Source: Escherichia phage wV7
Sequence record: NC_019505.1
Length of the DNA: 64,000 bases
Strand: one strand, 5' to 3'
The notes under the pieces are model-generated. The model saw only the letters and a list, made by a program, of their open reading frames with translations. It made no database searches and was not told where the DNA came from. The translations under genes were made by a program, and so were the position numbers. Shown piece by piece: positions 1 to 64,000 of this stretch. The number at the start of each line of letters is the position of its first letter. Positions within the stretch are counted from its first letter, which is position 1.

Positions 1-1283
1 GGAATGTACTTTTTAATAATAGCACCTTTAATACCAGAATCTTTGAGCATATCAGTCAAAATTCCTCGGTGGTATTTTTCCATTACTAAATTAGTTTTTG
101 TCTTAACAATTTTATCAAGTTCTTCTTGAAGCAGTGCTATTTCATCAGCATGGTCAATAAACTCAGAAGATGCTTTTTCTATAGCTGCTTTAACTTTTTT
201 AGCTTTATCTACCGTCGTGATTAGAGATTGCTTTTTATTGCGAATATCATTTGCCAACGACTGCTGAGTTTTAATATTATCTCGGTATTCATCAACAAGA
301 ACTTTTAAATTATCACGGTGTGTTGAAAGCTGTTCAAACGAATGCGTACATTCAGAAACTTTATCTTTAATTTTAGAAACAACTTTATCACCGGAACTTA
401 ATTGTGACAAACAGGTTGGACATAATCCACCTTCGTGATACATATTAATGACTTTATTGTACGAGTCAATTTTTGATTTAATTAAAACTGCTTCTTGACC
501 GATTTTATTAAATGCATCAGTCGGGTCTTCGTCTAAAACAATATTAACTAATCTTTCATTAGCTTCTTCTATTTCCGATTTTAGCGTTCTAGCTTCTTTT
601 GCCAAATCATCGTACATATTCTGCAGACGAGTAAGATTGTCACCCGTTAATTTTTTCTGGCGTTCAACGTTATCATTATATATTTTAATTTGTTGGATAA
701 TACTATCTTTTTTAACATCAAGCACTTGGTTCTGCGAATTTAATTCGCGTATTAGTGCTTTATTAAGCTTATCCATTTCAGCTAATGTTCCTACCTCAAG
801 CAGGTCTTCCACAAGCTTTCTTCGTGCAGGGGTCGACAAACCCATGAAAGGGGTATACCCTGCTGTACCAAGGACAACAATCTGCTTGAAACTGGCATAT
901 GACATTCCGATAAGCTGTTCAAATTCTGCTTGGAAATCTTTACTGCTGGCAGATTCATTAAGACGTGTACCATTAATGGTGATTTCGAAAACGTTTGGTT
1001 TTTGTCCTCTTTTGATATAGTACTTTTTCTCATCATATTCCATCCACAGTTCAACTAAAAGTTCTTTCTTATTTGTGCTGTTTATTAATTGACCTTTCTT
1101 TACATCACGAAATGGCTTGCCAAAAAGCCCAAATGTGATGGCTTCTAACATAGTAGACTTACCACCGCCATTTCGTCCAGTAATAAGAGTTTTTTGAACC
1201 TTATCTAATTGAATGTCAATAGGATTTCCACCTACTGACATTATATTTTGATACCTAACTCGGTTTAGTTTAAAATTCTTCAC
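1..1283 (-). CDS. 46: Recombination endonuclease subunit gp46 (Rad50/SbcC-like ATPase), N-terminal part; gene continues past window edge
   Basis: Minus-strand frame reads (V/M)KNFKLNRVRYQNIMSVGGNPIDIQLDKVQKTLITGRNGGGKSTMLEA with Walker A; GTG start at 1281-1283 preceded by AGGAA; absent from ORF track because no ATG and open at edge. Confidence 0.85.
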   Translation of the reverse strand, partial: MKNFKLNRVRYQNIMSVGGNPIDIQLDKVQKTLITGRNGGGKSTMLEAITFGLFGKPFRDVKKGQLINSTNKKELLVELWMEYDEKKYYIKRGQKPNVFEITINGTRLNESASSKDFQAEFEQLIGMSYASFKQIVVLGTAGYTPFMGLSTPARRKLVEDLLEVGTLAEMDKLNKALIRELNSQNQVLDVKKDSIIQQIKIYNDNVERQKKLTGDNLTRLQNMYDDLAKEARTLKSEIEEANERLVNIVLDEDPTDAFNKIGQEAVLIKSKIDSYNKVINMYHEGGLCPTCLSQLSSGDKVVSKIKDKVSECTHSFEQLSTHRDNLKVLVDEYRDNIKTQQSLANDIRNKKQSLITTVDKAKKVKAAIEKASSEFIDHADEIALLQEELDKIVKTKTNLVMEKYHRGILTDMLKDSGIKGAIIKKYI

Positions 1284-1543
1284 AAAAGATTCCTTTTAAT
1301 GTATCTTTTAGACCATTCTATCATATCATCATAATCTAAAAAGTATTCATCAAATTCAGCCATGCAAACAACGCCTTGTGCTGCTTTTGATGTGATATAA
1401 ATTATTCCAACATATCTAGAATCTTCTTCTGTATAATCAATGTTTGCTATGAATTCATCATTAATGTCAAATGTCGAAAACTTCACAGTATGCATCCTTA
1501 ATACAAGATACAGCCATATCTCGTAATGATTTAGGTGTGTCAT
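1280..1543 (-). CDS. Hypothetical small protein (T4 46.1/46.2 position)
   Basis: 87-aa ORF between genes 46 and 47; stop overlaps GTG start of gene 46 (GTGA). Confidence 0.5.
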   Translation of the reverse strand: MTHLNHYEIWLYLVLRMHTVKFSTFDINDEFIANIDYTEEDSRYVGIIYITSKAAQGVVCMAEFDEYFLDYDDMIEWSKRYIKRNLL

Positions 1544-1730
1544 TATCTAAAATGTTGAAGTTAAAAGATACAGCCCAGTCAGTGCAGACTGTAACCTTTT
1601 TAATACAATTATCTTCAACCTCTAACGGTTCAAACCAATATTCAATAATTTCTTTATGCCCAATATCATCTTTTACTTCGCATTCAAAATGCTGACTCAT
1701 CATAACATTTTTAAATTCATCAAAAGTCAT
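1467..1730 (-). CDS. Hypothetical small protein (T4 46.1/46.2 position)
   Basis: 87-aa ORF immediately downstream of gene 47; overlaps next ORF in another frame. Confidence 0.45.
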   Translation of the reverse strand: MTFDEFKNVMMSQHFECEVKDDIGHKEIIEYWFEPLEVEDNCIKKVTVCTDWAVSFNFNILDNDTPKSLRDMAVSCIKDAYCEVFDI

Positions 1731-2746
1731 TGTGTTGCCTCTACATATAGCTGATTTGCATATTGAATAAGTGCTTCGCGGTCAGAATCAGTGATGTCTG
1801 GAATTGCATTAATGTATTCTTCCATTAATGTCTGAAGCGATTGAACTTCAACTTCTTCACTGTCATCTGACTCGACAGAGTTATCAATCTTTGACACAAC
1901 TCGTAATGAATGCACAACTTTTTCTAGTTCAGATTCGAACTTCGTCAGATTTTTGTCTACTTCAGTTACTATAACACGTACTGATAGATTTGTAAAATCT
2001 TTATAGTCAATTTTTCCTTTAAATGGATAATGAATTCTACGATGCCAGGTAGTATTGTTTGGAATAAATTCCATTCGTTCTGTTTCTGTATCAAACATCC
2101 AGAACCCGCGAGGGTCATTCTCGTCACCTGCAGTTAGTGTCCATGGTGTCCCAATATATCTGACGTTTGCAGCCTCAGAAATAGTATGGAAGTGACCAGA
2201 CCACACTTCTTTATAAGTCTTAAGGAAATCAGGTTCAAGACCGTGAGATTTCATTCCTTTATAAAAATAAAATCCATTCAGTTCCCAGTGACCAACACAA
2301 AAAGAAGCAGATGAAGTTTTGATGTGTTCAAGAATTTCACCAGTATTTTCTTCACACATCCAAGGAATTAAATCAATCAAACATCCGTCAAAATCTACTG
2401 TAGTAGGCTTATCATATACTTTAACATTAGGATATTTAGCCAAAAGCTCAGTAGAGGCATTTGGATGCATTACATTTTTGTAGTGGAGATCGTGATTTCC
2501 TACAATAGTATGTAATGTGATTCCAGCATCATCAAGCATTTGAACTATTTCACGAGCAAACTCCATAGTTTTATGCGTGATTGCTTTTCGCACATCAAAA
2601 ATATCACCGTATTGAATCCAGGTAGTAATTCCATTTTTCTTAGAATATTCTATCGCTTGCTTAATTCCATCCAACTGAATGGATTGAACCCACTCATCAT
2701 CGGCTTTAACGCCTAAATGCCAATCACCTAAATTTAAAATTTTCAT
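1727..2746 (-). CDS. 47: Recombination endonuclease subunit gp47 (Mre11/SbcD-like phosphoesterase)
   Basis: 339 aa; N-terminal MKILNLGDWHLG and GNHD metallophosphoesterase motifs; length and sequence match recalled T4 gp47. Confidence 0.9.
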   Translation of the reverse strand: MKILNLGDWHLGVKADDEWVQSIQLDGIKQAIEYSKKNGITTWIQYGDIFDVRKAITHKTMEFAREIVQMLDDAGITLHTIVGNHDLHYKNVMHPNASTELLAKYPNVKVYDKPTTVDFDGCLIDLIPWMCEENTGEILEHIKTSSASFCVGHWELNGFYFYKGMKSHGLEPDFLKTYKEVWSGHFHTISEAANVRYIGTPWTLTAGDENDPRGFWMFDTETERMEFIPNNTTWHRRIHYPFKGKIDYKDFTNLSVRVIVTEVDKNLTKFESELEKVVHSLRVVSKIDNSVESDDSEEVEVQSLQTLMEEYINAIPDITDSDREALIQYANQLYVEATQ

Positions 2747-2906
2747 ATATCAAGAACCGTCATTGAAATGCAAAATAAAATTATTGAAATAAATCCATCT
2801 GGAGTGCTAAAGAACCCAATCCAACATGCTCTAGTGAATAGATAAAATGCAAGAAAAAGTATCACATATCCAAGAAATATCATTATATCAAACTCCGTAT
2901 AAAGCT

Positions 2907-2924
2907 AAAGGGCCGAAGCCCTTT
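2907..2924 (-). terminator. UUCG-tetraloop RNA hairpin at 3' end of agt
   Basis: Minus RNA AAAGGGC-UUCG-GCCCUUU overlapping the agt stop; no clear U-run. Confidence 0.4.
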
Positions 2925-4125
2925 ATTTTGTAATAATGTCAAACTGTTCTTTAAAGCAGAAGCTTGAATCTTGATGCTGATACAAAAATTCATATGCTTT
3001 TTCTCGCTCACGGTCATAAAGAGCTCGGTCAGATGACAGTTCTTTAATACGTTCAAACGTTGATTCCATATCATTTTCATCAAACCAAACGATACCGCTA
3101 TCATGCGAAATTAGCGGAGTATTATCAACACGGAATTTTAAATTTTCGCCAGTAGATTTCCAAAATACCGGAATTGTTCCACATGCACCAAGCTCGAGAT
3201 GAGTATATTCTAAAGAACGCTGTAGATATTTTTTATCCAACTTACTCAGCTGATAACCAAATCCGGATTTACTCATGCGTTCAAGCATTTCGCTATTTAC
3301 ATAACGGTCAAGAATTTGCGTTGGCAAATTAGGAGCAATTTTAATTTGGTCTACTTGATGAAGACGATAATACTCGTATGGAATTCCTTTTTCTTTAATA
3401 GGAATGAACGCTGGAGAACGTTCCAGACCTTCCATAATAGTACTTAGTCCTGCAGGTTTAAGATGTTTTTCGTGAAAATCAAACATCTGATAAAAACCTT
3501 TCCATGTAGTCGTACGACCAATCCAACGGTTGATATTCATGTTAATTTCAGAAACATCTTTCCAGTAGGTTGATCGAACCTTCGCAATATCCATAGGAGG
3601 CTGAAAGTTGTATACGGTCGGTGCTTCTTCAATATCATCAAACAGAGAAACTGTTTCTGGATACCATTCTTTCATCAGAACTTTATTAAAATCGCCATTA
3701 TCAGAATGACTAAAAATAACATCAGCTCGACGAACAGTTTCTTCTAATCCCAAATTTCGGCGCAAAGAAAGAGAAGAATGGTCATGTTGATAAACTACAA
3801 CACGAACCGAAGGTTTAATGTTATCAATAATTTTTTTATAGTTATTAATGGTGTCTTCTTCTACTGAAGTAGCAGGAACTGAATTGATAATTAGAATATC
3901 ACAATCATTTACCAGCTTAAGTGTTTTATCGTATTCTTTTGCCAATAAAACTGGAATTGAAAATGACTTATAATCATGCGCGCAATTACGAGTAAATGAT
4001 TTATCTTTAGCATAAACCAAAGTTACTTCATGACCATTTTTAATAAACCAATCACGCTGCTCAAGAGAAAATTTAGTTACACCGCAACCTTCAAGACCTC
4101 GAGCCATAAAAATACATACTTTCAT
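2923..4125 (-). CDS. agt: DNA alpha-glucosyltransferase
   Basis: 400 aa; near-identical to recalled T4 alpha-gt (MxxCIFMARGLEGCGVTKFSLEQRDWF..., C-terminal FKEQFDIITK). Confidence 0.9.
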   Translation of the reverse strand: MKVCIFMARGLEGCGVTKFSLEQRDWFIKNGHEVTLVYAKDKSFTRNCAHDYKSFSIPVLLAKEYDKTLKLVNDCDILIINSVPATSVEEDTINNYKKIIDNIKPSVRVVVYQHDHSSLSLRRNLGLEETVRRADVIFSHSDNGDFNKVLMKEWYPETVSLFDDIEEAPTVYNFQPPMDIAKVRSTYWKDVSEINMNINRWIGRTTTWKGFYQMFDFHEKHLKPAGLSTIMEGLERSPAFIPIKEKGIPYEYYRLHQVDQIKIAPNLPTQILDRYVNSEMLERMSKSGFGYQLSKLDKKYLQRSLEYTHLELGACGTIPVFWKSTGENLKFRVDNTPLISHDSGIVWFDENDMESTFERIKELSSDRALYDREREKAYEFLYQHQDSSFCFKEQFDIITK

Positions 4126-4175
4126 TTAATATCCTCTTTGTTTTGGTTTATTTTACCAAAAATTTATAAAGCAAT

Positions 4176-4195
4176 ATAGGAGCCGAAGCTCCTAT
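4176..4195 (-). terminator. UUCG-tetraloop RNA hairpin
   Basis: Minus RNA AUAGGAGC-UUCG-GCUCCUAU between ORFs. Confidence 0.35.
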
Positions 4196-4368
4196 CCGCA
4201 TAATACGCCATACAGAGGCTCATTAGAGCTTCTAAATTTTATGCGCTTATATGTTATAGTTCCTTCTGCTTTAGCTTTATCATGAGACTCTTTAAAGCGT
4301 CTCATCATTTCCTCTTTAGAGGAACGAATTTTATTATAATCTATTTCAGAAGTCTGGATGTTCATCTT

Positions 4369-4575
4369 TCACAGTTGCCACCATTTTTTGACTTGATAAG
4401 AATCAACCCACACTTTCATATTAGGGTCTGCTCTTACAATAGGAGGATTAACTTCTTTAATTGAACTATCATGGTATTCTTTTTCAGAAATTTTCACACA
4501 AAGATGACCATTCAAAGATTCAGTAAATCCTGCATTAATTTTAAGACGCTTGAATTTTACGTGTGTAAGCATCAA
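4369..4575 (-). CDS. Hypothetical small protein
   Basis: 68-aa ORF in agt-55 intergenic block; overlaps next ORF. Confidence 0.35.
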   Translation of the reverse strand: MMLTHVKFKRLKINAGFTESLNGHLCVKISEKEYHDSSIKEVNPPIVRADPNMKVWVDSYQVKKWWQL

Positions 4576-4858
4576 TCATATCCTCAATCTGCGATCTAGT
4601 AGTCTTCCAAAGAATACTGATGAGTTCATCGTTATATGGCTGTTTTAGAATATCCCGACTTTTCTTGATAGCATATTCGTATTGAGCAAAATTATTGTTT
4701 TCAGCTGCAATCTGAGCGTGCTTATAAAGACGATTCAGTTCACGTTTGTTTTTAGACAATAACTTATTTGCTTTTCTTTCTGCTTCAAGACGGTTCTTTT
4801 CTTCAATAGAAGAAATAAGCTTTTCCACTTCATCATTAATTTCGGGTTTATCAGTCAT
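4541..4858 (-). CDS. Hypothetical protein
   Basis: 105-aa ORF, charged and helical, tightly packed with neighbours. Confidence 0.5.
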   Translation of the reverse strand: MTDKPEINDEVEKLISSIEEKNRLEAERKANKLLSKNKRELNRLYKHAQIAAENNNFAQYEYAIKKSRDILKQPYNDELISILWKTTRSQIEDMIDAYTRKIQAS

Positions 4859-4859
4859 A

Positions 4860-5078
4860 TTATTTCTCTAATATAAAATAAAAATCATCATCTGTTAAAT
4901 GATACCGATAGTTTAATTCTACACCATTAGATTTAAAAGCGGTATCATACGGATTTTCTGGATCAATATCAATGTCAAGAGCTAAAACTTCCCTGAGATA
5001 CATTTTAAGTAAATAGGGAATAGCTTCAACTTCAGGTATTTCTTCCAAGAATCCGGAGAGGTTAATCGTTAGCCTCAT
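4860..5078 (-). CDS. Hypothetical small protein
   Basis: 72-aa ORF directly downstream of gene 55. Confidence 0.5.
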
Positions 5079-5619
5079 ATAAAAAATCCAAACTAGGAGA
5101 ATCGTCTACAACACTTTTCTTTTCAGCCCCTGGTGTTCTATAGGTTGATTCTTCGTAATGCGTCATTTTATCGTAGATGTCTTGAATAAAAGTTTCATCT
5201 ACTAACGCAACCATATCGTCGTCACGACTGTCATAGACATTGTGAACGAAGTAACTATATTTCTTTGCAACTTCCTTACGTTCTTTTTTAATACGTTGGA
5301 CGAATGCATTAAAACAAGCTTGAGTTATATATGCATGCGGGTTTTTATATTTCGTTTCATCAAAATTATGAAGCCCCTTAATAGAAGCTTCTATACCATC
5401 TGCAATCATTTCTTGTTTCCAAGACTGGGTGTATCCTGAAAAGTTGAAACGTTTAGATAAGCCTTCTGCAATAAGCATAATGGCTAATCCGATAGTATCA
5501 TTCTGACGAACTACTTTATTTGGGTCTTTATTATTTGCTAATTCTGTTTTCCAATCAATAATAGCTTGTAAAAGCTCTTTATTGTTTACGTAATTATATT
5601 TAGGCTTAGTTTCTGACAT
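5062..5619 (-). CDS. 55: Late-transcription sigma factor gp55
   Basis: Matches recalled T4 gp55 from [20 protein letters not shown]; start taken at third Met of the ORF to give 185 aa. Confidence 0.9.
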
Positions 5620-5697
5620 TTTCACCTCTTAGCTCAATTCATAGATCTATTATATCATAATATTTGAAGATCTATCTTAAAGCATAGAGGATATCAG

Positions 5698-5967
5698 TTA
5701 TCTAAGTAAGCAGTATGCTTGGAACACTTTCTCCATCATCTTTTTAAATTCATGAATATCTATATAATGACTAGTTAAATCAGCATGATATAAAAAGTCT
5801 AAAAACTTTTCATGTGTGCTAACATATTCACTTTCATTTAATTCAGAAATATGACTTTCCCAATATCCAACACCAGTCTTATTTGGGAAAAATGAAATTT
5901 TCATGCATTGATCAACATAGAAAATGCCATAATTTTCAATAGTAATAGAAATATTAATAAATTTCAT
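5698..5967 (-). CDS. Hypothetical protein
   Basis: 89-aa ORF, minus-strand operon context. Confidence 0.5.
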   Translation of the reverse strand: MKFINISITIENYGIFYVDQCMKISFFPNKTGVGYWESHISELNESEYVSTHEKFLDFLYHADLTSHYIDIHEFKKMMEKVFQAYCLLR

Positions 5968-6179
5968 ACATTCATCAACTTAGCCGCTTCAAGAGCTGCA
6001 TCTAGTGAATCAAATTGGTCAACATATTCAATCAATTCGCCGTAATTGGCATATAACCACCATTGGCTAAATTCATACTCAAGGATGAATCCGTTTCCTT
6101 CAATTTGAGTTAAACCAATGCCATTTGTATTTACTTCATACCCAGCAAGACGTAAATCGTTAATAAGAGCTTCGTTCAT
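5964..6179 (-). CDS. Hypothetical protein
   Basis: 71-aa ORF, start/stop coupled to neighbours. Confidence 0.5.
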   Translation of the reverse strand: MNEALINDLRLAGYEVNTNGIGLTQIEGNGFILEYEFSQWWLYANYGELIEYVDQFDSLDAALEAAKLMNV

Positions 6180-6181
6180 AA

Positions 6182-6508
6182 TTATACCTTAGTAATTTTC
6201 AGGTCTGCAAATTTTTTCTTGCGTTGATTTTTCATGCGACGAATAGTCTTATCGGAAATTTCATGCTTTTGATAAGCTTTAGATTCTACGCCAAAAGCTT
6301 TAACATCAAATTCTGACAAGATATATTGAACCAACAATTCACGGACAGTATTGCGTCCAATCTTCTGATCATTCTGTTTCATCATTTGATGAAGATCTTT
6401 TTCCCATTTATCCAAAATTTGAGGAGTTACAATATCGCCTTTTTCTAGCAAAGAAACTACTTTATCATATGCGTAAGAATTAATGACGTTTTTAATTTGA
6501 ATAGTCAT
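6182..6508 (-). CDS. Hypothetical protein
   Basis: 108-aa ORF. Confidence 0.5.
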   Translation of the reverse strand: MTIQIKNVINSYAYDKVVSLLEKGDIVTPQILDKWEKDLHQMMKQNDQKIGRNTVRELLVQYILSEFDVKAFGVESKAYQKHEISDKTIRRMKNQRKKKFADLKITKV

Positions 6509-6543
6509 ACATTATCCTCAATTACGTTAAAATTTTATTATCC

Positions 6544-6563
6544 AAAAAAGGGCCGAAGCCCTT
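6544..6563 (-). terminator. Rho-independent terminator (UUCG hairpin plus U-run)
   Basis: Minus RNA AAGGGC-UUCG-GCCCUU followed by UUUUUU. Confidence 0.6.
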
Positions 6564-6762
6564 AGCTAAACTTTTTGGCACCCTTCCAGCCTTCGTACAT
6601 CATTGCGACTGACGATGACAAAGCTCCTTCACATGCTGCATACTTATTATTCCAGAACCAATTTAGAAAAACTTCATCCTCAATACCATTGTGTTTCATG
6701 TTCTGGAAAAATTTGGCGCGTTCTTCAGCAATTCGCTGCGATAATTTAGATTCAGGATTCAT
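6562..6762 (-). CDS. Hypothetical small protein
   Basis: 66-aa ORF followed on the minus strand by a UUCG hairpin plus U-run terminator. Confidence 0.5.
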   Translation of the reverse strand: MNPESKLSQRIAEERAKFFQNMKHNGIEDEVFLNWFWNNKYAACEGALSSSVAMMYEGWKGAKKFS

Positions 6763-6901
6763 TTAAATTTCCCAATTACCATTTTCATCAATAAATTTAA
6801 TCCAGTCATTTACTGACCACTTAGTTGTATCGCCTTTTGGAGTAGCATTTAAAGTATATAGCCCTTGCTTAAAAAGCATTCGTTTGATATTCATATTTTC
6901 C

Positions 6902-7195
6902 TCAGCTGTAACGATAACACTCGTTTGATTTACGTTTAGCAACTCGTTGAGAAGTATTATAATCAAAATCATCATCAATGTAAACTGATTTTTTCAACTT
7001 TCTTACTTCACCGCGTAATTGACGATTTAACTCATCTTTAACTTCTGAATCAATACCTTTCATTCTACGCCATTTATCTGAGCGAAAAATGTTTTCAACC
7101 ATATCTTTATGACTTACCCCATCAGGAGCTTTACGCTTTCCGAAATAGTCATAATCACGCACTTTTAAGTCTTTACGACGATACGTTTTACCCAT
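6902..7195 (-). CDS. Hypothetical basic protein
   Basis: ORF 6902-7240; start probably internal Met (MGKTYRRKDL...) just after the stop of the upstream ORF. Confidence 0.45.
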   Translation of the reverse strand: MGKTYRRKDLKVRDYDYFGKRKAPDGVSHKDMVENIFRSDKWRRMKGIDSEVKDELNRQLRGEVRKLKKSVYIDDDFDYNTSQRVAKRKSNECYRYS

Positions 7196-7370
7196 GGAGT
7201 TTAATTTCCTTAGCAACTGAACTAAATGCAGCACGATCACAAATCATGTGTTTATGTAACTTAAGTATAAGATAATAAACATCATAACCATTTACGTAAG
7301 TAACGCGAACAGCATTACCATTAATAAGATAATACTGTCCCTTTTTAATTTCTTTATCAACCACAACCAT
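7188..7370 (-). CDS. Hypothetical small protein
   Basis: 60-aa ORF directly downstream of an early promoter. Confidence 0.5.
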   Translation of the reverse strand: MVVVDKEIKKGQYYLINGNAVRVTYVNGYDVYYLILKLHKHMICDRAAFSSVAKEIKLHG

Positions 7371-7400
7371 ATCAAATCCTCAAAGGCAATTCATGTGTTA

Positions 7401-7430
7401 ATAATACCACGGTTTGAACTTGTTGTAAAC
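7401..7430 (-). promoter_or_regulatory. T4-type early promoter
   Basis: Minus strand GTTTAC -35, about 17-nt spacer, TGgTATTAT extended -10; AACAACTTTGTGAAA upstream element. Confidence 0.6.
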
Positions 7431-7501
7431 AACTTTGTGAAAATTATTTTAGGGAATGATAAGAAGGGAACGATAGCTTAGAATGGTAATATACAGAATG
7501 T

Positions 7502-7524
7502 AAGAAAGAAAGGCCCAGAGGGCC
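7502..7524 (-). terminator. Rho-independent terminator downstream of nrdH
   Basis: GGCCC / GGGCC stem with 3-nt loop followed by U-rich tract on minus RNA. Confidence 0.5.
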
Positions 7525-7528
7525 CGTC

Positions 7529-7900
7529 TTAGTCTTCTATGATATCTCTATCATATCCAAGTGAAATGAGAGTTTCTTTGAAGTGTTTAATGTTCTTTTG
7601 TCTAGAATCATTGATGAAAATGACTGGATAACGAATGTTAAGAGATGTGAATCCGGCGCGTTTAGCAAGAGATACAATCAGTGGACGATCATACTCAATC
7701 TTACCATTATTTGTAAGAACTTTATAGAAAGTAAAAGGAGCATTGAGCTCCTTTAGAAGTTTTGTAACTGATTGACATCCAGGACAACGACCTACTTCAT
7801 CTGGAATTCCATAGACTTCAATCTTATTCTTTAAGTTCGAGTTTTGTTCCACGAGAAATAATTCCTTGGTAAGCCCAATAAGGAGGATTAACAGAATCAT
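7529..7900 (-). CDS. nrdH: Glutaredoxin-like protein NrdH; start uncertain
   Basis: CPGC redox motif in ...KIEVYGIPDEVGRCPGCQSV... and thioredoxin-fold pattern; no canonical start codon after the upstream stop, so N-terminus is ambiguous. Confidence 0.6.
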   Translation of the reverse strand: MILLILLIGLTKELFLVEQNSNLKNKIEVYGIPDEVGRCPGCQSVTKLLKELNAPFTFYKVLTNNGKIEYDRPLIVSLAKRAGFTSLNIRYPVIFINDSRQKNIKHFKETLISLGYDRDIIED

Positions 7901-8135
7901 TACCAGAATTTTCTTCAGGGAAATAAACCTGGATAACGAAGCCGGATTCATCAAAGGTGAAATAAGTAGTAGGCAGTTCACCTAACAAATCAGCACGAGC
8001 GTTGATTTCTTCGAGGTCTTGTTCACGTCCAGCCCAGAAGCTTGGGTTCAGACTACATTCATAGAAATAATAGTCATTACCGAACATATCAAAACCATTC
8101 CAACTCTCTACTACATACCGCTCAAAACTAATCAT
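7824..8135 (-). CDS. Hypothetical acidic protein
   Basis: 103-aa ORF. Confidence 0.5.
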   Translation of the reverse strand: MISFERYVVESWNGFDMFGNDYYFYECSLNPSFWAGREQDLEEINARADLLGELPTTYFTFDESGFVIQVYFPEENSGNDSVNPPYWAYQGIISRGTKLELKE

Positions 8136-8137
8136 AA

Positions 8138-8353
8138 TTAAGCCTTTTTATCAAGAACAGCATTCAGCTTGTTAGTAATTTTATCCAGACGCTCATTGAA
8201 CTCACTAGAAGATAAGCCTTTTTCTGGAGAAATTAAGCTAATCACGAAAAATACAACAATAAAAGGAATAAGGAAAATAGCTCCAACTGCCATAAACAGA
8301 AAGAATGTTACAGTTGTAAGAAAATCAGCTAAACCTTTACGAAATTTATACAT
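8138..8353 (-). CDS. Small membrane protein
   Basis: 71 aa with one long hydrophobic segment. Confidence 0.5.
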   Translation of the reverse strand: MYKFRKGLADFLTTVTFFLFMAVGAIFLIPFIVVFFVISLISPEKGLSSSEFNERLDKITNKLNAVLDKKA

Positions 8354-8468
8354 ATTTTACCCTTAATTGATTAACCAAGCATTGATAAGCACTAAACTAT
8401 ATTGGGAATAAAATTCTGGACCAAAATGAAAAATCATATCATTTATAGTATCCATAATATAATTCAAT

Positions 8469-8939
8469 TTAATCATGTTTCCACACCCCATCGGTATTTG
8501 ACCAAAGTCGCTGATTGTCTGATCCTCGCCACAGCTTTTTGGTCGGAAGATTTTTCTCATACTTCCCATCAATAATAACATCAACATATTTAAGCATTTC
8601 TAGTTGTTTAATATCTTCAAACTTATATCCTGTCCACAACCAAATGCTTTTATTGGGATAAAGATTTTTAATAGTTTGAACCACAGAGTGAATCACGTCT
8701 CTGTTATCAGGATAAAGAGGGTCTCCTCCAGTTATAGTTAATCCTTCTATATAATCATTATTCAAACACTGAATCAGTTTTTCTAATGTCTCTCCGGTGA
8801 ATGGAATACCATTTCTAGCATTCCATGTTGATTTATTATAACACCCTTCGCATTTATGCAAACAACCTGTAACGAAAAGAACGACCCTGCAACCAGGGCC
8901 ATTCACAAAATCACAAGGATAAAATCTATCATAATTCAT
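8469..8939 (-). CDS. nrdG: Anaerobic ribonucleotide reductase activating protein (radical SAM)
   Basis: 156 aa; CxxxCxxC-type cysteine cluster (CLHKCEGC); directly downstream of nrdD. Confidence 0.9.
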   Translation of the reverse strand: MNYDRFYPCDFVNGPGCRVVLFVTGCLHKCEGCYNKSTWNARNGIPFTGETLEKLIQCLNNDYIEGLTITGGDPLYPDNRDVIHSVVQTIKNLYPNKSIWLWTGYKFEDIKQLEMLKYVDVIIDGKYEKNLPTKKLWRGSDNQRLWSNTDGVWKHD

Positions 8940-10753
8940 TGATGCTTAACCCTATGCATGATTTCTTTATTTTTACCGAGATTAAATCCGCGCTCGTTCG
9001 GATTTCCCAAATAACCACATGTTCTTCTTATTGTATTCATCTTTTTAGGATCAGTTTCTCCACAAATAGAACAAACAAATCCGTTTTCAGTAGGAGTCAT
9101 TTCATGGGTACTTCCGCATGTAAAACATTTATCTACTGGCATATTAACACCAAAATAATCTAAATGTTGTGCAGCATAATCCCATACGGCCTCAAGGCCT
9201 TTTAAGTTATTTTTCATATCAGGAAGTTCAACATAAGAAATGTGACCACCTGTCGCAATGAAATGATATGGCGCTTCACGAGAAATCTTTTCAAACGGAG
9301 TAATATTTTCTTCTACTGAAACATGGAAACTGTTAGTGTACCAACCTTTATCGGTAACATCTTTTACGCTTCCATATTTTTCTGTATCGAGTTTACAGAA
9401 GCGATAACAAAGGTTTTCAGCAGGAGTCGAATATAAACTAAAAGCAAATCCGGTTCTTTCAGTCCACTGTTTAAGATGAGCATTCATTTTAGTTAAAATT
9501 TCTCGTCCAATATCACGACCGACAAGAATATTCAATTCGTGAATACCAATGTATCCTAAAGACACTGAACTTCTACCATTTTTAAATAACTCAATTATAT
9601 CGTCATCAGGTTTAAGACGAACCCCGAATGCACCTTCTTGGTAAAGAATAGGAGCAACAGTAGCTTTAACTCCTTTTAAGGAACTAATTCTACACATCAA
9701 AGCTTCAAAACATAAATCCATTCGTTCATTAAATAGCTCAACAAATTTCTGTTCATTGAACTGTGTTCCAATATAAGAATCTAACGCGATGCGAGGAAGA
9801 TTCAGTGTTACAACACCAAGATTATTACGTCCATCAAGAATTTCATTACCAGTCGAATCTTTCCATACGCTCAAGAAACTACGGCAACCCATTGGAGAAA
9901 CAGGAACAGATGAACCAGTGATAGCTTTATTGTTCTTAGCTGAAATAATATCAGGATACATCCTTTTGCTTGCACACTCTAGAGCAAGCTGCTTAATATC
10001 ATAATTCGGATCGTCTTTGTAAAGATTAACGCCTTCTTCGACGAACATAACAAGCTTAGGAAAAATAGGAGTTATCCCATCACGACCGAGACCTTTAATG
10101 CGGTTTTTAAGAATTGCCTTCTGAATCATTCGTTCAGTCCAGTCAGTTCCCGTACCAAATGTAATTGTTACAAAAGGCGTTTGTCCGTTTGAACTAAAGA
10201 GAGTATTTACTTCATATTCATAAGCTTGGAATGCATCGTATACATCTTTTTCTGTTTTAGATTGAGCATAATTTAACGCATCAGCGATTTGCCATTTTTC
10301 TGCATCCTCAATATGTTTTGCATAGGTGCGTTTAACATAAGGAGAAAGTACTTTATCTACATTAGCAAAAGTCGTTCCGCCATATTGATGGGAAGCAACT
10401 TGCGCAGTAATTTGTGCCATAATTGCAGTAGCAACGCCAATTGATTTAGGAGTTTCAATCTGTGCATTACCAAGCTTAAATCCGTTCTCAAGCATTCCTT
10501 TTAAATCTACTAAACAGCAATTAGTAAATGGAAGAGCAGGGGAATAATCAATATCATGGAAATGAATAATTCCGCTTTCATGCGCTTTCATAATAAAAGA
10601 CGGGACCATATTTTTGGCAATGTGTTTAGACACAATACCAGCCATAAGGTCCCGTTGAGTTGGAAAAACACGAGAATCTTTATTAGCATTCTCGTTTAAA
10701 AGGTCTTTATTAGTTTTATGAATCAATCCTTCAATTTCTTTTTCAATTGTCAT
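8936..10753 (-). CDS. nrdD: Anaerobic ribonucleoside-triphosphate reductase, intronless
   Basis: 605-aa uninterrupted ORF; C-terminal glycyl-radical region RRTCGYLG and CxxC zinc ribbon. Confidence 0.92.
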   Translation of the reverse strand: MTIEKEIEGLIHKTNKDLLNENANKDSRVFPTQRDLMAGIVSKHIAKNMVPSFIMKAHESGIIHFHDIDYSPALPFTNCCLVDLKGMLENGFKLGNAQIETPKSIGVATAIMAQITAQVASHQYGGTTFANVDKVLSPYVKRTYAKHIEDAEKWQIADALNYAQSKTEKDVYDAFQAYEYEVNTLFSSNGQTPFVTITFGTGTDWTERMIQKAILKNRIKGLGRDGITPIFPKLVMFVEEGVNLYKDDPNYDIKQLALECASKRMYPDIISAKNNKAITGSSVPVSPMGCRSFLSVWKDSTGNEILDGRNNLGVVTLNLPRIALDSYIGTQFNEQKFVELFNERMDLCFEALMCRISSLKGVKATVAPILYQEGAFGVRLKPDDDIIELFKNGRSSVSLGYIGIHELNILVGRDIGREILTKMNAHLKQWTERTGFAFSLYSTPAENLCYRFCKLDTEKYGSVKDVTDKGWYTNSFHVSVEENITPFEKISREAPYHFIATGGHISYVELPDMKNNLKGLEAVWDYAAQHLDYFGVNMPVDKCFTCGSTHEMTPTENGFVCSICGETDPKKMNTIRRTCGYLGNPNERGFNLGKNKEIMHRVKHQ

Positions 10754-11223
10754 TTTAAACTCTTTCTAAGCTGCTTCTTAAATGAAGCTATTAATTGTGT
10801 TTTAGTGTCAGATTCATTATATTCAAATCCTCTTTGAAGCATCTCAGCCATCATTTCCTCTTTTCCTAAACGAGAAAATTCCTTTGATTTATCTCCAACA
10901 AAGTTAGGATGAATATTATTTTGGGTGTAATCGGATTTTAAATAAGTAAGTAAATTTTCTAACCATTCAAGATAATCAACACCTTGCCCCTTTAAGCCAG
11001 AACGATTAAATTTATGTTTCATTTGACCTTCTGCGGCATTGCAGAGATTACAAAGCAATCCACGCACCTTTCCTGCTTTTGGTCCATTTAATTCATGGTC
11101 ATGATCAAGATGATTAGCTTGAACATCAGGATTTAGTTCTCGTTGGCAAATTAAGCATTTACCGTTTTGTGCATTATAAAATTTTTGTTTTTCTTCTTTG
11201 TATAATTTGCCAGTCAATAACAT
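10750..11223 (-). CDS. 49: Endonuclease VII (Holliday junction resolvase) gp49
   Basis: 157 aa; zinc-binding Cys pattern CLICQ ... CNLCN with HDHE; matches recalled T4 gp49 length. Confidence 0.88.
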   Translation of the reverse strand: MLLTGKLYKEEKQKFYNAQNGKCLICQRELNPDVQANHLDHDHELNGPKAGKVRGLLCNLCNAAEGQMKHKFNRSGLKGQGVDYLEWLENLLTYLKSDYTQNNIHPNFVGDKSKEFSRLGKEEMMAEMLQRGFEYNESDTKTQLIASFKKQLRKSLK

Positions 11224-11265
11224 AATAAAACCCTTACCTTAAATAGATAAGGGTATTTATTATTT

Positions 11266-11751
11266 TCAAGTATTGAAAAACATTTGATTCAATCGCTTAT
11301 ATTGCCGAATCTTTTGGTCAGAAAAAGAAATTTGGGTTTCAAGCCATTCAATATATTCTGCCGCAGCTTGCATCAAATTTCCTTCATAGCCATCGTTATT
11401 TTCTTGTGCAGCTAATTTAGCTAATGCGTATGAAATACGTTCACCTTGAAAATCAGCTTTAGGCTTCTGAACAACTTGATTAGTTCTCTCTACAACTTCT
11501 TCAATTTCGCCATTTTCTACTGATTCAGTATTCCACAAGCACCAATACGTAATTGGCTTATCGTAGATGTTAATAATCTTTCCATCAGAAAGTTCAATTT
11601 CAATAATTCCAGTATCAGGTTCTATATCATCTTCACATTCTTTTGCAAGTTCACGAACTTTAAAGACAGTACCTGCACTAAGTTCCGGCCAGTAATTACA
11701 CAGCCCTGTATCAGCACGATTAATTCTAAACCACTTATCTACTGTAATCAT
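11266..11751 (-). CDS. Hypothetical protein at the T4 pin position (possible protease inhibitor)
   Basis: 161 aa from internal Met; call is positional and by size only. Confidence 0.4.
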   Translation of the reverse strand: MITVDKWFRINRADTGLCNYWPELSAGTVFKVRELAKECEDDIEPDTGIIEIELSDGKIINIYDKPITYWCLWNTESVENGEIEEVVERTNQVVQKPKADFQGERISYALAKLAAQENNDGYEGNLMQAAAEYIEWLETQISFSDQKIRQYKRLNQMFFNT

Positions 11752-11791
11752 GTCCCATCTCCATATCAATTAAGTCATTTATCGTTGGTTC

Positions 11792-11821
11792 ATTATATAT
11801 TGTTTCTTCATCAGTGTAAAC
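11792..11821 (-). promoter_or_regulatory. Candidate early promoter
   Basis: GTTTAC then about 18 nt then TATAAT-like hexamer upstream of ORF 11266-11751. Confidence 0.4.
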
Positions 11822-11874
11822 CGGTTCTTCCGGCTCTGGCTCTACAGTTTCCCATCTAGCCGCCCACCAAGGTT

Positions 11875-12195
11875 TTATAGCGTAATCCATTCTCGTACTA
11901 TCTGAGTTACTACACGTTCATGGGGCTCGACTAGTTCAACAGTCGGAACTGCATAATACCAGTCAGAATGATAAGAACCTGACCGAGATTCATTTACCGC
12001 TACATGTACATTATGTTTTGGACTAAAGTAAACACACTGACGATATTGACATTTACCATCTTGCACCCAGTCTTCTATTTCGACAGGTTTAAGATAATCG
12101 GAAAAATCGAAATCATAGTTTTCCGAAAATGCATCATGGTCTTCAATGATTTCGCTCAGAACTGCATCAACATCTAATTTATTTTCAATAGTCAT
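11875..12195 (-). CDS. Hypothetical protein
   Basis: 106-aa ORF. Confidence 0.5.
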   Translation of the reverse strand: MTIENKLDVDAVLSEIIEDHDAFSENYDFDFSDYLKPVEIEDWVQDGKCQYRQCVYFSPKHNVHVAVNESRSGSYHSDWYYAVPTVELVEPHERVVTQIVREWITL

Positions 12196-12208
12196 TTTTC
12201 ACCAATTA

Positions 12209-12376
12209 ATTTCGCAATTTATTAAGTTCTTCATCATCAATCCAGGATTCTAGTCCTGATGGCAGGGCACATTCAATTTCCCAAAGAAGTTCTTCAATTT
12301 TCTGAAGACGTTCTAGTTCTTCGGCTGGAATAGTAACCATTGACGGAGCTCGTGATACATTAATATCGTAAATCAT
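12209..12376 (-). CDS. Possible small ORF (about 55 aa), below ORF-track threshold
   Basis: Hand translation MIYDINVSRAPSMVTIPAEELERLQKIEEL... fills an otherwise empty gap. Confidence 0.3.
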
Positions 12377-12378
12377 AT

Positions 12379-12594
12379 TTACCCCAATTTAACCATACAA
12401 TCGCCGTATTTCCACTTAGAAATAGACTTTTCACCATTAGAATAATAAACTTCGAGTTTAGCACGATTATTTTTAATTTGAATAACCTTGGCTGTCATCA
12501 AAGTTCCATACCCATAATAAACTGCAACTTCATCACCTACATATACCGCGCTTCCGCGGTAATCATGAATATAGTCAGTTCCTTCGAGCATCAT
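12379..12594 (-). CDS. Hypothetical small protein
   Basis: 71-aa ORF immediately downstream of nrdC. Confidence 0.5.
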   Translation of the reverse strand: MMLEGTDYIHDYRGSAVYVGDEVAVYYGYGTLMTAKVIQIKNNRAKLEVYYSNGEKSISKWKYGDCMVKLG

Positions 12595-12854
12595 TTAAAA
12601 TATTCTCGCAGTTGGTCAAATCCACCAATATGACTTCCATCAGGAGCAAATACCTGGGGCATTGTCAAGCCGATTTGAGTATCACGACCTAGTTTAGTCA
12701 GAAGCTCAGCGATTTTCTCATCATCAAAAACACCTTTTTCCGGCATAATGTTGATAAATTCAAACGGCTGTTTCTTCACGGTCAAAAGACGTTTTGCATT
12801 ATCGCAATACACACATTTATGAATGTTGCTATCATAACCATATACTTTAAACAT
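12591..12854 (-). CDS. nrdC: Thioredoxin/glutaredoxin NrdC
   Basis: 87 aa with CVYC active site; matches recalled T4 thioredoxin. Confidence 0.92.
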   Translation of the reverse strand: MFKVYGYDSNIHKCVYCDNAKRLLTVKKQPFEFINIMPEKGVFDDEKIAELLTKLGRDTQIGLTMPQVFAPDGSHIGGFDQLREYFK

Positions 12855-12855
12855 A

Positions 12856-13098
12856 TTATTCCTTAATTCCTAGTACTTGTTTAAAAGTCTCGTCGTAATC
12901 AAGACTTTGGCCCGTTTGTTCTTTATGTTTGTATATAATATCACTTACTTCTGATAGCATATTTTTATATGAACGAGTTAAAGCAGATTTAAGCACGCTG
13001 TATCTATCAGGAAATTTACCATGTTCATTATAATAAGCTATTGCTAATTCACGGACTGCCTTTTCAGCAGCCTCCATATATTCTTTACGCTTGGTCAT
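12856..13098 (-). CDS. Hypothetical protein (nrdC.1 position)
   Basis: 80-aa ORF. Confidence 0.5.
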
Positions 13099-13100
13099 TT

Positions 13101-13490
13101 TTAATCCAAAATATTATTAGGCATTGGTTGAACACTCACAAGTTCTTTAAAGAACTCAGTAGAGTCAGGCAATTTAACCATTTCCGGAGCATGCTTACTG
13201 AATTTATGTTTACATTGACGGCATTTATATTCAAGCTCTGGTTTACGCCAGTTAATCAACTGAACTTGTTCAGTACCGCATTCAGGGCAATTAGGAACGT
13301 TTTTAGAAGCTCTTTCACGTCGTTCAACCATAGCCATAATAGCATCCCATGCTGGAGGTTTAAAATCTAAATCGTCGCAGCCGTGAATCTTTCCACGCAT
13401 TTCCATATCATCTTCCTCACCAGCCATAATAATTTTAATTAAACTGGAATTACTTGAAGCTGCAATGTCTTCTAATAAACGCTTTTTCAT
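13101..13490 (-). CDS. Zinc-ribbon protein (nrdC.2 position)
   Basis: 129 aa with CPECG ... CRQC four-Cys pattern. Confidence 0.55.
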
Positions 13491-14413
13491 TTCAATACCT
13501 CAATAGCATTACGTAAACCATTTGCTTTGGCGGTTAAAGCCTTAAGAACTTTAGTATGCTCTTCAATTTGTTTTTCAACTTCAGTCAAACGGACATTGAG
13601 ATATTCACGTTCTTCTTTCATAGTATCATTTCCATGATTGGATTTTGGTATAGGTTTAAATTCACTAGGGTCCTTTAATTTAATAACAAATTTAGTTTCA
13701 AACAGTGAAAGACCATAATTCGTATTATCATCAAAGGATTTGACTACATCCATATCAGATAATAACACGCGCAAATTATAAGCCAAAGAACTAATAGTTT
13801 CATTGTGTTTATTAGCTTCGCGTGGTTTCATATACGGAAGATTTTTATATATCTCATGCGGAGCGCAAACGATAATTGACAATTCAAATTGTCCATTCTG
13901 GGACAATGGAATGAATTTAGCCGTAACCCAGTCTTTTACATTCACATTAATAGTACGGTTATCACCATGACAAAACAGTCTACGAGAATGCTTAAAAAGC
14001 ATATTCACGTTATTATTGAATTCGTGTGAAAATTCACTAGCAAATTTTTCTTTACTATCTTTAGAAAACCATTCTTCTAAATAAGTTCTTTTCACGTCGT
14101 TAATAATATTAAATGTAACAACACTAGCATTTGATACATTAGTCTTAATGTAGCTTGGATACATAAATTTTTTAACATTATTAACAGCTATCACAGAAGA
14201 TAGTAATCGGGAACGTTTGAACCACTCGAGCAAAGAACCAAGAGAATGTGAATACGCATTTTGTGTATCTTTACAAATATGGTTTTCCCATCCAATATAG
14301 TCTAAAAAATCACGAAGAATATTATTGATTACTGCTCTGTGTCCGATTTGATAATTACGGTGTTTAGTAATAAGACTGTCAAAATAATCAATATAATGTT
14401 TACGAGTTTTCAT
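13487..14413 (-). CDS. Uncharacterised protein with C-terminal coiled coil (family member 1 of 4)
   Basis: 308 aa; C-terminal heptad-like segment ...[33 protein letters not shown]. Confidence 0.6.
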   Translation of the reverse strand: MKTRKHYIDYFDSLITKHRNYQIGHRAVINNILRDFLDYIGWENHICKDTQNAYSHSLGSLLEWFKRSRLLSSVIAVNNVKKFMYPSYIKTNVSNASVVTFNIINDVKRTYLEEWFSKDSKEKFASEFSHEFNNNVNMLFKHSRRLFCHGDNRTINVNVKDWVTAKFIPLSQNGQFELSIIVCAPHEIYKNLPYMKPREANKHNETISSLAYNLRVLLSDMDVVKSFDDNTNYGLSLFETKFVIKLKDPSEFKPIPKSNHGNDTMKEEREYLNVRLTEVEKQIEEHTKVLKALTAKANGLRNAIEVLK

Positions 14414-14465
14414 GTTCTTCTCACTTGGTTAATGATTTATACTCCGAGCCATCCTTGGCTTTAAA

Positions 14466-15467
14466 TTACTTAATTAACTGTAAAGCTTGTTCAAGACGAT
14501 CAAGACGATTAACGGATTCTTCCCAAATCTTTTTAGCCTGCTCATATTCTTTCTGCGCTTTATTAGAAATTTCTAGAACTTCTTTATAAGCTTTTTCTAG
14601 TGCAATAACTTCTGGACGAATTTCTACCGGTTCAGGTGAATCATCAAGATTATCCATTAGTTCCTCAAGGGTAGTTTCTTCTTTAGGAGTATTCACAATT
14701 TCATCACATTTTTGTTGGTAAATTTCTTTATCAGTAGGTGAATAAGCACATTTCACTTCACGAAGACTAACTACAATTTTATATCCTTCCCAGCCGCATA
14801 TATTCTTAAAAGGATAAGTATGAATATTTTCTACTGTTTCCATACAGCCCAAAACCGCCTCTAATTGATAAGTTATAGTGCTAGCAATTGAGAAAAATTT
14901 ATTAATATTCTTTTGGTTAGCGTTTGGTGTAAAAAATCCATAATTCACAAAAATAGCTACTTTATTTTCATCAAGCTCATATTCTTTTACGATAATCATA
15001 TCAGAAGCCAAAGGATGAATTTGACGATAATCGCCATAACATAATTTAGAAGCTGATTTTAGAATTTGTCCTTTGAAAAGTCTGAAATTACTAATCCAAC
15101 GACGAGTAAAAATATTCTCAGGGTCTTCTTTATTATTAAGATGATAAGAATTAACATCACCGAACCAATTATATCCTACTACATCTTTAGTTCGTTTAAT
15201 TTCTTTCCCAAATTTACTAAGAATATCTCTGTTGACTAAGTATGAAAGAAGACGAGACCCTTTAAAGGTTTTCTTAATGTCATCTTTATCTGTACGACTA
15301 GAAATTTTACGAACTTCATGAATAAATTTGCCGGAAGAAACAATACTTGCATCAGTATTATTGAGCCATTGATTGATAATAGAAATCACACTATTCTTAC
15401 TAGACATAGGTTTAACTTTATCATCAATAACGCTGTTGAACGATTTAATATATTCGTTGCGAGTCAT
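14466..15467 (-). CDS. Uncharacterised protein with C-terminal coiled coil (family member 2 of 4)
   Basis: ORF 14466-15497; start taken at internal Met preceded by GAGGAG; C-terminal ...NRLDRLEQALQLIK. Confidence 0.6.
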   Translation of the reverse strand: MTRNEYIKSFNSVIDDKVKPMSSKNSVISIINQWLNNTDASIVSSGKFIHEVRKISSRTDKDDIKKTFKGSRLLSYLVNRDILSKFGKEIKRTKDVVGYNWFGDVNSYHLNNKEDPENIFTRRWISNFRLFKGQILKSASKLCYGDYRQIHPLASDMIIVKEYELDENKVAIFVNYGFFTPNANQKNINKFFSIASTITYQLEAVLGCMETVENIHTYPFKNICGWEGYKIVVSLREVKCAYSPTDKEIYQQKCDEIVNTPKEETTLEELMDNLDDSPEPVEIRPEVIALEKAYKEVLEISNKAQKEYEQAKKIWEESVNRLDRLEQALQLIK

Positions 15468-15524
15468 ATTAATCTCCTCAGTAGAAAGTAAGAACATTAT
15501 ACCACATCCTTGTGGCGAAGTAAA

Positions 15525-16544
15525 CTAGTTTAGTGCATTTAGTGCATTGTTCAGTTTAGAACGTTGCTTTGTCAGATTTTGAACCCTTGACTGAGCTTGT
15601 TCTAACACCTTTTCAGCTTCTAGCACTTCATTGGTCGCTTTAACGAGTTCATCATCTACTGCCTTAAGAGACTTCTCAATCGCATCCGCGTGCCATTTTT
15701 CAACAGGTTTAAGACTCGGATTTTCAATAGGAAGAAAATTCACTTTATTAAATTTCCATGCATCTTTATTACCTGAGCTATACATCCAAAATTTAGGATC
15801 GTTTGATGAGCAATTAGATAAATTTAAGTTATCTTGCACTTCCTGCTTTTTCTCTTGCGGGACTTCATCCTTTCTCAAAAAATCGTATTTAAATGAAACG
15901 ATCATATCAAGTTCATACGTTGTTGTATGTTCCCAATTTCGCTCAAAATGAGGTAAAATCTTAGACCGAACAGCGGCAACAACATCCATATACTTAAATG
16001 CTTCTGTCAACTGTGATTTAAGGCATTCACAAATTGAAAGAGAATTTTTTGTATTAGGTTTAAAGCTAATTCGTGCAGTTCTATTATTTTCTTTTAATGG
16101 TCTTACTTCCATCTGAAGAGTATAACCATCAAATTTCAGGTTCTTTAAGTTAATGTCAGAACCTTTTAATCGACTAGCCGTCGACAAAATTTGCTTTAAT
16201 TGTTTACGGAATAGAGCAATAAATCTCCATTCAAGACGGTAATGATTTGGATTAAAAAATCCTGTTGATAAATCAACCTTACTCTGACCAACGCCTTGAA
16301 CAAATAGAGGATTTTTATAATCAATAGTTTTACAGAAATCGGTGAGCTGTTCGCGAGCAGTCATTTGCGTAATATATCCAGCTTTATCAAAATGTCGCAG
16401 CCATTCACTGCTATTCATATACTTAAAGTGAATGGAACTATTAACTCTATCAGGGTCTAAATTATTTTGGCACAAAAATGTCATAACATCACGAGTATAG
16501 CTGGCATTACGAACCATATCTTCAATTTGAGAACGAGTTTTCAT
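15525..16544 (-). CDS. Uncharacterised protein with C-terminal coiled coil (family member 3 of 4)
   Basis: 339 aa; C-terminal ...LEAEKVLEQAQSRVQNLTKQRSKLNNALNALN. Confidence 0.6.
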   Translation of the reverse strand: MKTRSQIEDMVRNASYTRDVMTFLCQNNLDPDRVNSSIHFKYMNSSEWLRHFDKAGYITQMTAREQLTDFCKTIDYKNPLFVQGVGQSKVDLSTGFFNPNHYRLEWRFIALFRKQLKQILSTASRLKGSDINLKNLKFDGYTLQMEVRPLKENNRTARISFKPNTKNSLSICECLKSQLTEAFKYMDVVAAVRSKILPHFERNWEHTTTYELDMIVSFKYDFLRKDEVPQEKKQEVQDNLNLSNCSSNDPKFWMYSSGNKDAWKFNKVNFLPIENPSLKPVEKWHADAIEKSLKAVDDELVKATNEVLEAEKVLEQAQSRVQNLTKQRSKLNNALNALN

Positions 16545-16552
16545 GGTGTTCC

Positions 16553-17455
16553 TTAAGATTTAAGTAAATCAACAATTTTAATTAATTTTTCACGTTCAGA
16601 TTTAGCTTTACTACTCAATCCAGATAGTCTGAATATTTCATCATCATATTGTTGAATAGAAATATTTAGCTCTTCAATTTGCTTATTAAAATAATCAATT
16701 TGTTCAGAATGTTTTTCGTTACTACGAACTGGTACAGGTTTTGTAGGTAATTTAGATGAACTGGATTCATCCGGGCGATAAATTAAAATACAACTTGAAC
16801 CAATTGGACATTTTGCACCAGATGAATATTCTAATGTTCCGGCTTCTTTTAAAACTTCAAAAGCTAAACAGAGATGATGCCCCATATTAACATAATCTGT
16901 AGAGCGAGCTCTGACGTAATAATCATCTCCGCGAATACTAAATTTAAAGCATTTAAGGTCTTCTGTATTATTTGTCTTAAAAATCATTTGTTTATCTAGA
17001 CCTTTAGCTAATCGAGCGCCTAATGCTAATAATCGTCGTTGATTTTCCCACAAATCAGCGATCATTTGGTCAAATGATAATTTCGGCATTAGTCGACCAT
17101 AAAGGTCATATCCTTTATTATAATTGCGAAGGATTTCACTCGCATTAATACGAGACAACGCTCCAATTTTATTAAGGGCTTTCATGATGCGATTAGATAA
17201 ACCCATTCCAGACCCGTTTGTTCGTTGTAAATGTTTATCTAATCCAAACCCAATATCAACTTTAAATTTATCTAAAATTTCAGCATGAACATCTCTGTCA
17301 ATAACATTCAAATCCAAAGTTGGGTTAAATCTATGAAAAAATTTATCTGGCTCTCCACGACGAAGTATAGTCCATTCATTTAATTTTTTATTAACTAAAG
17401 ATTTAATTACTGTATTGACATTATTAATTACTACTGACATATTTTTCTCACTCAA
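16553..17455 (-). CDS. Uncharacterised protein with C-terminal coiled coil (family member 4 of 4)
   Basis: 300 aa; C-terminal ...IEELNISIQQYDDEIFRLSGLSSKAKSEREKLIKIVDLLKS. Confidence 0.6.
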   Translation of the reverse strand: MSEKNMSVVINNVNTVIKSLVNKKLNEWTILRRGEPDKFFHRFNPTLDLNVIDRDVHAEILDKFKVDIGFGLDKHLQRTNGSGMGLSNRIMKALNKIGALSRINASEILRNYNKGYDLYGRLMPKLSFDQMIADLWENQRRLLALGARLAKGLDKQMIFKTNNTEDLKCFKFSIRGDDYYVRARSTDYVNMGHHLCLAFEVLKEAGTLEYSSGAKCPIGSSCILIYRPDESSSSKLPTKPVPVRSNEKHSEQIDYFNKQIEELNISIQQYDDEIFRLSGLSSKAKSEREKLIKIVDLLKS

Positions 17456-17856
17456 TTTTCAATTTTACTAAATACACAGAATATGATGGAAAAGACTATA
17501 TAAGCACTGCATACAGATTGAACTAATACCATTCCAAAGAACCAAACAATATTATCAAACCATGTCTGTTTTACGTCGAAAGGACGTAAACTTACAGTAA
17601 TATTATCGCCTTTTTCTATTGATGAATACATCTCTGGTGAAATATATTCGCTAAATCTATAACCGTCTTTGAGTTCATATACGGCAATAAACGATAAACT
17701 AGACCCCTTTCCTTGAGTTCCTGTAAAGGTATTAACTACAGTAACATCATAATCTTTATAATGCATATAATCATTAATTGCGTAATAACCATATGCAATT
17801 ACTATACATAAACAACATATCAATAAATTCAATCTTTTAATTATCAACTGTTTCAT
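17452..17856 (-). CDS. Membrane protein
   Basis: 134 aa with N- and C-terminal hydrophobic helices. Confidence 0.55.
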   Translation of the reverse strand: MKQLIIKRLNLLICCLCIVIAYGYYAINDYMHYKDYDVTVVNTFTGTQGKGSSLSFIAVYELKDGYRFSEYISPEMYSSIEKGDNITVSLRPFDVKQTWFDNIVWFFGMVLVQSVCSAYIVFSIIFCVFSKIEN

Positions 17857-17911
17857 AATAATCTCAATTAAAAGGGCTTAGAACCATTATACCATCCTTG
17901 GTATAAAGCGG

Positions 17912-18439
17912 TTATGCGAGTACCGTCTTTAACCGTTCTTCAAACTTCCGAAGAGTATTTTGGCGTTCAGCTCTTTGCTTTTTGTAAGTTTCAATACGCT
18001 CTGAAATGAGAGTGTATCGTTCATTTACTGATTCTTTCATAAAATCAGGAATTTCACGAGAAGCTTTAATCTCATCAAATTTATCAATAACAGCTTGCTC
18101 TTCAGCAATTAAGTTATCATACATCAAAATATCTTTCTTGATGAACTCAATATCTTCTTGAGTTACACGAGATAATTTAGATGCTTTATCCTTTTTGTAC
18201 TGTTCGTTAGTATCACGAGACCAGTGTAATGTACGATTTTTATTCGTATTCTTGTAAATTTCTACAATACCAATCTCATCAATAATAACGATCCAATTCC
18301 AACGGGATTTGTAAATTTGTCCTCCATCAACTGTGATTTCACCTCCGATTGAGATGTCATTAAAGAACTTGCTTTGTGCTTCAGATTTAAATTTACCATC
18401 GTTGTAATTTACCAGGTTGAAAATATCTTTAGCGTTCAT
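17912..18439 (-). CDS. Hypothetical protein
   Basis: ORF 17912-18499; true start at internal Met (MNAKDIF...) because the first 20 codons are a translated early promoter. Confidence 0.55.
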   Translation of the reverse strand: MNAKDIFNLVNYNDGKFKSEAQSKFFNDISIGGEITVDGGQIYKSRWNWIVIIDEIGIVEIYKNTNKNRTLHWSRDTNEQYKKDKASKLSRVTQEDIEFIKKDILMYDNLIAEEQAVIDKFDEIKASREIPDFMKESVNERYTLISERIETYKKQRAERQNTLRKFEERLKTVLA

Positions 18440-18467
18440 TTTGTGTTCCTCCGTAGTTGATAGTTGT

Positions 18468-18497
18468 ATAGTACCACAGAGGAACGGTCTTGTAAAC
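18468..18497 (-). promoter_or_regulatory. T4-type early promoter
   Basis: GTTTAC -35 and TGgTACTAT extended -10. Confidence 0.6.
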
Positions 18498-18499
18498 AA

Positions 18500-18814
18500 C
18501 TAAAAGAAACTTCTTTCACAATTTTTTCCACTGAACCACGCACTCACTGCTTTCTTAGTCTCAGGAGCAGTGTTATCCATAAACCATTCAAAGGCAGCCT
18601 TTTTATGATTCTGGAGGGCTTCTCGGGCTTTAATCTGCTCACGGTCTATTAACACTAACATATGAGCCTTTCTTGTCACCAGGGGCTTCTTATGATTTTT
18701 TGAATACTCCCAATCATTTGTCCATCGCATCGTTGTTGCGAATTGAAGTACAGCTTCCTTAATCTTAGTTTCGTAAATTTCACGAGCCTTTGAGTATAAC
18801 ATCACTACCTCCAT
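18500..18814 (-). CDS. Hypothetical protein
   Basis: 104-aa ORF. Confidence 0.5.
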   Translation of the reverse strand: MEVVMLYSKAREIYETKIKEAVLQFATTMRWTNDWEYSKNHKKPLVTRKAHMLVLIDREQIKAREALQNHKKAAFEWFMDNTAPETKKAVSAWFSGKNCERSFF

Positions 18815-18903
18815 TTACCAGTTTAATTCTAGTCATCTTTTTGATGGCAGTCCATATAATCTATTTCTGAACTGCCTTTTTGTCATAGAAGTCCTCTTAT
18901 GAA

Positions 18904-19884
18904 TTATTTCAGAAGAGTAACCTCAGCGATTTCTTCCCAACCGTTTTTGTCGGTCATAATAAAGTCAGCAAGATAAAGAGCAGTACGCAGTGAAACATTG
19001 CGTAAACGATTAACATTGACTTTCATCCATGATAATGCTTTATAAGTTTCTTCATCAGAAAGACCGCGTTTTTGCATCATGTCAGTTGAAAGAATAACAT
19101 CTTCAACCCTGACCATAATTTCTTCATTAGTGTGAACACCCAAATCCAAATAAACTGAGCGGGACACTAGTGCTTGTAAATGTGGAGCAAGTTTAGTACC
19201 ACGGTCTAATTCGCGGTCAATGTCAACGTTTGTGATAAAAACAATCGTTCCTTTAAATTCAAACTCACGCTCAATGCCTTTTTCTTCTAAGTAAGAAGAT
19301 GCAGTGCTCCAGCAGACTTTACGGGTCTCTCCAGTGTCCAGAGCAGCTTTCAGAAGATTAAGAATGTCCATATCAGAGAAAACATCCACATCATCAATCA
19401 AAAGGACAGAATTCTCTTCACGATTATTCCAAAGCTGTTCATAAAGACCGATACCAGAGATTTTACCATTAATGCTTTTATACTCAATGTATCCAATATC
19501 ATTTGCTTTATTTAAAGCTTTATCCAAAGAATACGTTTTACCAATACCTGCCGCACCAGAGATAATTAATGAACGAATGTTTCCGTTAATAATACCATTC
19601 GTCATCATTCCCATAACATTAAATCTTTTATTAATGCGGGTTTTCATATCTTCATATGATTCTTTAACTTCTTCAACTTTTACACCATCATATGAAATGT
19701 CTGATTTGTAAACCCAAACACCGCGACGTTTACCGTCAATTTCAACAAAAACTTTACCATCTCCTTGTGCATCTACCGGAGCATTATCTGGGAACCATTC
19801 ACCTAAGAGCTCAAAAGTTCCAGAGATTTCTTTACCAAAGTAGATACCCTTATTGATAGTTACAGTTTTCATTTTATTCTCCAA
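18904..19884 (-). CDS. P-loop ATPase of unknown function
   Basis: 326 aa; Walker A GAAGIGKT and Walker B LLIDDVD; own early promoter upstream. Confidence 0.65.
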   Translation of the reverse strand: MENKMKTVTINKGIYFGKEISGTFELLGEWFPDNAPVDAQGDGKVFVEIDGKRRGVWVYKSDISYDGVKVEEVKESYEDMKTRINKRFNVMGMMTNGIINGNIRSLIISGAAGIGKTYSLDKALNKANDIGYIEYKSINGKISGIGLYEQLWNNREENSVLLIDDVDVFSDMDILNLLKAALDTGETRKVCWSTASSYLEEKGIEREFEFKGTIVFITNVDIDRELDRGTKLAPHLQALVSRSVYLDLGVHTNEEIMVRVEDVILSTDMMQKRGLSDEETYKALSWMKVNVNRLRNVSLRTALYLADFIMTDKNGWEEIAEVTLLK

Positions 19885-19906
19885 ATCCGTATCAGTTGAT
19901 AGTTGT

Positions 19907-19936
19907 ATAGTACCATAAAGCTTTATGCTTGTAAAC
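19907..19936 (-). promoter_or_regulatory. T4-type early promoter (upstream of P-loop ATPase gene)
   Basis: GTTTAC -35 and TGgTACTAT extended -10. Confidence 0.6.
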
Positions 19937-19960
19937 CGTTTTGTGAAAAATTTTTGAAAT

Positions 19961-19984
19961 AAAAAAGGGAGCCCGAAGGCTCCC
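19961..19984 (-). terminator. Rho-independent terminator (UUCG hairpin plus U-run)
   Basis: Minus RNA GGGAGCC-UUCG-GGCUCCC followed by UUUUUU. Confidence 0.65.
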
Positions 19985-19986
19985 TA

Positions 19987-21000
19987 TCATTTATAATAAC
20001 TTCGATGGTTTTCAAGATAGACCTTCTCAAGGAAGTCATCCCAGAAACCCATGTCTACTTTTTGCTGCATACCGTTCTTAGAAGCTTCAATAGATGCTGC
20101 TTCTACTTGATCGACCACATCTTCCAAAAACTCTTGAACCGTTTTAAATGGATGTTTACCCAACTTCACGTCGAGAATAAATGGAGCATCTTGAAGTGGA
20201 TAAATCAAGTCGCCAGTTTTGTAAATTTCCAATAGTTGGAGTCCACCACGACAAGCATGGCTCAGAGCTTTCCAGTCAATACCTTCATTGGCTTCAGCCT
20301 TACGAGCGCGTTCACCATATTCAGCATCTAATTTGTTCAGTGACTGCTTAAGCTCAATAAGAGAAAGCGTTGTCTGATATTTACGACCCAATACAGTGTA
20401 GAACGTTTGTGGGCCTGTTTTCTCATGATTATGGAACACCCATTCACAGAATTCGTTTTCTGGAAGACGATGCTTAATATCTTCAACTTTAGTGCGACGC
20501 TGCTTAATAGAACCATCTTCTTGGTAATCAATCCACTGCTCAGGGATTTGATTAACTACTTTCAATACATCGCGTAATGCAGCCAAACGAGAACCCTTGA
20601 CGCCGTATTTAGAAGCTTGCTTGCGGACATATCCTAAATATGATTTCATGTTAGTCGTATAAAAACGATAACGGTTGTCTTGAATAAACTTCCACACATC
20701 AGGCAAATCAGATTTAACCACTAGCTCAGGTGGGGTGTGAAGCATATCTAATGCTACAGTTTCACCATCTGCTGCTAATTTAAAGAAATATTTAAGACTG
20801 TATAGTTCATGGTCAATATCATCTTTAGTGTTTTTAGATGATGTGTTGTTAGTGTTTTTACTCATGTGCTCTTTAACGTTTCCGATAAGAATATCACGAG
20901 CAGGAGGAACAAAGATTTCTTTAAAATCTACATCAGATTCTGGAGTAGAAGTTCCATAAAGATGACTACCAAAATAGCTTTTCATTACTGTTTTCATCAT
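19987..21000 (-). CDS. Predicted nucleotidyltransferase-fold protein
   Basis: 337 aa; N-terminal FGSHLYGTSTPESDVDF fits the G[SG]-x(9-13)-DxD polymerase-beta-type signature, with a later acidic residue in TVALDM; followed by UUCG terminator. Confidence 0.55.
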   Translation of the reverse strand: MMKTVMKSYFGSHLYGTSTPESDVDFKEIFVPPARDILIGNVKEHMSKNTNNTSSKNTKDDIDHELYSLKYFFKLAADGETVALDMLHTPPELVVKSDLPDVWKFIQDNRYRFYTTNMKSYLGYVRKQASKYGVKGSRLAALRDVLKVVNQIPEQWIDYQEDGSIKQRRTKVEDIKHRLPENEFCEWVFHNHEKTGPQTFYTVLGRKYQTTLSLIELKQSLNKLDAEYGERARKAEANEGIDWKALSHACRGGLQLLEIYKTGDLIYPLQDAPFILDVKLGKHPFKTVQEFLEDVVDQVEAASIEASKNGMQQKVDMGFWDDFLEKVYLENHRSYYK

Positions 21001-21458
21001 TCAGCCTTATATTCAATAACAGGACATACTTTAGCTTTACGAGCTTTTAAAAATTCAACGATAATCGATTTCTTGGGTTGAATAGGAGGTAAACCTTTAT
21101 TTTTCCTATCAATGTTTTCTACGTGTAAAGCATAATCCTTTTTCCATTTATAATCTTTATATTTTTCACGCAAATGTGCAGGAATAACAAATGAACCGAT
21201 AATAAGTAAAACAACCAAAAGCGCAAGTATAAATGCCGATGGAAGAAGAGCCCATAAACTACCGAAAATAAGCCAACGTTGTAGGCTTTCTGCACAAATA
21301 ATTGTTAACCCTACGAGTATAGCACACCCAAAAATAGAAACGAAAAATGTAGGTATGGCAATAGACCAAAAATATGCGCATAGTGTCTTAGGTCGTTGCC
21401 ATTCATCGTTAAACAATTTGAATAATTTATAGTGCCAAGAGTTTTCATTAATAATCAT
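20997..21458 (-). CDS. Membrane protein
   Basis: 153 aa with two or three hydrophobic helices. Confidence 0.55.
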   Translation of the reverse strand: MIINENSWHYKLFKLFNDEWQRPKTLCAYFWSIAIPTFFVSIFGCAILVGLTIICAESLQRWLIFGSLWALLPSAFILALLVVLLIIGSFVIPAHLREKYKDYKWKKDYALHVENIDRKNKGLPPIQPKKSIIVEFLKARKAKVCPVIEYKAE

Positions 21459-21460
21459 AA

Positions 21461-21982
21461 TTATCCTTTCATTGAAGGCGTAACGGTTGTTAAATACTTA
21501 ATCATAGCTTCAGCTTCTGATTTTGATAGTGAAATTTCTTCACCGTTTTGGCGAATAGAAACAAAATCTGGATGACGATCACCACCAGCTTTTAAAACAC
21601 ACATATAAGTATCAGCTTCGCCTTCAATATTTGAAATGATTGAAGCAGTTCCACACGAATGTGGTTTTTGATAAATCAATACAGCTTTTCTTCCACCATT
21701 TGACTGTTCATAGGCTTTTAATACATCAAACAAATCAGTTCTTTTATCAATAGCTAAAATGTTATTTTCATCTTCAATGTTAAATCCTTCGGATACTTCA
21801 TAAAGCGTTACCCATAAATCGCCAATATCAATAACAGCATTTACTTTTCCACGGCTTTCAAGAGTATGACAAATTTTCTTGATTTCGTCATAACTCATTT
21901 TAATAATATCATCTCCTTGACTAAGAAAGATGTCATTTTTAAATTCAACACGAATTAAACCGCTTCCACTTGAAATAAACAT
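21461..21982 (-). CDS. Hypothetical protein, tandem paralog A
   Basis: 173 aa; shares GFNIE core and C-terminal KYLTTVTPSM with the next ORF. Confidence 0.55.
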   Translation of the reverse strand: MFISSGSGLIRVEFKNDIFLSQGDDIIKMSYDEIKKICHTLESRGKVNAVIDIGDLWVTLYEVSEGFNIEDENNILAIDKRTDLFDVLKAYEQSNGGRKAVLIYQKPHSCGTASIISNIEGEADTYMCVLKAGGDRHPDFVSIRQNGEEISLSKSEAEAMIKYLTTVTPSMKG

Positions 21983-21988
21983 ATTTCC

Positions 21989-22543
21989 TCACTTTGAAAT
22001 CATAGTTGGAATAACAGAATCAAGATAAGTCTTTAGTGCAATAGTTTCGTCTTTGGTAAATGTGACAATATGTGCTCGAAAATCATCAATTTGACGAATA
22101 GTTAAGACATCTCCATCTTCATAACATTTTGATACGTTTAAAACAGTTTCATCATTCTGATTGCAAGCGTTAGTAATAATAGCATTGCAATTTTTAAACC
22201 ATTTTAAACTATGTTTTCTTTCATTAGAATAATAAAAATATTTAATCTTATCTATAAAACTATCCCAATGGATAACTGATAAGCATATTGACTCGCTTTC
22301 AATATTAAATCCTGGGCATGAAGAATAAAAATGAATTTTATGCTCATCATTAATGCTTATAATTTTATCAGTATAAGGATTTTCAATTTTGGTTAAATGA
22401 ATGATTTCACTAGGCGTAAAATACAGCATATCGTCTTCTTGTGTCAAACGATACATATTATTTACTTTTTCTATAGCCAATTCACCAAAAAGTGAACTAA
22501 CTTCTAATACTAATCGTTTCATATTAATCCTTTTTAATGGCAT
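21989..22543 (-). CDS. Hypothetical protein, tandem paralog B
   Basis: 184 aa; PGFNIESE core and C-terminal KTYLDSVIPTM align with paralog A. Confidence 0.55.
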   Translation of the reverse strand: MPLKRINMKRLVLEVSSLFGELAIEKVNNMYRLTQEDDMLYFTPSEIIHLTKIENPYTDKIISINDEHKIHFYSSCPGFNIESESICLSVIHWDSFIDKIKYFYYSNERKHSLKWFKNCNAIITNACNQNDETVLNVSKCYEDGDVLTIRQIDDFRAHIVTFTKDETIALKTYLDSVIPTMISK

Positions 22544-22802
22544 GAATTTGTTCTAAAATTTTAGAGTATTCCTTTATATCAGATTTACGTACAATCGATA
22601 CACTATAAGGCATACTATCGGTGTCTTTTATAAAGCGTTCCAAATGACACTCTAACAAAATTTCTGGATTATAAATCGTGTACATCAAATTACCTGTTGC
22701 TCCACGATATTGACAGATTTCTACTGATTGAGCATCATTCCACAATTTTGTTAAGACTAAATCACCTACTTCTAATTTAGGAAAGCCCATGTTATTCACC
22801 AA
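22524..22802 (-). CDS. Hypothetical protein
   Basis: 92-aa ORF. Confidence 0.45.
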   Translation of the reverse strand: MVNNMGFPKLEVGDLVLTKLWNDAQSVEICQYRGATGNLMYTIYNPEILLECHLERFIKDTDSMPYSVSIVRKSDIKEYSKILEQIHAIKKD

Positions 22803-22977
22803 TTAAAGTTTCAATATAAGAATCAAGATTTACTTTAGCTTCTTCCATAAGAGTTTTGTATTTAATCTTGATAGCATGTCCGGAGAAAGCTGATTCATCA
22901 ATAACTGTTGCTGTATGAACAGCTTTGCTATATGTTTCAATTAATTCTCTTAATTTAAAAGCCTGCTCACTCGTCAT
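22792..22977 (-). CDS. Small acidic protein (small-protein family)
   Basis: 61 aa; N-terminus MTSEQAFKLRELIE. Confidence 0.45.
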   Translation of the reverse strand: MTSEQAFKLRELIETYSKAVHTATVIDESAFSGHAIKIKYKTLMEEAKVNLDSYIETLIGE

Positions 22978-23129
22978 TACATACTCCTCTGAATCATATC
23001 AATAATGTTGTTCACCAGATTATAAGTAAACATTGGGTAATTATATTGAATCACCACATACACAACAAACAAAACTTTCATTCTCTTCTCCTGGCAGTTG
23101 ACAAGATTACTATACCATAACCTTGCCAA

Positions 23130-23303
23130 CTTGTAAACCATTAAATGACGTTTTCAATAAAATTCTGAAGCTTTGTGTGAGCATCAACCATGATTTTCAT
23201 TTCTTCTTTTGCGAAAGCTGTACCTCTTTCCCGAGCAGAATACTCATAGTCAGAAACTGCATTAGCGTATTCTTCAATTAGCTTCATTAAAAACATCTGC
23301 TTT
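23130..23303 (-). CDS. Possible small ORF (about 57 aa), below ORF-track threshold
   Basis: Hand translation MKTEKQMFLMKLIEEYANAV... fills gap. Confidence 0.3.
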
Positions 23304-23498
23304 TCAGTTTTCATTATTCCACCTAATCATTTCAAGATATTGAACTAACTTAGCTTTGGATTTATCCAAATCTCTTTTAGCTGCTTCTATACCGTCGTAT
23401 GAATATCCTTCACAATGCTCAACTGCTAATTGGTATGAATCTATTTCAATATCACGTGCTAATTTAATGATTTTTTCAAACTGTTCACGTGTTAGCAT
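23304..23498 (-). CDS. Small acidic protein (small-protein family)
   Basis: 64 aa; N-terminus MLTREQFEKIIKLARD. Confidence 0.45.
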   Translation of the reverse strand: MLTREQFEKIIKLARDIEIDSYQLAVEHCEGYSYDGIEAAKRDLDKSKAKLVQYLEMIRWNNEN

Positions 23499-23500
23499 AC

Positions 23501-23692
23501 TTAAACTCTCGTATTATGATCGATAATTTCATCAAGAAACATATCTAACGCTTCTACAGCATTATTAAATTTAGCTTCAAATTCTTCAATACCTGATAAA
23601 CCTGATAAGGCAAAGTTAATGCGTTCCTCATCTGCTTTACGAATTAAAGCTACCAATTCCTTAATTTTATCCGCTTGTTCGATACTAATCAT
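23501..23692 (-). CDS. Small acidic protein (small-protein family)
   Basis: Start at internal Met ([19 protein letters not shown]). Confidence 0.45.
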   Translation of the reverse strand: MISIEQADKIKELVALIRKADEERINFALSGLSGIEEFEAKFNNAVEALDMFLDEIIDHNTRV

Positions 23693-23880
23693 TATTCCAC
23701 CACATATGAAAGAGAGAATATTGCACACGCCATGTGAGTTGCAACTTCATCACACATATTATAACGTTTCTTAAGAAGTTCTACAAGTTCTTCACTAGTA
23801 ACTTCATCCATGTCGACGAAAAAATCACCATTAATGATGACGTAGATATTTCCTTCTTGATTGAGTGCTTCAATTTTCAT
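23692..23880 (-). CDS. Hypothetical small protein
   Basis: ORF 23692-23925; start at internal Met (MKIEALNQ...) downstream of an early promoter. Confidence 0.45.
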
Positions 23881-23908
23881 GATGTTCTCCTCTTTATCCG
23901 ATAGTTGT

Positions 23909-23938
23909 ATAGTACCACAGCTCAAACGGAAAGTAAAC
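23909..23938 (-). promoter_or_regulatory. T4-type early promoter
   Basis: GTTTAC -35 and TGgTACTAT extended -10. Confidence 0.6.
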
Positions 23939-23948
23939 CGGTAAAATG

Positions 23949-23970
23949 AAAAAAGTCTCCCGAAGGAGAC
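23949..23970 (-). terminator. Rho-independent terminator (UUCG hairpin plus U-run)
   Basis: Minus RNA GUCUCC-UUCG-GGAGAC followed by UUUUUU. Confidence 0.6.
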
Positions 23971-23975
23971 TAATG

Positions 23976-24362
23976 TTATTCGAGGGAAAGAAGATACTTA
24001 CTCTGGTAAAACATTCCAGTAATATCATCTATCGTGCTTTGGATGGCTGGAGGCATTTCTTTATAAATGCTGTTAGATTGGTCTAGTATGCGATCAATCA
24101 TTTTAATTGTGTCGGTAGGAAGTTTACTGGCATCTGGAATTGAAGGTGTGTATTTTCTACCAGAATACCCCAAATATTGCTCACCAAATTTATCAATCAA
24201 ATCTGGCAACTCGGAGAAAATAAAATCGTATGCTTTGTGTCTAGCATAATTTTTAGTTTCAAAATGCGCAGAATGAAAATAAGCTTGTGCAGCCATTAAT
24301 AAACCTAAGTATTCATCTGCCTTTGAAGGTTTTCCACTTTGTGAAAAGTCGCTGAATTTCAT
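23976..24362 (-). CDS. Hypothetical protein (rI.-1 position)
   Basis: 128-aa ORF directly downstream of rI, followed by UUCG terminator. Confidence 0.55.
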
Positions 24363-24652
24363 TCAGTCTCCAATTTAATGTTCATAATTCTAGCGTATGA
24401 TTGTGCCATCTCCGCGCCTCGCTCTATACATTCAAAATCAGAAGAGCACGGGTCATTTTTATAGGTCGTTCTCATAAAACTATAGAATTGTTCAGACGAT
24501 TCTACGCTTTTATTTTCAAAAAGCATATAAACGTGCCTAATACCAGATTCCATAAATTTATCAAAATGAGGATCGACATTCGCTTCAATTGGTGGAGATA
24601 AAGCAAACGCTAATCCTAGCATGGCAAATAGTGCCGTTGCTTTTAAGGCCAT
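24359..24652 (-). CDS. rI: Lysis-inhibition regulator rI
   Basis: 97 aa with signal-anchor N-terminus MALKATALFAMLGLAFALSP; near-identical to recalled T4 RI. Confidence 0.88.
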   Translation of the reverse strand: MALKATALFAMLGLAFALSPPIEANVDPHFDKFMESGIRHVYMLFENKSVESSEQFYSFMRTTYKNDPCSSDFECIERGAEMAQSYARIMNIKLETE

Positions 24653-24664
24653 AAAGGCCTCCTA

Positions 24665-24877
24665 TCATTTTTGTCCTGTATTTACTTTATGCCGATGCAC
24701 GGCCTTAACTTTATCAAGGTATTTTTCAAAATTTCGCAATCTAGTATAGTCTGCCGGAGATTGGTTGAGTGATACTTCTCGACGCAAAGCTGAAATGATA
24801 TTTCCAACTTCCCTACGAATTTCATCTAATTGAAGCACAGTAAGATTGCGAAGTTGCTTTTCAGTTAATTGTAGCAT
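24665..24877 (-). CDS. Hypothetical protein (rI.1 position)
   Basis: 70-aa ORF between tk and rI. Confidence 0.5.
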
Positions 24878-24919
24878 ATATACCCCTTTAGTTAGATAAA
24901 CCTATTTATAACTTTTGCA

Positions 24920-25501
24920 CTAACCGAGCTTTTTAGTTAATTCATTCCAATGTTTTCTACACAAAGAAACATAAATTTCATCACCAATACAGATTTGATT
25001 ACCTTCTTTAACTGGTGTTCCATCTTCCATTAATCGAGCTGTCATAATCGCTTTTTTGCCGCAATGACAAACTGCCTTTAGTTCAATAAGTTTATCTGCA
25101 ATCGCTAAAAGTTCTTTAGAACCTTCAAACAATTTTCCAGCGAAATCAGTCCTTAATCCATAAGCCATAACAGGAACATTATATGTATCAACAATTCGGC
25201 TCAATTGATGCACCTGTTCAGTTTTTAAAAACTGGGCTTCATCTACAAATACGCAATGAATATCTTTTTGTGCTTCAGCCCATTTATAGAACTCGAAAAT
25301 ATCCATATCATCTGTAATAATATTTGCTTCCTGCCTAATTCCAATGCGAGAAACGACTTCACAGACAGAATCGCGAGTATCAATAGCAGGCTTAAGAACT
25401 AATACACTCATTCCACGTTCTTTATAATTGTGCGCAGCAGTCAAAAGAGAAGCAGATTTTCCAGCATTCATTGCTGCATAAGTAAAAATTAAACTCGCCA
25501 T
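24920..25501 (-). CDS. tk: Thymidine kinase
   Basis: 193 aa; P-loop AAMNAGKS and C-terminal Cys cluster; matches recalled T4 tk length. Confidence 0.9.
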   Translation of the reverse strand: MASLIFTYAAMNAGKSASLLTAAHNYKERGMSVLVLKPAIDTRDSVCEVVSRIGIRQEANIITDDMDIFEFYKWAEAQKDIHCVFVDEAQFLKTEQVHQLSRIVDTYNVPVMAYGLRTDFAGKLFEGSKELLAIADKLIELKAVCHCGKKAIMTARLMEDGTPVKEGNQICIGDEIYVSLCRKHWNELTKKLG

Positions 25502-25502
25502 C

Positions 25503-25691
25503 TTAGTCCTTAGTTAAATTTTCTAAATATGTTTCTAAATCATTTTCAGCTTTATCGATAGATTTTACTAATTCGTAATATGTTTCGGCATCTCCATATT
25601 CAGAAGATATTTCAAAAGACAAATCCTTTTCTAAACTAATAATTTCACCAACTAAAAATAATATTTCGTTCTTTTGTTCGCGAGTAATCAT
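25503..25691 (-). CDS. Small acidic protein (small-protein family)
   Basis: 62 aa; N-terminus MITREQKNEILFLVGEI. Confidence 0.45.
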   Translation of the reverse strand: MITREQKNEILFLVGEIISLEKDLSFEISSEYGDAETYYELVKSIDKAENDLETYLENLTKD

Positions 25692-25873
25692 AAGGAATTT
25701 ATATAATCAATGAGTTCTTGTTCTTTATTATCGAATTCTTTAGAAAGTTCTTCGTATTCGTCAGTATTAAAAGGACCGCATTCATTACAAACTTTTTCCA
25801 ATTCACTATTTTTATCCATAACTTCGTGGATAAGAGAAAAGAGTTTGTCTTTTTGTTCTTTGCTTAGGCTCAT
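25688..25873 (-). CDS. Small acidic protein (small-protein family)
   Basis: 61 aa; N-terminus MSLSKEQKDKLFSLIHEV. Confidence 0.45.
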   Translation of the reverse strand: MSLSKEQKDKLFSLIHEVMDKNSELEKVCNECGPFNTDEYEELSKEFDNKEQELIDYINSL

Positions 25874-26043
25874 ATATTAATTTCCAGAAGTTTTAAAATA
25901 ATTCGCTTTTGCTTAAATATTTCCATAGTTAAATGATCAGTATCTTTTTGACCAATTCCAATGGCAAAACCTTTATTAGCAGCGAGTTCAATTAAATTAT
26001 CAAGTTCACGTGACACTTCATATTGTAACTCAGAACTATTCAT
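25872..26043 (-). CDS. Possible small ORF (about 57 aa), below ORF-track threshold
   Basis: Hand translation MNSSELQYEVSRELDNLIEL...; stop overlaps next start (ATGA). Confidence 0.3.
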
Positions 26044-26252
26044 TTCGGTTTACCTTCTTTAACGAAATCTGGATAAGGATAAAATCCCGAATAAAATCCT
26101 TCACCTTTATGATTGATGCATCCTTTATTAGAACAATAGCACCAATAATCGAAATCACAAGCCATTTCATCGTTGCATAAAGCAAAAACAACTGGCCATT
26201 TACACTTTTCACAATGGGCATTTTTAAGAATACTAGTTTGGCTCATAACCAT
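26040..26252 (-). CDS. Cysteine-rich small protein (probable zinc binding)
   Basis: 70 aa with about ten Cys/His (CEKCKW, CNDEMAC, CYCSNKGC); preferred over the overlapping 26036-26221 ORF. Confidence 0.45.
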   Translation of the reverse strand: MVMSQTSILKNAHCEKCKWPVVFALCNDEMACDFDYWCYCSNKGCINHKGEGFYSGFYPYPDFVKEGKPK

Positions 26253-26470
26253 GTAACCTTTAAGCAGTATTCTTCTACATGCTGTTTACGACCTTTCTTA
26301 TCAATAAAGGTATATTCAACGAATGTTCCAATGTAGTCTTTATCTACATCATGTGGACTATTAATTGGACATTTAGTACGGCAAATGCGTTCCCATTGAC
26401 GAATAATTACTGCCTTATTCTTTTGGTCATATGGATGTGGATAATGTATATTCATAATAATGGTTCCCAA
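26243..26470 (-). CDS. Hypothetical small protein
   Basis: 75-aa ORF. Confidence 0.45.
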   Translation of the reverse strand: MGTIIMNIHYPHPYDQKNKAVIIRQWERICRTKCPINSPHDVDKDYIGTFVEYTFIDKKGRKQHVEEYCLKVTWL

Positions 26471-26919
26471 TCAACAATCACAATTTCTAATTTAGAGGAA
26501 TATGTATCTAAAATCCCCTCAATAATATCCCAGTTCCTTTTACCTATGCCTGCACCAATCCTAGGCATATAGATTGTAGGTTTAGTCAGTTTATTTTCAC
26601 CAAACTCATTTAATTCTAACATACAATTCATTAAAGCGGAATACTCAAAATTTGGCCCTGGTTGAAATTGAGTATAAAGATTAAAGCAGTAAGCTTTATG
26701 AGTCCTAAAGTATTTTTCATAGACTGAGTAAGAACCAAGTTTAGTTACATCACCCCATTCAGTCTGTAGTTTATCAGCTTCCAGAATTTTAGGGAAAGCT
26801 TTGGTTAATTGACCTGCGACTCCAGCTTTCATCGTATGAAAACAATTACATCCATGCGCAATATTTTTACCTTCAGTGAAAAGGGCGACAATATCGCCCT
26901 TGATATATTTTACAATCAT
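26452..26919 (-). CDS. Macro-domain-like protein (predicted ADP-ribose binding/processing)
   Basis: 155 aa; KGDIVAL...AHGCNC...KAGVAG and PRIGAGIGK resemble macro-domain N- and C-terminal glycine-rich motifs; motif reading only. Confidence 0.5.
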   Translation of the reverse strand: MIVKYIKGDIVALFTEGKNIAHGCNCFHTMKAGVAGQLTKAFPKILEADKLQTEWGDVTKLGSYSVYEKYFRTHKAYCFNLYTQFQPGPNFEYSALMNCMLELNEFGENKLTKPTIYMPRIGAGIGKRNWDIIEGILDTYSSKLEIVIVDWEPLL

Positions 26920-27263
26920 CTAGTACTCAATCCTCGATTATAAGAATCTACCAAACGGTCAACCATTGAATGACAAGCGGCTTTATCTTTTTCCTCCGCA
27001 ACTGAACATTCTAAGGTATTCCACTTTTTAGCATATCGTTTTAACAATGTATCATTTTTGTATCTGCTTGATTTATCTCTTTCTCCGTCTTTATATGCAT
27101 ATATTAATTTCTGCGCAAATTCAGCTTGACATGCTTTATTTTTCCCACAATAATCCGCGGCAGTACGGTTTACATACTCTCTAATTTCAGTATATGATGT
27201 ATCTGCTAACGCAGAAGCAGAAAATGAAATTAATCCTATACATAAAACCAAAATTTTAGTCAT
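26916..27263 (-). CDS. vs: Secreted protein at the vs position (valyl-tRNA synthetase modifier-like)
   Basis: 115 aa with signal peptide MTKILVLCIGLISFSASALA; positional and size match to T4 vs. Confidence 0.55.
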   Translation of the reverse strand: MTKILVLCIGLISFSASALADTSYTEIREYVNRTAADYCGKNKACQAEFAQKLIYAYKDGERDKSSRYKNDTLLKRYAKKWNTLECSVAEEKDKAACHSMVDRLVDSYNRGLSTR

Positions 27264-27801
27264 TTACTATTTCCAAAAGTTTATTATTTTTAAGGTAATT
27301 AGCCTTTTCTAGGACTTCAGAAGCATATTTAGAACCTGCTTTAACATTCCATCCCGAATTATAAGAGGATATCGCCTTTCTTATATCGCCCTTATGTATA
27401 TTTAACCAATAAGAAAGTTCAATGTACGCCCAGGAAGCTGAATTGGACCGTTTATTCAACATTCTTTTTATTTCAGCATCGGTCATATTATAACCAAGTT
27501 CCTTAACTCTTGCTCGCATAGTAGGCAAATAATTTTGGAACATTCCGTAGGCGTGATGCTTTGGTTTAGATTTTAAATTAACTCCGCCAGAGCTTTCTTG
27601 CCATAAAATAGCAGCCATTATATGACCTAATCCACTCTTGTGGATGTTTTTGTGTGTTTTATATTTTCCATCCTTAGAAAATTGTTCCCCGAATTGATAC
27701 GCGTAACGCATGTTATCGAGTTGGACATTACTGAAAGTATGCTCGGAGCTATGTGCCATCATTGAAATGGCCAATAGACCAGCGAGTAGTGCTTTTCTCA
27801 T
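27256..27801 (-). CDS. Secreted lytic-transglycosylase-like protein (vs.1 position)
   Basis: 181 aa; signal peptide and ILWQESSGG motif resembling SLT-domain catalytic region. Confidence 0.55.
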   Translation of the reverse strand: MRKALLAGLLAISMMAHSSEHTFSNVQLDNMRYAYQFGEQFSKDGKYKTHKNIHKSGLGHIMAAILWQESSGGVNLKSKPKHHAYGMFQNYLPTMRARVKELGYNMTDAEIKRMLNKRSNSASWAYIELSYWLNIHKGDIRKAISSYNSGWNVKAGSKYASEVLEKANYLKNNKLLEIVND

Positions 27802-27808
27802 GCTTACC

Positions 27809-28270
27809 TCATTGAGTTTTAATTACTGCTTTAGAAGCCTTTCCTGGTAAACGACGACTGTTGATAATTGCCATTCTACATTGAAGTGACGGGTCTTTGA
27901 ACTTCGCATTAGGTTTACAAACCGTAAATCCAAGCCAAAGATTTCCATCTGTAATTTCCAAACGCCCAGGACGATATTCAACCCCATCAATAAAATCCTC
28001 GTCAATGTCAGGACGCGGAGGCATACTCAGGAATTCATTAACTTCTAAAACATGGTCTTTTATTTTGTGGAATAATTCAAAAACATATGTCTCATCAATC
28101 TCCCGTTGAATTGCACGATCAAGAAGATGTTGAGAATATTTTAGATGAAACGATGAGACTCCTGCTGCTTTTGATGCCTCACGAATCTCATTGTTAATTT
28201 GACGAAACTCCGACTCAAAATGACGACGAAGCTTATTTCGACGGATAAAAACTTCTGTATTGATAGTCAT
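27809..28270 (-). CDS. regB: Site-specific endoribonuclease RegB
   Basis: 153 aa; matches recalled T4 RegB size and N-terminus; own early promoter with perfect extended -10. Confidence 0.85.
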   Translation of the reverse strand: MTINTEVFIRRNKLRRHFESEFRQINNEIREASKAAGVSSFHLKYSQHLLDRAIQREIDETYVFELFHKIKDHVLEVNEFLSMPPRPDIDEDFIDGVEYRPGRLEITDGNLWLGFTVCKPNAKFKDPSLQCRMAIINSRRLPGKASKAVIKTQ

Positions 28271-28287
28271 GTTGTTCTCCTCTTAAC

Positions 28288-28317
28288 TGATAGAAAAATT
28301 ATACCACAGTCAAGAGG
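28288..28317 (-). promoter_or_regulatory. T4-type early promoter of regB
   Basis: GTTTAC -35 and TGgTATAAT perfect extended -10, 18 nt upstream of regB ATG. Confidence 0.7.
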
Positions 28318-28329
28318 AAAAGTAAACAG

Positions 28330-28650
28330 TTATTCTTTAAATCTAATCAATTTATTCATAGACTTTGAAACTTCTGCACGAACCTCGTGTAGATTTTTAA
28401 GCTGTTCAAGACGTTGCTCATAGTAAGCAATTTCATCTTCTTCGAGGCAGTCCTGTGAATCTTCTTTAAGATAACGTGCATAGTCCTGGAAAGCTTTACG
28501 GACTACTTCCTGGAAATCATCAAGACTTTGAATTTTCTTAGGAGCAACAGATACACGACGAGGGGCAGTATAATACTCATAACCAAACCCTGCGCTTAAT
28601 TGAGCCATTAGTATTTTTCCTCTGGTTGGAACACTGCGCGACAAGCCCAC
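28330..28650 (-). CDS. Hypothetical protein (vs.3 position)
   Basis: 106-aa ORF. Confidence 0.5.
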
Positions 28651-28910
28651 ATACTAGCTTCTTTGAGTTTCGTTTTAGCAATAGTTAACTGATCGAGGCT
28701 TTCAGCATAATTCTTCGCGAGTTCATCATCTTCACAGCTATCGAATGCTTCCCAGAATTCATCGTATAAAGCATCAAAGATAAGTCCTAAACGAACTTCA
28801 GCGTCTTTGATAGCATTCACTTTACCGATTTTCTCTTCAGTATGCGGCTTATAACCTTTAATGTCTTCAATCATATTTGACTTCCTCACCAGTACATAAA
28901 TCATATTCAA
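28608..28910 (-). CDS. Small protein at vs.4 position (possible Acb2-like cyclic-nucleotide sponge); start uncertain
   Basis: About 90-100 aa acidic protein; assignment is positional only (T4 vs.4 is Acb2). Confidence 0.45.
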
Positions 28911-29088
28911 CTAAACGAATAGGTTCATGAATGCCATATCCTTGAACAGAAATTTCTGTCGTAGGATAAATTCCATCAATATCACCCATATTCCAGGCTT
29001 CATTAAATTGCTGTTCGCCTGAATTACTAAACCACTCGGCGAAAGCATTTAGCACATCTTTAGAACCTTCAATAATTATCTTTGCCAT
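28867..29088 (-). CDS. Hypothetical small protein
   Basis: 73-aa ORF. Confidence 0.45.
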   Translation of the reverse strand: MAKIIIEGSKDVLNAFAEWFSNSGEQQFNEAWNMGDIDGIYPTTEISVQGYGIHEPIRLVEYDLCTGEEVKYD

Positions 29089-29450
29089 TACAAACTCTCA
29101 GTAAAGGTACGAGCGATAACGTCGCGCTGCTGTTCCGGAGTCAGAGAGTTAAAGCGAACTGCATAACCGGATACACGGATGGTCAGCTGCGGATATTTTT
29201 CCGGATGCTTAACTGCATCTTCCAGAGTTTCACGACGCAGAACGTTAACGTTCAGGTGTTGACCACCTTCAATTTTAACTGTAGGTTGTGTTTCAATTTC
29301 AATTTCACGGGCATGCAAACCGTAGAAAATTTCTGGGTCTACAAAAGAGTCCTCTTTAAAGGTTTTAGAGACAATAATTCGTGCTTGAATACCATCTTCA
29401 AAATAAATAGTACCTTTATGTGTGCCTTCAAGAATTTGATATGCTTTCAT
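29088..29450 (-). CDS. Autonomous glycyl-radical cofactor, GrcA/YfiD-like
   Basis: 120 aa; C-terminal [59 protein letters not shown] matches the E. coli GrcA C-terminus as I recall it; GC-rich 3' half. Confidence 0.8.
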
Positions 29451-29457
29451 ATAAACC

Positions 29458-29787
29458 TCAATTAGAAAATAAATTTATCCAAGATTGTTCTTTAATTAAA
29501 AATGGCTCAGAATCATATGCCATTAAACTTTGGGTGATTAGTCCTTTAAAAGGTCCATCAATAAATTCCATGGTAAAATATGGAATTTTATTCATTAACT
29601 GCGCGTTAGGAGCAGTGCACAAAACTCTGCATCCTTTGAATACGCCTTTTTGTAATTTGTATTGCTTGGGATAAAATTCGCTCAAAATGTTATTATTTGC
29701 CAAAATTTCAAAATGATTCACCAATTTATTTTTAATAGTTTTTGGCGAAAAATAAAGATATTCGAAAAGCTGTGTGTCTGTCATCAT
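29458..29787 (-). CDS. Hypothetical protein
   Basis: 109-aa ORF. Confidence 0.5.
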
Positions 29788-30374
29788 TGCATTCCAATCA
29801 CAAAAAATTGAGGACGAACTGTTTCACCTGTTTCAGCATTATAGCTTCGACAACAGTGTTGTACCGTTTTAATATGGATATTGTAAATCTTATCCATATC
29901 AGGAGCTTTAATAGGTTCGTCAATTATGTACAAGATACGAGAAAGCGATAACCCACGGAATTTATGACCTTCATTACCGATAAAACTACGGACAGAATCA
30001 GTAAATAAACGGAATCGAATATCATCATTAGAATAACGCGAAAATTCCTTTTTAATGTTATTTGCAGAAATTTTAGCGTAAGCTGAAGTATTAGAAAGAA
30101 CAATAACTGTTCCGCCATCATACAGCCAATTAGCAGCAAAGTTAGTCACAGCAATTGATTTACCGGATTGACGTCCACCATCTATACGAAGTGTGCAGTA
30201 CTGTTTGAGCACATCTTCCATTGGTGGAAGATAATCATTCTTACAAATTTCTTCTACTCTAGCATCAGAATGGTGTGTAAAAGCATTCATCAGGGATAGA
30301 TAAGGACCAGTTAAAAATGTTCTCATTTTATTCTCTCTAAGTTTGGGCCATTCCGTGGCGCATGAATTGTCCAT
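29784..30374 (-). CDS. Small P-loop NTPase of unknown function
   Basis: 196 aa; Walker A GGRQSGKS and Walker B-like ILYIIDE. Confidence 0.55.
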   Translation of the reverse strand: MDNSCATEWPKLRENKMRTFLTGPYLSLMNAFTHHSDARVEEICKNDYLPPMEDVLKQYCTLRIDGGRQSGKSIAVTNFAANWLYDGGTVIVLSNTSAYAKISANNIKKEFSRYSNDDIRFRLFTDSVRSFIGNEGHKFRGLSLSRILYIIDEPIKAPDMDKIYNIHIKTVQHCCRSYNAETGETVRPQFFVIGMQ

Positions 30375-30467
30375 TTCTGTATTTACCCATTACCGCACTT
30401 GGGCTCGACCTTATCACAGGTTGGCGGGAATCCCTCACAGAATCATGAGGTCCAGGTTGTTCCCATA

Positions 30468-30941
30468 TTATTTGAACGATTTAACGTACTGAATAGAACC
30501 CTTACTATTCACAAAGGCAATTTTACCATTTTTATTATACATGGTAGCAGTACGCTGATAACCATAGGTTTGTTTACCAGATTGATAACCAACTAATGCA
30601 AAATTATCTTCACCCATTTTATTCTGTTTAGCGCGAATGCGTTCATGACCATGTGCCATAAGAACCTTAGCATCACCAGTTGCAATGGATCGACGAGTTT
30701 TTTCATCTTCAACTGCATTAACAAAGTCGTCAAATGAATCAAATTTAGCATGAGATTTATTATACAATTTTCCATCTACTGCATAATTATATCCCTGTAC
30801 ATCCATCTCAACTTCTGTACCATCATCCAATACAGCAGTAATTTTTTGACCTTTTTTAAATTTCAAAAGATCAGTAAAAGATTCAGCAATAATTTGAGAA
30901 TTAATAGCTGCTTCAGTGATAAATTCTTGATATGTTTTCAT
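30468..30941 (-). CDS. Internal head protein-like, with capsid targeting sequence
   Basis: 157 aa; N-terminus MKTYQEFITEAA is the T4 internal-protein leader with an L/I-x-E prohead-protease site; sits directly downstream of denV. Confidence 0.7.
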   Translation of the reverse strand: MKTYQEFITEAAINSQIIAESFTDLLKFKKGQKITAVLDDGTEVEMDVQGYNYAVDGKLYNKSHAKFDSFDDFVNAVEDEKTRRSIATGDAKVLMAHGHERIRAKQNKMGEDNFALVGYQSGKQTYGYQRTATMYNKNGKIAFVNSKGSIQYVKSFK

Positions 30942-30950
30942 GGGTTTCCT

Positions 30951-31367
30951 TTAAATGTAAATATTTTTACCGTAATACTTATACCAATGCGGTTTCATTA
31001 AAATTTTTTCATCAAGTCGTTGTTGACTCAATTTAATAGCTGATTTGCATGGATTATAATCATTTTTCCATTCTATTGGAATATCGCTGATGTCAGGAAC
31101 TTCAGTATCTTTTATACTGAACCCGCGTTTTAAGCATTCCGTTATAATGTCTAATTGACGCTTTCGCAAAAATTCTAACTTATCGTAAAAGAACGTAACA
31201 TGACCAGAACCTAAAATAAACTCGGAAGATATTTTAAAATCTTTAACGCGCTTACCGTTTGCCACATGCTTACGAACTATACCAAAAACACGCGGCAATT
31301 CACGGTATTCTGCGATTAAATGTTGATCAGCAAGTTCAGATACTAAAGTCAAATTAATACGAGTCAT
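30951..31367 (-). CDS. denV: Endonuclease V (pyrimidine dimer DNA glycosylase)
   Basis: 138 aa; [17 protein letters not shown]...WYKYYGK closely matches recalled T4 endo V with several substitutions. Confidence 0.9.
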
Positions 31368-31392
31368 TTTATCCCTCCAAGTAACTGTGAAT

Positions 31393-31422
31393 ATACTATC
31401 ACAATTCTAGGAGAAAGTAAAC
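31393..31422 (-). promoter_or_regulatory. T4-type early promoter of denV
   Basis: GTTTAC -35 and TGaTAGTAT extended -10. Confidence 0.55.
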
Positions 31423-31426
31423 AACT

Positions 31427-32395
<969 letters not shown>

Positions 32396-32414
<19 letters not shown>

Positions 32415-32884
32415 TCAGTGATAAAGTTATTTAAATTTTGAGTATATTTCTTTTCATCAAAAATCTTTTGTTGTCTGCGTAGCCGCCATGGCATTTCAAT
32501 GAACGTGTACCATATCCCAGATAATATTGCTGCAGTAAAAATATTAACAAGTATGGTTAAAAGAATCCAATCTCCTATTCTGTCCATTGGATTTTTTATA
32601 AAAAAGTAAAATACGAATGATGTCACAGGAAGACTAATAATATACCACAGAATCATAATTTTATCTGTGAACCAATCAGCGTTCGTTAACTTAGCGCGAC
32701 CATTATGAATACACACGAATTTATCATCTGTTATAATAGATGGCTTAGCTGCTTGATATCCCATTCTAAACTCCCTAATCAACAAATTTTTCATATCTTC
32801 GGAACAACCATTCCAGTCAACTCTATCAACTGAAATGCCATCATCCCCATCATCTAAATCATACCAGCGAGTTTTTAAAATCAT
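32396..32884 (-). CDS. Membrane protein
   Basis: 162 aa with two or three TM helices. Confidence 0.5.
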
Positions 32885-33255
32885 TTAATTTTCCTACAAT
32901 CACTCACAAACTCTTCCATTGATTCTTTTTCAATATAAGACATGTAGCTATTATATTCCTTTAATTGTATTTTGTAATCCTTTTTTCTTTGCCAATTTAT
33001 TTTAAAATTATCATAATGAAAATATAACATTGTACCAAAGAATGAAAATAATGAAATCGCTATAGTATAATGAAGTTCACTCCAAACTTCTATTATATCT
33101 ATTATACCGCTGACGTTACTACGGATGTTTAAAATAAGACAGTCAATTAACAATCCAAAAAGACTACCCGCAAGAGCTGTAGCCAACGCTACAGCAAAAA
33201 TTAAAAATGACTCAGGAAGAGAATATTTGACTTTATTTAGTTTTGGCTTTTGCAT
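32881..33255 (-). CDS. Membrane protein
   Basis: 124 aa with two TM helices. Confidence 0.5.
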   Translation of the reverse strand: MQKPKLNKVKYSLPESFLIFAVALATALAGSLFGLLIDCLILNIRSNVSGIIDIIEVWSELHYTIAISLFSFFGTMLYFHYDNFKINWQRKKDYKIQLKEYNSYMSYIEKESMEEFVSDCRKIK

Positions 33256-33650
33256 CGTGATTCCTTAACAAATTTCATAATTTCATCAAATTCATGCGCA
33301 GCAAGTTTAAGCTGATGTTCCTTTTTAATCTTTTTACACTGAGCTTTCCAATCACGTACACGTTTACGATAGTGTCTTCCTTGATACCAATATCCTATCC
33401 AATTTATAGGTACTAATAAAAGCGGAACTACCAACGGAAGAATTAGTGTTGCTCCAAATATTGCACCAGATTCAATATCAGTCATAACGTCTATAACCAT
33501 TCCAGCAATCACCAGAATCACAAATGATACAACTACCACAGGACCTATTAACACATCAGTAGAAATTATCTGACGCTTTAATTCATACTTCAACGGTTTA
33601 CTTGGAAGGTATAGTGATGGTTTTGACATATTCTCTACATTCCTTAACAA
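33237..33650 (-). CDS. Membrane protein
   Basis: 137 aa with two TM helices. Confidence 0.5.
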   Translation of the reverse strand: MLRNVENMSKPSLYLPSKPLKYELKRQIISTDVLIGPVVVVSFVILVIAGMVIDVMTDIESGAIFGATLILPLVVPLLLVPINWIGYWYQGRHYRKRVRDWKAQCKKIKKEHQLKLAAHEFDEIMKFVKESRCKSQN

Positions 33651-34206
33651 ATTTTTCTAATAATAAATCGCTTTCAAAATTGGGATTTTCTACGAATTTA
33701 TCAAAAAGATCATCGACAATAGTTAAGATATTCTTTTTACTAAGAATACGTTTATTTTCATATTTTGTTTCAGAGTCAACTATAAGAGTAAAGAAATATT
33801 TCTTGCCCTGAAATTTTACAGTAGTATCAATATAGAATAAATTTGACTTTTGTAAATTACGTTTAAACCATGCATCACTTAAACTATAAACGCCAAGATA
33901 ATCATAATCGTCGTTTAAATAACAGACCGTCCATTCAGGAGAAACAAAATCAGTAAATTCAACGTCAAAATCGCATGTTAATAAATGAATTGATTCAATA
34001 CTGTTAATAAGTATTCCAGGACGTATTAAAGACTTTTTACCTCTAGAAAATCTTCCAGAAAGATTTTCAACAGTTTCATATGAAGAACCCCAATAATAAT
34101 TACGTCCTTCTGCCATACGTTTAAGAGCATTTAATAATTGGTCTGGAACATCAACCTGTCTTTGGAACTCTTCAAACATTGAATTGAAATCACTTTGCAT
34201 TTTCAT
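33598..34206 (-). CDS. Hypothetical protein
   Basis: 202-aa ORF. Confidence 0.5.
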   Translation of the reverse strand: MKMQSDFNSMFEEFQRQVDVPDQLLNALKRMAEGRNYYWGSSYETVENLSGRFSRGKKSLIRPGILINSIESIHLLTCDFDVEFTDFVSPEWTVCYLNDDYDYLGVYSLSDAWFKRNLQKSNLFYIDTTVKFQGKKYFFTLIVDSETKYENKRILSKKNILTIVDDLFDKFVENPNFESDLLLEKFVKECREYVKTITIPSK

Positions 34207-34226
34207 TCCTACTTACTCCAAGTAAT

Positions 34227-34242
34227 AGGGGCCGAAGCCCCT
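34227..34242 (-). terminator. UUCG-tetraloop RNA hairpin
   Basis: Minus RNA AGGGGC-UUCG-GCCCCU; no U-run. Confidence 0.35.
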
Positions 34243-34247
34243 TATCA

Positions 34248-34841
34248 TTATTTCAGAGAATTAATATATTCCTGAACATCGGCAGAGGTAGTTTCAACCC
34301 CAGAAATATTACCATTAAAGGTTTCAACTCGAGCAAGAGTATCTTCAATATCAACCTTAGTCAGTGCTGCAATTTCAACTACATCATCAGCAGTACTAAT
34401 TCCAAGGGCATTCGCGGCGCGAGTTTCACGGATATATTCCAATTTAACTGCAAGTTCTTGGCGAGCATCATCTAACTCAACTACTTTCTTGGCAATTTCA
34501 ATTCGCATTTCAGCATAACCATCAGCTTTAGTAGTCAACTGCTCAGCTGTTCGACGATATAGTAAACCGAGTTTAGCATGCATTGTTACATCTTGACCTT
34601 CAGAAAGGAGCTTGCGAATTTCACGCTCTTTTGATTCGGCCTGCTTATTCTTTTCGACAATAAGTTCACGAATACGCTTTTCTTCATTAATAGATTTAAC
34701 AGAAGCAGTTTTTAGATCTTTAATTTTATCAAGCAATTTTGCTGCTGCGGCAGTATACTGCTCTTCAACAGATAGATTTTTAGCCATAGCAGAACCAAGT
34801 TTAGTGCGAATAAACTCAACAATTTTTTTCAGTGTGTTCAT
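34248..34841 (-). CDS. Coiled-coil protein (weak PspA/IM30-like resemblance)
   Basis: 197 aa, charged heptad-rich; resemblance to PspA is compositional only. Confidence 0.5.
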
Positions 34842-34884
34842 AGTATTTCCTTAGGTTGATTAGAAATTAAAATCTGCAGAAGAA

Positions 34885-35418
34885 TTATATCATGCTACTT
34901 AAGAGATGTAAACTATTTTTAATTTTACAAATTCGTTCAGCTTCTTCAACAGCGGCAGTGATAATGCTTTTAGCTATAGGAGTACTAATATTAGTAGCTT
35001 TTACACTTAACACGATTTCTTTATCTTTACCAGGCCAACCCCACGATTTTTCACCATGAGTGCCTTTAATTACAGCAGACACCTCAAGTGAGCATCCATT
35101 ATCGCATGTTTTTACATTAACAACCCAAGTGTCACTTTTCTCAACCGGTTTATCCCAGTAAATATTAAGAATACGTGGGACATCAAATTTAGCAGGGCAA
35201 ATCTTAACCGTAAGACCTTCGCTTTCTAGCCAATTAATAAGAGGGCGTTCATACATGCGGCGATGTGGGCTTTGAACTCGACAAGCTTTGTACCCATTGC
35301 TTGCGGCTTCACTAAGCTCTTCTAATACATGCTTTTGCATTATTGATAAGATACCATCAAAAGATTTTTCGGAAGTTTCATTCAGTTCGGTATAAAGAGA
35401 CATAACAGTTTTCCTCAA
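34885..35418 (-). CDS. Hypothetical protein
   Basis: 177-aa ORF. Confidence 0.5.
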   Translation of the reverse strand: MRKTVMSLYTELNETSEKSFDGILSIMQKHVLEELSEAASNGYKACRVQSPHRRMYERPLINWLESEGLTVKICPAKFDVPRILNIYWDKPVEKSDTWVVNVKTCDNGCSLEVSAVIKGTHGEKSWGWPGKDKEIVLSVKATNISTPIAKSIITAAVEEAERICKIKNSLHLLSSMI

Positions 35419-35459
35419 ATTATAGGCTCATAATATCTCAATCATGAGCCTATGTAAAC

Positions 35460-35735
35460 TTATTTCATATTATTGAAATATTCTTCTGCGATTTCGTCGT
35501 TATCATGGTAAACTTTAGAAGACAGTTTAACATAACCTTCAGCAGTGAACATGTTAATCACAACCTTTACAGTATACCACTGACCATCTTCATTACCCAT
35601 TACTGCGTAAGTTTCAAACATCGGATGATCAGGACCGATAACTTTAATATCATTCACTGTACGACCAAAATCTTCTGAAACACATTTCATAAAGAAGTTG
35701 AACAGTTCACCGTAATTATCCATTTCATTCTCCAA
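35460..35735 (-). CDS. Hypothetical protein
   Basis: 91-aa ORF immediately downstream of an early promoter. Confidence 0.55.
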   Translation of the reverse strand: MENEMDNYGELFNFFMKCVSEDFGRTVNDIKVIGPDHPMFETYAVMGNEDGQWYTVKVVINMFTAEGYVKLSSKVYHDNDEIAEEYFNNMK

Positions 35736-35766
35736 GTTGTTTTCTGTATCAGTAGTTGATAGTTGT

Positions 35767-35796
35767 ATAGTACCATAGAAGAACAGGGATGTAAAC
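35767..35796 (-). promoter_or_regulatory. T4-type early promoter
   Basis: GTTTAC -35 and TGgTACTAT extended -10; A/T-rich upstream element. Confidence 0.6.
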
Positions 35797-35926
35797 AGTT
35801 TTGTGAAAAAATTTTTAAAAAGTTTTGGGGAATTCTAGGGCAGGGAGGGGAAATCAAAGGATAGGATAATATATTATAAAGGGTAGAAACTAAATGATGT
35901 CTAGAGAGGCCTGGAAAGGCCTAGAT

Positions 35927-35960
35927 ACCAAAAAGCCCCAACCTTTCGGCTAGGGCTAAG
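35927..35960. repeat. Direct repeat copy 1 flanking internal-protein cassette
   Basis: ACCAAAAAGCCCCAACCTTTCGG shared exactly with 36486-36508; 2-3 mismatches in the following 11 nt. Confidence 0.7.
35930..35955 (-). terminator. Rho-independent terminator downstream of cassette internal-protein gene (repeat copy 1)
   Basis: Minus RNA CCCUAGCC-GAAA-GGUUGGGG followed by CUUUUU. Confidence 0.6.
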
Positions 35961-35964
35961 AATG

Positions 35965-36438
35965 TTATTTGATTTGTTTAGCAGACCAAATGCGGTCTTT
36001 AATAATTTTTTGGATGTCTTCAACATACTCAAGAGAGTGAGCATGTGGATTATCTTTGAAACTATAAGCACGAGCTAGTTTTTGGCCTTCAGTTTTGATT
36101 ACTAAAAGCTCTTTAAGGATAGCTTCATATTTGGAGATAATTCCTTTAACAATATTTTTCTCTTGTGCGACTTTAGGATCTGCTTTAGGAGCAGGTTTAC
36201 CCGAAGCCTTTGCAAAAGCAGCGCCAGTAGCAACTAAACTTTTCCAGGCCATACTAACTGCATTTCCCGTAAATCCTTCCGCTTTCATGTCGCGTGCGAA
36301 CTGGAATCGCGATTCATCAGAAGCATCTTTATAAGAATATTTACCCGCTGCAATGGCTGCTTTTGCGACAGCTTGAATTTCGGTGCTAGATGCTTCATTT
36401 AACACCGCTTCATTTAAAAATTGAGTATATGATTTCAT
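35965..36438 (-). CDS. Internal head protein-like, with capsid targeting sequence (cassette gene)
   Basis: 157 aa; N-terminus MKSYTQFLNEAV is a leader variant; minus-strand TATAAATA 40 nt upstream; flanked by near-identical terminator repeats. Confidence 0.65.
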   Translation of the reverse strand: MKSYTQFLNEAVLNEASSTEIQAVAKAAIAAGKYSYKDASDESRFQFARDMKAEGFTGNAVSMAWKSLVATGAAFAKASGKPAPKADPKVAQEKNIVKGIISKYEAILKELLVIKTEGQKLARAYSFKDNPHAHSLEYVEDIQKIIKDRIWSAKQIK

Positions 36439-36478
36439 CTTATTTCCTGTTTTAATTCGTGGATTTAATATACTACTA

Positions 36479-36486
36479 TATTTATA
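36479..36486 (-). promoter_or_regulatory. Late promoter (TATAAATA) of cassette internal-protein gene
   Basis: Minus TATAAATA 40 nt upstream of ORF start 36438. Confidence 0.6.
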
Positions 36487-36519
36487 CCAAAAAGCCCCAA
36501 CCTTTCGGTCGGGGCTAAG
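36486..36519. repeat. Direct repeat copy 2 flanking internal-protein cassette
   Basis: Same 23-nt core as 35927-35949. Confidence 0.7.
36489..36514 (-). terminator. Rho-independent terminator upstream of cassette internal-protein gene (repeat copy 2)
   Basis: Minus RNA CCCCGACC-GAAA-GGUUGGGG followed by CUUUUU. Confidence 0.6.
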
Positions 36520-36825
36520 CCTTGCGGCAACCTTGTCGGGGTTCCACCTGCTAAGGCAAGTGTTTGTACGAAACGCCGGGATTCGAACCCGGTTATTAAG
36601 CAGTTGACGCTACTCAATATTTTTAAAAGGCCATATCTCGACCATATCCGAACGTTCCGTCAAAAACGCTACTCGGCTTACGGCAAAGATATTTCCTCGA
36701 ATCGATAATTCGGTGCGCCGTTTCTACTGTGATGTAAGAGGGCATCAATAAACGCAAAGATTATTAACGCAATTCCTTACTCAGGGAACATCAGTCCGAC
36801 GACTTACCGGTAGCGACCCGGTTTC
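36515..36825 (-). ncRNA. Candidate small stable RNA region with tRNA-like T-arm (possible analog of T4 RNA species 1/2)
   Basis: About 310 nt non-coding stretch downstream of tRNA-Arg; perfect T-arm-like hairpin CCGGGTTCGAATCCCGG near 36566-36592; ends at a terminator; boundaries not determined. Confidence 0.3.
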
Positions 36826-37176
36826 TTAATATTCTTTTAAAGCATCAATCTGTTTACGGCGTTCACGCCATAAATCAATTGCTTCATACGCGGATTCAAC
36901 ATTTCGAATTGGACGGCATTTATATAAAGATTTGTGATTTTGATATTGCGTAGATAACGGAATTTTATCTAAAAGGTCTTTACGTTCAAAGTATTCGTAA
37001 CCATCTAAGCCAAATGAACGATTTTTGAGAAATTGCCAATGACCAAATTCGTTTTGAATATAAATATAATCCGCATGTTGATAAAGTAAATTAATTTCAC
37101 GAAATGAGATATGTTTTTCATATTCATTGAAGTAAAATGTTAAATCATGAACTACTAAATAAACATTACCTTTCAT
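36826..37176 (-). CDS. Hypothetical protein inside tRNA region
   Basis: 116-aa ORF with strong GAGGAAAA RBS, just downstream of tRNA-Arg. Confidence 0.5.
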   Translation of the reverse strand: MKGNVYLVVHDLTFYFNEYEKHISFREINLLYQHADYIYIQNEFGHWQFLKNRSFGLDGYEYFERKDLLDKIPLSTQYQNHKSLYKCRPIRNVESAYEAIDLWRERRKQIDALKEY

Positions 37177-37194
37177 ATTTTCCTCACTTATAAT

Positions 37195-37270
37195 TGGTCG
37201 AGGCAGTAGGGATCGAACCTACGACCTAGGACTTAGAAGGTCCTTGCTCTTCCTTCTGAGCTATGCCCCG
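37195..37270 (-). tRNA. tRNA-Arg (anticodon UCU), CCA encoded
   Basis: Hand-folded cloverleaf: acceptor CGGGGCA/TGCCTCG, anticodon loop CTTCTAA, T-loop TTCGATC. Confidence 0.8.
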
Positions 37271-37274
37271 TAAT

Positions 37275-37350
37275 TGGGGTGACCGATGGGAGTCGAACCC
37301 ATGACTACGAGAATCACAATCTCGAGTTCTACCAACTGAACTACGGTCAC
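37275..37350 (-). tRNA. tRNA-His (anticodon GUG), CCA encoded
   Basis: Acceptor GTGACCG/CGGTCAC, anticodon stem CGAGA/TCTCG with loop TTGTGAT, discriminator C; no encoded G-1. Confidence 0.7.
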
Positions 37351-37464
37351 ATTAATACCTACTCCAACAATCAAGATGTCTTCACACGAAATTAAGAGAA
37401 GAGTGATCAGTTCAACCCCTATAATCGCGTCAAGTAGATATTAATGTGACAGTTGTCACAAATT

Positions 37465-37539
37465 TGGCGGACGTGATAGGATTCGAACCTATAACCAATC
37501 GCTTAACAGGCGATCGCTCTGCCATTGAGCTACACATCC
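37465..37539 (-). tRNA. tRNA-Asn (anticodon GUU), CCA encoded
   Basis: Acceptor GGATGTG/CACGTCC (one G-U), anticodon loop CTGTTAA, T-loop TTCGAAT. Confidence 0.75.
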
Positions 37540-37543
37540 AAAT

Positions 37544-37630
37544 TGGTGGGGAGTGGTGGAGTCGAACCACCCGAGTCGCAATGACAATGAATTTACAGTC
37601 CACACCGCTACCTCTACGGGATAACTCCCC
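37544..37630 (-). tRNA. tRNA-Tyr (anticodon GUA), long variable arm, CCA encoded
   Basis: Acceptor GGGGAGT/ACTCCCC, anticodon loop CTGTAAA, variable-arm hairpin GTC-ATTGC-GAC, T-loop TTCGACT. Confidence 0.7.
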
Positions 37631-37642
37631 TAATTCATAATT

Positions 37643-37717
37643 TGGTGGCCCTGGGTGGAATTGAACCACCATCTGGCGATTATGAGTCGCTTGCTTGAAC
37701 CTTCCAGCTACAGGGCC
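37643..37717 (-). tRNA. tRNA with CAU anticodon (Met, or Ile by T4 analogy), CCA encoded
   Basis: Acceptor GGCCCTG/CAGGGCC, anticodon loop CTCATAA, T-loop TTCAATT. Confidence 0.75.
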
Positions 37718-37718
37718 T

Positions 37719-37794
37719 TGGTGCTGATTGACGGAATCGAACCGCCGACCTTCTCATTACAAGTGAGTTGCTCTACCTACTGAGCTAAATCAGC
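37719..37794 (-). tRNA. tRNA-Thr (anticodon UGU), CCA encoded
   Basis: Acceptor GCTGATT/AATCAGC, anticodon loop CTTGTAA, T-loop TTCGATT. Confidence 0.8.
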
Positions 37795-37799
37795 AAAAC

Positions 37800-37889
37800 T
37801 GGCGGAGGTGATAGGATTCGAACCTATGAATCGCCGGAGCGACTGCCGGTTTTCAAGACCGGTGCATTCAACCACTCTGCCACACCTCC
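37800..37889 (-). tRNA. tRNA-Ser (anticodon UGA), long variable arm, CCA encoded
   Basis: Acceptor GGAGGTG/CACCTCC, anticodon loop CTTGAAA, long variable arm, T-loop TTCGAAT. Confidence 0.8.
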
Positions 37890-37891
37890 AG

Positions 37892-37965
37892 TCTCCATAC
37901 AAGGATTTGAACCTTGGACCTCCTGATCCCAAATCAGGCGCTCTACCAAACTGAGCTACACGGAG
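37892..37965 (-). tRNA. tRNA-Pro (anticodon UGG), CCA not encoded
   Basis: Acceptor CTCCGTG/TATGGAG (two G-U), anticodon loop TTTGGGA, T-loop TTCAAAT; followed by CT then next tRNA. Confidence 0.75.
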
Positions 37966-37975
37966 TAAATTAAAT

Positions 37976-38049
<74 letters not shown>

Positions 38050-38054
38050 AAATT

Positions 38055-38141
38055 TGGTGCGAGAAGTGGGACTCGAACCCACAAGGAAATCATTCCGCAG
38101 CATTTTAAGTGCTGTGCCTTTACCAATTTGACCATTCTCGC
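38055..38141 (-). tRNA. tRNA-Leu (anticodon UAA), long variable arm, CCA encoded
   Basis: Acceptor GCGAGAA/TTCTCGC, anticodon stem CAGCA/TGCTG with loop CTTAAAA, T-loop TTCGAGT. Confidence 0.8.
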
Positions 38142-38142
38142 G

Positions 38143-38215
38143 CTGGGAATAAAGGACTCGAACCTTTGCATCTAGCAGTCAAAGTGCTATGCCTTACCAA
38201 CTTGGCTAATTCCCA
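38143..38215 (-). tRNA. tRNA-Gln (anticodon UUG), CCA not encoded
   Basis: Acceptor TGGGAAT/ATTCCCA, anticodon stem TAGCA/TGCTA with loop CTTTGAC, T-loop TTCGAGT; abuts tRNA-Leu. Confidence 0.8.
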
Positions 38216-38312
38216 ATTATTAACAAAGGCTCTCAAGCAAGAACCCTTGATGATAGAGGGTATTAATCAGTGCGGTATGAGTTAATAATAACAAATAATT
38301 CTTAAAGCATAT

Positions 38313-38600
38313 TTACCATTTATGATAATACATATTTACGATGCACTCAAGACCCAAAGGATTCTTGAAAATATCATATTCAAGAGGACCTTTTTCTGTT
38401 TCAATAAAGAAATCAAAATTTACTGTATTAAATTTACGGTCTTCCTTCACTAATTTAACCTGAGAAGATGAACGGTCAATGTAAACCTTTTCAACTTCAA
38501 AACATGTTAAAATGCCATAATCATCAATCAAGGCTTTAGCTGCTTCTTGATCATATTTATATCCATTTTCAATGGACGATACTTTAGCATAAAGAATCAT
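38313..38600 (-). CDS. Hypothetical protein
   Basis: 95-aa ORF upstream of tRNA cluster. Confidence 0.5.
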   Translation of the reverse strand: MILYAKVSSIENGYKYDQEAAKALIDDYGILTCFEVEKVYIDRSSSQVKLVKEDRKFNTVNFDFFIETEKGPLEYDIFKNPLGLECIVNMYYHKW

Positions 38601-38602
38601 TA

Positions 38603-38983
38603 TTACCCTTCATCAACAATAGTATGAGTGTGGGCATTTACAATTTGCCACCAATCAAAGCGATTAGAACCATACATTGGTTTGTTCTCATTTTCTTTGA
38701 TAATGTCACGGAGTTCATCTTCGGTAGCAGCTTTCGCGATTAAATCAGCATATCCACCGCGAGGATAATAATTATCACCTGCAAAAAGTAAAAAGTTTGG
38801 TTTAATGTTATTGAACTCTTCAAGAGTAATAACTGTTCCACCAGGTTGAACAATATCTACATAACTATATCCTAATTTTTGAGCAGCATCTACTGCTTCA
38901 AGCAGGGTATCATGAGCCCATCCAATTTGGCAATCTGGCTTTTCAGATGGATTAGCCTGATAATCTGCATATACTTTATACAT
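38603..38983 (-). CDS. Hypothetical protein
   Basis: ORF 38603-39022; start probably internal Met (MYKVYADYQ...). Confidence 0.5.
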   Translation of the reverse strand: MYKVYADYQANPSEKPDCQIGWAHDTLLEAVDAAQKLGYSYVDIVQPGGTVITLEEFNNIKPNFLLFAGDNYYPRGGYADLIAKAATEDELRDIIKENENKPMYGSNRFDWWQIVNAHTHTIVDEG

Positions 38984-38984
38984 T

Positions 38985-39170
38985 TTACTCACCTTTAGAA
39001 ATTTTATCCATAACGATAGCAATTAAACCAATTAAAAATGCTACTACAAGTGAAAATACATTTTCTGCTGTAGTTAATAATCCGCATATAAATCCAACAA
39101 ACATTGAAAAACTAAAAGCGGAAGCAGAAATTGCAATAGCAACATTTCGAATTAATTCACAGCGTTTCAT
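38985..39170 (-). CDS. Small membrane protein
   Basis: ORF 38985-39230; true start MKRCELIRN... (61 aa), upstream codons are a translated early promoter. Confidence 0.45.
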   Translation of the reverse strand: MKRCELIRNVAIAISASAFSFSMFVGFICGLLTTAENVFSLVVAFLIGLIAIVMDKISKGE

Positions 39171-39198
39171 TTTATTCTCCTCAGTAGTTGATAGGGTA

Positions 39199-39228
39199 AT
39201 AGTATCACTACTAAAACCCCGTGTAAAC
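39199..39228 (-). promoter_or_regulatory. T4-type early promoter
   Basis: GTTTAC -35 and TGaTACTAT extended -10; AACAACTTTGTGAAATTATTTTA upstream element. Confidence 0.6.
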
Positions 39229-39240
39229 AACTTTGTGAAA

Positions 39241-39498
39241 TTATTTTAAATCTTCTAATCGTTTCTTCATCTTAGAACCATTTTTAGCGATTTCTCCTGC
39301 GTCAGAGCATAATGCTAAAAGTGCTTTAACTTTAGTTTGGTCTCCTTTAAAAGACGAAGGATCGACTGCAGCAGCAAGTTCTTTAATACGAGAGAAAAGA
39401 CGCTCAGCTTCAGCTAAAGCCATTCCAAGCTTTACTTCCATACCATGAGAAGATTCAGTGATAATAGTTTCTGTAGCAAACTCTTTATAAGTTTTCAT
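39241..39498 (-). CDS. Internal head protein-like (ipI position), with capsid targeting sequence
   Basis: 85 aa; N-terminus MKTYKEFATETI; own early promoter; adjacent to 57B as in T4. Confidence 0.7.
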   Translation of the reverse strand: MKTYKEFATETIITESSHGMEVKLGMALAEAERLFSRIKELAAAVDPSSFKGDQTKVKALLALCSDAGEIAKNGSKMKKRLEDLK

Positions 39499-39533
39499 TT
39501 TATTTTCCTAAATTAATAAATGTGTTGATGGAG

Positions 39534-39563
39534 ATAATATCACTTCTCCATCATCGTGTAAAC
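39534..39563 (-). promoter_or_regulatory. T4-type early promoter of ipI-like gene
   Basis: GTTTAC -35 and TGaTATTAT extended -10; same upstream element. Confidence 0.6.
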
Positions 39564-39575
39564 AACTTTGTGAAA

Positions 39576-40272
<697 letters not shown>

Positions 40273-40273
<1 letters not shown>

Positions 40274-40998
40274 TATAGTACCTTTAGTGTATTTTTAATT
40301 TTAGAAAAAAGTTCTTCAAGAGAACCATCGTTTGTAATTACTAAATCACCATCACGAATTGGCAATCCAGCTTCTGTAATATGTGTATCATTGGATTTTT
40401 GACCAGGACGAACTACATGAATTACTGTAGCACCCATCGCCCTAGCCGCATCCATTTCATGATCTTGACGAGTATCAGGAACGATATAATAATCATAACC
40501 TGAGTTAAATTTATCAAGATAATCTAAAGCAAATAATTTTACCCAGTACATGCGGTCGAAGTTATTAACAATCAAATCCGTACCTAGGGCTTGCATCAGA
40601 CGACGGACTGACCATTGATCTTCAATATTATTTATAACGTCAATAATCTTGTTAAATGCTACGGAATTAACTGATTCTTTTCCTTCGTCATCAAAAACAA
40701 ACACACCTTTAATTGGGCTTTTACCATTAAGATAGCAAAATGCTTGTTCCATAATTGTGATTACTTCTAATTTAGTCAGATTTAAATTAGTCTCACGATC
40801 ATAGTCAATTCCTTCAAACTCTTTACGAGTTAAGCAAGGATAGTCAGTGTTTGCTGCAAATACTCCCCATGCATAAGCCAATGCATCCTTAATAGGACCA
40901 GCAAGTTGGTATTTAACTGCAGAATAATTGCTCATGATAAAATCAGCAGTAGTATCTTTTCCACTACGCTTTACACCGCTTAAAAAGATTAGTTTCAT
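40273..40998 (-). CDS. 1: Deoxynucleoside monophosphate kinase gp1
   Basis: 241 aa from internal Met; P-loop GVKRSGKDT; matches T4 gp1 length. Confidence 0.88.
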
Positions 40999-41047
40999 GT
41001 GTTTCTCCTCAAATTTAATTAAGATTATAACACACAAAACTGAAGCA

Positions 41048-41578
41048 TTAAACTTCTGCTATAATTTTTCCATCTTTTTCTACTTGAAAATAGGTGTAAG
41101 GAATCGTTGCAGTACATACTAACGCCGGGTCTGAATCTTCTGTGTAGCTAAATTCTACTTCAGATAGGTCAGAAACCCAAGGCTTATAAAAATTTATTGA
41201 CATCACGATTTCAGTTTTGCTATTATCTAAGATGTAAAGCGTAATGTACTCAGGACCTGTTTTTTGGGCAGTATTTTCACCTGTAAGATAGTTGCTAGTT
41301 CCTAGCATCCATTCATACATTCCTATCCACGACTTAAGTTCTTCATCAACTATAAATCTCACAATGAGTGGATCATACTCAAATGTAACACCTGGACGTT
41401 GTGCTCGGCCCAGTCCAAACGGCCCAGTCACGGTATCAGTAACAGGTATTCTAATTCCTGGAATAGGAACTGACTGAGCATTTAAAGTAAAAGCAGATGT
41501 AGTATTACTATGTGGTATTGATACTACAAAGTTAGTTGTATTTGCTTGGTTAAAAATTTGTTGCAGAGCTTGCGACAT
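41048..41578 (-). CDS. 3: Tail completion / sheath stabiliser gp3
   Basis: 176 aa from internal Met (ORF 41048-41659); gene order 1-3-2-4 as in T4. Confidence 0.75.
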   Translation of the reverse strand: MSQALQQIFNQANTTNFVVSIPHSNTTSAFTLNAQSVPIPGIRIPVTDTVTGPFGLGRAQRPGVTFEYDPLIVRFIVDEELKSWIGMYEWMLGTSNYLTGENTAQKTGPEYITLYILDNSKTEIVMSINFYKPWVSDLSEVEFSYTEDSDPALVCTATIPYTYFQVEKDGKIIAEV

Positions 41579-41684
41579 ATATTCCTCATAATGCTTTATA
41601 ACTGTTGGTGGTATAATGGGTCTAAGTCCCTTCCATTCAATTCCATTTAGAACAAACAATAGAAAAGAATGGAAGATAATAGAA

Positions 41685-42509
41685 TTAGATATTTGACCAG
41701 ACTTTGTTTGCAGAGAAACGTTTTCCTTTTGAAACGAACTGCTGAAGTGGCATCAACACAACGTTCGCCCAGTCTTTCGGGGCGATTTCAACAAGGCTAC
41801 CCATAATATTACCGGGTATATATGCCTTAATCATTTGGTCTGCACCCCTAAATCCTTTCACTTGACTCCAATCAATTTTTAATTTCGTTTTATTAGTAAT
41901 AGTAGGTGTATTTGAGTATTGCTTTAAAAGCTCTTCTAGAAATTGCTGACGAGCTTTAGGTGGAATATAGTGCAAGTTCAATCCGTACATTAAATTATGC
42001 TTACCTAAACCAAGGTAAATTATTAAAGGAAATTTATCCCAGTAAGGAAGAGTTTCCTTGTGTTTAGCATCATAAGCAAAAGCATATATTCGTCCCGGCT
42101 GCGGGCGAACAACTTTATGTCCTTTTACTTGCTTAATAGTTTCGGCAAACCATTTTCTGGTTTTATTATTAATTGCTGCACCTTCATTACGAATTTTATC
42201 GCGCAATGTTTGTCTGAATGAATTTATCATAAGCAGTTGTCTTTCTTGCTTATTGAGCTTATTCATTGGTTTTGATTCAAGCTTTTGAATCTTTTCAGCC
42301 GTTTTAATTCCCGAAGCATATTTTGACATTGCCGAAGTAAACGTAGAGTATTTGATTCCTCTTTCTTCAGCAAATTGCTTTCCTGTCATTCCTTTTGCTT
42401 TGGCCTTTTTATATTCAAGACCTATTTGAATCCATTTCTTTTCGTTTAATGATTGCTTAACCTTTGGAACTTGGGGAGTGCTTTCATTAATTATTTGAAA
42501 AATAGCCAT
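41685..42509 (-). CDS. 2: DNA end-protector protein gp2
   Basis: 274 aa, basic; size and position match T4 gp2. Confidence 0.8.
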
Positions 42510-42961
42510 TATGCCCCCTTAAAGCCAAGAGCTCGTAATCCATCTTCTGTTAGAATTCTAAATTTTATTCCACGCTTTTCAGCTAAAGACTGTGCTGCTT
42601 TCCATTTATCAGTGTTCACAGACCAGGTATAAATTTCATTCATAAATCTTTTCTTCGCTGCGGTTGTTAGATGTGCTGGTTTAACTGGTGGTTGTGTTTC
42701 TTTTTTAGGCTTTATTTCAATAAAAAATTCTTGTCCAGAAGAATCTTTCATCCAAATATCCATGAAGTATCTACGTTTTTTCCCTTCGGCATTACAAAAA
42801 TAAGGAATTACTGCTGTTTCACTACCCCATGCAATAATTTCTGGATTTTTATCTAACCATTCAAAAAAGAATTTTTCCCAATTTGATCTATACGTAATTT
42901 TTTTAGGGTCACCTCTATATTTTGATATATTTTTAGGAACCCATTTTCCAGAATATGCCAT
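42509..42961 (-). CDS. 4: Head completion protein gp4
   Basis: 150 aa; divergent from gene 53 with its own minus-strand late promoter. Confidence 0.8.
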
Positions 42962-42972
42962 TGGATTCTCCT

Positions 42973-42980
42973 TATAAATA
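42973..42980 (+). promoter_or_regulatory. Late promoter (TATAAATA) of gene 53
   Basis: Plus TATAAATA about 28 nt upstream of gene 53 ATG. Confidence 0.7.
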
Positions 42981-42987
42981 GATAATA

Positions 42988-42995
42988 TATTTATA
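42988..42995 (-). promoter_or_regulatory. Late promoter (TATAAATA) of gene 4
   Basis: Minus TATAAATA about 26 nt upstream of gene 4 start; back-to-back with gene 53 promoter. Confidence 0.7.
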
Positions 42996-43008
42996 AACAG
43001 GAGGGCCC

Positions 43009-43599
43009 ATGCTCTTTACATTTTTTGATCCGATTGAATATGCGGCCAAAACGGTGAATAAAAACGCGCCGACTATTCCTATGACAGATATTTTTAGAAA
43101 CTATAAAGACTATTTTAAACGCGCTCTTGCGGGATACCGCTTACGTACTTATTATATCAAAGGTTCACCCCGCCCAGAAGAATTAGCAAATACTATATAT
43201 GGAAATCCGCAGTTGTATTGGGTTTTATTGATGTGTAATGATAACTATGATCCGTATTATGGATGGATTACTTCACAAGAAGCTGCTTATCAAGCATCTA
43301 TACAAAAATACAAAAACGTAGGTGGAGACCAAATAGTATATCATGTGAATGAGAACGGTGAAAAATTTTACAATTTAATATCATACGATGATAATCCATA
43401 TGTTTGGTATGATAAAGGCGATAAAGCTAAAAAATATCCTCAATATGAAGGAGCGCTTGCTGCTGTTAATACGTATGAAGCTGCTGTTCTTGAAAATGAA
43501 AAACTTCGTCAAATAAAAATAATAGCAAAATCAGACATCAATTCATTTATGAACGACCTTATACGTATAATGGAGAAATCTTATGGAAATGATAAGTAA
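43009..43599 (+). CDS. 53: Baseplate wedge protein gp53
   Basis: 196 aa; late promoter upstream; followed by gene 5. Confidence 0.85.
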   Translation: MLFTFFDPIEYAAKTVNKNAPTIPMTDIFRNYKDYFKRALAGYRLRTYYIKGSPRPEELANTIYGNPQLYWVLLMCNDNYDPYYGWITSQEAAYQASIQKYKNVGGDQIVYHVNENGEKFYNLISYDDNPYVWYDKGDKAKKYPQYEGALAAVNTYEAAVLENEKLRQIKIIAKSDINSFMNDLIRIMEKSYGNDK

Positions 43600-45310
43600 T
43601 AACCTCAATTGGTTTGTTGGTGTTGTTGAAGATAGAATGGACCCATTGAAATTAGGTCGTGTTCGTGTTCGTGTTGTTGGTCTGCATCCACCTCAAAGAG
43701 CACAAGGTGATGTAATGGGTATTCCAACTGAAAAATTACCATGGATGTCAGTTATTCAACCTATAACTTCTGCAGCAATGTCTGGAATTGGAGGCTCCGT
43801 TACTGGACCGGTAGAAGGAACTAGAGTTTATGGTCATTTTTTAGACAAATGGAAAACCAACGGAATTGTTCTTGGCACATATGGTGGAATAGTTCGCGAA
43901 AAACCTAATAGACTTGAAGGATTTTCTGACCCAACTGGGCAATATCCTAGACGTTTAGGAAATGATACTAACGTACTAAACCAAGGCGGAGAAGTAGGAT
44001 ATGATTCGTCTTCTAACGTTATTCAAGATAGTAACTTAGACACTGCAATAAATCCTGATGATAGACCACTATCAGAGATTCCAACCGATGATAATCCAAA
44101 TATGTCAATGGCTGAAATGCTTCGCCGTGATGAAGGATTAAGACTAAAAGTTTATTGGGATACCGAAGGATATCCGACAATTGGTATTGGTCATCTTATC
44201 ATGAAGCAGCCAGTTCGTGATATGGCTCAAATTAATAAAGTTTTATCAAAACAAGTTGGTCGTGAAATTACTGGAAACCCAGGTTCTATTACAATGGAAG
44301 AGGCGACAGCTTTATTTGAGCGTGATTTGGCTGATATGCAACGTGACATTAAATCACATTCTAAAGTAGGACCAGTCTGGCAAGCTGTCAACCGTTCTCG
44401 TCAAATGGCGTTAGAAAATATGGCATTTCAGATGGGTGTTGGCGGTGTAGCTAAATTTAACACAATGTTAACTGCTATGTTAGCAGGAGATTGGGAAAAA
44501 GCATATAAAGCTGGTCGTGATTCGTTGTGGTATCAACAAACAAAAGGCCGTGCATCCCGTGTTACCATGATTATTCTTACCGGAAATTTGGAATCATATG
44601 GTATTGAAGTTAAAACACCAGCTAGGTCTTTGTCGGCAATGGCTGCTACTGTGGCGAAGTCTTCTGATCCAGCTGACCCTCCTATTCCAAATGACTCAAG
44701 AATTTTATTCAAAGAACCAGTTTCTTCATATAAAGGCGAATATCCGTATGTTCACACAATGGAAACTGAAAGCGGTCATATTCAGGAATTTGATGATACC
44801 CCTGGGCAAGAACGATATAGATTAGTTCATCCAACTGGAACTTATGAAGAAGTATCACCGTCAGGAAGAAGAACAAGAAAAACTGTCGATAATTTGTATG
44901 ATATAACCAACGCTGATGGTAATTTTTTGGTAGCCGGCGATAAAAAGACTAACGTCGGTGGATCAGAAATTTATTACAACATGGATAATCGTCTTCACCA
45001 AATAGATGGAAGCAATACAATATTTGTACGTGGCGATGAAACTAAGACGGTTGAAGGTAATGGAACTATCCTAGTTAAAGGTAATGTTACTATTGTAGTT
45101 GAAGGTAATGCTGACATTACAGTTAAAGGAGATGCTACCACTTTAGTTGAAGGAAATCAGACTAATACAGTAAATGGAAATCTTTCTTGGAAAGTTGCTG
45201 GGACAGTTGATTGGGACGTTGGTGGTGATTGGACAGAAAAAATGGCATCTATGAGTTCTATTTCATCTGGTCAATACACAATTGATGGATCGAGGATTGA
45301 CATTGGCTAA
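43583..45310 (+). CDS. 5: Baseplate hub / tail lysozyme and cell-puncturing spike gp5
   Basis: 575 aa; internal lysozyme domain (MAEMLRRDEGLRLKVYWDTEGYPTIGIGHL) paralogous to gene e; C-terminal VxG beta-helix repeats. Confidence 0.95.
   Translation: MEMISNNLNWFVGVVEDRMDPLKLGRVRVRVVGLHPPQRAQGDVMGIPTEKLPWMSVIQPITSAAMSGIGGSVTGPVEGTRVYGHFLDKWKTNGIVLGTYGGIVREKPNRLEGFSDPTGQYPRRLGNDTNVLNQGGEVGYDSSSNVIQDSNLDTAINPDDRPLSEIPTDDNPNMSMAEMLRRDEGLRLKVYWDTEGYPTIGIGHLIMKQPVRDMAQINKVLSKQVGREITGNPGSITMEEATALFERDLADMQRDIKSHSKVGPVWQAVNRSRQMALENMAFQMGVGGVAKFNTMLTAMLAGDWEKAYKAGRDSLWYQQTKGRASRVTMIILTGNLESYGIEVKTPARSLSAMAATVAKSSDPADPPIPNDSRILFKEPVSSYKGEYPYVHTMETESGHIQEFDDTPGQERYRLVHPTGTYEEVSPSGRRTRKTVDNLYDITNADGNFLVAGDKKTNVGGSEIYYNMDNRLHQIDGSNTIFVRGDETKTVEGNGTILVKGNVTIVVEGNADITVKGDATTLVEGNQTNTVNGNLSWKVAGTVDWDVGGDWTEKMASMSSISSGQYTIDGSRIDIG
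45030..45190 (+). repeat. Tandem octapeptide-coding repeats inside gene 5 (spike beta-helix)
   Basis: Repeated GTTGAAGGTAATG / GTTAAAGG units encoding VEGNGTILVKGNVTIVVEGNADITVKGDATTLVEGNQT. Confidence 0.6.
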
Positions 45311-45320
45311 TATACTTCCA

Positions 45321-45839
45321 ATGAGCGCTGATTTAGGAGAATCCATGGAAGGTTCTTCTATCGACGTCACCTTTACCGCTCAATTAGAAACAGGTGAAAC
45401 GTTAGTATCTATAAATATAACTAGTTACGAAGAAACTCCTGGGGTTTTAGTAGAAGAAAATCGCTTATACGGAACATATGAATCTGTATTTGGTTTTGGA
45501 AATGACGCGTTGAAATATCGTTTAGGCGATGAATTTAAAACTGCTGCTTCATGGGAAGAACTTCCAACTGATTCTAATACTCAGTTGTATTTGTGGAAAG
45601 CTCCCCAAAACCTCCAGAAGACATTCACTTACGAAGTAACATTAATATATGACTATCAAGAACAAAGTGAATCTGGAGGTTCTGGCAGTAATTCTAGGTC
45701 ATCTTCTGATACTACTGAACCGACAGATCCTCCTGCTCCAGTAAGAAAAACTCTCGTTAAAAATTATACTAAAACTATAGTTGGAAATTGGAGTCGTTGG
45801 GCTAATAAATTGAGAAGCTATGTGTATGAGAGGCCATAA
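45321..45839 (+). CDS. 5.1: Baseplate-associated protein gp5.1; start uncertain
   Basis: ORF 45282-45839; start taken at first Met after the gene 5 stop. Confidence 0.6.
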
Positions 45840-46133
45840 ATGTCAGGATTAAGTTATGATAAGTGTGTTACTGCTGGCCATGAAGCGTGGCCTCCAACAG
45901 TTGTGAATGCTACACAAAGCAAAGTATTCACTGGAGGAATTGCTGTTCTAGTAGCAGGCGATCCAATTACAGAACATACAGAAATTAAAAAGCCATATGA
46001 AACACATGGCGGAGTGACACAACCTAGAACTTCTAAGGTATATGTCACTGGAAAGAAAGCTGTTCAAATGGCTGATCCAATATCATGCGGTGATACTGTG
46101 GCTCAGGCATCATCTAAAGTATTCATTAAATAG
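45840..46133 (+). CDS. 5.4: Spike tip protein gp5.4 (PAAR-like)
   Basis: 97 aa; size and position match T4 gp5.4. Confidence 0.8.
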
Positions 46134-46141
46134 GATTTAAA

Positions 46142-48124
46142 ATGGCAAATACCCCTGTAAATTATCAATTAACAAGAACAGCAAATGCTATTCCCGAGAT
46201 ATTCGTCGGGGGTACGTTTGCTGAAATAAAACAAAACCTCATTGAATGGCTTAATGGCCAAAATGAATTTTTGGATTATGATTTTGAAGGCTCAAGATTA
46301 AACGTTCTGTGTGACCTTTTGGCTTATAATACGCTGTACATTCAGCAGTTTGGTAATGCTGCTGTGTATGAAAGCTTTATGCGTACTGCTAACTTACGAA
46401 GTTCAGTTGTTCAAGCTGCACAAGATAACGGATATTTACCTACTTCAAAATCCGCTGCGCAGACCGAAATTATGTTAACATGCACTGACGCATTGAATAG
46501 GAATTACATCACAATTCCTCGCGGAACTCGCTTTTTAGCATATGCAAAAGATACTTCTGTTAATCCATATAACTTCGTTTCTACCGAAGACGTTATTGCT
46601 ATTCGTGATAAAAATAACCAATATTTTCCACGTTTAAAATTGGCCCAGGGACGTATAGTAAGAACTGAAATCATTTATGATAAATTAACACCTATTATCA
46701 TTTATGATAAAAATATTGATAGAAACCAAGTTAAGCTGTATGTTGATGGAGCAGAATGGATTAACTGGACAAGAAAGTCAATGGTCCATGCTGGTTCTAC
46801 ATCAACAATTTACTACATGCGTGAAACTATTGATGGAAATACTGAATTTTATTTTGGTGAAGGTGAGATTTCCGTTAATGCGGCAGAAGGAGCATTGACC
46901 GCTAATTATATTGGAGGTCTTAAACCTACCCAGAACTCTACAATTGTTATTGAGTACATCAGTACTAACGGTGCAGATGCGAACGGCGCAGTCGGATTTT
47001 CGTATGCAGATACATTAACAAATATAACTGTCATCAATATTAATGAAAATCCAAACGACGACCCAGATTTTGTCGGAGCAGATGGCGGCGGTGATCCAGA
47101 AGATATTGAGCGTATTCGCGAATTAGGTACTATTAAACGCGAAACCCAGCAACGCTGCGTAACCGCAACTGATTATGATACATTTGTCTCAGAAAGATTT
47201 GGTTCTATTATTCAAGCTGTTCAGACTTTCACTGATTCTACTAAACCTGGGTATGCATTTATTGCTGCTAAACCTAAATCAGGATTGTATTTAACTACTG
47301 TACAGCGTGAAGATATTAAAAATTATCTCAAAGATTATAATTTAGCGCCTATTACACCGTCAATTATTTCTCCTAATTATCTTTTTATTAAGACTAATTT
47401 AAAAGTCACATATGCTTTAAATAAACTACAAGAATCCGAACAGTGGCTTGAAGGTCAAATAATTGATAAAATTGATCGTTATTATACAGAAGATGTAGAA
47501 ATTTTTAACTCATCTTTTGCCAAGTCTAAGATGTTAACTTACGTAGATGATGCAGATCATTCTATCATTGGTTCATCAGCGACAATTCAAATTGTTCGTG
47601 AAGTACAAAACTTCTATAAAACGCCTGAAGCAGGTATTAAATACAATAATCAAATAAAAGATCGTTCTATGGAATCTAATACGTTTTCATTTAATTCTGG
47701 ACGAAAGGTTGTAAATCCTGATACTGGTTTAGAAGAAGATGTATTATATGACGTTCGTATAGTATCAACAGACCGAGATTCTAAAGGAATTGGTAAAGTT
47801 ATTATTGGTCCATTTGCTTCTGGCGATGTTACAGAAAATGAAAACATTCAGCCGTATACAGGCAACGATTTTAACAAATTAGCAAATTCTGATGGACGCG
47901 ACAAATACTATGTTATCGGTGAAATAAACTATCCAGCCGATACAATTTATTGGAATATCGCTAAAATTAATTTAACATCTGAAAAATTTGAAGTCCAGAC
48001 TATTGAATTATATTCTGACCCGACCGATGATGTTATCTTTACTCGCGATGGTTCACTGATTGTATTTGAAAATGACTTACGTCCACAATACTTAACTATC
48101 GATTTGGAGCCTATATCACAATGA
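46142..48124 (+). CDS. 6: Baseplate wedge protein gp6
   Basis: 660 aa, matches T4 gp6 length and order. Confidence 0.9.
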   Translation: MANTPVNYQLTRTANAIPEIFVGGTFAEIKQNLIEWLNGQNEFLDYDFEGSRLNVLCDLLAYNTLYIQQFGNAAVYESFMRTANLRSSVVQAAQDNGYLPTSKSAAQTEIMLTCTDALNRNYITIPRGTRFLAYAKDTSVNPYNFVSTEDVIAIRDKNNQYFPRLKLAQGRIVRTEIIYDKLTPIIIYDKNIDRNQVKLYVDGAEWINWTRKSMVHAGSTSTIYYMRETIDGNTEFYFGEGEISVNAAEGALTANYIGGLKPTQNSTIVIEYISTNGADANGAVGFSYADTLTNITVININENPNDDPDFVGADGGGDPEDIERIRELGTIKRETQQRCVTATDYDTFVSERFGSIIQAVQTFTDSTKPGYAFIAAKPKSGLYLTTVQREDIKNYLKDYNLAPITPSIISPNYLFIKTNLKVTYALNKLQESEQWLEGQIIDKIDRYYTEDVEIFNSSFAKSKMLTYVDDADHSIIGSSATIQIVREVQNFYKTPEAGIKYNNQIKDRSMESNTFSFNSGRKVVNPDTGLEEDVLYDVRIVSTDRDSKGIGKVIIGPFASGDVTENENIQPYTGNDFNKLANSDGRDKYYVIGEINYPADTIYWNIAKINLTSEKFEVQTIELYSDPTDDVIFTRDGSLIVFENDLRPQYLTIDLEPISQ

Positions 48125-51100
48125 CAGTAAAAGCACCTTCAGTCACTAGTCTCAGAATTTCCAAGTTATCCGCAAATCAGGTGCAAGTACGCTGGGATGA
48201 CGTTGGTGCTAATTTCTACTACTTTGTAGAAATCGCTGAGACAAAATCAAACTCGGGAGATTTTCTCCCGAGTAATCAATATCGTTGGATTAATTTAGGA
48301 TATACAGCAAATAATAGTTTCTTTTTTGATGATGCTGATCCATTGACATCATACATTATCAGAGTAGCTACAGCTGCGCAAGATTTTGAGCAGTCTGATT
48401 GGATTTATACAGAAGAGTTTGAAACTTTTGCTACGAATGCTTACACATTTCAAAATATGATTGAAATGCAATTAGCTAATAAATTCATTCAGGAAAAGTT
48501 CACTCTTAATAATTCTAATTATGTCAATTTCAATAATGACACAATAATGGCTGCGTTAATGAATGAATCATTTCAGTTCAGCCCATCGTATGCTGATGTC
48601 TCATCAATCAGTAATTTTATTATTGGTGAAAACGAGTATCATGAAATACAAGGTTCTATTCAGCAAGTATGTAAGGATATTAACCGAGTTTATTTGATGG
48701 AATCAGAAGGGATTCTATATCTTTTTGAGCGCTATCAACCCGTAGTTAAAGTATCAAATGATAAAGGACAAACTTGGAAAGCTGTAAAGCTCTTCAATGA
48801 CCGTGTAGGATATCCTTTATCTAAGACTGTATATTACCAATCTGCAAACACAACATACGTTCTAGGATACGATAAGATTTTCTATGGCCGTAAATCGACT
48901 GACGTTAGATGGTCAGCAGATGATGTCAGATTCAGTTCACAGGATATAACATTTGCTAAATTAGGAGACCGGTTACATTTAGGATTTGATGTAGAAATTT
49001 TTGCCACTTACGCGACTTTGCCAGCGAATGTATACCGCATTGCAGAAGCTATTACTTGCACCGATGATTACATTTACGTTGTCGCCAGAGACAAAGTTAG
49101 ATACATAAAAACGAGTAATGCACCTATAGATTCTGATCCATTATCTCCAACATATTCGGAAAGACTTTTTGAACCTGATACTATGACTATAACCGGAAAT
49201 CCTAAAGCAGTATGCTATAAAATGGATTCTGTTGGTGATAAAGTTTTTGCTCTTATTATTGGTGAAGTTGAAACATTAAATGCTAATCCTAGAACTTCAA
49301 AAATAATTGATTCTGCTGATAAAGGAATATATGTTTTAAACCATGCCACGAAAACATGGAAAAGAGTTTTCGGTAATACCGAAGAAGAAAGAAGACGTAT
49401 TCAACCTGGATACGCAAACATGTCAACTGATGGTAAATTAGTTTCTCTGTCTTCGAGTAATTTTAAATTTTTAAGTGATAACGTTGTTAATGACCCTGAA
49501 ACTGCAGCAAAATATCAGTTAATTGGCGCTGTTAAATATGAATTTCCTCGCGAATGGTTAGCTGATAAACATTATCATATGATGGCGTTTATAGCGGATG
49601 AAAAATCTGATTGGGAGACTTTTACTCCTCAACCGATGAAATACTACGCAGAACCGTTCTTTAATTGGTCTAAAAAATCTAACACTCGTTGTTGGATAAA
49701 CAACTCTGATAAAGCTGTTGTAGTTTATGCAGATTTGAAATACACCAAAGTTATTGAAAATATTCCAGAAACGTCACCAGATAGATTAGTGCATGAATAC
49801 TGGGATGATGGCGATTGCACTATAGTAATGCCAAATGTTAAATTCACCGGATTTAAAAAATACGCATCAGGAATGCTTTTCTACAAATCTTCTGGCGAAA
49901 TAATTTCTTATTATGATTTTAACTATCGTGTGAGAGATACAGTAGAAATTATTTGGAAGCCAACTGAAGTATTTTTAAAAGCATTTTTACAAAACCAAGA
50001 GCGCGAAACTCCTTGGTCACCAGAAGAAGAACGTGGATTAGCTGACCCTGATTTAAGACCATTAATTGGCACAATGATGCCTGATTCTTACTTGTTACAA
50101 GATTCTAATTTTGAGGCATTTTGTGAAGCATATATTCAATATCTTTCTGACGGATATGGAACTCAGTATAACAATTTACGAAATTTAATTCGTAACCAAT
50201 ATCCGCGAGAAGAGCATGCGTGGGAATATTTATGGTCAGAAATATATAAAAGAAACATTTATTTAAATGCTGACAAACGCGATGCTGTTGCAAGATTTTT
50301 TGAATCACGTAGCTATGATTTTTATTCTACTAAAGGAATCGAAGCATCATATAAATTTCTTTTTAAAGTTCTTTATAATGAAGAAGTCGAAATTGAAATT
50401 GAATCGGGAGCAGGTACTGAATATGATGTAATCATTCAATCTGATTCTCTTACAGAAGATTTAGTAGGACAAACGATTTATACAGCTACAGGAAGATGTA
50501 ATGTTACTTATATAGAAAGAAGCTATTCTAATGGTAAATTGCAATGGACCGTGACTATACATAATCTTTTGGGGCGTTTAATAGCAGGGCAAGAAGTTAA
50601 AGCAGAAAGACTTCCAGGTTTTGAAGGCGAAATTATTCGTGGGGTTAAAGGAAAGGATTTGCTTCAAAATAATATAGACTATATTAATAGAAGTCGATCA
50701 TATTATGTAATGAAAATTAAATCCAATTTACCTTCTTCTCGTTGGAAATCTGACGTTATTCGTTTTGTTCATCCAGTAGGATTTGGATTTATAGCAATTA
50801 CACTTTTAACGATGTTTATTAATGTTGGTTTAACTCTTAAACACACAGAGACTATAATTAATAAATACAAAAACTATAAATGGGATTCTGGATTGCCTAC
50901 TGAATATGCTGATAGAGTAGCTAAATTGACTCCAACTGGTGAAATTGAGCATGATTCGGTAACAGGCGAAGCAATTTATGAGCCTGGCCCAATGGCTGGT
51001 GTAGAATATCCTCTTCCTGATGACTATAATGCTGAAAATAACAATTCAATATTTCAAGGTCAATTGCCGTCTGAACGACGTAAATTAATGAGTCCTTTAT

Positions 51101-51219
51101 TTGATGCATCTGGAACAACATTTGCGCAATTTAGAGATTTAGTTAATAAACGTCTAAAAGACAATATAGGAAATCCAAGAGACCCTGAAAATCCAACACA
51201 GGTTAAAATAGATGAATGA
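48121..51219 (+). CDS. 7: Baseplate wedge protein gp7
   Basis: 1032 aa, matches T4 gp7 length. Confidence 0.9.
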   Translation: MTVKAPSVTSLRISKLSANQVQVRWDDVGANFYYFVEIAETKSNSGDFLPSNQYRWINLGYTANNSFFFDDADPLTSYIIRVATAAQDFEQSDWIYTEEFETFATNAYTFQNMIEMQLANKFIQEKFTLNNSNYVNFNNDTIMAALMNESFQFSPSYADVSSISNFIIGENEYHEIQGSIQQVCKDINRVYLMESEGILYLFERYQPVVKVSNDKGQTWKAVKLFNDRVGYPLSKTVYYQSANTTYVLGYDKIFYGRKSTDVRWSADDVRFSSQDITFAKLGDRLHLGFDVEIFATYATLPANVYRIAEAITCTDDYIYVVARDKVRYIKTSNAPIDSDPLSPTYSERLFEPDTMTITGNPKAVCYKMDSVGDKVFALIIGEVETLNANPRTSKIIDSADKGIYVLNHATKTWKRVFGNTEEERRRIQPGYANMSTDGKLVSLSSSNFKFLSDNVVNDPETAAKYQLIGAVKYEFPREWLADKHYHMMAFIADEKSDWETFTPQPMKYYAEPFFNWSKKSNTRCWINNSDKAVVVYADLKYTKVIENIPETSPDRLVHEYWDDGDCTIVMPNVKFTGFKKYASGMLFYKSSGEIISYYDFNYRVRDTVEIIWKPTEVFLKAFLQNQERETPWSPEEERGLADPDLRPLIGTMMPDSYLLQDSNFEAFCEAYIQYLSDGYGTQYNNLRNLIRNQYPREEHAWEYLWSEIYKRNIYLNADKRDAVARFFESRSYDFYSTKGIEASYKFLFKVLYNEEVEIEIESGAGTEYDVIIQSDSLTEDLVGQTIYTATGRCNVTYIERSYSNGKLQWTVTIHNLLGRLIAGQEVKAERLPGFEGEIIRGVKGKDLLQNNIDYINRSRSYYVMKIKSNLPSSRWKSDVIRFVHPVGFGFIAITLLTMFINVGLTLKHTETIINKYKNYKWDSGLPTEYADRVAKLTPTGEIEHDSVTGEAIYEPGPMAGVEYPLPDDYNAENNNSIFQGQLPSERRKLMSPLFDASGTTFAQFRDLVNKRLKDNIGNPRDPENPTQVKIDE

Positions 51220-52216
51220 TTCAAGTGTTATCTATCGTGCGATAGTTACTTCAAAATTTAGAACAGAAAAAATGTTGAATTTTTATAATTCAATTGGAAG
51301 TGGTCCGGATAAAAACACTATCTTTATCACATTTGGAAGATCAGAACCGTGGTCATCAAATGAAAATGAGGTGGGCTTTGCCCCACCTTATCCTACCGAT
51401 TCTGTATTAGGCGTAACTGACATGTGGACGCATATGATGGGAACAGTAAAAGTTCTTCCATCAATGCTTGATGCAGTTATTCCTCGTCGAGATTGGGGAG
51501 ATACTAGATATCCGGATCCATACACATTTAGAATTAACGATATTGTAGTGTGTAACTCAGCTCCTTACAACGCTACTGAATCAGGCGCAGGCTGGTTAGT
51601 ATATCGTTGTTTAGATGTTCCTGATACCGGAATGTGTTCAATCGCATCTTTAACTGATAAGGATGAATGCCTTAAGTTAGGTGGAAAATGGACTCCTTCT
51701 GCTAGGTCAATGACTCCTCCTGAAGGTCGAGGAGATGCTGAAGGAACAATTGAACCCGGAGACGGATATGTTTGGGAATATCTATTTGAGATTCCGCCTG
51801 ATGTATCTATAAATAGATGCACGAATGAATATATCGTGGTTCCTTGGCCTGAGGAATTAAAAGAAGACCCGACTAGATGGGGATATGAAGATAATCTCAC
51901 TTGGCAACAAGATGATTTTGGATTAATTTACCGTGTTAAGGCAAATACTATCCGTTTTAAAGCATATTTAGATTCAGTTTATTTTCCTGAAGCTGCATTG
52001 CCGGGAAATAAAGGATTTAGACAAATATCAATAATCACGAATCCTCTTGAAGCTAAAGTTCATCCAAATGATCCAAACGTTAAAGCTGAAAAGGATTATT
52101 ATGATCCTGAAGATTTAATGAGGCATTCGGGTGAAATGATTTATATGGAAAATAGGCCACCTATTATTATGGCAATGGATCAGACAGAAGAAATCAATAT
52201 TCTGTTTACATTTTAA
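51212..52216 (+). CDS. 8: Baseplate wedge protein gp8
   Basis: 334 aa, matches T4 gp8 length. Confidence 0.9.
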   Translation: MNDSSVIYRAIVTSKFRTEKMLNFYNSIGSGPDKNTIFITFGRSEPWSSNENEVGFAPPYPTDSVLGVTDMWTHMMGTVKVLPSMLDAVIPRRDWGDTRYPDPYTFRINDIVVCNSAPYNATESGAGWLVYRCLDVPDTGMCSIASLTDKDECLKLGGKWTPSARSMTPPEGRGDAEGTIEPGDGYVWEYLFEIPPDVSINRCTNEYIVVPWPEELKEDPTRWGYEDNLTWQQDDFGLIYRVKANTIRFKAYLDSVYFPEAALPGNKGFRQISIITNPLEAKVHPNDPNVKAEKDYYDPEDLMRHSGEMIYMENRPPIIMAMDQTEEINILFTF

Positions 52217-52221
52217 ATTAA

Positions 52222-52245
52222 GGGAGCCCATGGGCTCCCTTTTTC
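52222..52245 (+). terminator. Rho-independent terminator between genes 8 and 9
   Basis: Perfect palindrome GGGAGCCCATGGGCTCCC followed by TTTTT. Confidence 0.65.
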
Positions 52246-52247
52246 TT

Positions 52248-52255
52248 TATAAATA
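52248..52255 (+). promoter_or_regulatory. Late promoter (TATAAATA) of gene 9
   Basis: Plus TATAAATA 24 nt upstream of gene 9 ATG, just after terminator. Confidence 0.75.
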
Positions 52256-52279
52256 CTATAAACTCATAAGGAAACCGCT

Positions 52280-53146
52280 ATGTTCATTCAAGAACCAAAG
52301 AAATTGATTGATACCGGCGAAATTGGTAACGCTTCTACTGGTGATATCTTATTCGACGGTGGTAATAAAATTAATAGTGATTTTAACGCAATTTATAACG
52401 CGTTTGGCGATCAACGTAAAATGGCAGTAGCAAATGGCACTGGAGCAGATGGTCAAATTATCCATGCTACTGGATATTATCAAAAACACTCTATCGCGGA
52501 GTACGCAACTCCAGTAAAAGTTGGCACTAGACATGATATTGATACCTCTACTGTAGGTGTTAAAGTTATCATTGAAAGAGGCGAACTCGGCGATTGTGTT
52601 GAATTCATTAACTCTAATGGATCAATATCAGTTACTAATCCTTTAACGATTCAAGCTATTGATTCAATTAAAGGCGTTTCAGGTAATTTAGTAGTAACTA
52701 GTCCATATAGTAAAGTTACTTTACGTTGTATTTCATCTGATAATTCTACGTCGGTTTGGAATTATTCTATTGAAAGTATGTTTGGGCAAAAGGAATCACC
52801 AGCTGAAGGTACATGGAATATTTCTACATCTGGATCAGTTGACATTCCACTATTTCATCGCACTGAATACAATATGGCTAAATTGCTAGTTACGTGCCAA
52901 TCAGTAGATGGAAGAAAAATTAAAACAGCAGAAATAAATATTCTTGTGGATACTGTTAATTCAGAGGTCATTTCTTCTGAATATGCTGTCATGCGAATTG
53001 GGAATGAAACCGAAGAAGACGAAATCGCTAATATTGCATTTAGTATTAAAGAAAATTACGTAACGGCGACTATAAGTTCTTCAACTGTCGGTATGAGAGC
53101 AGCAGTTAAAGTTATCGCTACGCAGAAAATCGGGGTGGCTCAATAA
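52280..53146 (+). CDS. 9: Baseplate protein gp9 (long tail fibre socket)
   Basis: 288 aa; N-terminus MFIQEPKKLIDTGEIGNASTGDILFDGGNKINSDFNAIYNAFGDQRKMA as recalled for T4 gp9; own late promoter. Confidence 0.92.
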   Translation: MFIQEPKKLIDTGEIGNASTGDILFDGGNKINSDFNAIYNAFGDQRKMAVANGTGADGQIIHATGYYQKHSIAEYATPVKVGTRHDIDTSTVGVKVIIERGELGDCVEFINSNGSISVTNPLTIQAIDSIKGVSGNLVVTSPYSKVTLRCISSDNSTSVWNYSIESMFGQKESPAEGTWNISTSGSVDIPLFHRTEYNMAKLLVTCQSVDGRKIKTAEINILVDTVNSEVISSEYAVMRIGNETEEDEIANIAFSIKENYVTATISSSTVGMRAAVKVIATQKIGVAQ

Positions 53147-54951
53147 TGAAACAAAATATTAATATCGGTAATGTTGTAGATGATGGTACCGGTGACTACC
53201 TGCGTAAAGGTGGTATAAAAATAAATGAAAACTTTGATGAGCTTTATTATGAACTCGGTGATGGTAATGTTCCATATTCAGCCGGTGCTTGGAAAACTTA
53301 TAATGCTTCATCTGGGCAAACATTAAAAGCTGAATGGGGAAAATCATACGCTATTAATACTTCGTCTGGAAGAGTAACACTGCAACTTCCTAAAGGAACT
53401 GTTAATGATTATAATAAAGTAATTAGAGCTAGGGATGTATTTGCAACATGGAATGTTAATCCAGTTACTTTAGTAGCCGCTTCTGGTGATACTATCAAAG
53501 GATCATCGTCATCGGTTGAAATTAACGTTCAATTTAGTGATTTAGAGCTAGTTTATTGCGCTCCGGGCCGTTGGGAATATGTCAAAAATAAACAAATTGA
53601 CAAAATTATTAGTTCAGACATTAGCAATGTAGCTCGTAAAGAATTTTTAGTCGAAGTTCAAGGACAAACAGACTTTTTAGATATTTTCCGTGGAACTAGT
53701 TATAATGTTAATAACATCAGAGTAAAACACCGCGGTAATGAATTGTATTACGGCGATGTTTTTAGCGAAAATAGCGACTTTGGTTCTCCTGGAGAAAATG
53801 AAGGCGAATTAGTTCCTCTTGATGGATTTAATATTCGATTAAGACAGCCTTGTAATATTGGTGACACTGTTCAAATTGAAACATTTATGGATGGTGTATC
53901 ACAATGGAGAAGTTCATATACAAGACGCCAAATAAAAGTATTAGATTCAAAATTAACGTCAAAAACTTCTTTAGAAGGAAGTATTTACGTTACTGATTTA
54001 TCAACAATGAAATCAATTCCATTCTCTGCATTTGGATTAATTCCTGGAGAACCTATTAATCCTAATTCTCTTGAAGTTCGTTTTAATGGAATTTTACAAC
54101 AACAAGCTGGAACAGCTGGATATCCTCTGTTTTTGTGTGAAGGCGCTAGTTCAGATACGCAAGAAGGATGTATATCTCTTGGTGGTGAATGGAAAGAATC
54201 AAACACAGATTATTCTATAGAATATGAAGATGGAAAACCTACCAGTCTTTTATTTGATAGAAAATTTGAATCAGGCGATATAATCGTTATAACGTGGTTC
54301 AATAATGATTTAGGAACTCTTTTAGAAAAAGATGACATCATTGAATTGACTGATGACCGTTATGTTAGCAAAGGATCATCTACCGAAGTTACTGGTGATG
54401 TAGCCTTAACAGATTTTGATAAAATCGGTTGGCCAAATGTTGAAAAAGTTGATTCTTATACTAGAACGTATAATTCAATATCATCTATTTTCGATAGCAT
54501 TTATCCTGTAGGTTCAATTTATGAAAATGCTATAAATCCAAATAATCCGGTGACTTATATGGGATTTGGTTCATGGAAATTATTTGGTAAAGGACAAGTT
54601 TTAGTAGGATGGAATGATGATGTTACGGATCCAAACTTTGCTTTAAACAATAATGATTTAGATTCTAGCGGAAATCCTTCACATACTGCCGGTGGAACAG
54701 TTGGAACAACATCAGTAACGCTTGAAAACGCAAATCTTCCTGCAACTAAAACTGATGAAAAAGTTTTAATTGAAGATGAAAACGGATCAGTTATTATTGG
54801 AGGTTGTCAATATGACCCAGACGAAACTGGTCCTATATATACAAAATATCGTGAAGACTACGCAACAACAAACTCTTCACATACTCCTCCTGCTAATATT
54901 AGTAATATTCAACCGTCTATTACTGTATACCGTTGGATAAGGATTGCATAA
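53146..54951 (+). CDS. 10: Baseplate wedge protein gp10
   Basis: 601 aa, matches T4 gp10. Confidence 0.9.
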
Positions 54952-55610
54952 TGAGTTTACTTAATAATAAAGCGGGAGTTATTTCCCGCTTAGCAGATTT
55001 TCTTGGTTTTAGAACTAAGAAAAATGATATTTCGGTTATGAATAATCAGCCAGTAGGTGCTGTAACAATTTCACAAATAGCAAAAGGTTTTTATGACCCA
55101 AATGTAGAATCTGCTATTAATGATGTTAGAAATATGGCAGAGCAACAGGTTGGAGCTGTATTAGTTAATATAAGCGGCGTATCTCCTACTGGAGTGCAAC
55201 AAACAGACTACTGGTCATTTGAAGGAACTGTCAATGATACTTCAGCCAAACCGGGTGACACAGTTATTGTTAACATGTTTGGTATTCCAGTTAAAGCTAC
55301 TAATGGAATGACTTCAATCGAATTTACCAGTGCCGTTAGAACAGCTCTACAGGAAATGGTTGCAAAATTTATTGCAATTGATTCATTTGAAGACCATCCT
55401 ACCATAGGAAATAAAATACAAGTTAAGTATTTAGATAACCAAGAACATATCTTAGAACAATACTCTGATAAAGGAATTACTTTCAAACAAGAAATAATTT
55501 CTCCTTCTAAACCTGGATACGGAACTTGGCAATTATTAGGTGCGCAAACTGTCACGCTAGATAGTCACACACAACCTACGGTATTTTATTATTTTGAGAG
55601 AATAGCATGA
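54951..55610 (+). CDS. 11: Baseplate wedge protein gp11 (short tail fibre attachment)
   Basis: 219 aa from [20 protein letters not shown]; start overlaps gene 10 stop (TAATG). Confidence 0.9.
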
Positions 55611-57157
55611 GTAACAATACATATCAGCACGTATCAAATGAATCAAAATACGTTAAATTCGATCCTGCAGGATCGAATTTTCCTGACACTGTCACGACAG
55701 TGCAGTCTGCATTATCAAAAATAAGTAATATCGGCGTAAATGGTATTCCTGATGCAACTATGGAAGTTAAAGGAATAGCAATGATTGCGTCAGAGCAAGA
55801 GGTTTTAGATGGAACTAATAATTCTAAAATCGTTACACCAGCTACATTAGCAACAAGATTATTGTATCCAAATGCTACTGAAACTAAGTATGGTTTAACG
55901 CGCTATTCAACAAATGAAGAAACATTAGAAGGCTCAGATAATAATTCATCAATAACGCCGCAAAAACTGAAATACCATACTGACGATGTGTTCCAAAATA
56001 GATATTCGTCTGAGTCATCAAACGGGGTTATTAAAATATCATCTACACCTGCAGCTTTAGCTGGAGTAGATGATACTACGGCAATGACTCCGCTAAAAAC
56101 ACAAAAACTTGCAATAAAATTAATTTCGCAAATAGCTCCTTCAGAAGACACAGCATCAGAATCTGTTAGAGGCGTAGTTCAGTTATCAACTGTCGCTCAA
56201 ACTCGTCAAGGAACTCTTCGCGAAGGATATGCAATTTCCCCGTATACCTTTATGAATTCTGTTGCAACACAAGAATATAAGGGTGTTATACGTTTAGGAA
56301 CGCAATCGGAAATTAACAGTAATTTGGGAGATGTTGCTGTAACAGGTGAAACATTAAATGGTCGAGGAGCTACCGGTTCTATGCGTGGGGTAGTAAAATT
56401 AACGACGCAAGCCGGTATTGCCCCTGAAGGTGATAGCTCTGGAGCATTAGCATGGAACGCAGATGTAATTAATACTCGCGGTGGACAAACTATTAATGGT
56501 TCTTTAAATTTAGATCATTTAACAGCAAATGGAATTTGGTCACGCGGCGGAATGTGGAAAAATGGCGATCAACCTGTTGCCACTGAAAGATATGCGTCCG
56601 AAAGGGTTCCAGTTGGAACTATTATGATGTTTGCTGGAGATTCAGCTCCTCCTGGTTGGATTATGTGCCATGGTGGAACTGTGTCAGGAGATCAATATCC
56701 TGATTATAGAAACACAGTTGGAACGAGATTTGGTGGCGATTGGAATAATCCTGGCATTCCTGATATGCGAGGTCTTTTCGTCAGAGGAGCTGGTACTGGT
56801 GGTCATATTTTAAATCAACGAGGGCAAGATGGTTACGGGAAGGATAGACTTGGTGTAGGATGTGACGGAATGCATGTTGGCGGTGTTCAAGCACAACAGA
56901 TGTCATACCATAAACATGCTGGCGGTTGGGGAGAATACCAAAGACATGAAGCTCCATTTGGCGCGTCCGTTTATCAAGGATATCTTGGAACTAGAAAATA
57001 TGCCGACTGGGATAATGCTTCATACTTCACTAATGATGGATTTGAATTAGGTGGACCGAGAGATGCCCTTGGTACACTTAATCGTGAAGGATTAATTGGT
57101 TATGAAACTAGACCATGGAATATATCATTAAACTATATTATTAAAATTCATTACTAA
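55607..57157 (+). CDS. 12: Short tail fibre protein gp12
   Basis: 516 aa; [21 protein letters not shown]-terminus and position between 11 and wac. Confidence 0.9.
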
Positions 57158-57166
57158 GGATTACAA

Positions 57167-58624
57167 ATGATTGAATTAAAAGATTTACCTTTTGTTGATA
57201 GCGTTCCTGGCGAAGGTCAGGAACGTATTTCATGGATTAAAAATGGTGAAGAAATACTAGGAGCTAGTACTAAGTATGGAAACGATGGATCAATGAATAG
57301 ACCAACTGTGTCCGTATTTAAAAATGTTGAGGTTCTTGATGAAAATATAGGAATTCTTAAAACTGCCGTTGAAACATCACAGGAAGATATTAAAACAATT
57401 CAAGGCATTTTGGATGTATCTGGAGATATCGAAGCACTATCACAGATTAGCGTTAATAAAAATGACATATCAAATTTAAAGACGCTTACGAATGAACACA
57501 CTGATATATTAAATGGTACAAATACTACGGTTGATAATATTCTTTCTGATATTGGTCCATTTAATTCGCAAGCAAATTCAGTTTATAGAACGATTAGAAA
57601 TGATTTGTTATGGATTAAAAGGGAATTAGGACAATATGCTGGGCAAGATATTAATGGTCTTCCTGTTGTAGGAAATAGCAGCACGGGGATGAAGCACCGT
57701 ATCATTAATAATACAGATGCTATAACTTCCCAAGGAATACGTCTAAGTGATTTGGAAGAAAAATTTATTGAATCTGATGTAGGTTCACTGACAATTGAAG
57801 TCGGAAATCTTAGACAAGAACTTGGACAAAGACCATCTTCATTTAGTGAAAGCATATATTCACGTGTGCATAATTTAGATCAATCACAGATTAATCTTAG
57901 TTCCGAAATTAAATCTATCAAAACTTCTATTGGATATCCAGGAAATACTTCAATAATCACAGATGTCAATGTCAACAGTCAAGAAATTTCAGCTTTAAAT
58001 GATGAACTAAATAAAAGTGGCGGCGTTAAACAGCGATTAACTGTTATTGAAACATCGATTGGTTCAGATGATATTCCTTCTAGTATTAAAGGTCAAATTA
58101 AAGATAATACCACTTCTATTGAATCTTTAAATGGAATTGTAGGTGAAAACACCTCGTCCGGTTTAAGAGCTAACGTTTCATGGCTAAATCAGATAGTTGG
58201 AACTGATTCTAGCGGAGGTCAACCTTCTCCTCCGGGGTCTCTTTTAAATAGAGTTTCAACTGTTGAAACCTCTGTTAATAGACTTAACAATGATGTTCAA
58301 AACTTACAGGTTGAAATTGGTAATAACAATTCCGGAATTAAAGGGCAAGTTGTAACACTAAATAAATTAGTAAATGGAACAAATCCGAATGGTTCAACTG
58401 TCGAAGAACGCGGATTGACTAATTCAATAAAAGCTAATGAGACTAACATTTCTTCAATTAATCAAGAGATTCGTAGTATTAAAGGTAATGTGTCCTCATT
58501 GCAGAGGGATGTCCAGACTTTACAAGAAGCTGGTTATATTCCTGAAGCTCCAAAAGATGGTCAAGCTTACGTTCGTAAAGACGGCGAATGGGTATTGCTT
58601 TCTACCTTTTTATCACCAGCATAA
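57167..58624 (+). CDS. wac: Fibritin (whisker antigen control)
   Basis: 485 aa coiled coil ending in foldon [27 protein letters not shown]. Confidence 0.95.
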
Positions 58625-58627
58625 CAT

Positions 58628-58641
58628 GGGCCGCAAGGCCC
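58628..58641 (+). terminator. GNRA-tetraloop hairpin between wac and gene 13
   Basis: GGGCC-GCAA-GGCCC; no strong T-run. Confidence 0.3.
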
Positions 58642-58654
58642 TAAAGGATTTTAA

Positions 58655-60356
<1,702 letters not shown>

Positions 60357-60397
60357 TAAATATTATAAACTAATTAAAGCCCAGATTAGGAGAAATC

Positions 60398-63538
<3,141 letters not shown>

Positions 63539-63566
63539 TATTAAAGCATATTAAAGAGGATTAAAA

Positions 63567-64000
63567 ATGACTTTATTATCTCCGGGCATTGAGCTCAAAG
63601 AAACTACGGTTCAAAGCACCGTGGTTAATAACTCTACTGGTACAGCAGCTTTGGCCGGTAAATTCCAGTGGGGTCCTGCTTTTCAGATTAAACAGGTTAC
63701 AAATGAAGTAGATTTAGTTAATACTTTTGGTCAACCAACCGCTGAAACTGCTGACTATTTTATGTCTGCGATGAATTTCTTGCAGTACGGAAATGACTTA
63801 CGAGTAGTTCGTGCTGTTGATAGAGATACCGCTAAAAACTCATCGCCAATTGCTGGTAATATTGAATACACAATTTCTACCCCGGGTAGTAACTATGCAG
63901 TTGGAGATAAAATCACGGTCAAATATGTTTCAGATGATATTGAAACTGAAGGTAAAATTACCGAAGTAGACGCAGATGGAAAAATTAAGAAAATTAATAT
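63567..64000 (+). CDS. 18: Tail sheath protein gp18, N-terminal part (continues past window end)
   Basis: ATG at 63567 after AAGAGGA RBS; MTLLSPGIELKETTVQSTVVNNSTGTAALAGKFQWGPAFQIKQV matches T4 gp18. Confidence 0.9.
   Translation, partial: MTLLSPGIELKETTVQSTVVNNSTGTAALAGKFQWGPAFQIKQVTNEVDLVNTFGQPTAETADYFMSAMNFLQYGNDLRVVRAVDRDTAKNSSPIAGNIEYTISTPGSNYAVGDKITVKYVSDDIETEGKITEVDADGKIKKIN

Follow-up and report, generated by a model that had tools for sequence, protein, structure and literature searches.

Few orphan RNAs in molecular biology are as old as rnaC and rnaD (species 1 and species 2 RNAs) of bacteriophage T4, which have been known since the 1970s. Their precursor is processed by RNase P and RNase E, and self-cleavage also takes place. 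T4 deletions removing the tRNA region are viable on laboratory hosts; this means that any function of the two RNAs is conditional. In T4, both were detected by northern blotting and RNA-seq as discrete, abundant RNAs that accumulate late in infection (PMC9697503). According to PMC3014915, they have no known function. When a T4-like phage was adapting to a semi-permissive host, rnaD acquired a convergent SNP (PMC12685909), and recent papers label rnaC and rnaD "regulatory RNAs" (PMC9697503, PMC12685909).

Here, the corresponding locus of Escherichia phage wV7 (NC_019505.1) is described. The window, i.e., the whole stretch of DNA that was analysed, comprises 64,000 nucleotides. The present analysis adds a comparative structural model, a wider distribution and an annotation correction to what was known from T4.

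Identity with T4 rnaD and rnaC

A first-pass annotation had described about 310 nt of the window (36515-36825) as a non-coding stretch with a tRNA-like T-arm, which could be either the counterpart of the T4 species 1 and 2 RNAs or a new small RNA. On the minus strand, 36485-36829 was found to be about 97-99% identical to T4 rnaD, rnaC, the 3' trailer and the terminator. The T4 reference was NC_000866 (rnaD, 71053-71171; rnaC, 70908-71046), and the aligned T4 stretch ends at the terminator start. The parts of the wV7 locus and its neighbourhood are as follows.

37195-38215, minus strand: array of 11 tRNA genes (Gln, Leu, Gly, Pro, Ser, Thr, Met, Tyr, Asn, His, Arg), called by ARAGORN, with Rfam tRNA matches in agreement
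36826-37176, minus strand: 116-aa ORF between tRNA-Arg and rnaD, from the ORF list; outside the RNAs
36712-36829, minus strand: rnaD (species 2 RNA), 118 nt, from alignment to the annotated T4 rnaD
36706-36711, minus strand: spacer of 6 nt (GAAUUA) between rnaD and rnaC, from alignment to the T4 annotation
36567-36705, minus strand: rnaC (species 1 RNA), 139 nt, from alignment to the annotated T4 rnaC
36517-36566, minus strand: 3' trailer of the precursor, conserved with T4, forming hairpins in the minimum free energy (MFE) structure
36485-36516, minus strand: intrinsic terminator of the tRNA/rnaD/rnaC unit, from the terminator scan

Counted in the pairwise alignment, rnaC differs from its T4 equivalent by two substitutions in 139 nt, and rnaD by three substitutions and one indel in 119 nt. 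Judged from this alignment, the stretch is identified as the minus-strand orthologues of T4 rnaD and rnaC. Since the near-identity extends over both RNAs, the reading as a counterpart was correct, and the alternative of a new small RNA falls, the locus being aligned to annotated T4 genes. In other words, the element is already known, and its annotation in the T4 reference genome makes it ordinary as a discovery. The identity, the fold and the tRNA-like biogenesis, taken together and leaving function aside, are regarded as highly probable.

Genomic context

Over the 761 nt around the locus, identity with E. coli O157 typing phage 7 is 100%, and the same 761 nt are matched in 761 phage records, mostly of Tequatrovirus; the window is Tequatrovirus. 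The locus lies 3' of the tRNA array on the same (minus) strand, and the array is the presumed co-transcription unit of rnaD and rnaC. The position in T4 to which the locus had been likened is confirmed by the T4 record, in which rnaD and rnaC come directly after tRNA-Arg. The placement downstream of the tRNA cluster also held, but the RNAs are on the minus strand, to which all features described in the first-pass annotation belong, and the 116-aa ORF intervenes, unlike in T4.

This 116-aa ORF matches phrog_3355 (function unknown; E = 7e-52), and a Pfam search with it gave no match. It is present in T2 and in Mosigvirus Shf125875, and is missing from T4, JS10, VR25 and ESh18, in which tRNA-Arg abuts rnaD. 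Its TAA stop codon (36826-36828) overlaps the first bases of rnaD, so that the 5' end of rnaD must be made differently in wV7 than in T4. Searches of the flanking ORFs against phrog and Pfam revealed no informative family. In the closest GenBank record, only the flanking ORFs are annotated nearby, and nothing is annotated at rnaD or rnaC.

The stretch had been described as ending in a terminator, and the terminator scan gave two terminator-like sites. The real one is on the minus strand at the low-coordinate edge, and consists of a 10-bp stem (36493-36516) with a GAAA loop and a U run. The other, on the plus strand at the end first given for the stretch (36806-36822), simply reflects hairpin H1 of rnaD as seen from the opposite strand. 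Between rnaC and the terminator, the trailer contains the hairpin CACUUGC-CUUA-GCAGGUG. A second copy of the terminator is located at 35934-35957.

Downstream of rnaC, a 157-aa ORF (35965-36438, minus strand) matches phrog_2280 (function unknown). It is flanked by a 36-nt direct repeat, 92% identical (35925-35960 and 36484-36519), with a terminator in each copy. A perfect T4 late-promoter motif, TATAAATA, is present at 36479-36486 on the minus strand, just upstream of this ORF, and in T4 no ORF is annotated between rnaC and e.8. The arrangement resembles a late gene cassette, complete in itself, that was inserted at the terminator.

The tRNA array itself contains 11 tRNAs versus eight in T4, the extra ones being Tyr, Asn and His, and the homing-endonuclease gene segB is absent from the inside of the wV7 array. 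The 114-nt spacer between tRNA-Asn and tRNA-His (37351-37464, minus strand) folds well (z = -4.4), and its conservation extends to 354 phage records, among them Jiaodavirus and Karamvirus. In the records examined, this element is located directly upstream of tRNA-His. Its outer stem, AUUAAUAUCUACUU / GGAGUAGGUAUUAAU, covaries, and in Kanagawavirus Q7622 the spacer is reduced to the outer stem alone, a 31-nt hairpin. The spacer may represent a third element, other than a tRNA, that is conserved in these arrays, or a leader or processing signal of tRNA-His. Among the phage loci fetched for comparison (numbered with L), it was found at the following positions.

L096 701-788: spacer element
L097 701-779: spacer element
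L005 2140-2245: spacer element

Structure of rnaC

A fold prediction had been proposed as a check; the whole 345 nt of the locus folds far better than shuffled sequences (z = -5.9). Covariation in rnaC was analysed with 25 distinct sequences from Tequatro-, Karam-, Kanagawa-, Marfa-, Moon-, Gelderland-, Gapriver- and Mosugukvirus, and the fold comparison thus spans at least eight genera of Tevenvirinae. The elements of the structure in wV7 are listed below.

36698-36704 / 36569-36575, minus strand: P1, CGAUUCG / CGUUUCG, acceptor-like stem of seven positions with a tandem U.U
36628-36697, minus strand: long arm P2-P6, with the apical loop UUGACG at 36658-36663, from covariation
36594-36619, minus strand: P7 hairpin of 10 bp, with the loop CGUCAA at 36604-36609, from covariation
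36576-36592, minus strand: T-arm, CCGGG-UUCGAAU-CCCGG, contiguous with the P1 3' strand and unique in the window

An A-rich linker is a further element. In this structure, 88.6% of the cells are paired in the 25 sequences versus 36-46% in slid controls, and double changes occur in 32 of the 53 pairs, a value reached in 0 of 500 shuffles; these pair counts are inflated somewhat, as the alignments (A6 and A9) were fitted to the models. The mature 139-mer alone has an MFE structure equal to the covariation model (z = -4.55). According to a reading of the predicted structures, about 20 of the 25 homologues fold alike independently.

The P1 stem shows two informative changes: its third pair switches from A-U to G-C in 20 of the 25 sequences, and the tandem U.U is replaced by U-A, U-A in Pectobacterium phage PM2. 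The ends of rnaC annotated in T4 lie 1 nt before P1 on the 5' side and 2 nt after P1 on the 3' side. P1 is followed by U-ACA in wV7, T4 and most lineages; U-CCA is found only in PM2 and the Marfavirus clade. In PM2, P1 is Watson-Crick over all 7 bp, and U-CCA comes right after it. The T4 rnaC annotation ends at UA.

The seven-position P1 stacks directly on the 5-bp T-stem, as in the "top half" of a tRNA. The hairpin CCGGGTTCGAATCCCGG, which the first-pass annotation had reported as perfect and T-arm-like, is real (36576-36592, minus strand; a single copy in the window, 0 expected by chance), and is the T-arm of rnaC. The middle pair of the T-stem covaries (U-A in 15, G-C in seven and A-U in one sequence), and the T-loop is UUCGAAU in most lineages. 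This means that rnaC, with P1 and a contiguous canonical T-arm, carries the tRNA "top half" and has no D or anticodon arms. These are replaced by the long arm and the 10-bp arm. In the long arm, changes on both sides are observed in 16 of the 20 pairs of P2-P5 and in four of the five pairs of P6, and divergent sequences retain its architecture. In P7, eight of the 10 pairs show changes on both sides.

Two Kanagawavirus rnaC sequences (L003 2500-2660 and L006 1497-1657) have the T-loop UGCAUGC instead of UUCGAAU. In the same sequences, UGG just before the 3' strand of P2 is changed to UCG, i.e., GG to CG. These changes, a single event in a single clade, may be linked through a tertiary contact resembling the tRNA elbow.

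Loop-loop complementarity

The loop of the long arm, UUGACG (36658-36663), is the exact reverse complement of the P7 loop, CGUCAA (36604-36609). Perfect complementarity of two given 6-nt loops would be expected by chance in about 1 of 4096 cases (our arithmetic). Across the homologues, the consensus of the loops is UUGRCG / CGYCAA. The loop-loop helix is 99.3% paired, with a double change from A-U to G-C in five sequences of one clade: in the Marfavirus clade, both loops change together to UUGGCG and CGCCAA, in a single evolutionary event. Searches of the homologues yielded no further independent covariation event for this pairing. According to this model, the loop-loop pairing could be an intramolecular kiss, for which the long arm would have to bend sharply, or could mediate dimerisation.

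In the Klebsiella phage KaAlpha (L008 1426-1585), the complementarity between the tip of the long arm and P7 amounts to 15 nt, AAAGUAGUUGACGCU / AGCGUCAACUACUUU. The MFE structure of this RNA favours an extended duplex over the two hairpins, a hint that kissing loops may give way to such a duplex.

A duplicated 9-mer had also been reported for this region. The repeat, ACGCTACTC in the plus-strand sense, is indeed present at 36607-36615 and 36666-36674 (two copies versus 0.11 expected; 0 of 100 shuffles reached two). In the RNA sense, GAGUAGCGU makes up the 5' side of P5/P6, and again the 5' side of P7 together with half of its loop. Only Tequatrovirus and part of Kanagawavirus have the exact repeat; at these positions, the Marfavirus group carries GAUGACACG and GUGCAACGC. 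Because the exact repeat is lineage-specific, the conserved feature is the complementarity of the loops, not the repeat.

Structure of rnaD

The fold of rnaD has four parts: a 5' hairpin H1, a closing helix, an inner helix and a variable apical hairpin. H1 (36806-36822) has 5 bp and a 7-nt loop. In the closing helix, 36797-36803 pairs with 36713-36720, i.e., GUCGUCG with CGGCGCAC on the 3' side. With divergent matches included, 92.4% of the cells are paired versus 32-47% in slid controls, and double changes are seen in 16 of the 25 pairs, figures that lean towards the structure because the alignment was fitted to the model. All five pairs of H1 covary, and one pair of the closing helix switches from G-C to C-G. 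Some covariation is already seen in ten close rnaD sequences alone. Folding of rnaD alone was not better than that of shuffled sequences (z = -1.2).

The covariation shows that rnaC and rnaD are structured RNAs under selection for base pairing. Conserved structure among relatives, the absence of which had been named as the outcome that would speak against the locus, was thus found for both RNAs. A tRNA-like reading of rnaD was considered and rejected, since H1 is joined to the 5' strand of the terminal helix, with a polarity opposite to that of a T-arm.

Distribution of rnaC and rnaD

A covariance-model search had been proposed for this stretch. With Rfam 15 at the gathering threshold, the only matches in the window were tRNAs, and at E <= 10 the region 36400-37250 gave chance-level matches only; therefore rnaC and rnaD are without a family in Rfam 15. 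Purpose-built models for rnaC (R1, built from fetched representative homologues) and rnaD (R2) did match. R1 found the wV7 rnaC as its sole match in the window (169 bits, E = 3e-43), and R2 matched the wV7 rnaD with 129 bits (E = 1e-32).

A BLAST search revealed rnaC-like sequence in about 770-800 phage records. Full-length matches of R1 (96-173 bits) were obtained in Tequatro-, Gapriver-, Karam-, Kanagawa-, Marfa-, Moon-, Gelderland- and Mosugukvirus. In Karamvirus, Gelderlandvirus and the unclassified phage COW86c, rnaC is located between tRNA-Trp and tRNA-Gly, and starts a few nucleotides after the CCA of the upstream tRNA, like a tRNA gene. The wV7 rnaC, unlike these tRNA-flanked homologues of other genera, follows rnaD. 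Two pattern scans of IMG/VR and one metagenome scan gave no new diversity: most matches were chance or tRNA matches, and the true ones came from close relatives of cultured phages that were already known. No match to the region was present in the E. coli genome collection.

Strong homologues of rnaD were found in Tequatro-, Dhaka-, Gapriver- and Mosigvirus and in Yersinia phage P8. Dhakavirus ESCO10 lacks rnaC, and its rnaD runs directly into the same trailer; phage P8 likewise has rnaD without rnaC. These cases indicate that the two RNAs are independent modules. Conversely, rnaC occurs without an adjacent strong rnaD in some phages. Within the tRNA arrays of Karam-, Kanagawa-, Marfa-, Moon- and Mosugukvirus, R2 gave weak but consistent matches (17-29 bits) in other gaps. 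These elements share AAGUCGUC, UCCCUG and GGCGCA with rnaD. They usually come directly after tRNA-Asn or tRNA-His, and occur in genera thought to have rnaC only. The positions matched by R2 are as follows.

L005 1535-1633: divergent rnaD-like element
L007 402-500: divergent rnaD-like element
L008 470-568: divergent rnaD-like element
L010 952-1043: divergent rnaD-like element
L059 240-359: divergent rnaD-like element
L003 2166-2291: divergent rnaD-like element
L057 238-334: divergent rnaD-like element

Both RNAs are thus far wider in the tRNA arrays of Tevenvirinae than the T4 annotation suggests, and move as independent modules.

Proposed biogenesis and function

The structure suggests a route by which the RNAs might be made. 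rnaD and rnaC would be co-transcribed with the tRNAs, and RNase P would cut at the 5' edge of the P1 stem of rnaC. The same cut would release rnaD with a short tail, which might then be trimmed to the closing helix, and the 3' end of rnaC would be trimmed back to P1. The literature on RNase P processing in T4 (1970s-80s) agrees with this cleavage. The loop-loop pairing might compact or dimerise rnaC. The mature rnaC would then occupy a factor recognising the acceptor/T-arm of tRNAs, or titrate it, with rnaD as a possible separate structured partner or regulator. Charging of rnaC, or tRNA mimicry on the ribosome, is unlikely, because U-ACA is present in most lineages and the T4 annotation ends with UA. 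Mature rnaC as a non-chargeable tRNA mimic that engages such a factor is offered tentatively, as the function that we favour. The comparative fold makes concrete and cheap tests available for the complementary loops, for the arms that covary and for the ends that resemble those of a tRNA.

A more specific version of the mimic seems unlikely to us: rnaC would be a distinct family absent from Rfam which, with the co-distributed rnaD family, titrates or decoys a host tRNA-recognising factor and serves as a host-range determinant of T4-like phages. The decoyed factor could be, e.g., a tRNA-targeting defence nuclease or a processing enzyme, and the body of rnaC would be locked or dimerised by the 6-bp loop-loop interaction. 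A decoy of another kind, in which the segment CUUUUAA of the T4-type linker would mimic the anticodon loop of tRNA-Lys, was rejected, since this segment is unpaired and variable among genera.

The main rival to the tRNA mimic is that the RNAs have no function in trans. They could be cis-acting modules for processing or stability of the tRNA operon, acting as structured spacers, RNase entry sites or 3' protection, or they could be decayed tRNA genes that persist as stable by-products. Such an origin would fit the location of rnaC and rnaD, always in or adjoining tRNA arrays, the tRNA-derived appearance of rnaC and the conservation of the trailer and terminator along with the RNAs, and it would also fit the viability of the T4 tRNA-region deletions. 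However, compensatory change has kept the detailed structure across at least eight genera, and the conservation includes arms irrelevant to recognition by RNase P as well as the two invariant complementary loops. Furthermore, rnaC of Karamvirus is internal to the array, not at its 3' end, and the accumulation of abundant discrete RNAs late in infection (PMC9697503) also counts against this rival. We regard this explanation as rather doubtful.

It seems still less probable, and on the whole quite improbable, that the RNAs are trans-acting sRNAs, regulating phage or host mRNAs, or each other, by base pairing. This would agree with the term "regulatory RNAs" of the recent papers (PMC9697503, PMC12685909) and with the complementarity of GAAACG at the 3' side of rnaD to the 3' strand CGUUUC of rnaC, observed in the examined lineages that carry both. 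However, the sequences compared revealed no conserved single-stranded seed to which a target could be assigned, and the rnaC loops with the highest conservation are each other's pairing partners. In the E. coli genome collection, the region is without a match. This reading is further opposed by the phages with a strong rnaD and no adjacent rnaC, or the reverse, although weak rnaD-like matches are present elsewhere in the same arrays.

Coding potential and annotation errors

The stretch had been said to contain no convincing ORF, and the overlapping ORFs are indeed only 34-50 aa long. That these small ORFs are protein-coding, as the hypothetical proteins annotated over the homologous region, e.g., in T2 (L088 574-702 and 708-845), would imply, is extremely improbable: the substitutions are overwhelmingly compensatory in helices, a 1-nt indel separates T4 and wV7 inside rnaD, direct RNA evidence exists in T4 (PMC9697503), and the rnaC and rnaD halves are independent in other genera, so that ORFs across the junction cannot be conserved.

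Equally remote is that the 3' 94 nt of rnaC are a genuine, unusual class-II tRNA gene. A tRNA-Lys(UUU) was called there in phage G29 by both ARAGORN and the depositors, ARAGORN calls tRNA-Phe(GAA) in Pet-CM3-4, the SonariX record has tRNA-Met annotated, and in wV7 the best tRNA-type match of Rfam, to tRNA-Sec at 36568-36660, is weak (16.6 bits against a threshold of 47, E = 2.8). One orthologous RNA would thus have three different anticodons; the orthologues, called Lys, Phe and Met, show no single anticodon identity, and the supposed anticodon is in a variable, unpaired linker. In addition, ARAGORN gave no tRNA call at 36515-36825 in wV7 and none at T4 rnaC, and the Rfam score is far below gathering. 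The internal "acceptor" strand, ACGGAACG, varies (ACGCUGCU in KaAlpha, GCGACGUG in the Marfavirus group) and is unpaired where the 3' strand changes; the 3' strand covaries with the extreme 5' end instead. As the anticodons disagree and the internal "acceptor" is not conserved, rnaC as a real tRNA was rejected.

The tRNA-Lys, tRNA-Phe and tRNA-Met calls on rnaC are artefacts, which arise because its 3' end is tRNA-like. Homologues of rnaC are mislabelled as tRNA-Lys (G29), tRNA-Met (SonariX) and, by ARAGORN, tRNA-Phe (Pet-CM3-4), and many phage records have "hypothetical protein" CDSs over rnaC and rnaD. The mislabelled loci are given below.

L004 1669-1762: mislabelled rnaC/rnaD locus
L007 1547-1641: mislabelled rnaC/rnaD locus
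L005 2547-2642: mislabelled rnaC/rnaD locus
L088 574-845: mislabelled rnaC/rnaD locus

The two RNAs are systematically unannotated or mislabelled in public records, and a covariance model would fix this.

Comparison with known RNAs

The wV7 rnaC resembles T4 rnaC (T4s001) in strand, in the order rnaD-rnaC-trailer-terminator 3' of the tRNA cluster and in the predicted fold. One of the two base changes turns a U-A pair of P7 into U-G in wV7. The neighbourhoods differ in that wV7 has an extra ORF upstream of rnaD, and an extra ORF and a duplicated terminator downstream. T4 rnaD (T4s002) has about 97% identity, the same position and the same fold, but the wV7 RNA is 118 nt long versus 119 nt in T4. 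The base after the 3' CACC is G in wV7 and A in T4; accordingly, the encoded CCA-like end of T4 is absent in wV7. In T4, rnaD abuts tRNA-Arg, whereas in wV7 the 116-aa ORF lies between them.

In comparison with tRNAs, rnaC has an end stem of seven positions contiguous with a T-arm and a loop of the TPsiCRA type, although this is a resemblance only. Its spacing in the arrays is that of a tRNA gene, and two lineages encode U-CCA. It differs from tRNAs in the absence of a D arm and an anticodon arm: its body is formed by a long closed hairpin and a short hairpin with complementary loops. Furthermore, P1 contains the tandem U.U, and ACA replaces CCA in most lineages. From the tRNA-like domain of tmRNA, rnaC differs in having neither G3.U70 nor a tag ORF; ARAGORN made no tmRNA call in the window, and Rfam gave no tmRNA match at E <= 10 within 36400-37250.

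A Rfam search revealed no match to a Y-RNA-like family even at E <= 10. Like YrlA and other Y-RNA-like tRNA mimics of bacteria and phages, rnaC is a non-coding RNA with a T-arm module, and is plausibly handled by enzymes that process or modify tRNAs. In YrlA, the Ro-binding stem is built from the ends of the RNA, with the tRNA-like module lying inside. In rnaC, by contrast, it is the ends of the RNA that form the acceptor-like stem.

Follow-up and report, generated by a model that had tools for sequence, protein, structure and literature searches.

Which gene occupies the ipI position in the genome of Escherichia phage wV7, and what might its product do? An earlier, sequence-only reading of the 64,000-nucleotide (64-kb) stretch of DNA analysed here (the window) drew attention to an 85-amino acid open reading frame (ORF) adjoining 57B and interpreted its product as a divergent form of the T4 internal protein IPI that may act against a different host defence. 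Our analysis confirms the location of this ORF, which is encoded on the minus strand at a locus that is syntenic with T4. However, the ORF is not a divergent ipI but ip5, a member of the T-even internal-protein class, and it has replaced ipI as a non-homologous cassette. The gene itself adds nothing new: ip5 is a known gene whose name and annotation date back to the 1990s, its locus is known to be polymorphic, and the mechanism by which cassettes are swapped there has been published. The question that the locus raises is instead what Ip5 does in place of IPI.

The ip5 coding sequence spans positions 39241..39498 of the window on the minus strand, from an ATG start codon to a stop codon at 39241..39243. 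It is preceded by a Shine-Dalgarno sequence, AGGA, at 39506..39509 (minus), located 7 nt 5' of the ATG as read from the sequence. The translation of the ORF is MKTYKEFATETIITESSHGMEVKLGMALAEAERLFSRIKELAAAVDPSSFKGDQTKVKALLALCSDAGEIAKNGSKMKKRLEDLK, and the ORF list contains no opposite-strand ORF of at least 30 amino acids that overlaps it. The protein matches the phrog_3499 'internal head protein' profile (E = 3.7e-50) over 85 of 85 positions, and tblastn identified ip5 at 80% identity or above in about 267 phage records, about 248-249 of which were at least 95% identical. Together, the profile match and the conservation of the sequence in about 267 records indicate that ip5 is a real gene and not a chance ORF.

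Existing annotation is consistent with this assignment. The RB51 orthologue (97% DNA identity) is annotated as 'Ip5, internal head protein; similar to Ip5 from T6, T2, RB15 and RB70 and RB69ORF127c', and the T2 and RB70 proteins, to both of which the protein encoded here is 95-96% identical, carry the UniRef label 'Ip5'. Homologs from teqskov and Sf24 are 100% identical to it. In other phage records the gene is named Ip5, ip5, or ipV, and its carriers include T2, T6, RB15, RB70, RB51, AR1, ime09, and Yersinia phage PST. Over the 801 bases that we tested, the window matches E. coli O157 typing phage 7 (KP869105, genus Tequatrovirus) at 100% identity; the record of that phage gives the ip5 product only as a 'hypothetical protein'. 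Many other T4-like phages, among them RB51, AR1, Sf23, and ime09, match at 94-98% identity.

The Ip5 family is tiny when viewed against protein diversity at large. When 1.84 billion representative proteins were searched exhaustively with HMMER, three family members only were recovered, and there are therefore no distant relatives from which Ip5 could be annotated. Scans of the protein against Pfam and NCBIfam assigned no family; DUF7890 was considered and rejected because its match (E = 0.081) fell below the cut-off. Comparison of the Ip5 sequence with PDB entries returned chance matches to designed helical proteins alone (E > 0.5).

The genes of this region are arranged in the order 2, 3, 1, 57A, 57B, ip5, tRNA.4, tRNA.3, tRNA.2, and tRNA cluster, which is the order of T4 with ip5 in the ipI slot. 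The upstream neighbour, 57B (39576..40031, minus), forms a conserved left flank that is syntenic with T4 and RB51, and its product was identified as Acb1 (Pfam PF23474, E = 2.6e-60). An internal-protein gene and a cytoplasmic anti-defence gene therefore adjoin directly at this locus. Acb1 is an anti-CBASS cyclic-nucleotide phosphodiesterase, and in phage records the 57B product is mostly labelled 'RNA ligase' or 'hypothetical'. The downstream neighbour, tRNA.4 (38985..39170, minus), forms the conserved right flank and encodes, from an ATG, a 61-amino acid membrane protein (phrog_1692, E = 1.3e-34; annotated in KP869105 and RB51).

The ORF list, with TTG starts, gives tRNA.3 as 38603..39022 (minus, 139 amino acids) and tRNA.4 as 38985..39230 (minus, 81 amino acids); public annotation uses internal ATG codons for both (126 and 61 amino acids, respectively). 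The short form of tRNA.4 is the more plausible of the two because the TTG extension would cross the gene's own promoter. Further downstream, the tRNA cluster (37195..38215, minus) comprises 11 genes (Arg, His, Asn, Tyr, Met(CAT), Thr, Ser, Pro, Gly, Leu, and Gln), and the equivalent of Met(CAT) is annotated as tRNA-Ile in T4 and RB51. The cluster lacks a segB-type homing endonuclease; that of T4 comprises 8 tRNAs and segB, and that of RB51 comprises 9 tRNAs and a homing endonuclease.

As had been noted in the sequence-only reading, ip5 has an early promoter of its own. A promoter scan places this T4-type element at 39562..39534 on the minus strand (TTTACA-N17-TATTAT, with TG before the -10), and it fits the early-promoter consensus TTTACW-N17-TAYWAT described for the PST/T4 pair (PMC4122927). 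DNA alignment shows no difference between the block upstream of this promoter and that of the T4 ipI promoter. A 9-bp stem-loop at 39526..39553 (minus), with arms AUGAUGGAG and CUCCAUCA, overlaps the -10 of the promoter (minimum free energy of -14.7 kcal/mol, z = -2.0 by RNA folding) and was not scored as an intrinsic terminator because no T-run follows the stem. No late promoter was identified directly upstream of ip5, and a late-promoter motif, TATAAATA, is located at 40629-40636 inside gene 1.

A repeat search revealed that ip5 is bracketed by two copies of a 58-nt direct repeat that are 86% identical and spaced 335 nt apart, each of which contains a stem-loop of 9 or 10 bp together with an early promoter. 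The upstream copy (39534..39591) constitutes the left boundary of the internal-protein cassette. The downstream copy (39199..39256) is identical to the block 3' of T4 ipI and holds the end of ip5, a stem-loop, and the tRNA.4 early promoter (TTTACA-N17-TACTAT; 39227..39199, minus). The stem-loops of the repeats are only moderately stable (z of about -2), and a scan scored no site resembling an intrinsic terminator. An Rfam scan of positions 38300-40100 identified no known RNA element and yielded just one chance snoRNA match that was below threshold.

The possibility that the flanking repeat is specific to the ip5 locus was rejected, as its 19-nt core, TTTCACAAAGTTGTTTACA, occurs five times in the window when up to three mismatches are allowed, relative to 0.06 copies expected. 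All five copies are on the minus strand (positions 7424, 19930, 35790, 39222, and 39557). The core is therefore a general upstream/-35 element of T4 early promoters, and its copies represent dispersed homology for recombination.

Alignment of the ip5 locus with the T4 ipI locus showed near identity that reaches past the end of 57B and covers the promoter block, a complete loss of similarity soon after the leader codons, and a return to near identity at 'ATTTCACAAAGTTGTTTACA', 3' of the stop codon, that extends through the promoter and start of tRNA.4. ip5 is a non-homologous cassette that has been swapped in between conserved promoter/stem-loop blocks, and this mechanism has been described for T-even internal-protein loci. 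According to Arbiol et al. (2010), Repoila (1994) observed promoter elements resembling PeSLs (promoter-early stem-loops) at the two variable internal-protein loci.

At the protein level, the internal-protein leader pointed out in the sequence-only reading is present as MKTYKEF, with aromatic residues at Y4 and F7, and supports assignment to the internal-protein class. A regular-expression scan identified leaders of the MKT[YF]xEF type in just two ORFs of the 64-kb window. Residues 4 and 7 were defined as necessary for capsid targeting in the capsid-targeting sequence (CTS) of T4 IPIII, and the prohead protease gp21 cleaves after L/I-X-E (PMC9026906). The predicted Ip5 propeptide, comprising residues 1-15 (MKTYKEFATETIITE; 39454..39498, minus), combines a CTS with an I-T-E prohead-protease motif, and is followed by the predicted mature protein, Ip5* (residues 16-85; 39244..39453, minus), with 70 amino acids, a mass of 7.5 kDa, and a pI of 9.2.

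Several observations bear on the position of the cleavage site. I13-T14-E15 fits the gp21 motif, and ATE10 does not have L or I at P3. The sequence ITE/SSHG (the slash denotes the predicted site) is invariant in every Ip5 variant, even in one whose whole leader is MQTYQTFITE (10 amino acids). Further, the T4 IPI* chain in 2JUB covers residues 20-95 and starts directly after ITE19. We infer that gp21 cleaves Ip5 after E15, since ITE fits L/I-X-E, ITE/SSHG is invariant, and IPI* begins after its own ITE. Additional L/I-X-E motifs, LAE at residues 28-30 and IKE at residues 38-40, are located within predicted helix 1; if gp21 cuts at LAE or IKE, mature Ip5 would differ and be shorter than 70 amino acids.

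The protein had also been described as Ala/Lys-rich and helical, and both descriptions hold. Lys (12) and Ala (11) are the two most common of the 85 residues, followed by Glu and Leu (9 each). AlphaFold2 modelling with a 7-sequence alignment predicted helices only (mean pLDDT of 85), which extend up to residue 44 and then from 54 to 63 and from 67 to 84, such that the mature protein is predicted to be all-helical. Confidence exceeded a pLDDT of 90 over residues 20-85 and was 56-58 over the leader (residues 1-19). An earlier run with a 5-sequence alignment gave the same picture with lower confidence. The amphipathic periodicity of the helices is only weakly significant relative to shuffled sequences (p of 0.12 and 0.02) and was therefore given no weight here. 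Fold searches with the model returned only generic helical/coiled-coil matches and a variant of Ip5 itself, and because these matches are generic the structure provides no functional clue. The mature sequence is indeed short at a predicted 70 amino acids, but this is not a distinctive property given that T4 IPI* comprises 76.

The statement that the mature part cannot be aligned to T4 IPI was likewise substantiated, and the data indicate that the two proteins are not divergent forms of one another. Pairwise BLASTP aligned residues 1-22 of Ip5 with residues 1-26 of IPI, corresponding to the leader (E = 0.002 for a single comparison), and returned no alignment, and hence no high identity, in the mature region. 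T4 IPI matches phrog_4363 (E = 1.8e-48), a family to which Ip5 has no match. In phmmer searches of PDB sequences, 2JUB was detected with IPI as the query but not with Ip5. IPI* folds into two beta sheets with flanking helices at the termini (PMC3012670), and the predicted folds therefore differ, with an all-alpha model for Ip5 and an alpha/beta structure for IPI* (2JUB). T4-type IPI was detected in 291 phage records; at 80% identity or above, Ip5 (about 267 records) is about as common among sequenced T4-like phages as IPI (about 280 records).

The broader distribution of the family was examined by tblastn, which identified a paralog with about 51% identity to Ip5 at the e/denV locus of another 228 phage records. 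Ip5 proper and this paralog almost never occur in one genome (508 places in 495 records), which suggests that they are functionally interchangeable forms or markers of two lineages. The UFV13 paralog (YP_009290394; RB69ORF127c type; 93 amino acids; UFV13 sequence L004, 2501-2782) has 51% identity to Ip5 and shares its PHROG family, helix pattern, and leader, but differs in its location at the other internal-protein locus, between e and denV, and in its C-terminal extension. UFV13 also encodes a 99%-identical IPI at the 57B/tRNA.4 locus. A more distant Ip5 homologue (42% identity) is encoded in a metagenomic contig (L007), where it immediately follows 57A and Acb1/57B. The presence of this homologue beside Acb1 and of the 51%-identical paralog at e/denV indicates that the Ip5 family behaves as a mobile internal-protein cassette.

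Tandem arrangements were also identified. In IME537 (L005, 1830-2397), ip5 is followed by a second, unrelated CTS-bearing gene (77 amino acids; phrog_8111; MKTFKEFINE...), and the early-promoter block recurs exactly both between the two internal-protein genes and upstream of ip5. The annotated 99-amino acid coding sequence of this second gene starts inside the promoter and was probably called too long. Within our window there are two internal-protein genes only. The second (30468..30941, minus) encodes a CTS-bearing protein of 157 amino acids (MKTYQEFITE/AAINSQIIAE...) that matches phrog_3155 'internal virion protein' (E = 1e-101), and is located downstream of denV (30951..31367) and the e lysozyme gene (31427..31921). 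In T4, the interval between e and denV is instead occupied by ipIII and ipII, and the second internal-protein locus is therefore also rearranged here.

Published work provides the context in which the function of Ip5 can be evaluated. IPI* inhibits GmrSD of E. coli CT596 (PMC3012670), and IPIII is required for infection of ECOR17, with a CTS-less form of it being active when produced inside the cell (PMC9391042). Ip1, Ip2, and Ip3, which alone among these proteins have known targets, each inhibit a different GmrSD type IV nuclease, without cross-protection, and have only the leader in common (Silas et al., 2025; PMC12373910). The suggestion in the sequence-only reading that the protein may be aimed at a different defence than IPI agrees with this one-to-one pattern. 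In the same study, T2 and T6 stayed sensitive to the nucleases that Ip2 and Ip3 inhibit although both phages carry Ip5, so that the target of Ip5 differs from those of Ip2 and Ip3 and may lie outside the GmrSD family altogether.

Considering these observations together, ip5 is an alternative internal-protein gene, present in place of T4 ipI, and we regard it as probable that its product serves as an injected stoichiometric inhibitor of a first-response host defence. Under this proposal, recombination between promoter/stem-loop blocks would swap, add, or remove internal-protein genes. Ip5 would be made from its own early promoter, and the late motif in gene 1 may add late read-through transcripts. 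The MKTYKEF leader would direct the protein to the prohead scaffolding core, and the gp21 prohead protease would cut it after ITE15. The 70-amino acid, basic, all-helical Ip5* would then stay in the DNA-filled head, be injected with the genome, and act as a stoichiometric, first-response inhibitor of the host defence. Judging from Ip1, Ip2, and Ip3, its likeliest target would be a GmrSD-like, modification-dependent nuclease (type IV) whose subtype is not inhibited by any of these three. The sequence comparisons establish the identity of the gene, its locus, leader, promoter, and repeats, the boundaries of the cassette, and the absence of homology to IPI, and from these we infer packaging, the cleavage position, injection, and anti-defence activity. 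Our confidence in the parts of this proposal is uneven: the identity of the gene as ip5 and its internal-protein class are almost certain, packaging of Ip5 into the head and its cleavage are highly likely, an anti-defence role is reasonably probable, and a type IV nuclease as its target is a tentative suggestion.

A first alternative, which we consider possible but unlikely, is that the packaged and injected Ip5 has a target outside type IV restriction. Candidates would be a different first-response defence, for example BREX-associated nucleases, hmC-directed DNA glycosylases, or retron- or toxin/antitoxin (TA)-type systems, or else a host-takeover target. Several published results are in line with this alternative. 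When ip4-10 were evaluated against GmrSD groups active against T-even phages, no reproducible inhibition was observed (Silas et al., 2025; PMC12373910), and T2 and T6, both of which carry Ip5, are still restricted by GmrSD-ECOR21 and GmrSD-ECOR17 (PMC12373910). The predicted helical bundle of Ip5 is also unlike IPI*, and Alt, another packaged T4 protein, has a non-restriction role (PMC9026906). However, all three internal proteins with known targets act on GmrSD-family enzymes, and the diversity of the GmrSD family far exceeds the 15 groups that have been sampled (PMC12373910).

An improbable alternative is that Ip5 is mainly a structural or physico-chemical component of the head, involved in core assembly or in neutralising DNA, with no specific host target. 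This would be compatible with the basic character of the mature form (13 K+R versus 10 D+E), and with the presence of Ip5 or its paralog in 495 phage records; the 95-100% identity of Ip5 in most carriers (about 249 records) could just as well stem from a housekeeping function there. Further, T4 IPIII mutants exhibit head-assembly aberrations and internal proteins co-purify with gp22 (PMC9026906). On the other hand, internal-protein genes are non-essential, and unrelated sequences replace each other at one site. A generic charge role would also not need a well-ordered, conserved (predicted) fold with invariant surface residues, and each internal protein of known function is an anti-defence protein.

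Far less probable is that Ip5 is an ordinary cytoplasmic early protein with a relic leader that is not packaged. The early promoter, along with the absence of a late promoter directly upstream of ip5, would fit such a protein, and no experiment or virion proteomics on Ip5 was found in the literature searched. Nevertheless, the leader and ITE site are kept across variants that differ elsewhere, the product of T4 ipI, a gene with an identical promoter block, is packaged, and TATAAATA in gene 1 (40629-40636) could supply late read-through transcripts. Finally, the view of Ip5 as a T4 IPI orthologue that has diverged strongly yet still inhibits GmrSD of CT596 is largely refuted and scarcely credible, since, despite an identical locus and a similar leader and size, similarity ends at residue 22, the PHROG families and predicted folds are separate, the DNA alignment reveals abrupt replacement instead of gradual divergence, and IPI and an Ip5-family paralog are present together in UFV13. 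Bair and colleagues reportedly found in 2007 that T2 and T6 are restricted by CT596, which also counts against such an orthologue.

If Ip5 is indeed an injected inhibitor, its significance would lie in its target. Carriers of Ip5 include the model phages T2 and T6 as well as O157 typing phages and therapy-candidate phages, and the target of Ip5, if found, would explain part of the differences in host range among closely related therapeutic and typing phages. The target might also reveal a currently hidden defence system, a question that is already recognised in the field. It is conceivable, although we consider it doubtful, that the Ip5 family (the 57B-locus form and the e/denV paralog; 495 records) represents a widespread injected inhibitor of a defence outside the tested GmrSD subtypes that acts via a small helical bundle unlike characterised anti-restriction proteins. 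If true, T-even internal proteins would have a fourth specificity class, which is possibly the first to be directed against a non-type-IV system.

The relationship of ip5 to known systems can be considered at several levels. The Ip5 proteins of T2, T6, RB15, RB70, RB51, AR1, ime09, and PST are products of the same gene (95-100% identity over 85 amino acids), which in all of them shares its locus, leader, promoter, and flanks with the gene described here. Variants differ by few leader substitutions (Y4F, E10K, and I12T) and by indels of 1 to 3 residues in an inter-helix loop.

With respect to its organization, the ip5 cassette resembles the PeSL cassettes of RB49/phi1 and PST/T4, in which repeated copies of an early promoter and stem-loop likewise flank a small non-essential gene and in which the gene content of close relatives differs exactly at such boundaries. 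Unlike those of PeSLs, the stem-loop of ip5 is without a T-run and was not scored as a terminator. The PeSLs of RB49 and the T-even internal-protein elements are analogues and not homologues, with the latter built on T4 early promoters (Arbiol et al., 2010).

With respect to function, T4 IPII and IPIII, the inhibitors of GmrSD-ECOR21 and GmrSD-ECOR17, are like Ip5 in that they are CTS-bearing, non-essential proteins of a hyperplastic internal-protein locus and in that they are injected, as Ip5 presumably is; their mature sequences are unrelated to Ip5 and their genes in T4 are located at the e/denV locus. T4 IPI differs from Ip5 in its alpha/beta fold, as opposed to the predicted all-helical fold of Ip5, and in its PHROG family, and the mature domains have no detectable similarity. 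Both mature proteins are basic and of comparable length (76 versus a predicted 70 amino acids), however, and IPI shares with Ip5 the position between 57B and tRNA.4, the promoter block, the leader type (MKT[FY]KEF ... ITE/), and, presumably, a life cycle of packaging, cleavage, and injection.
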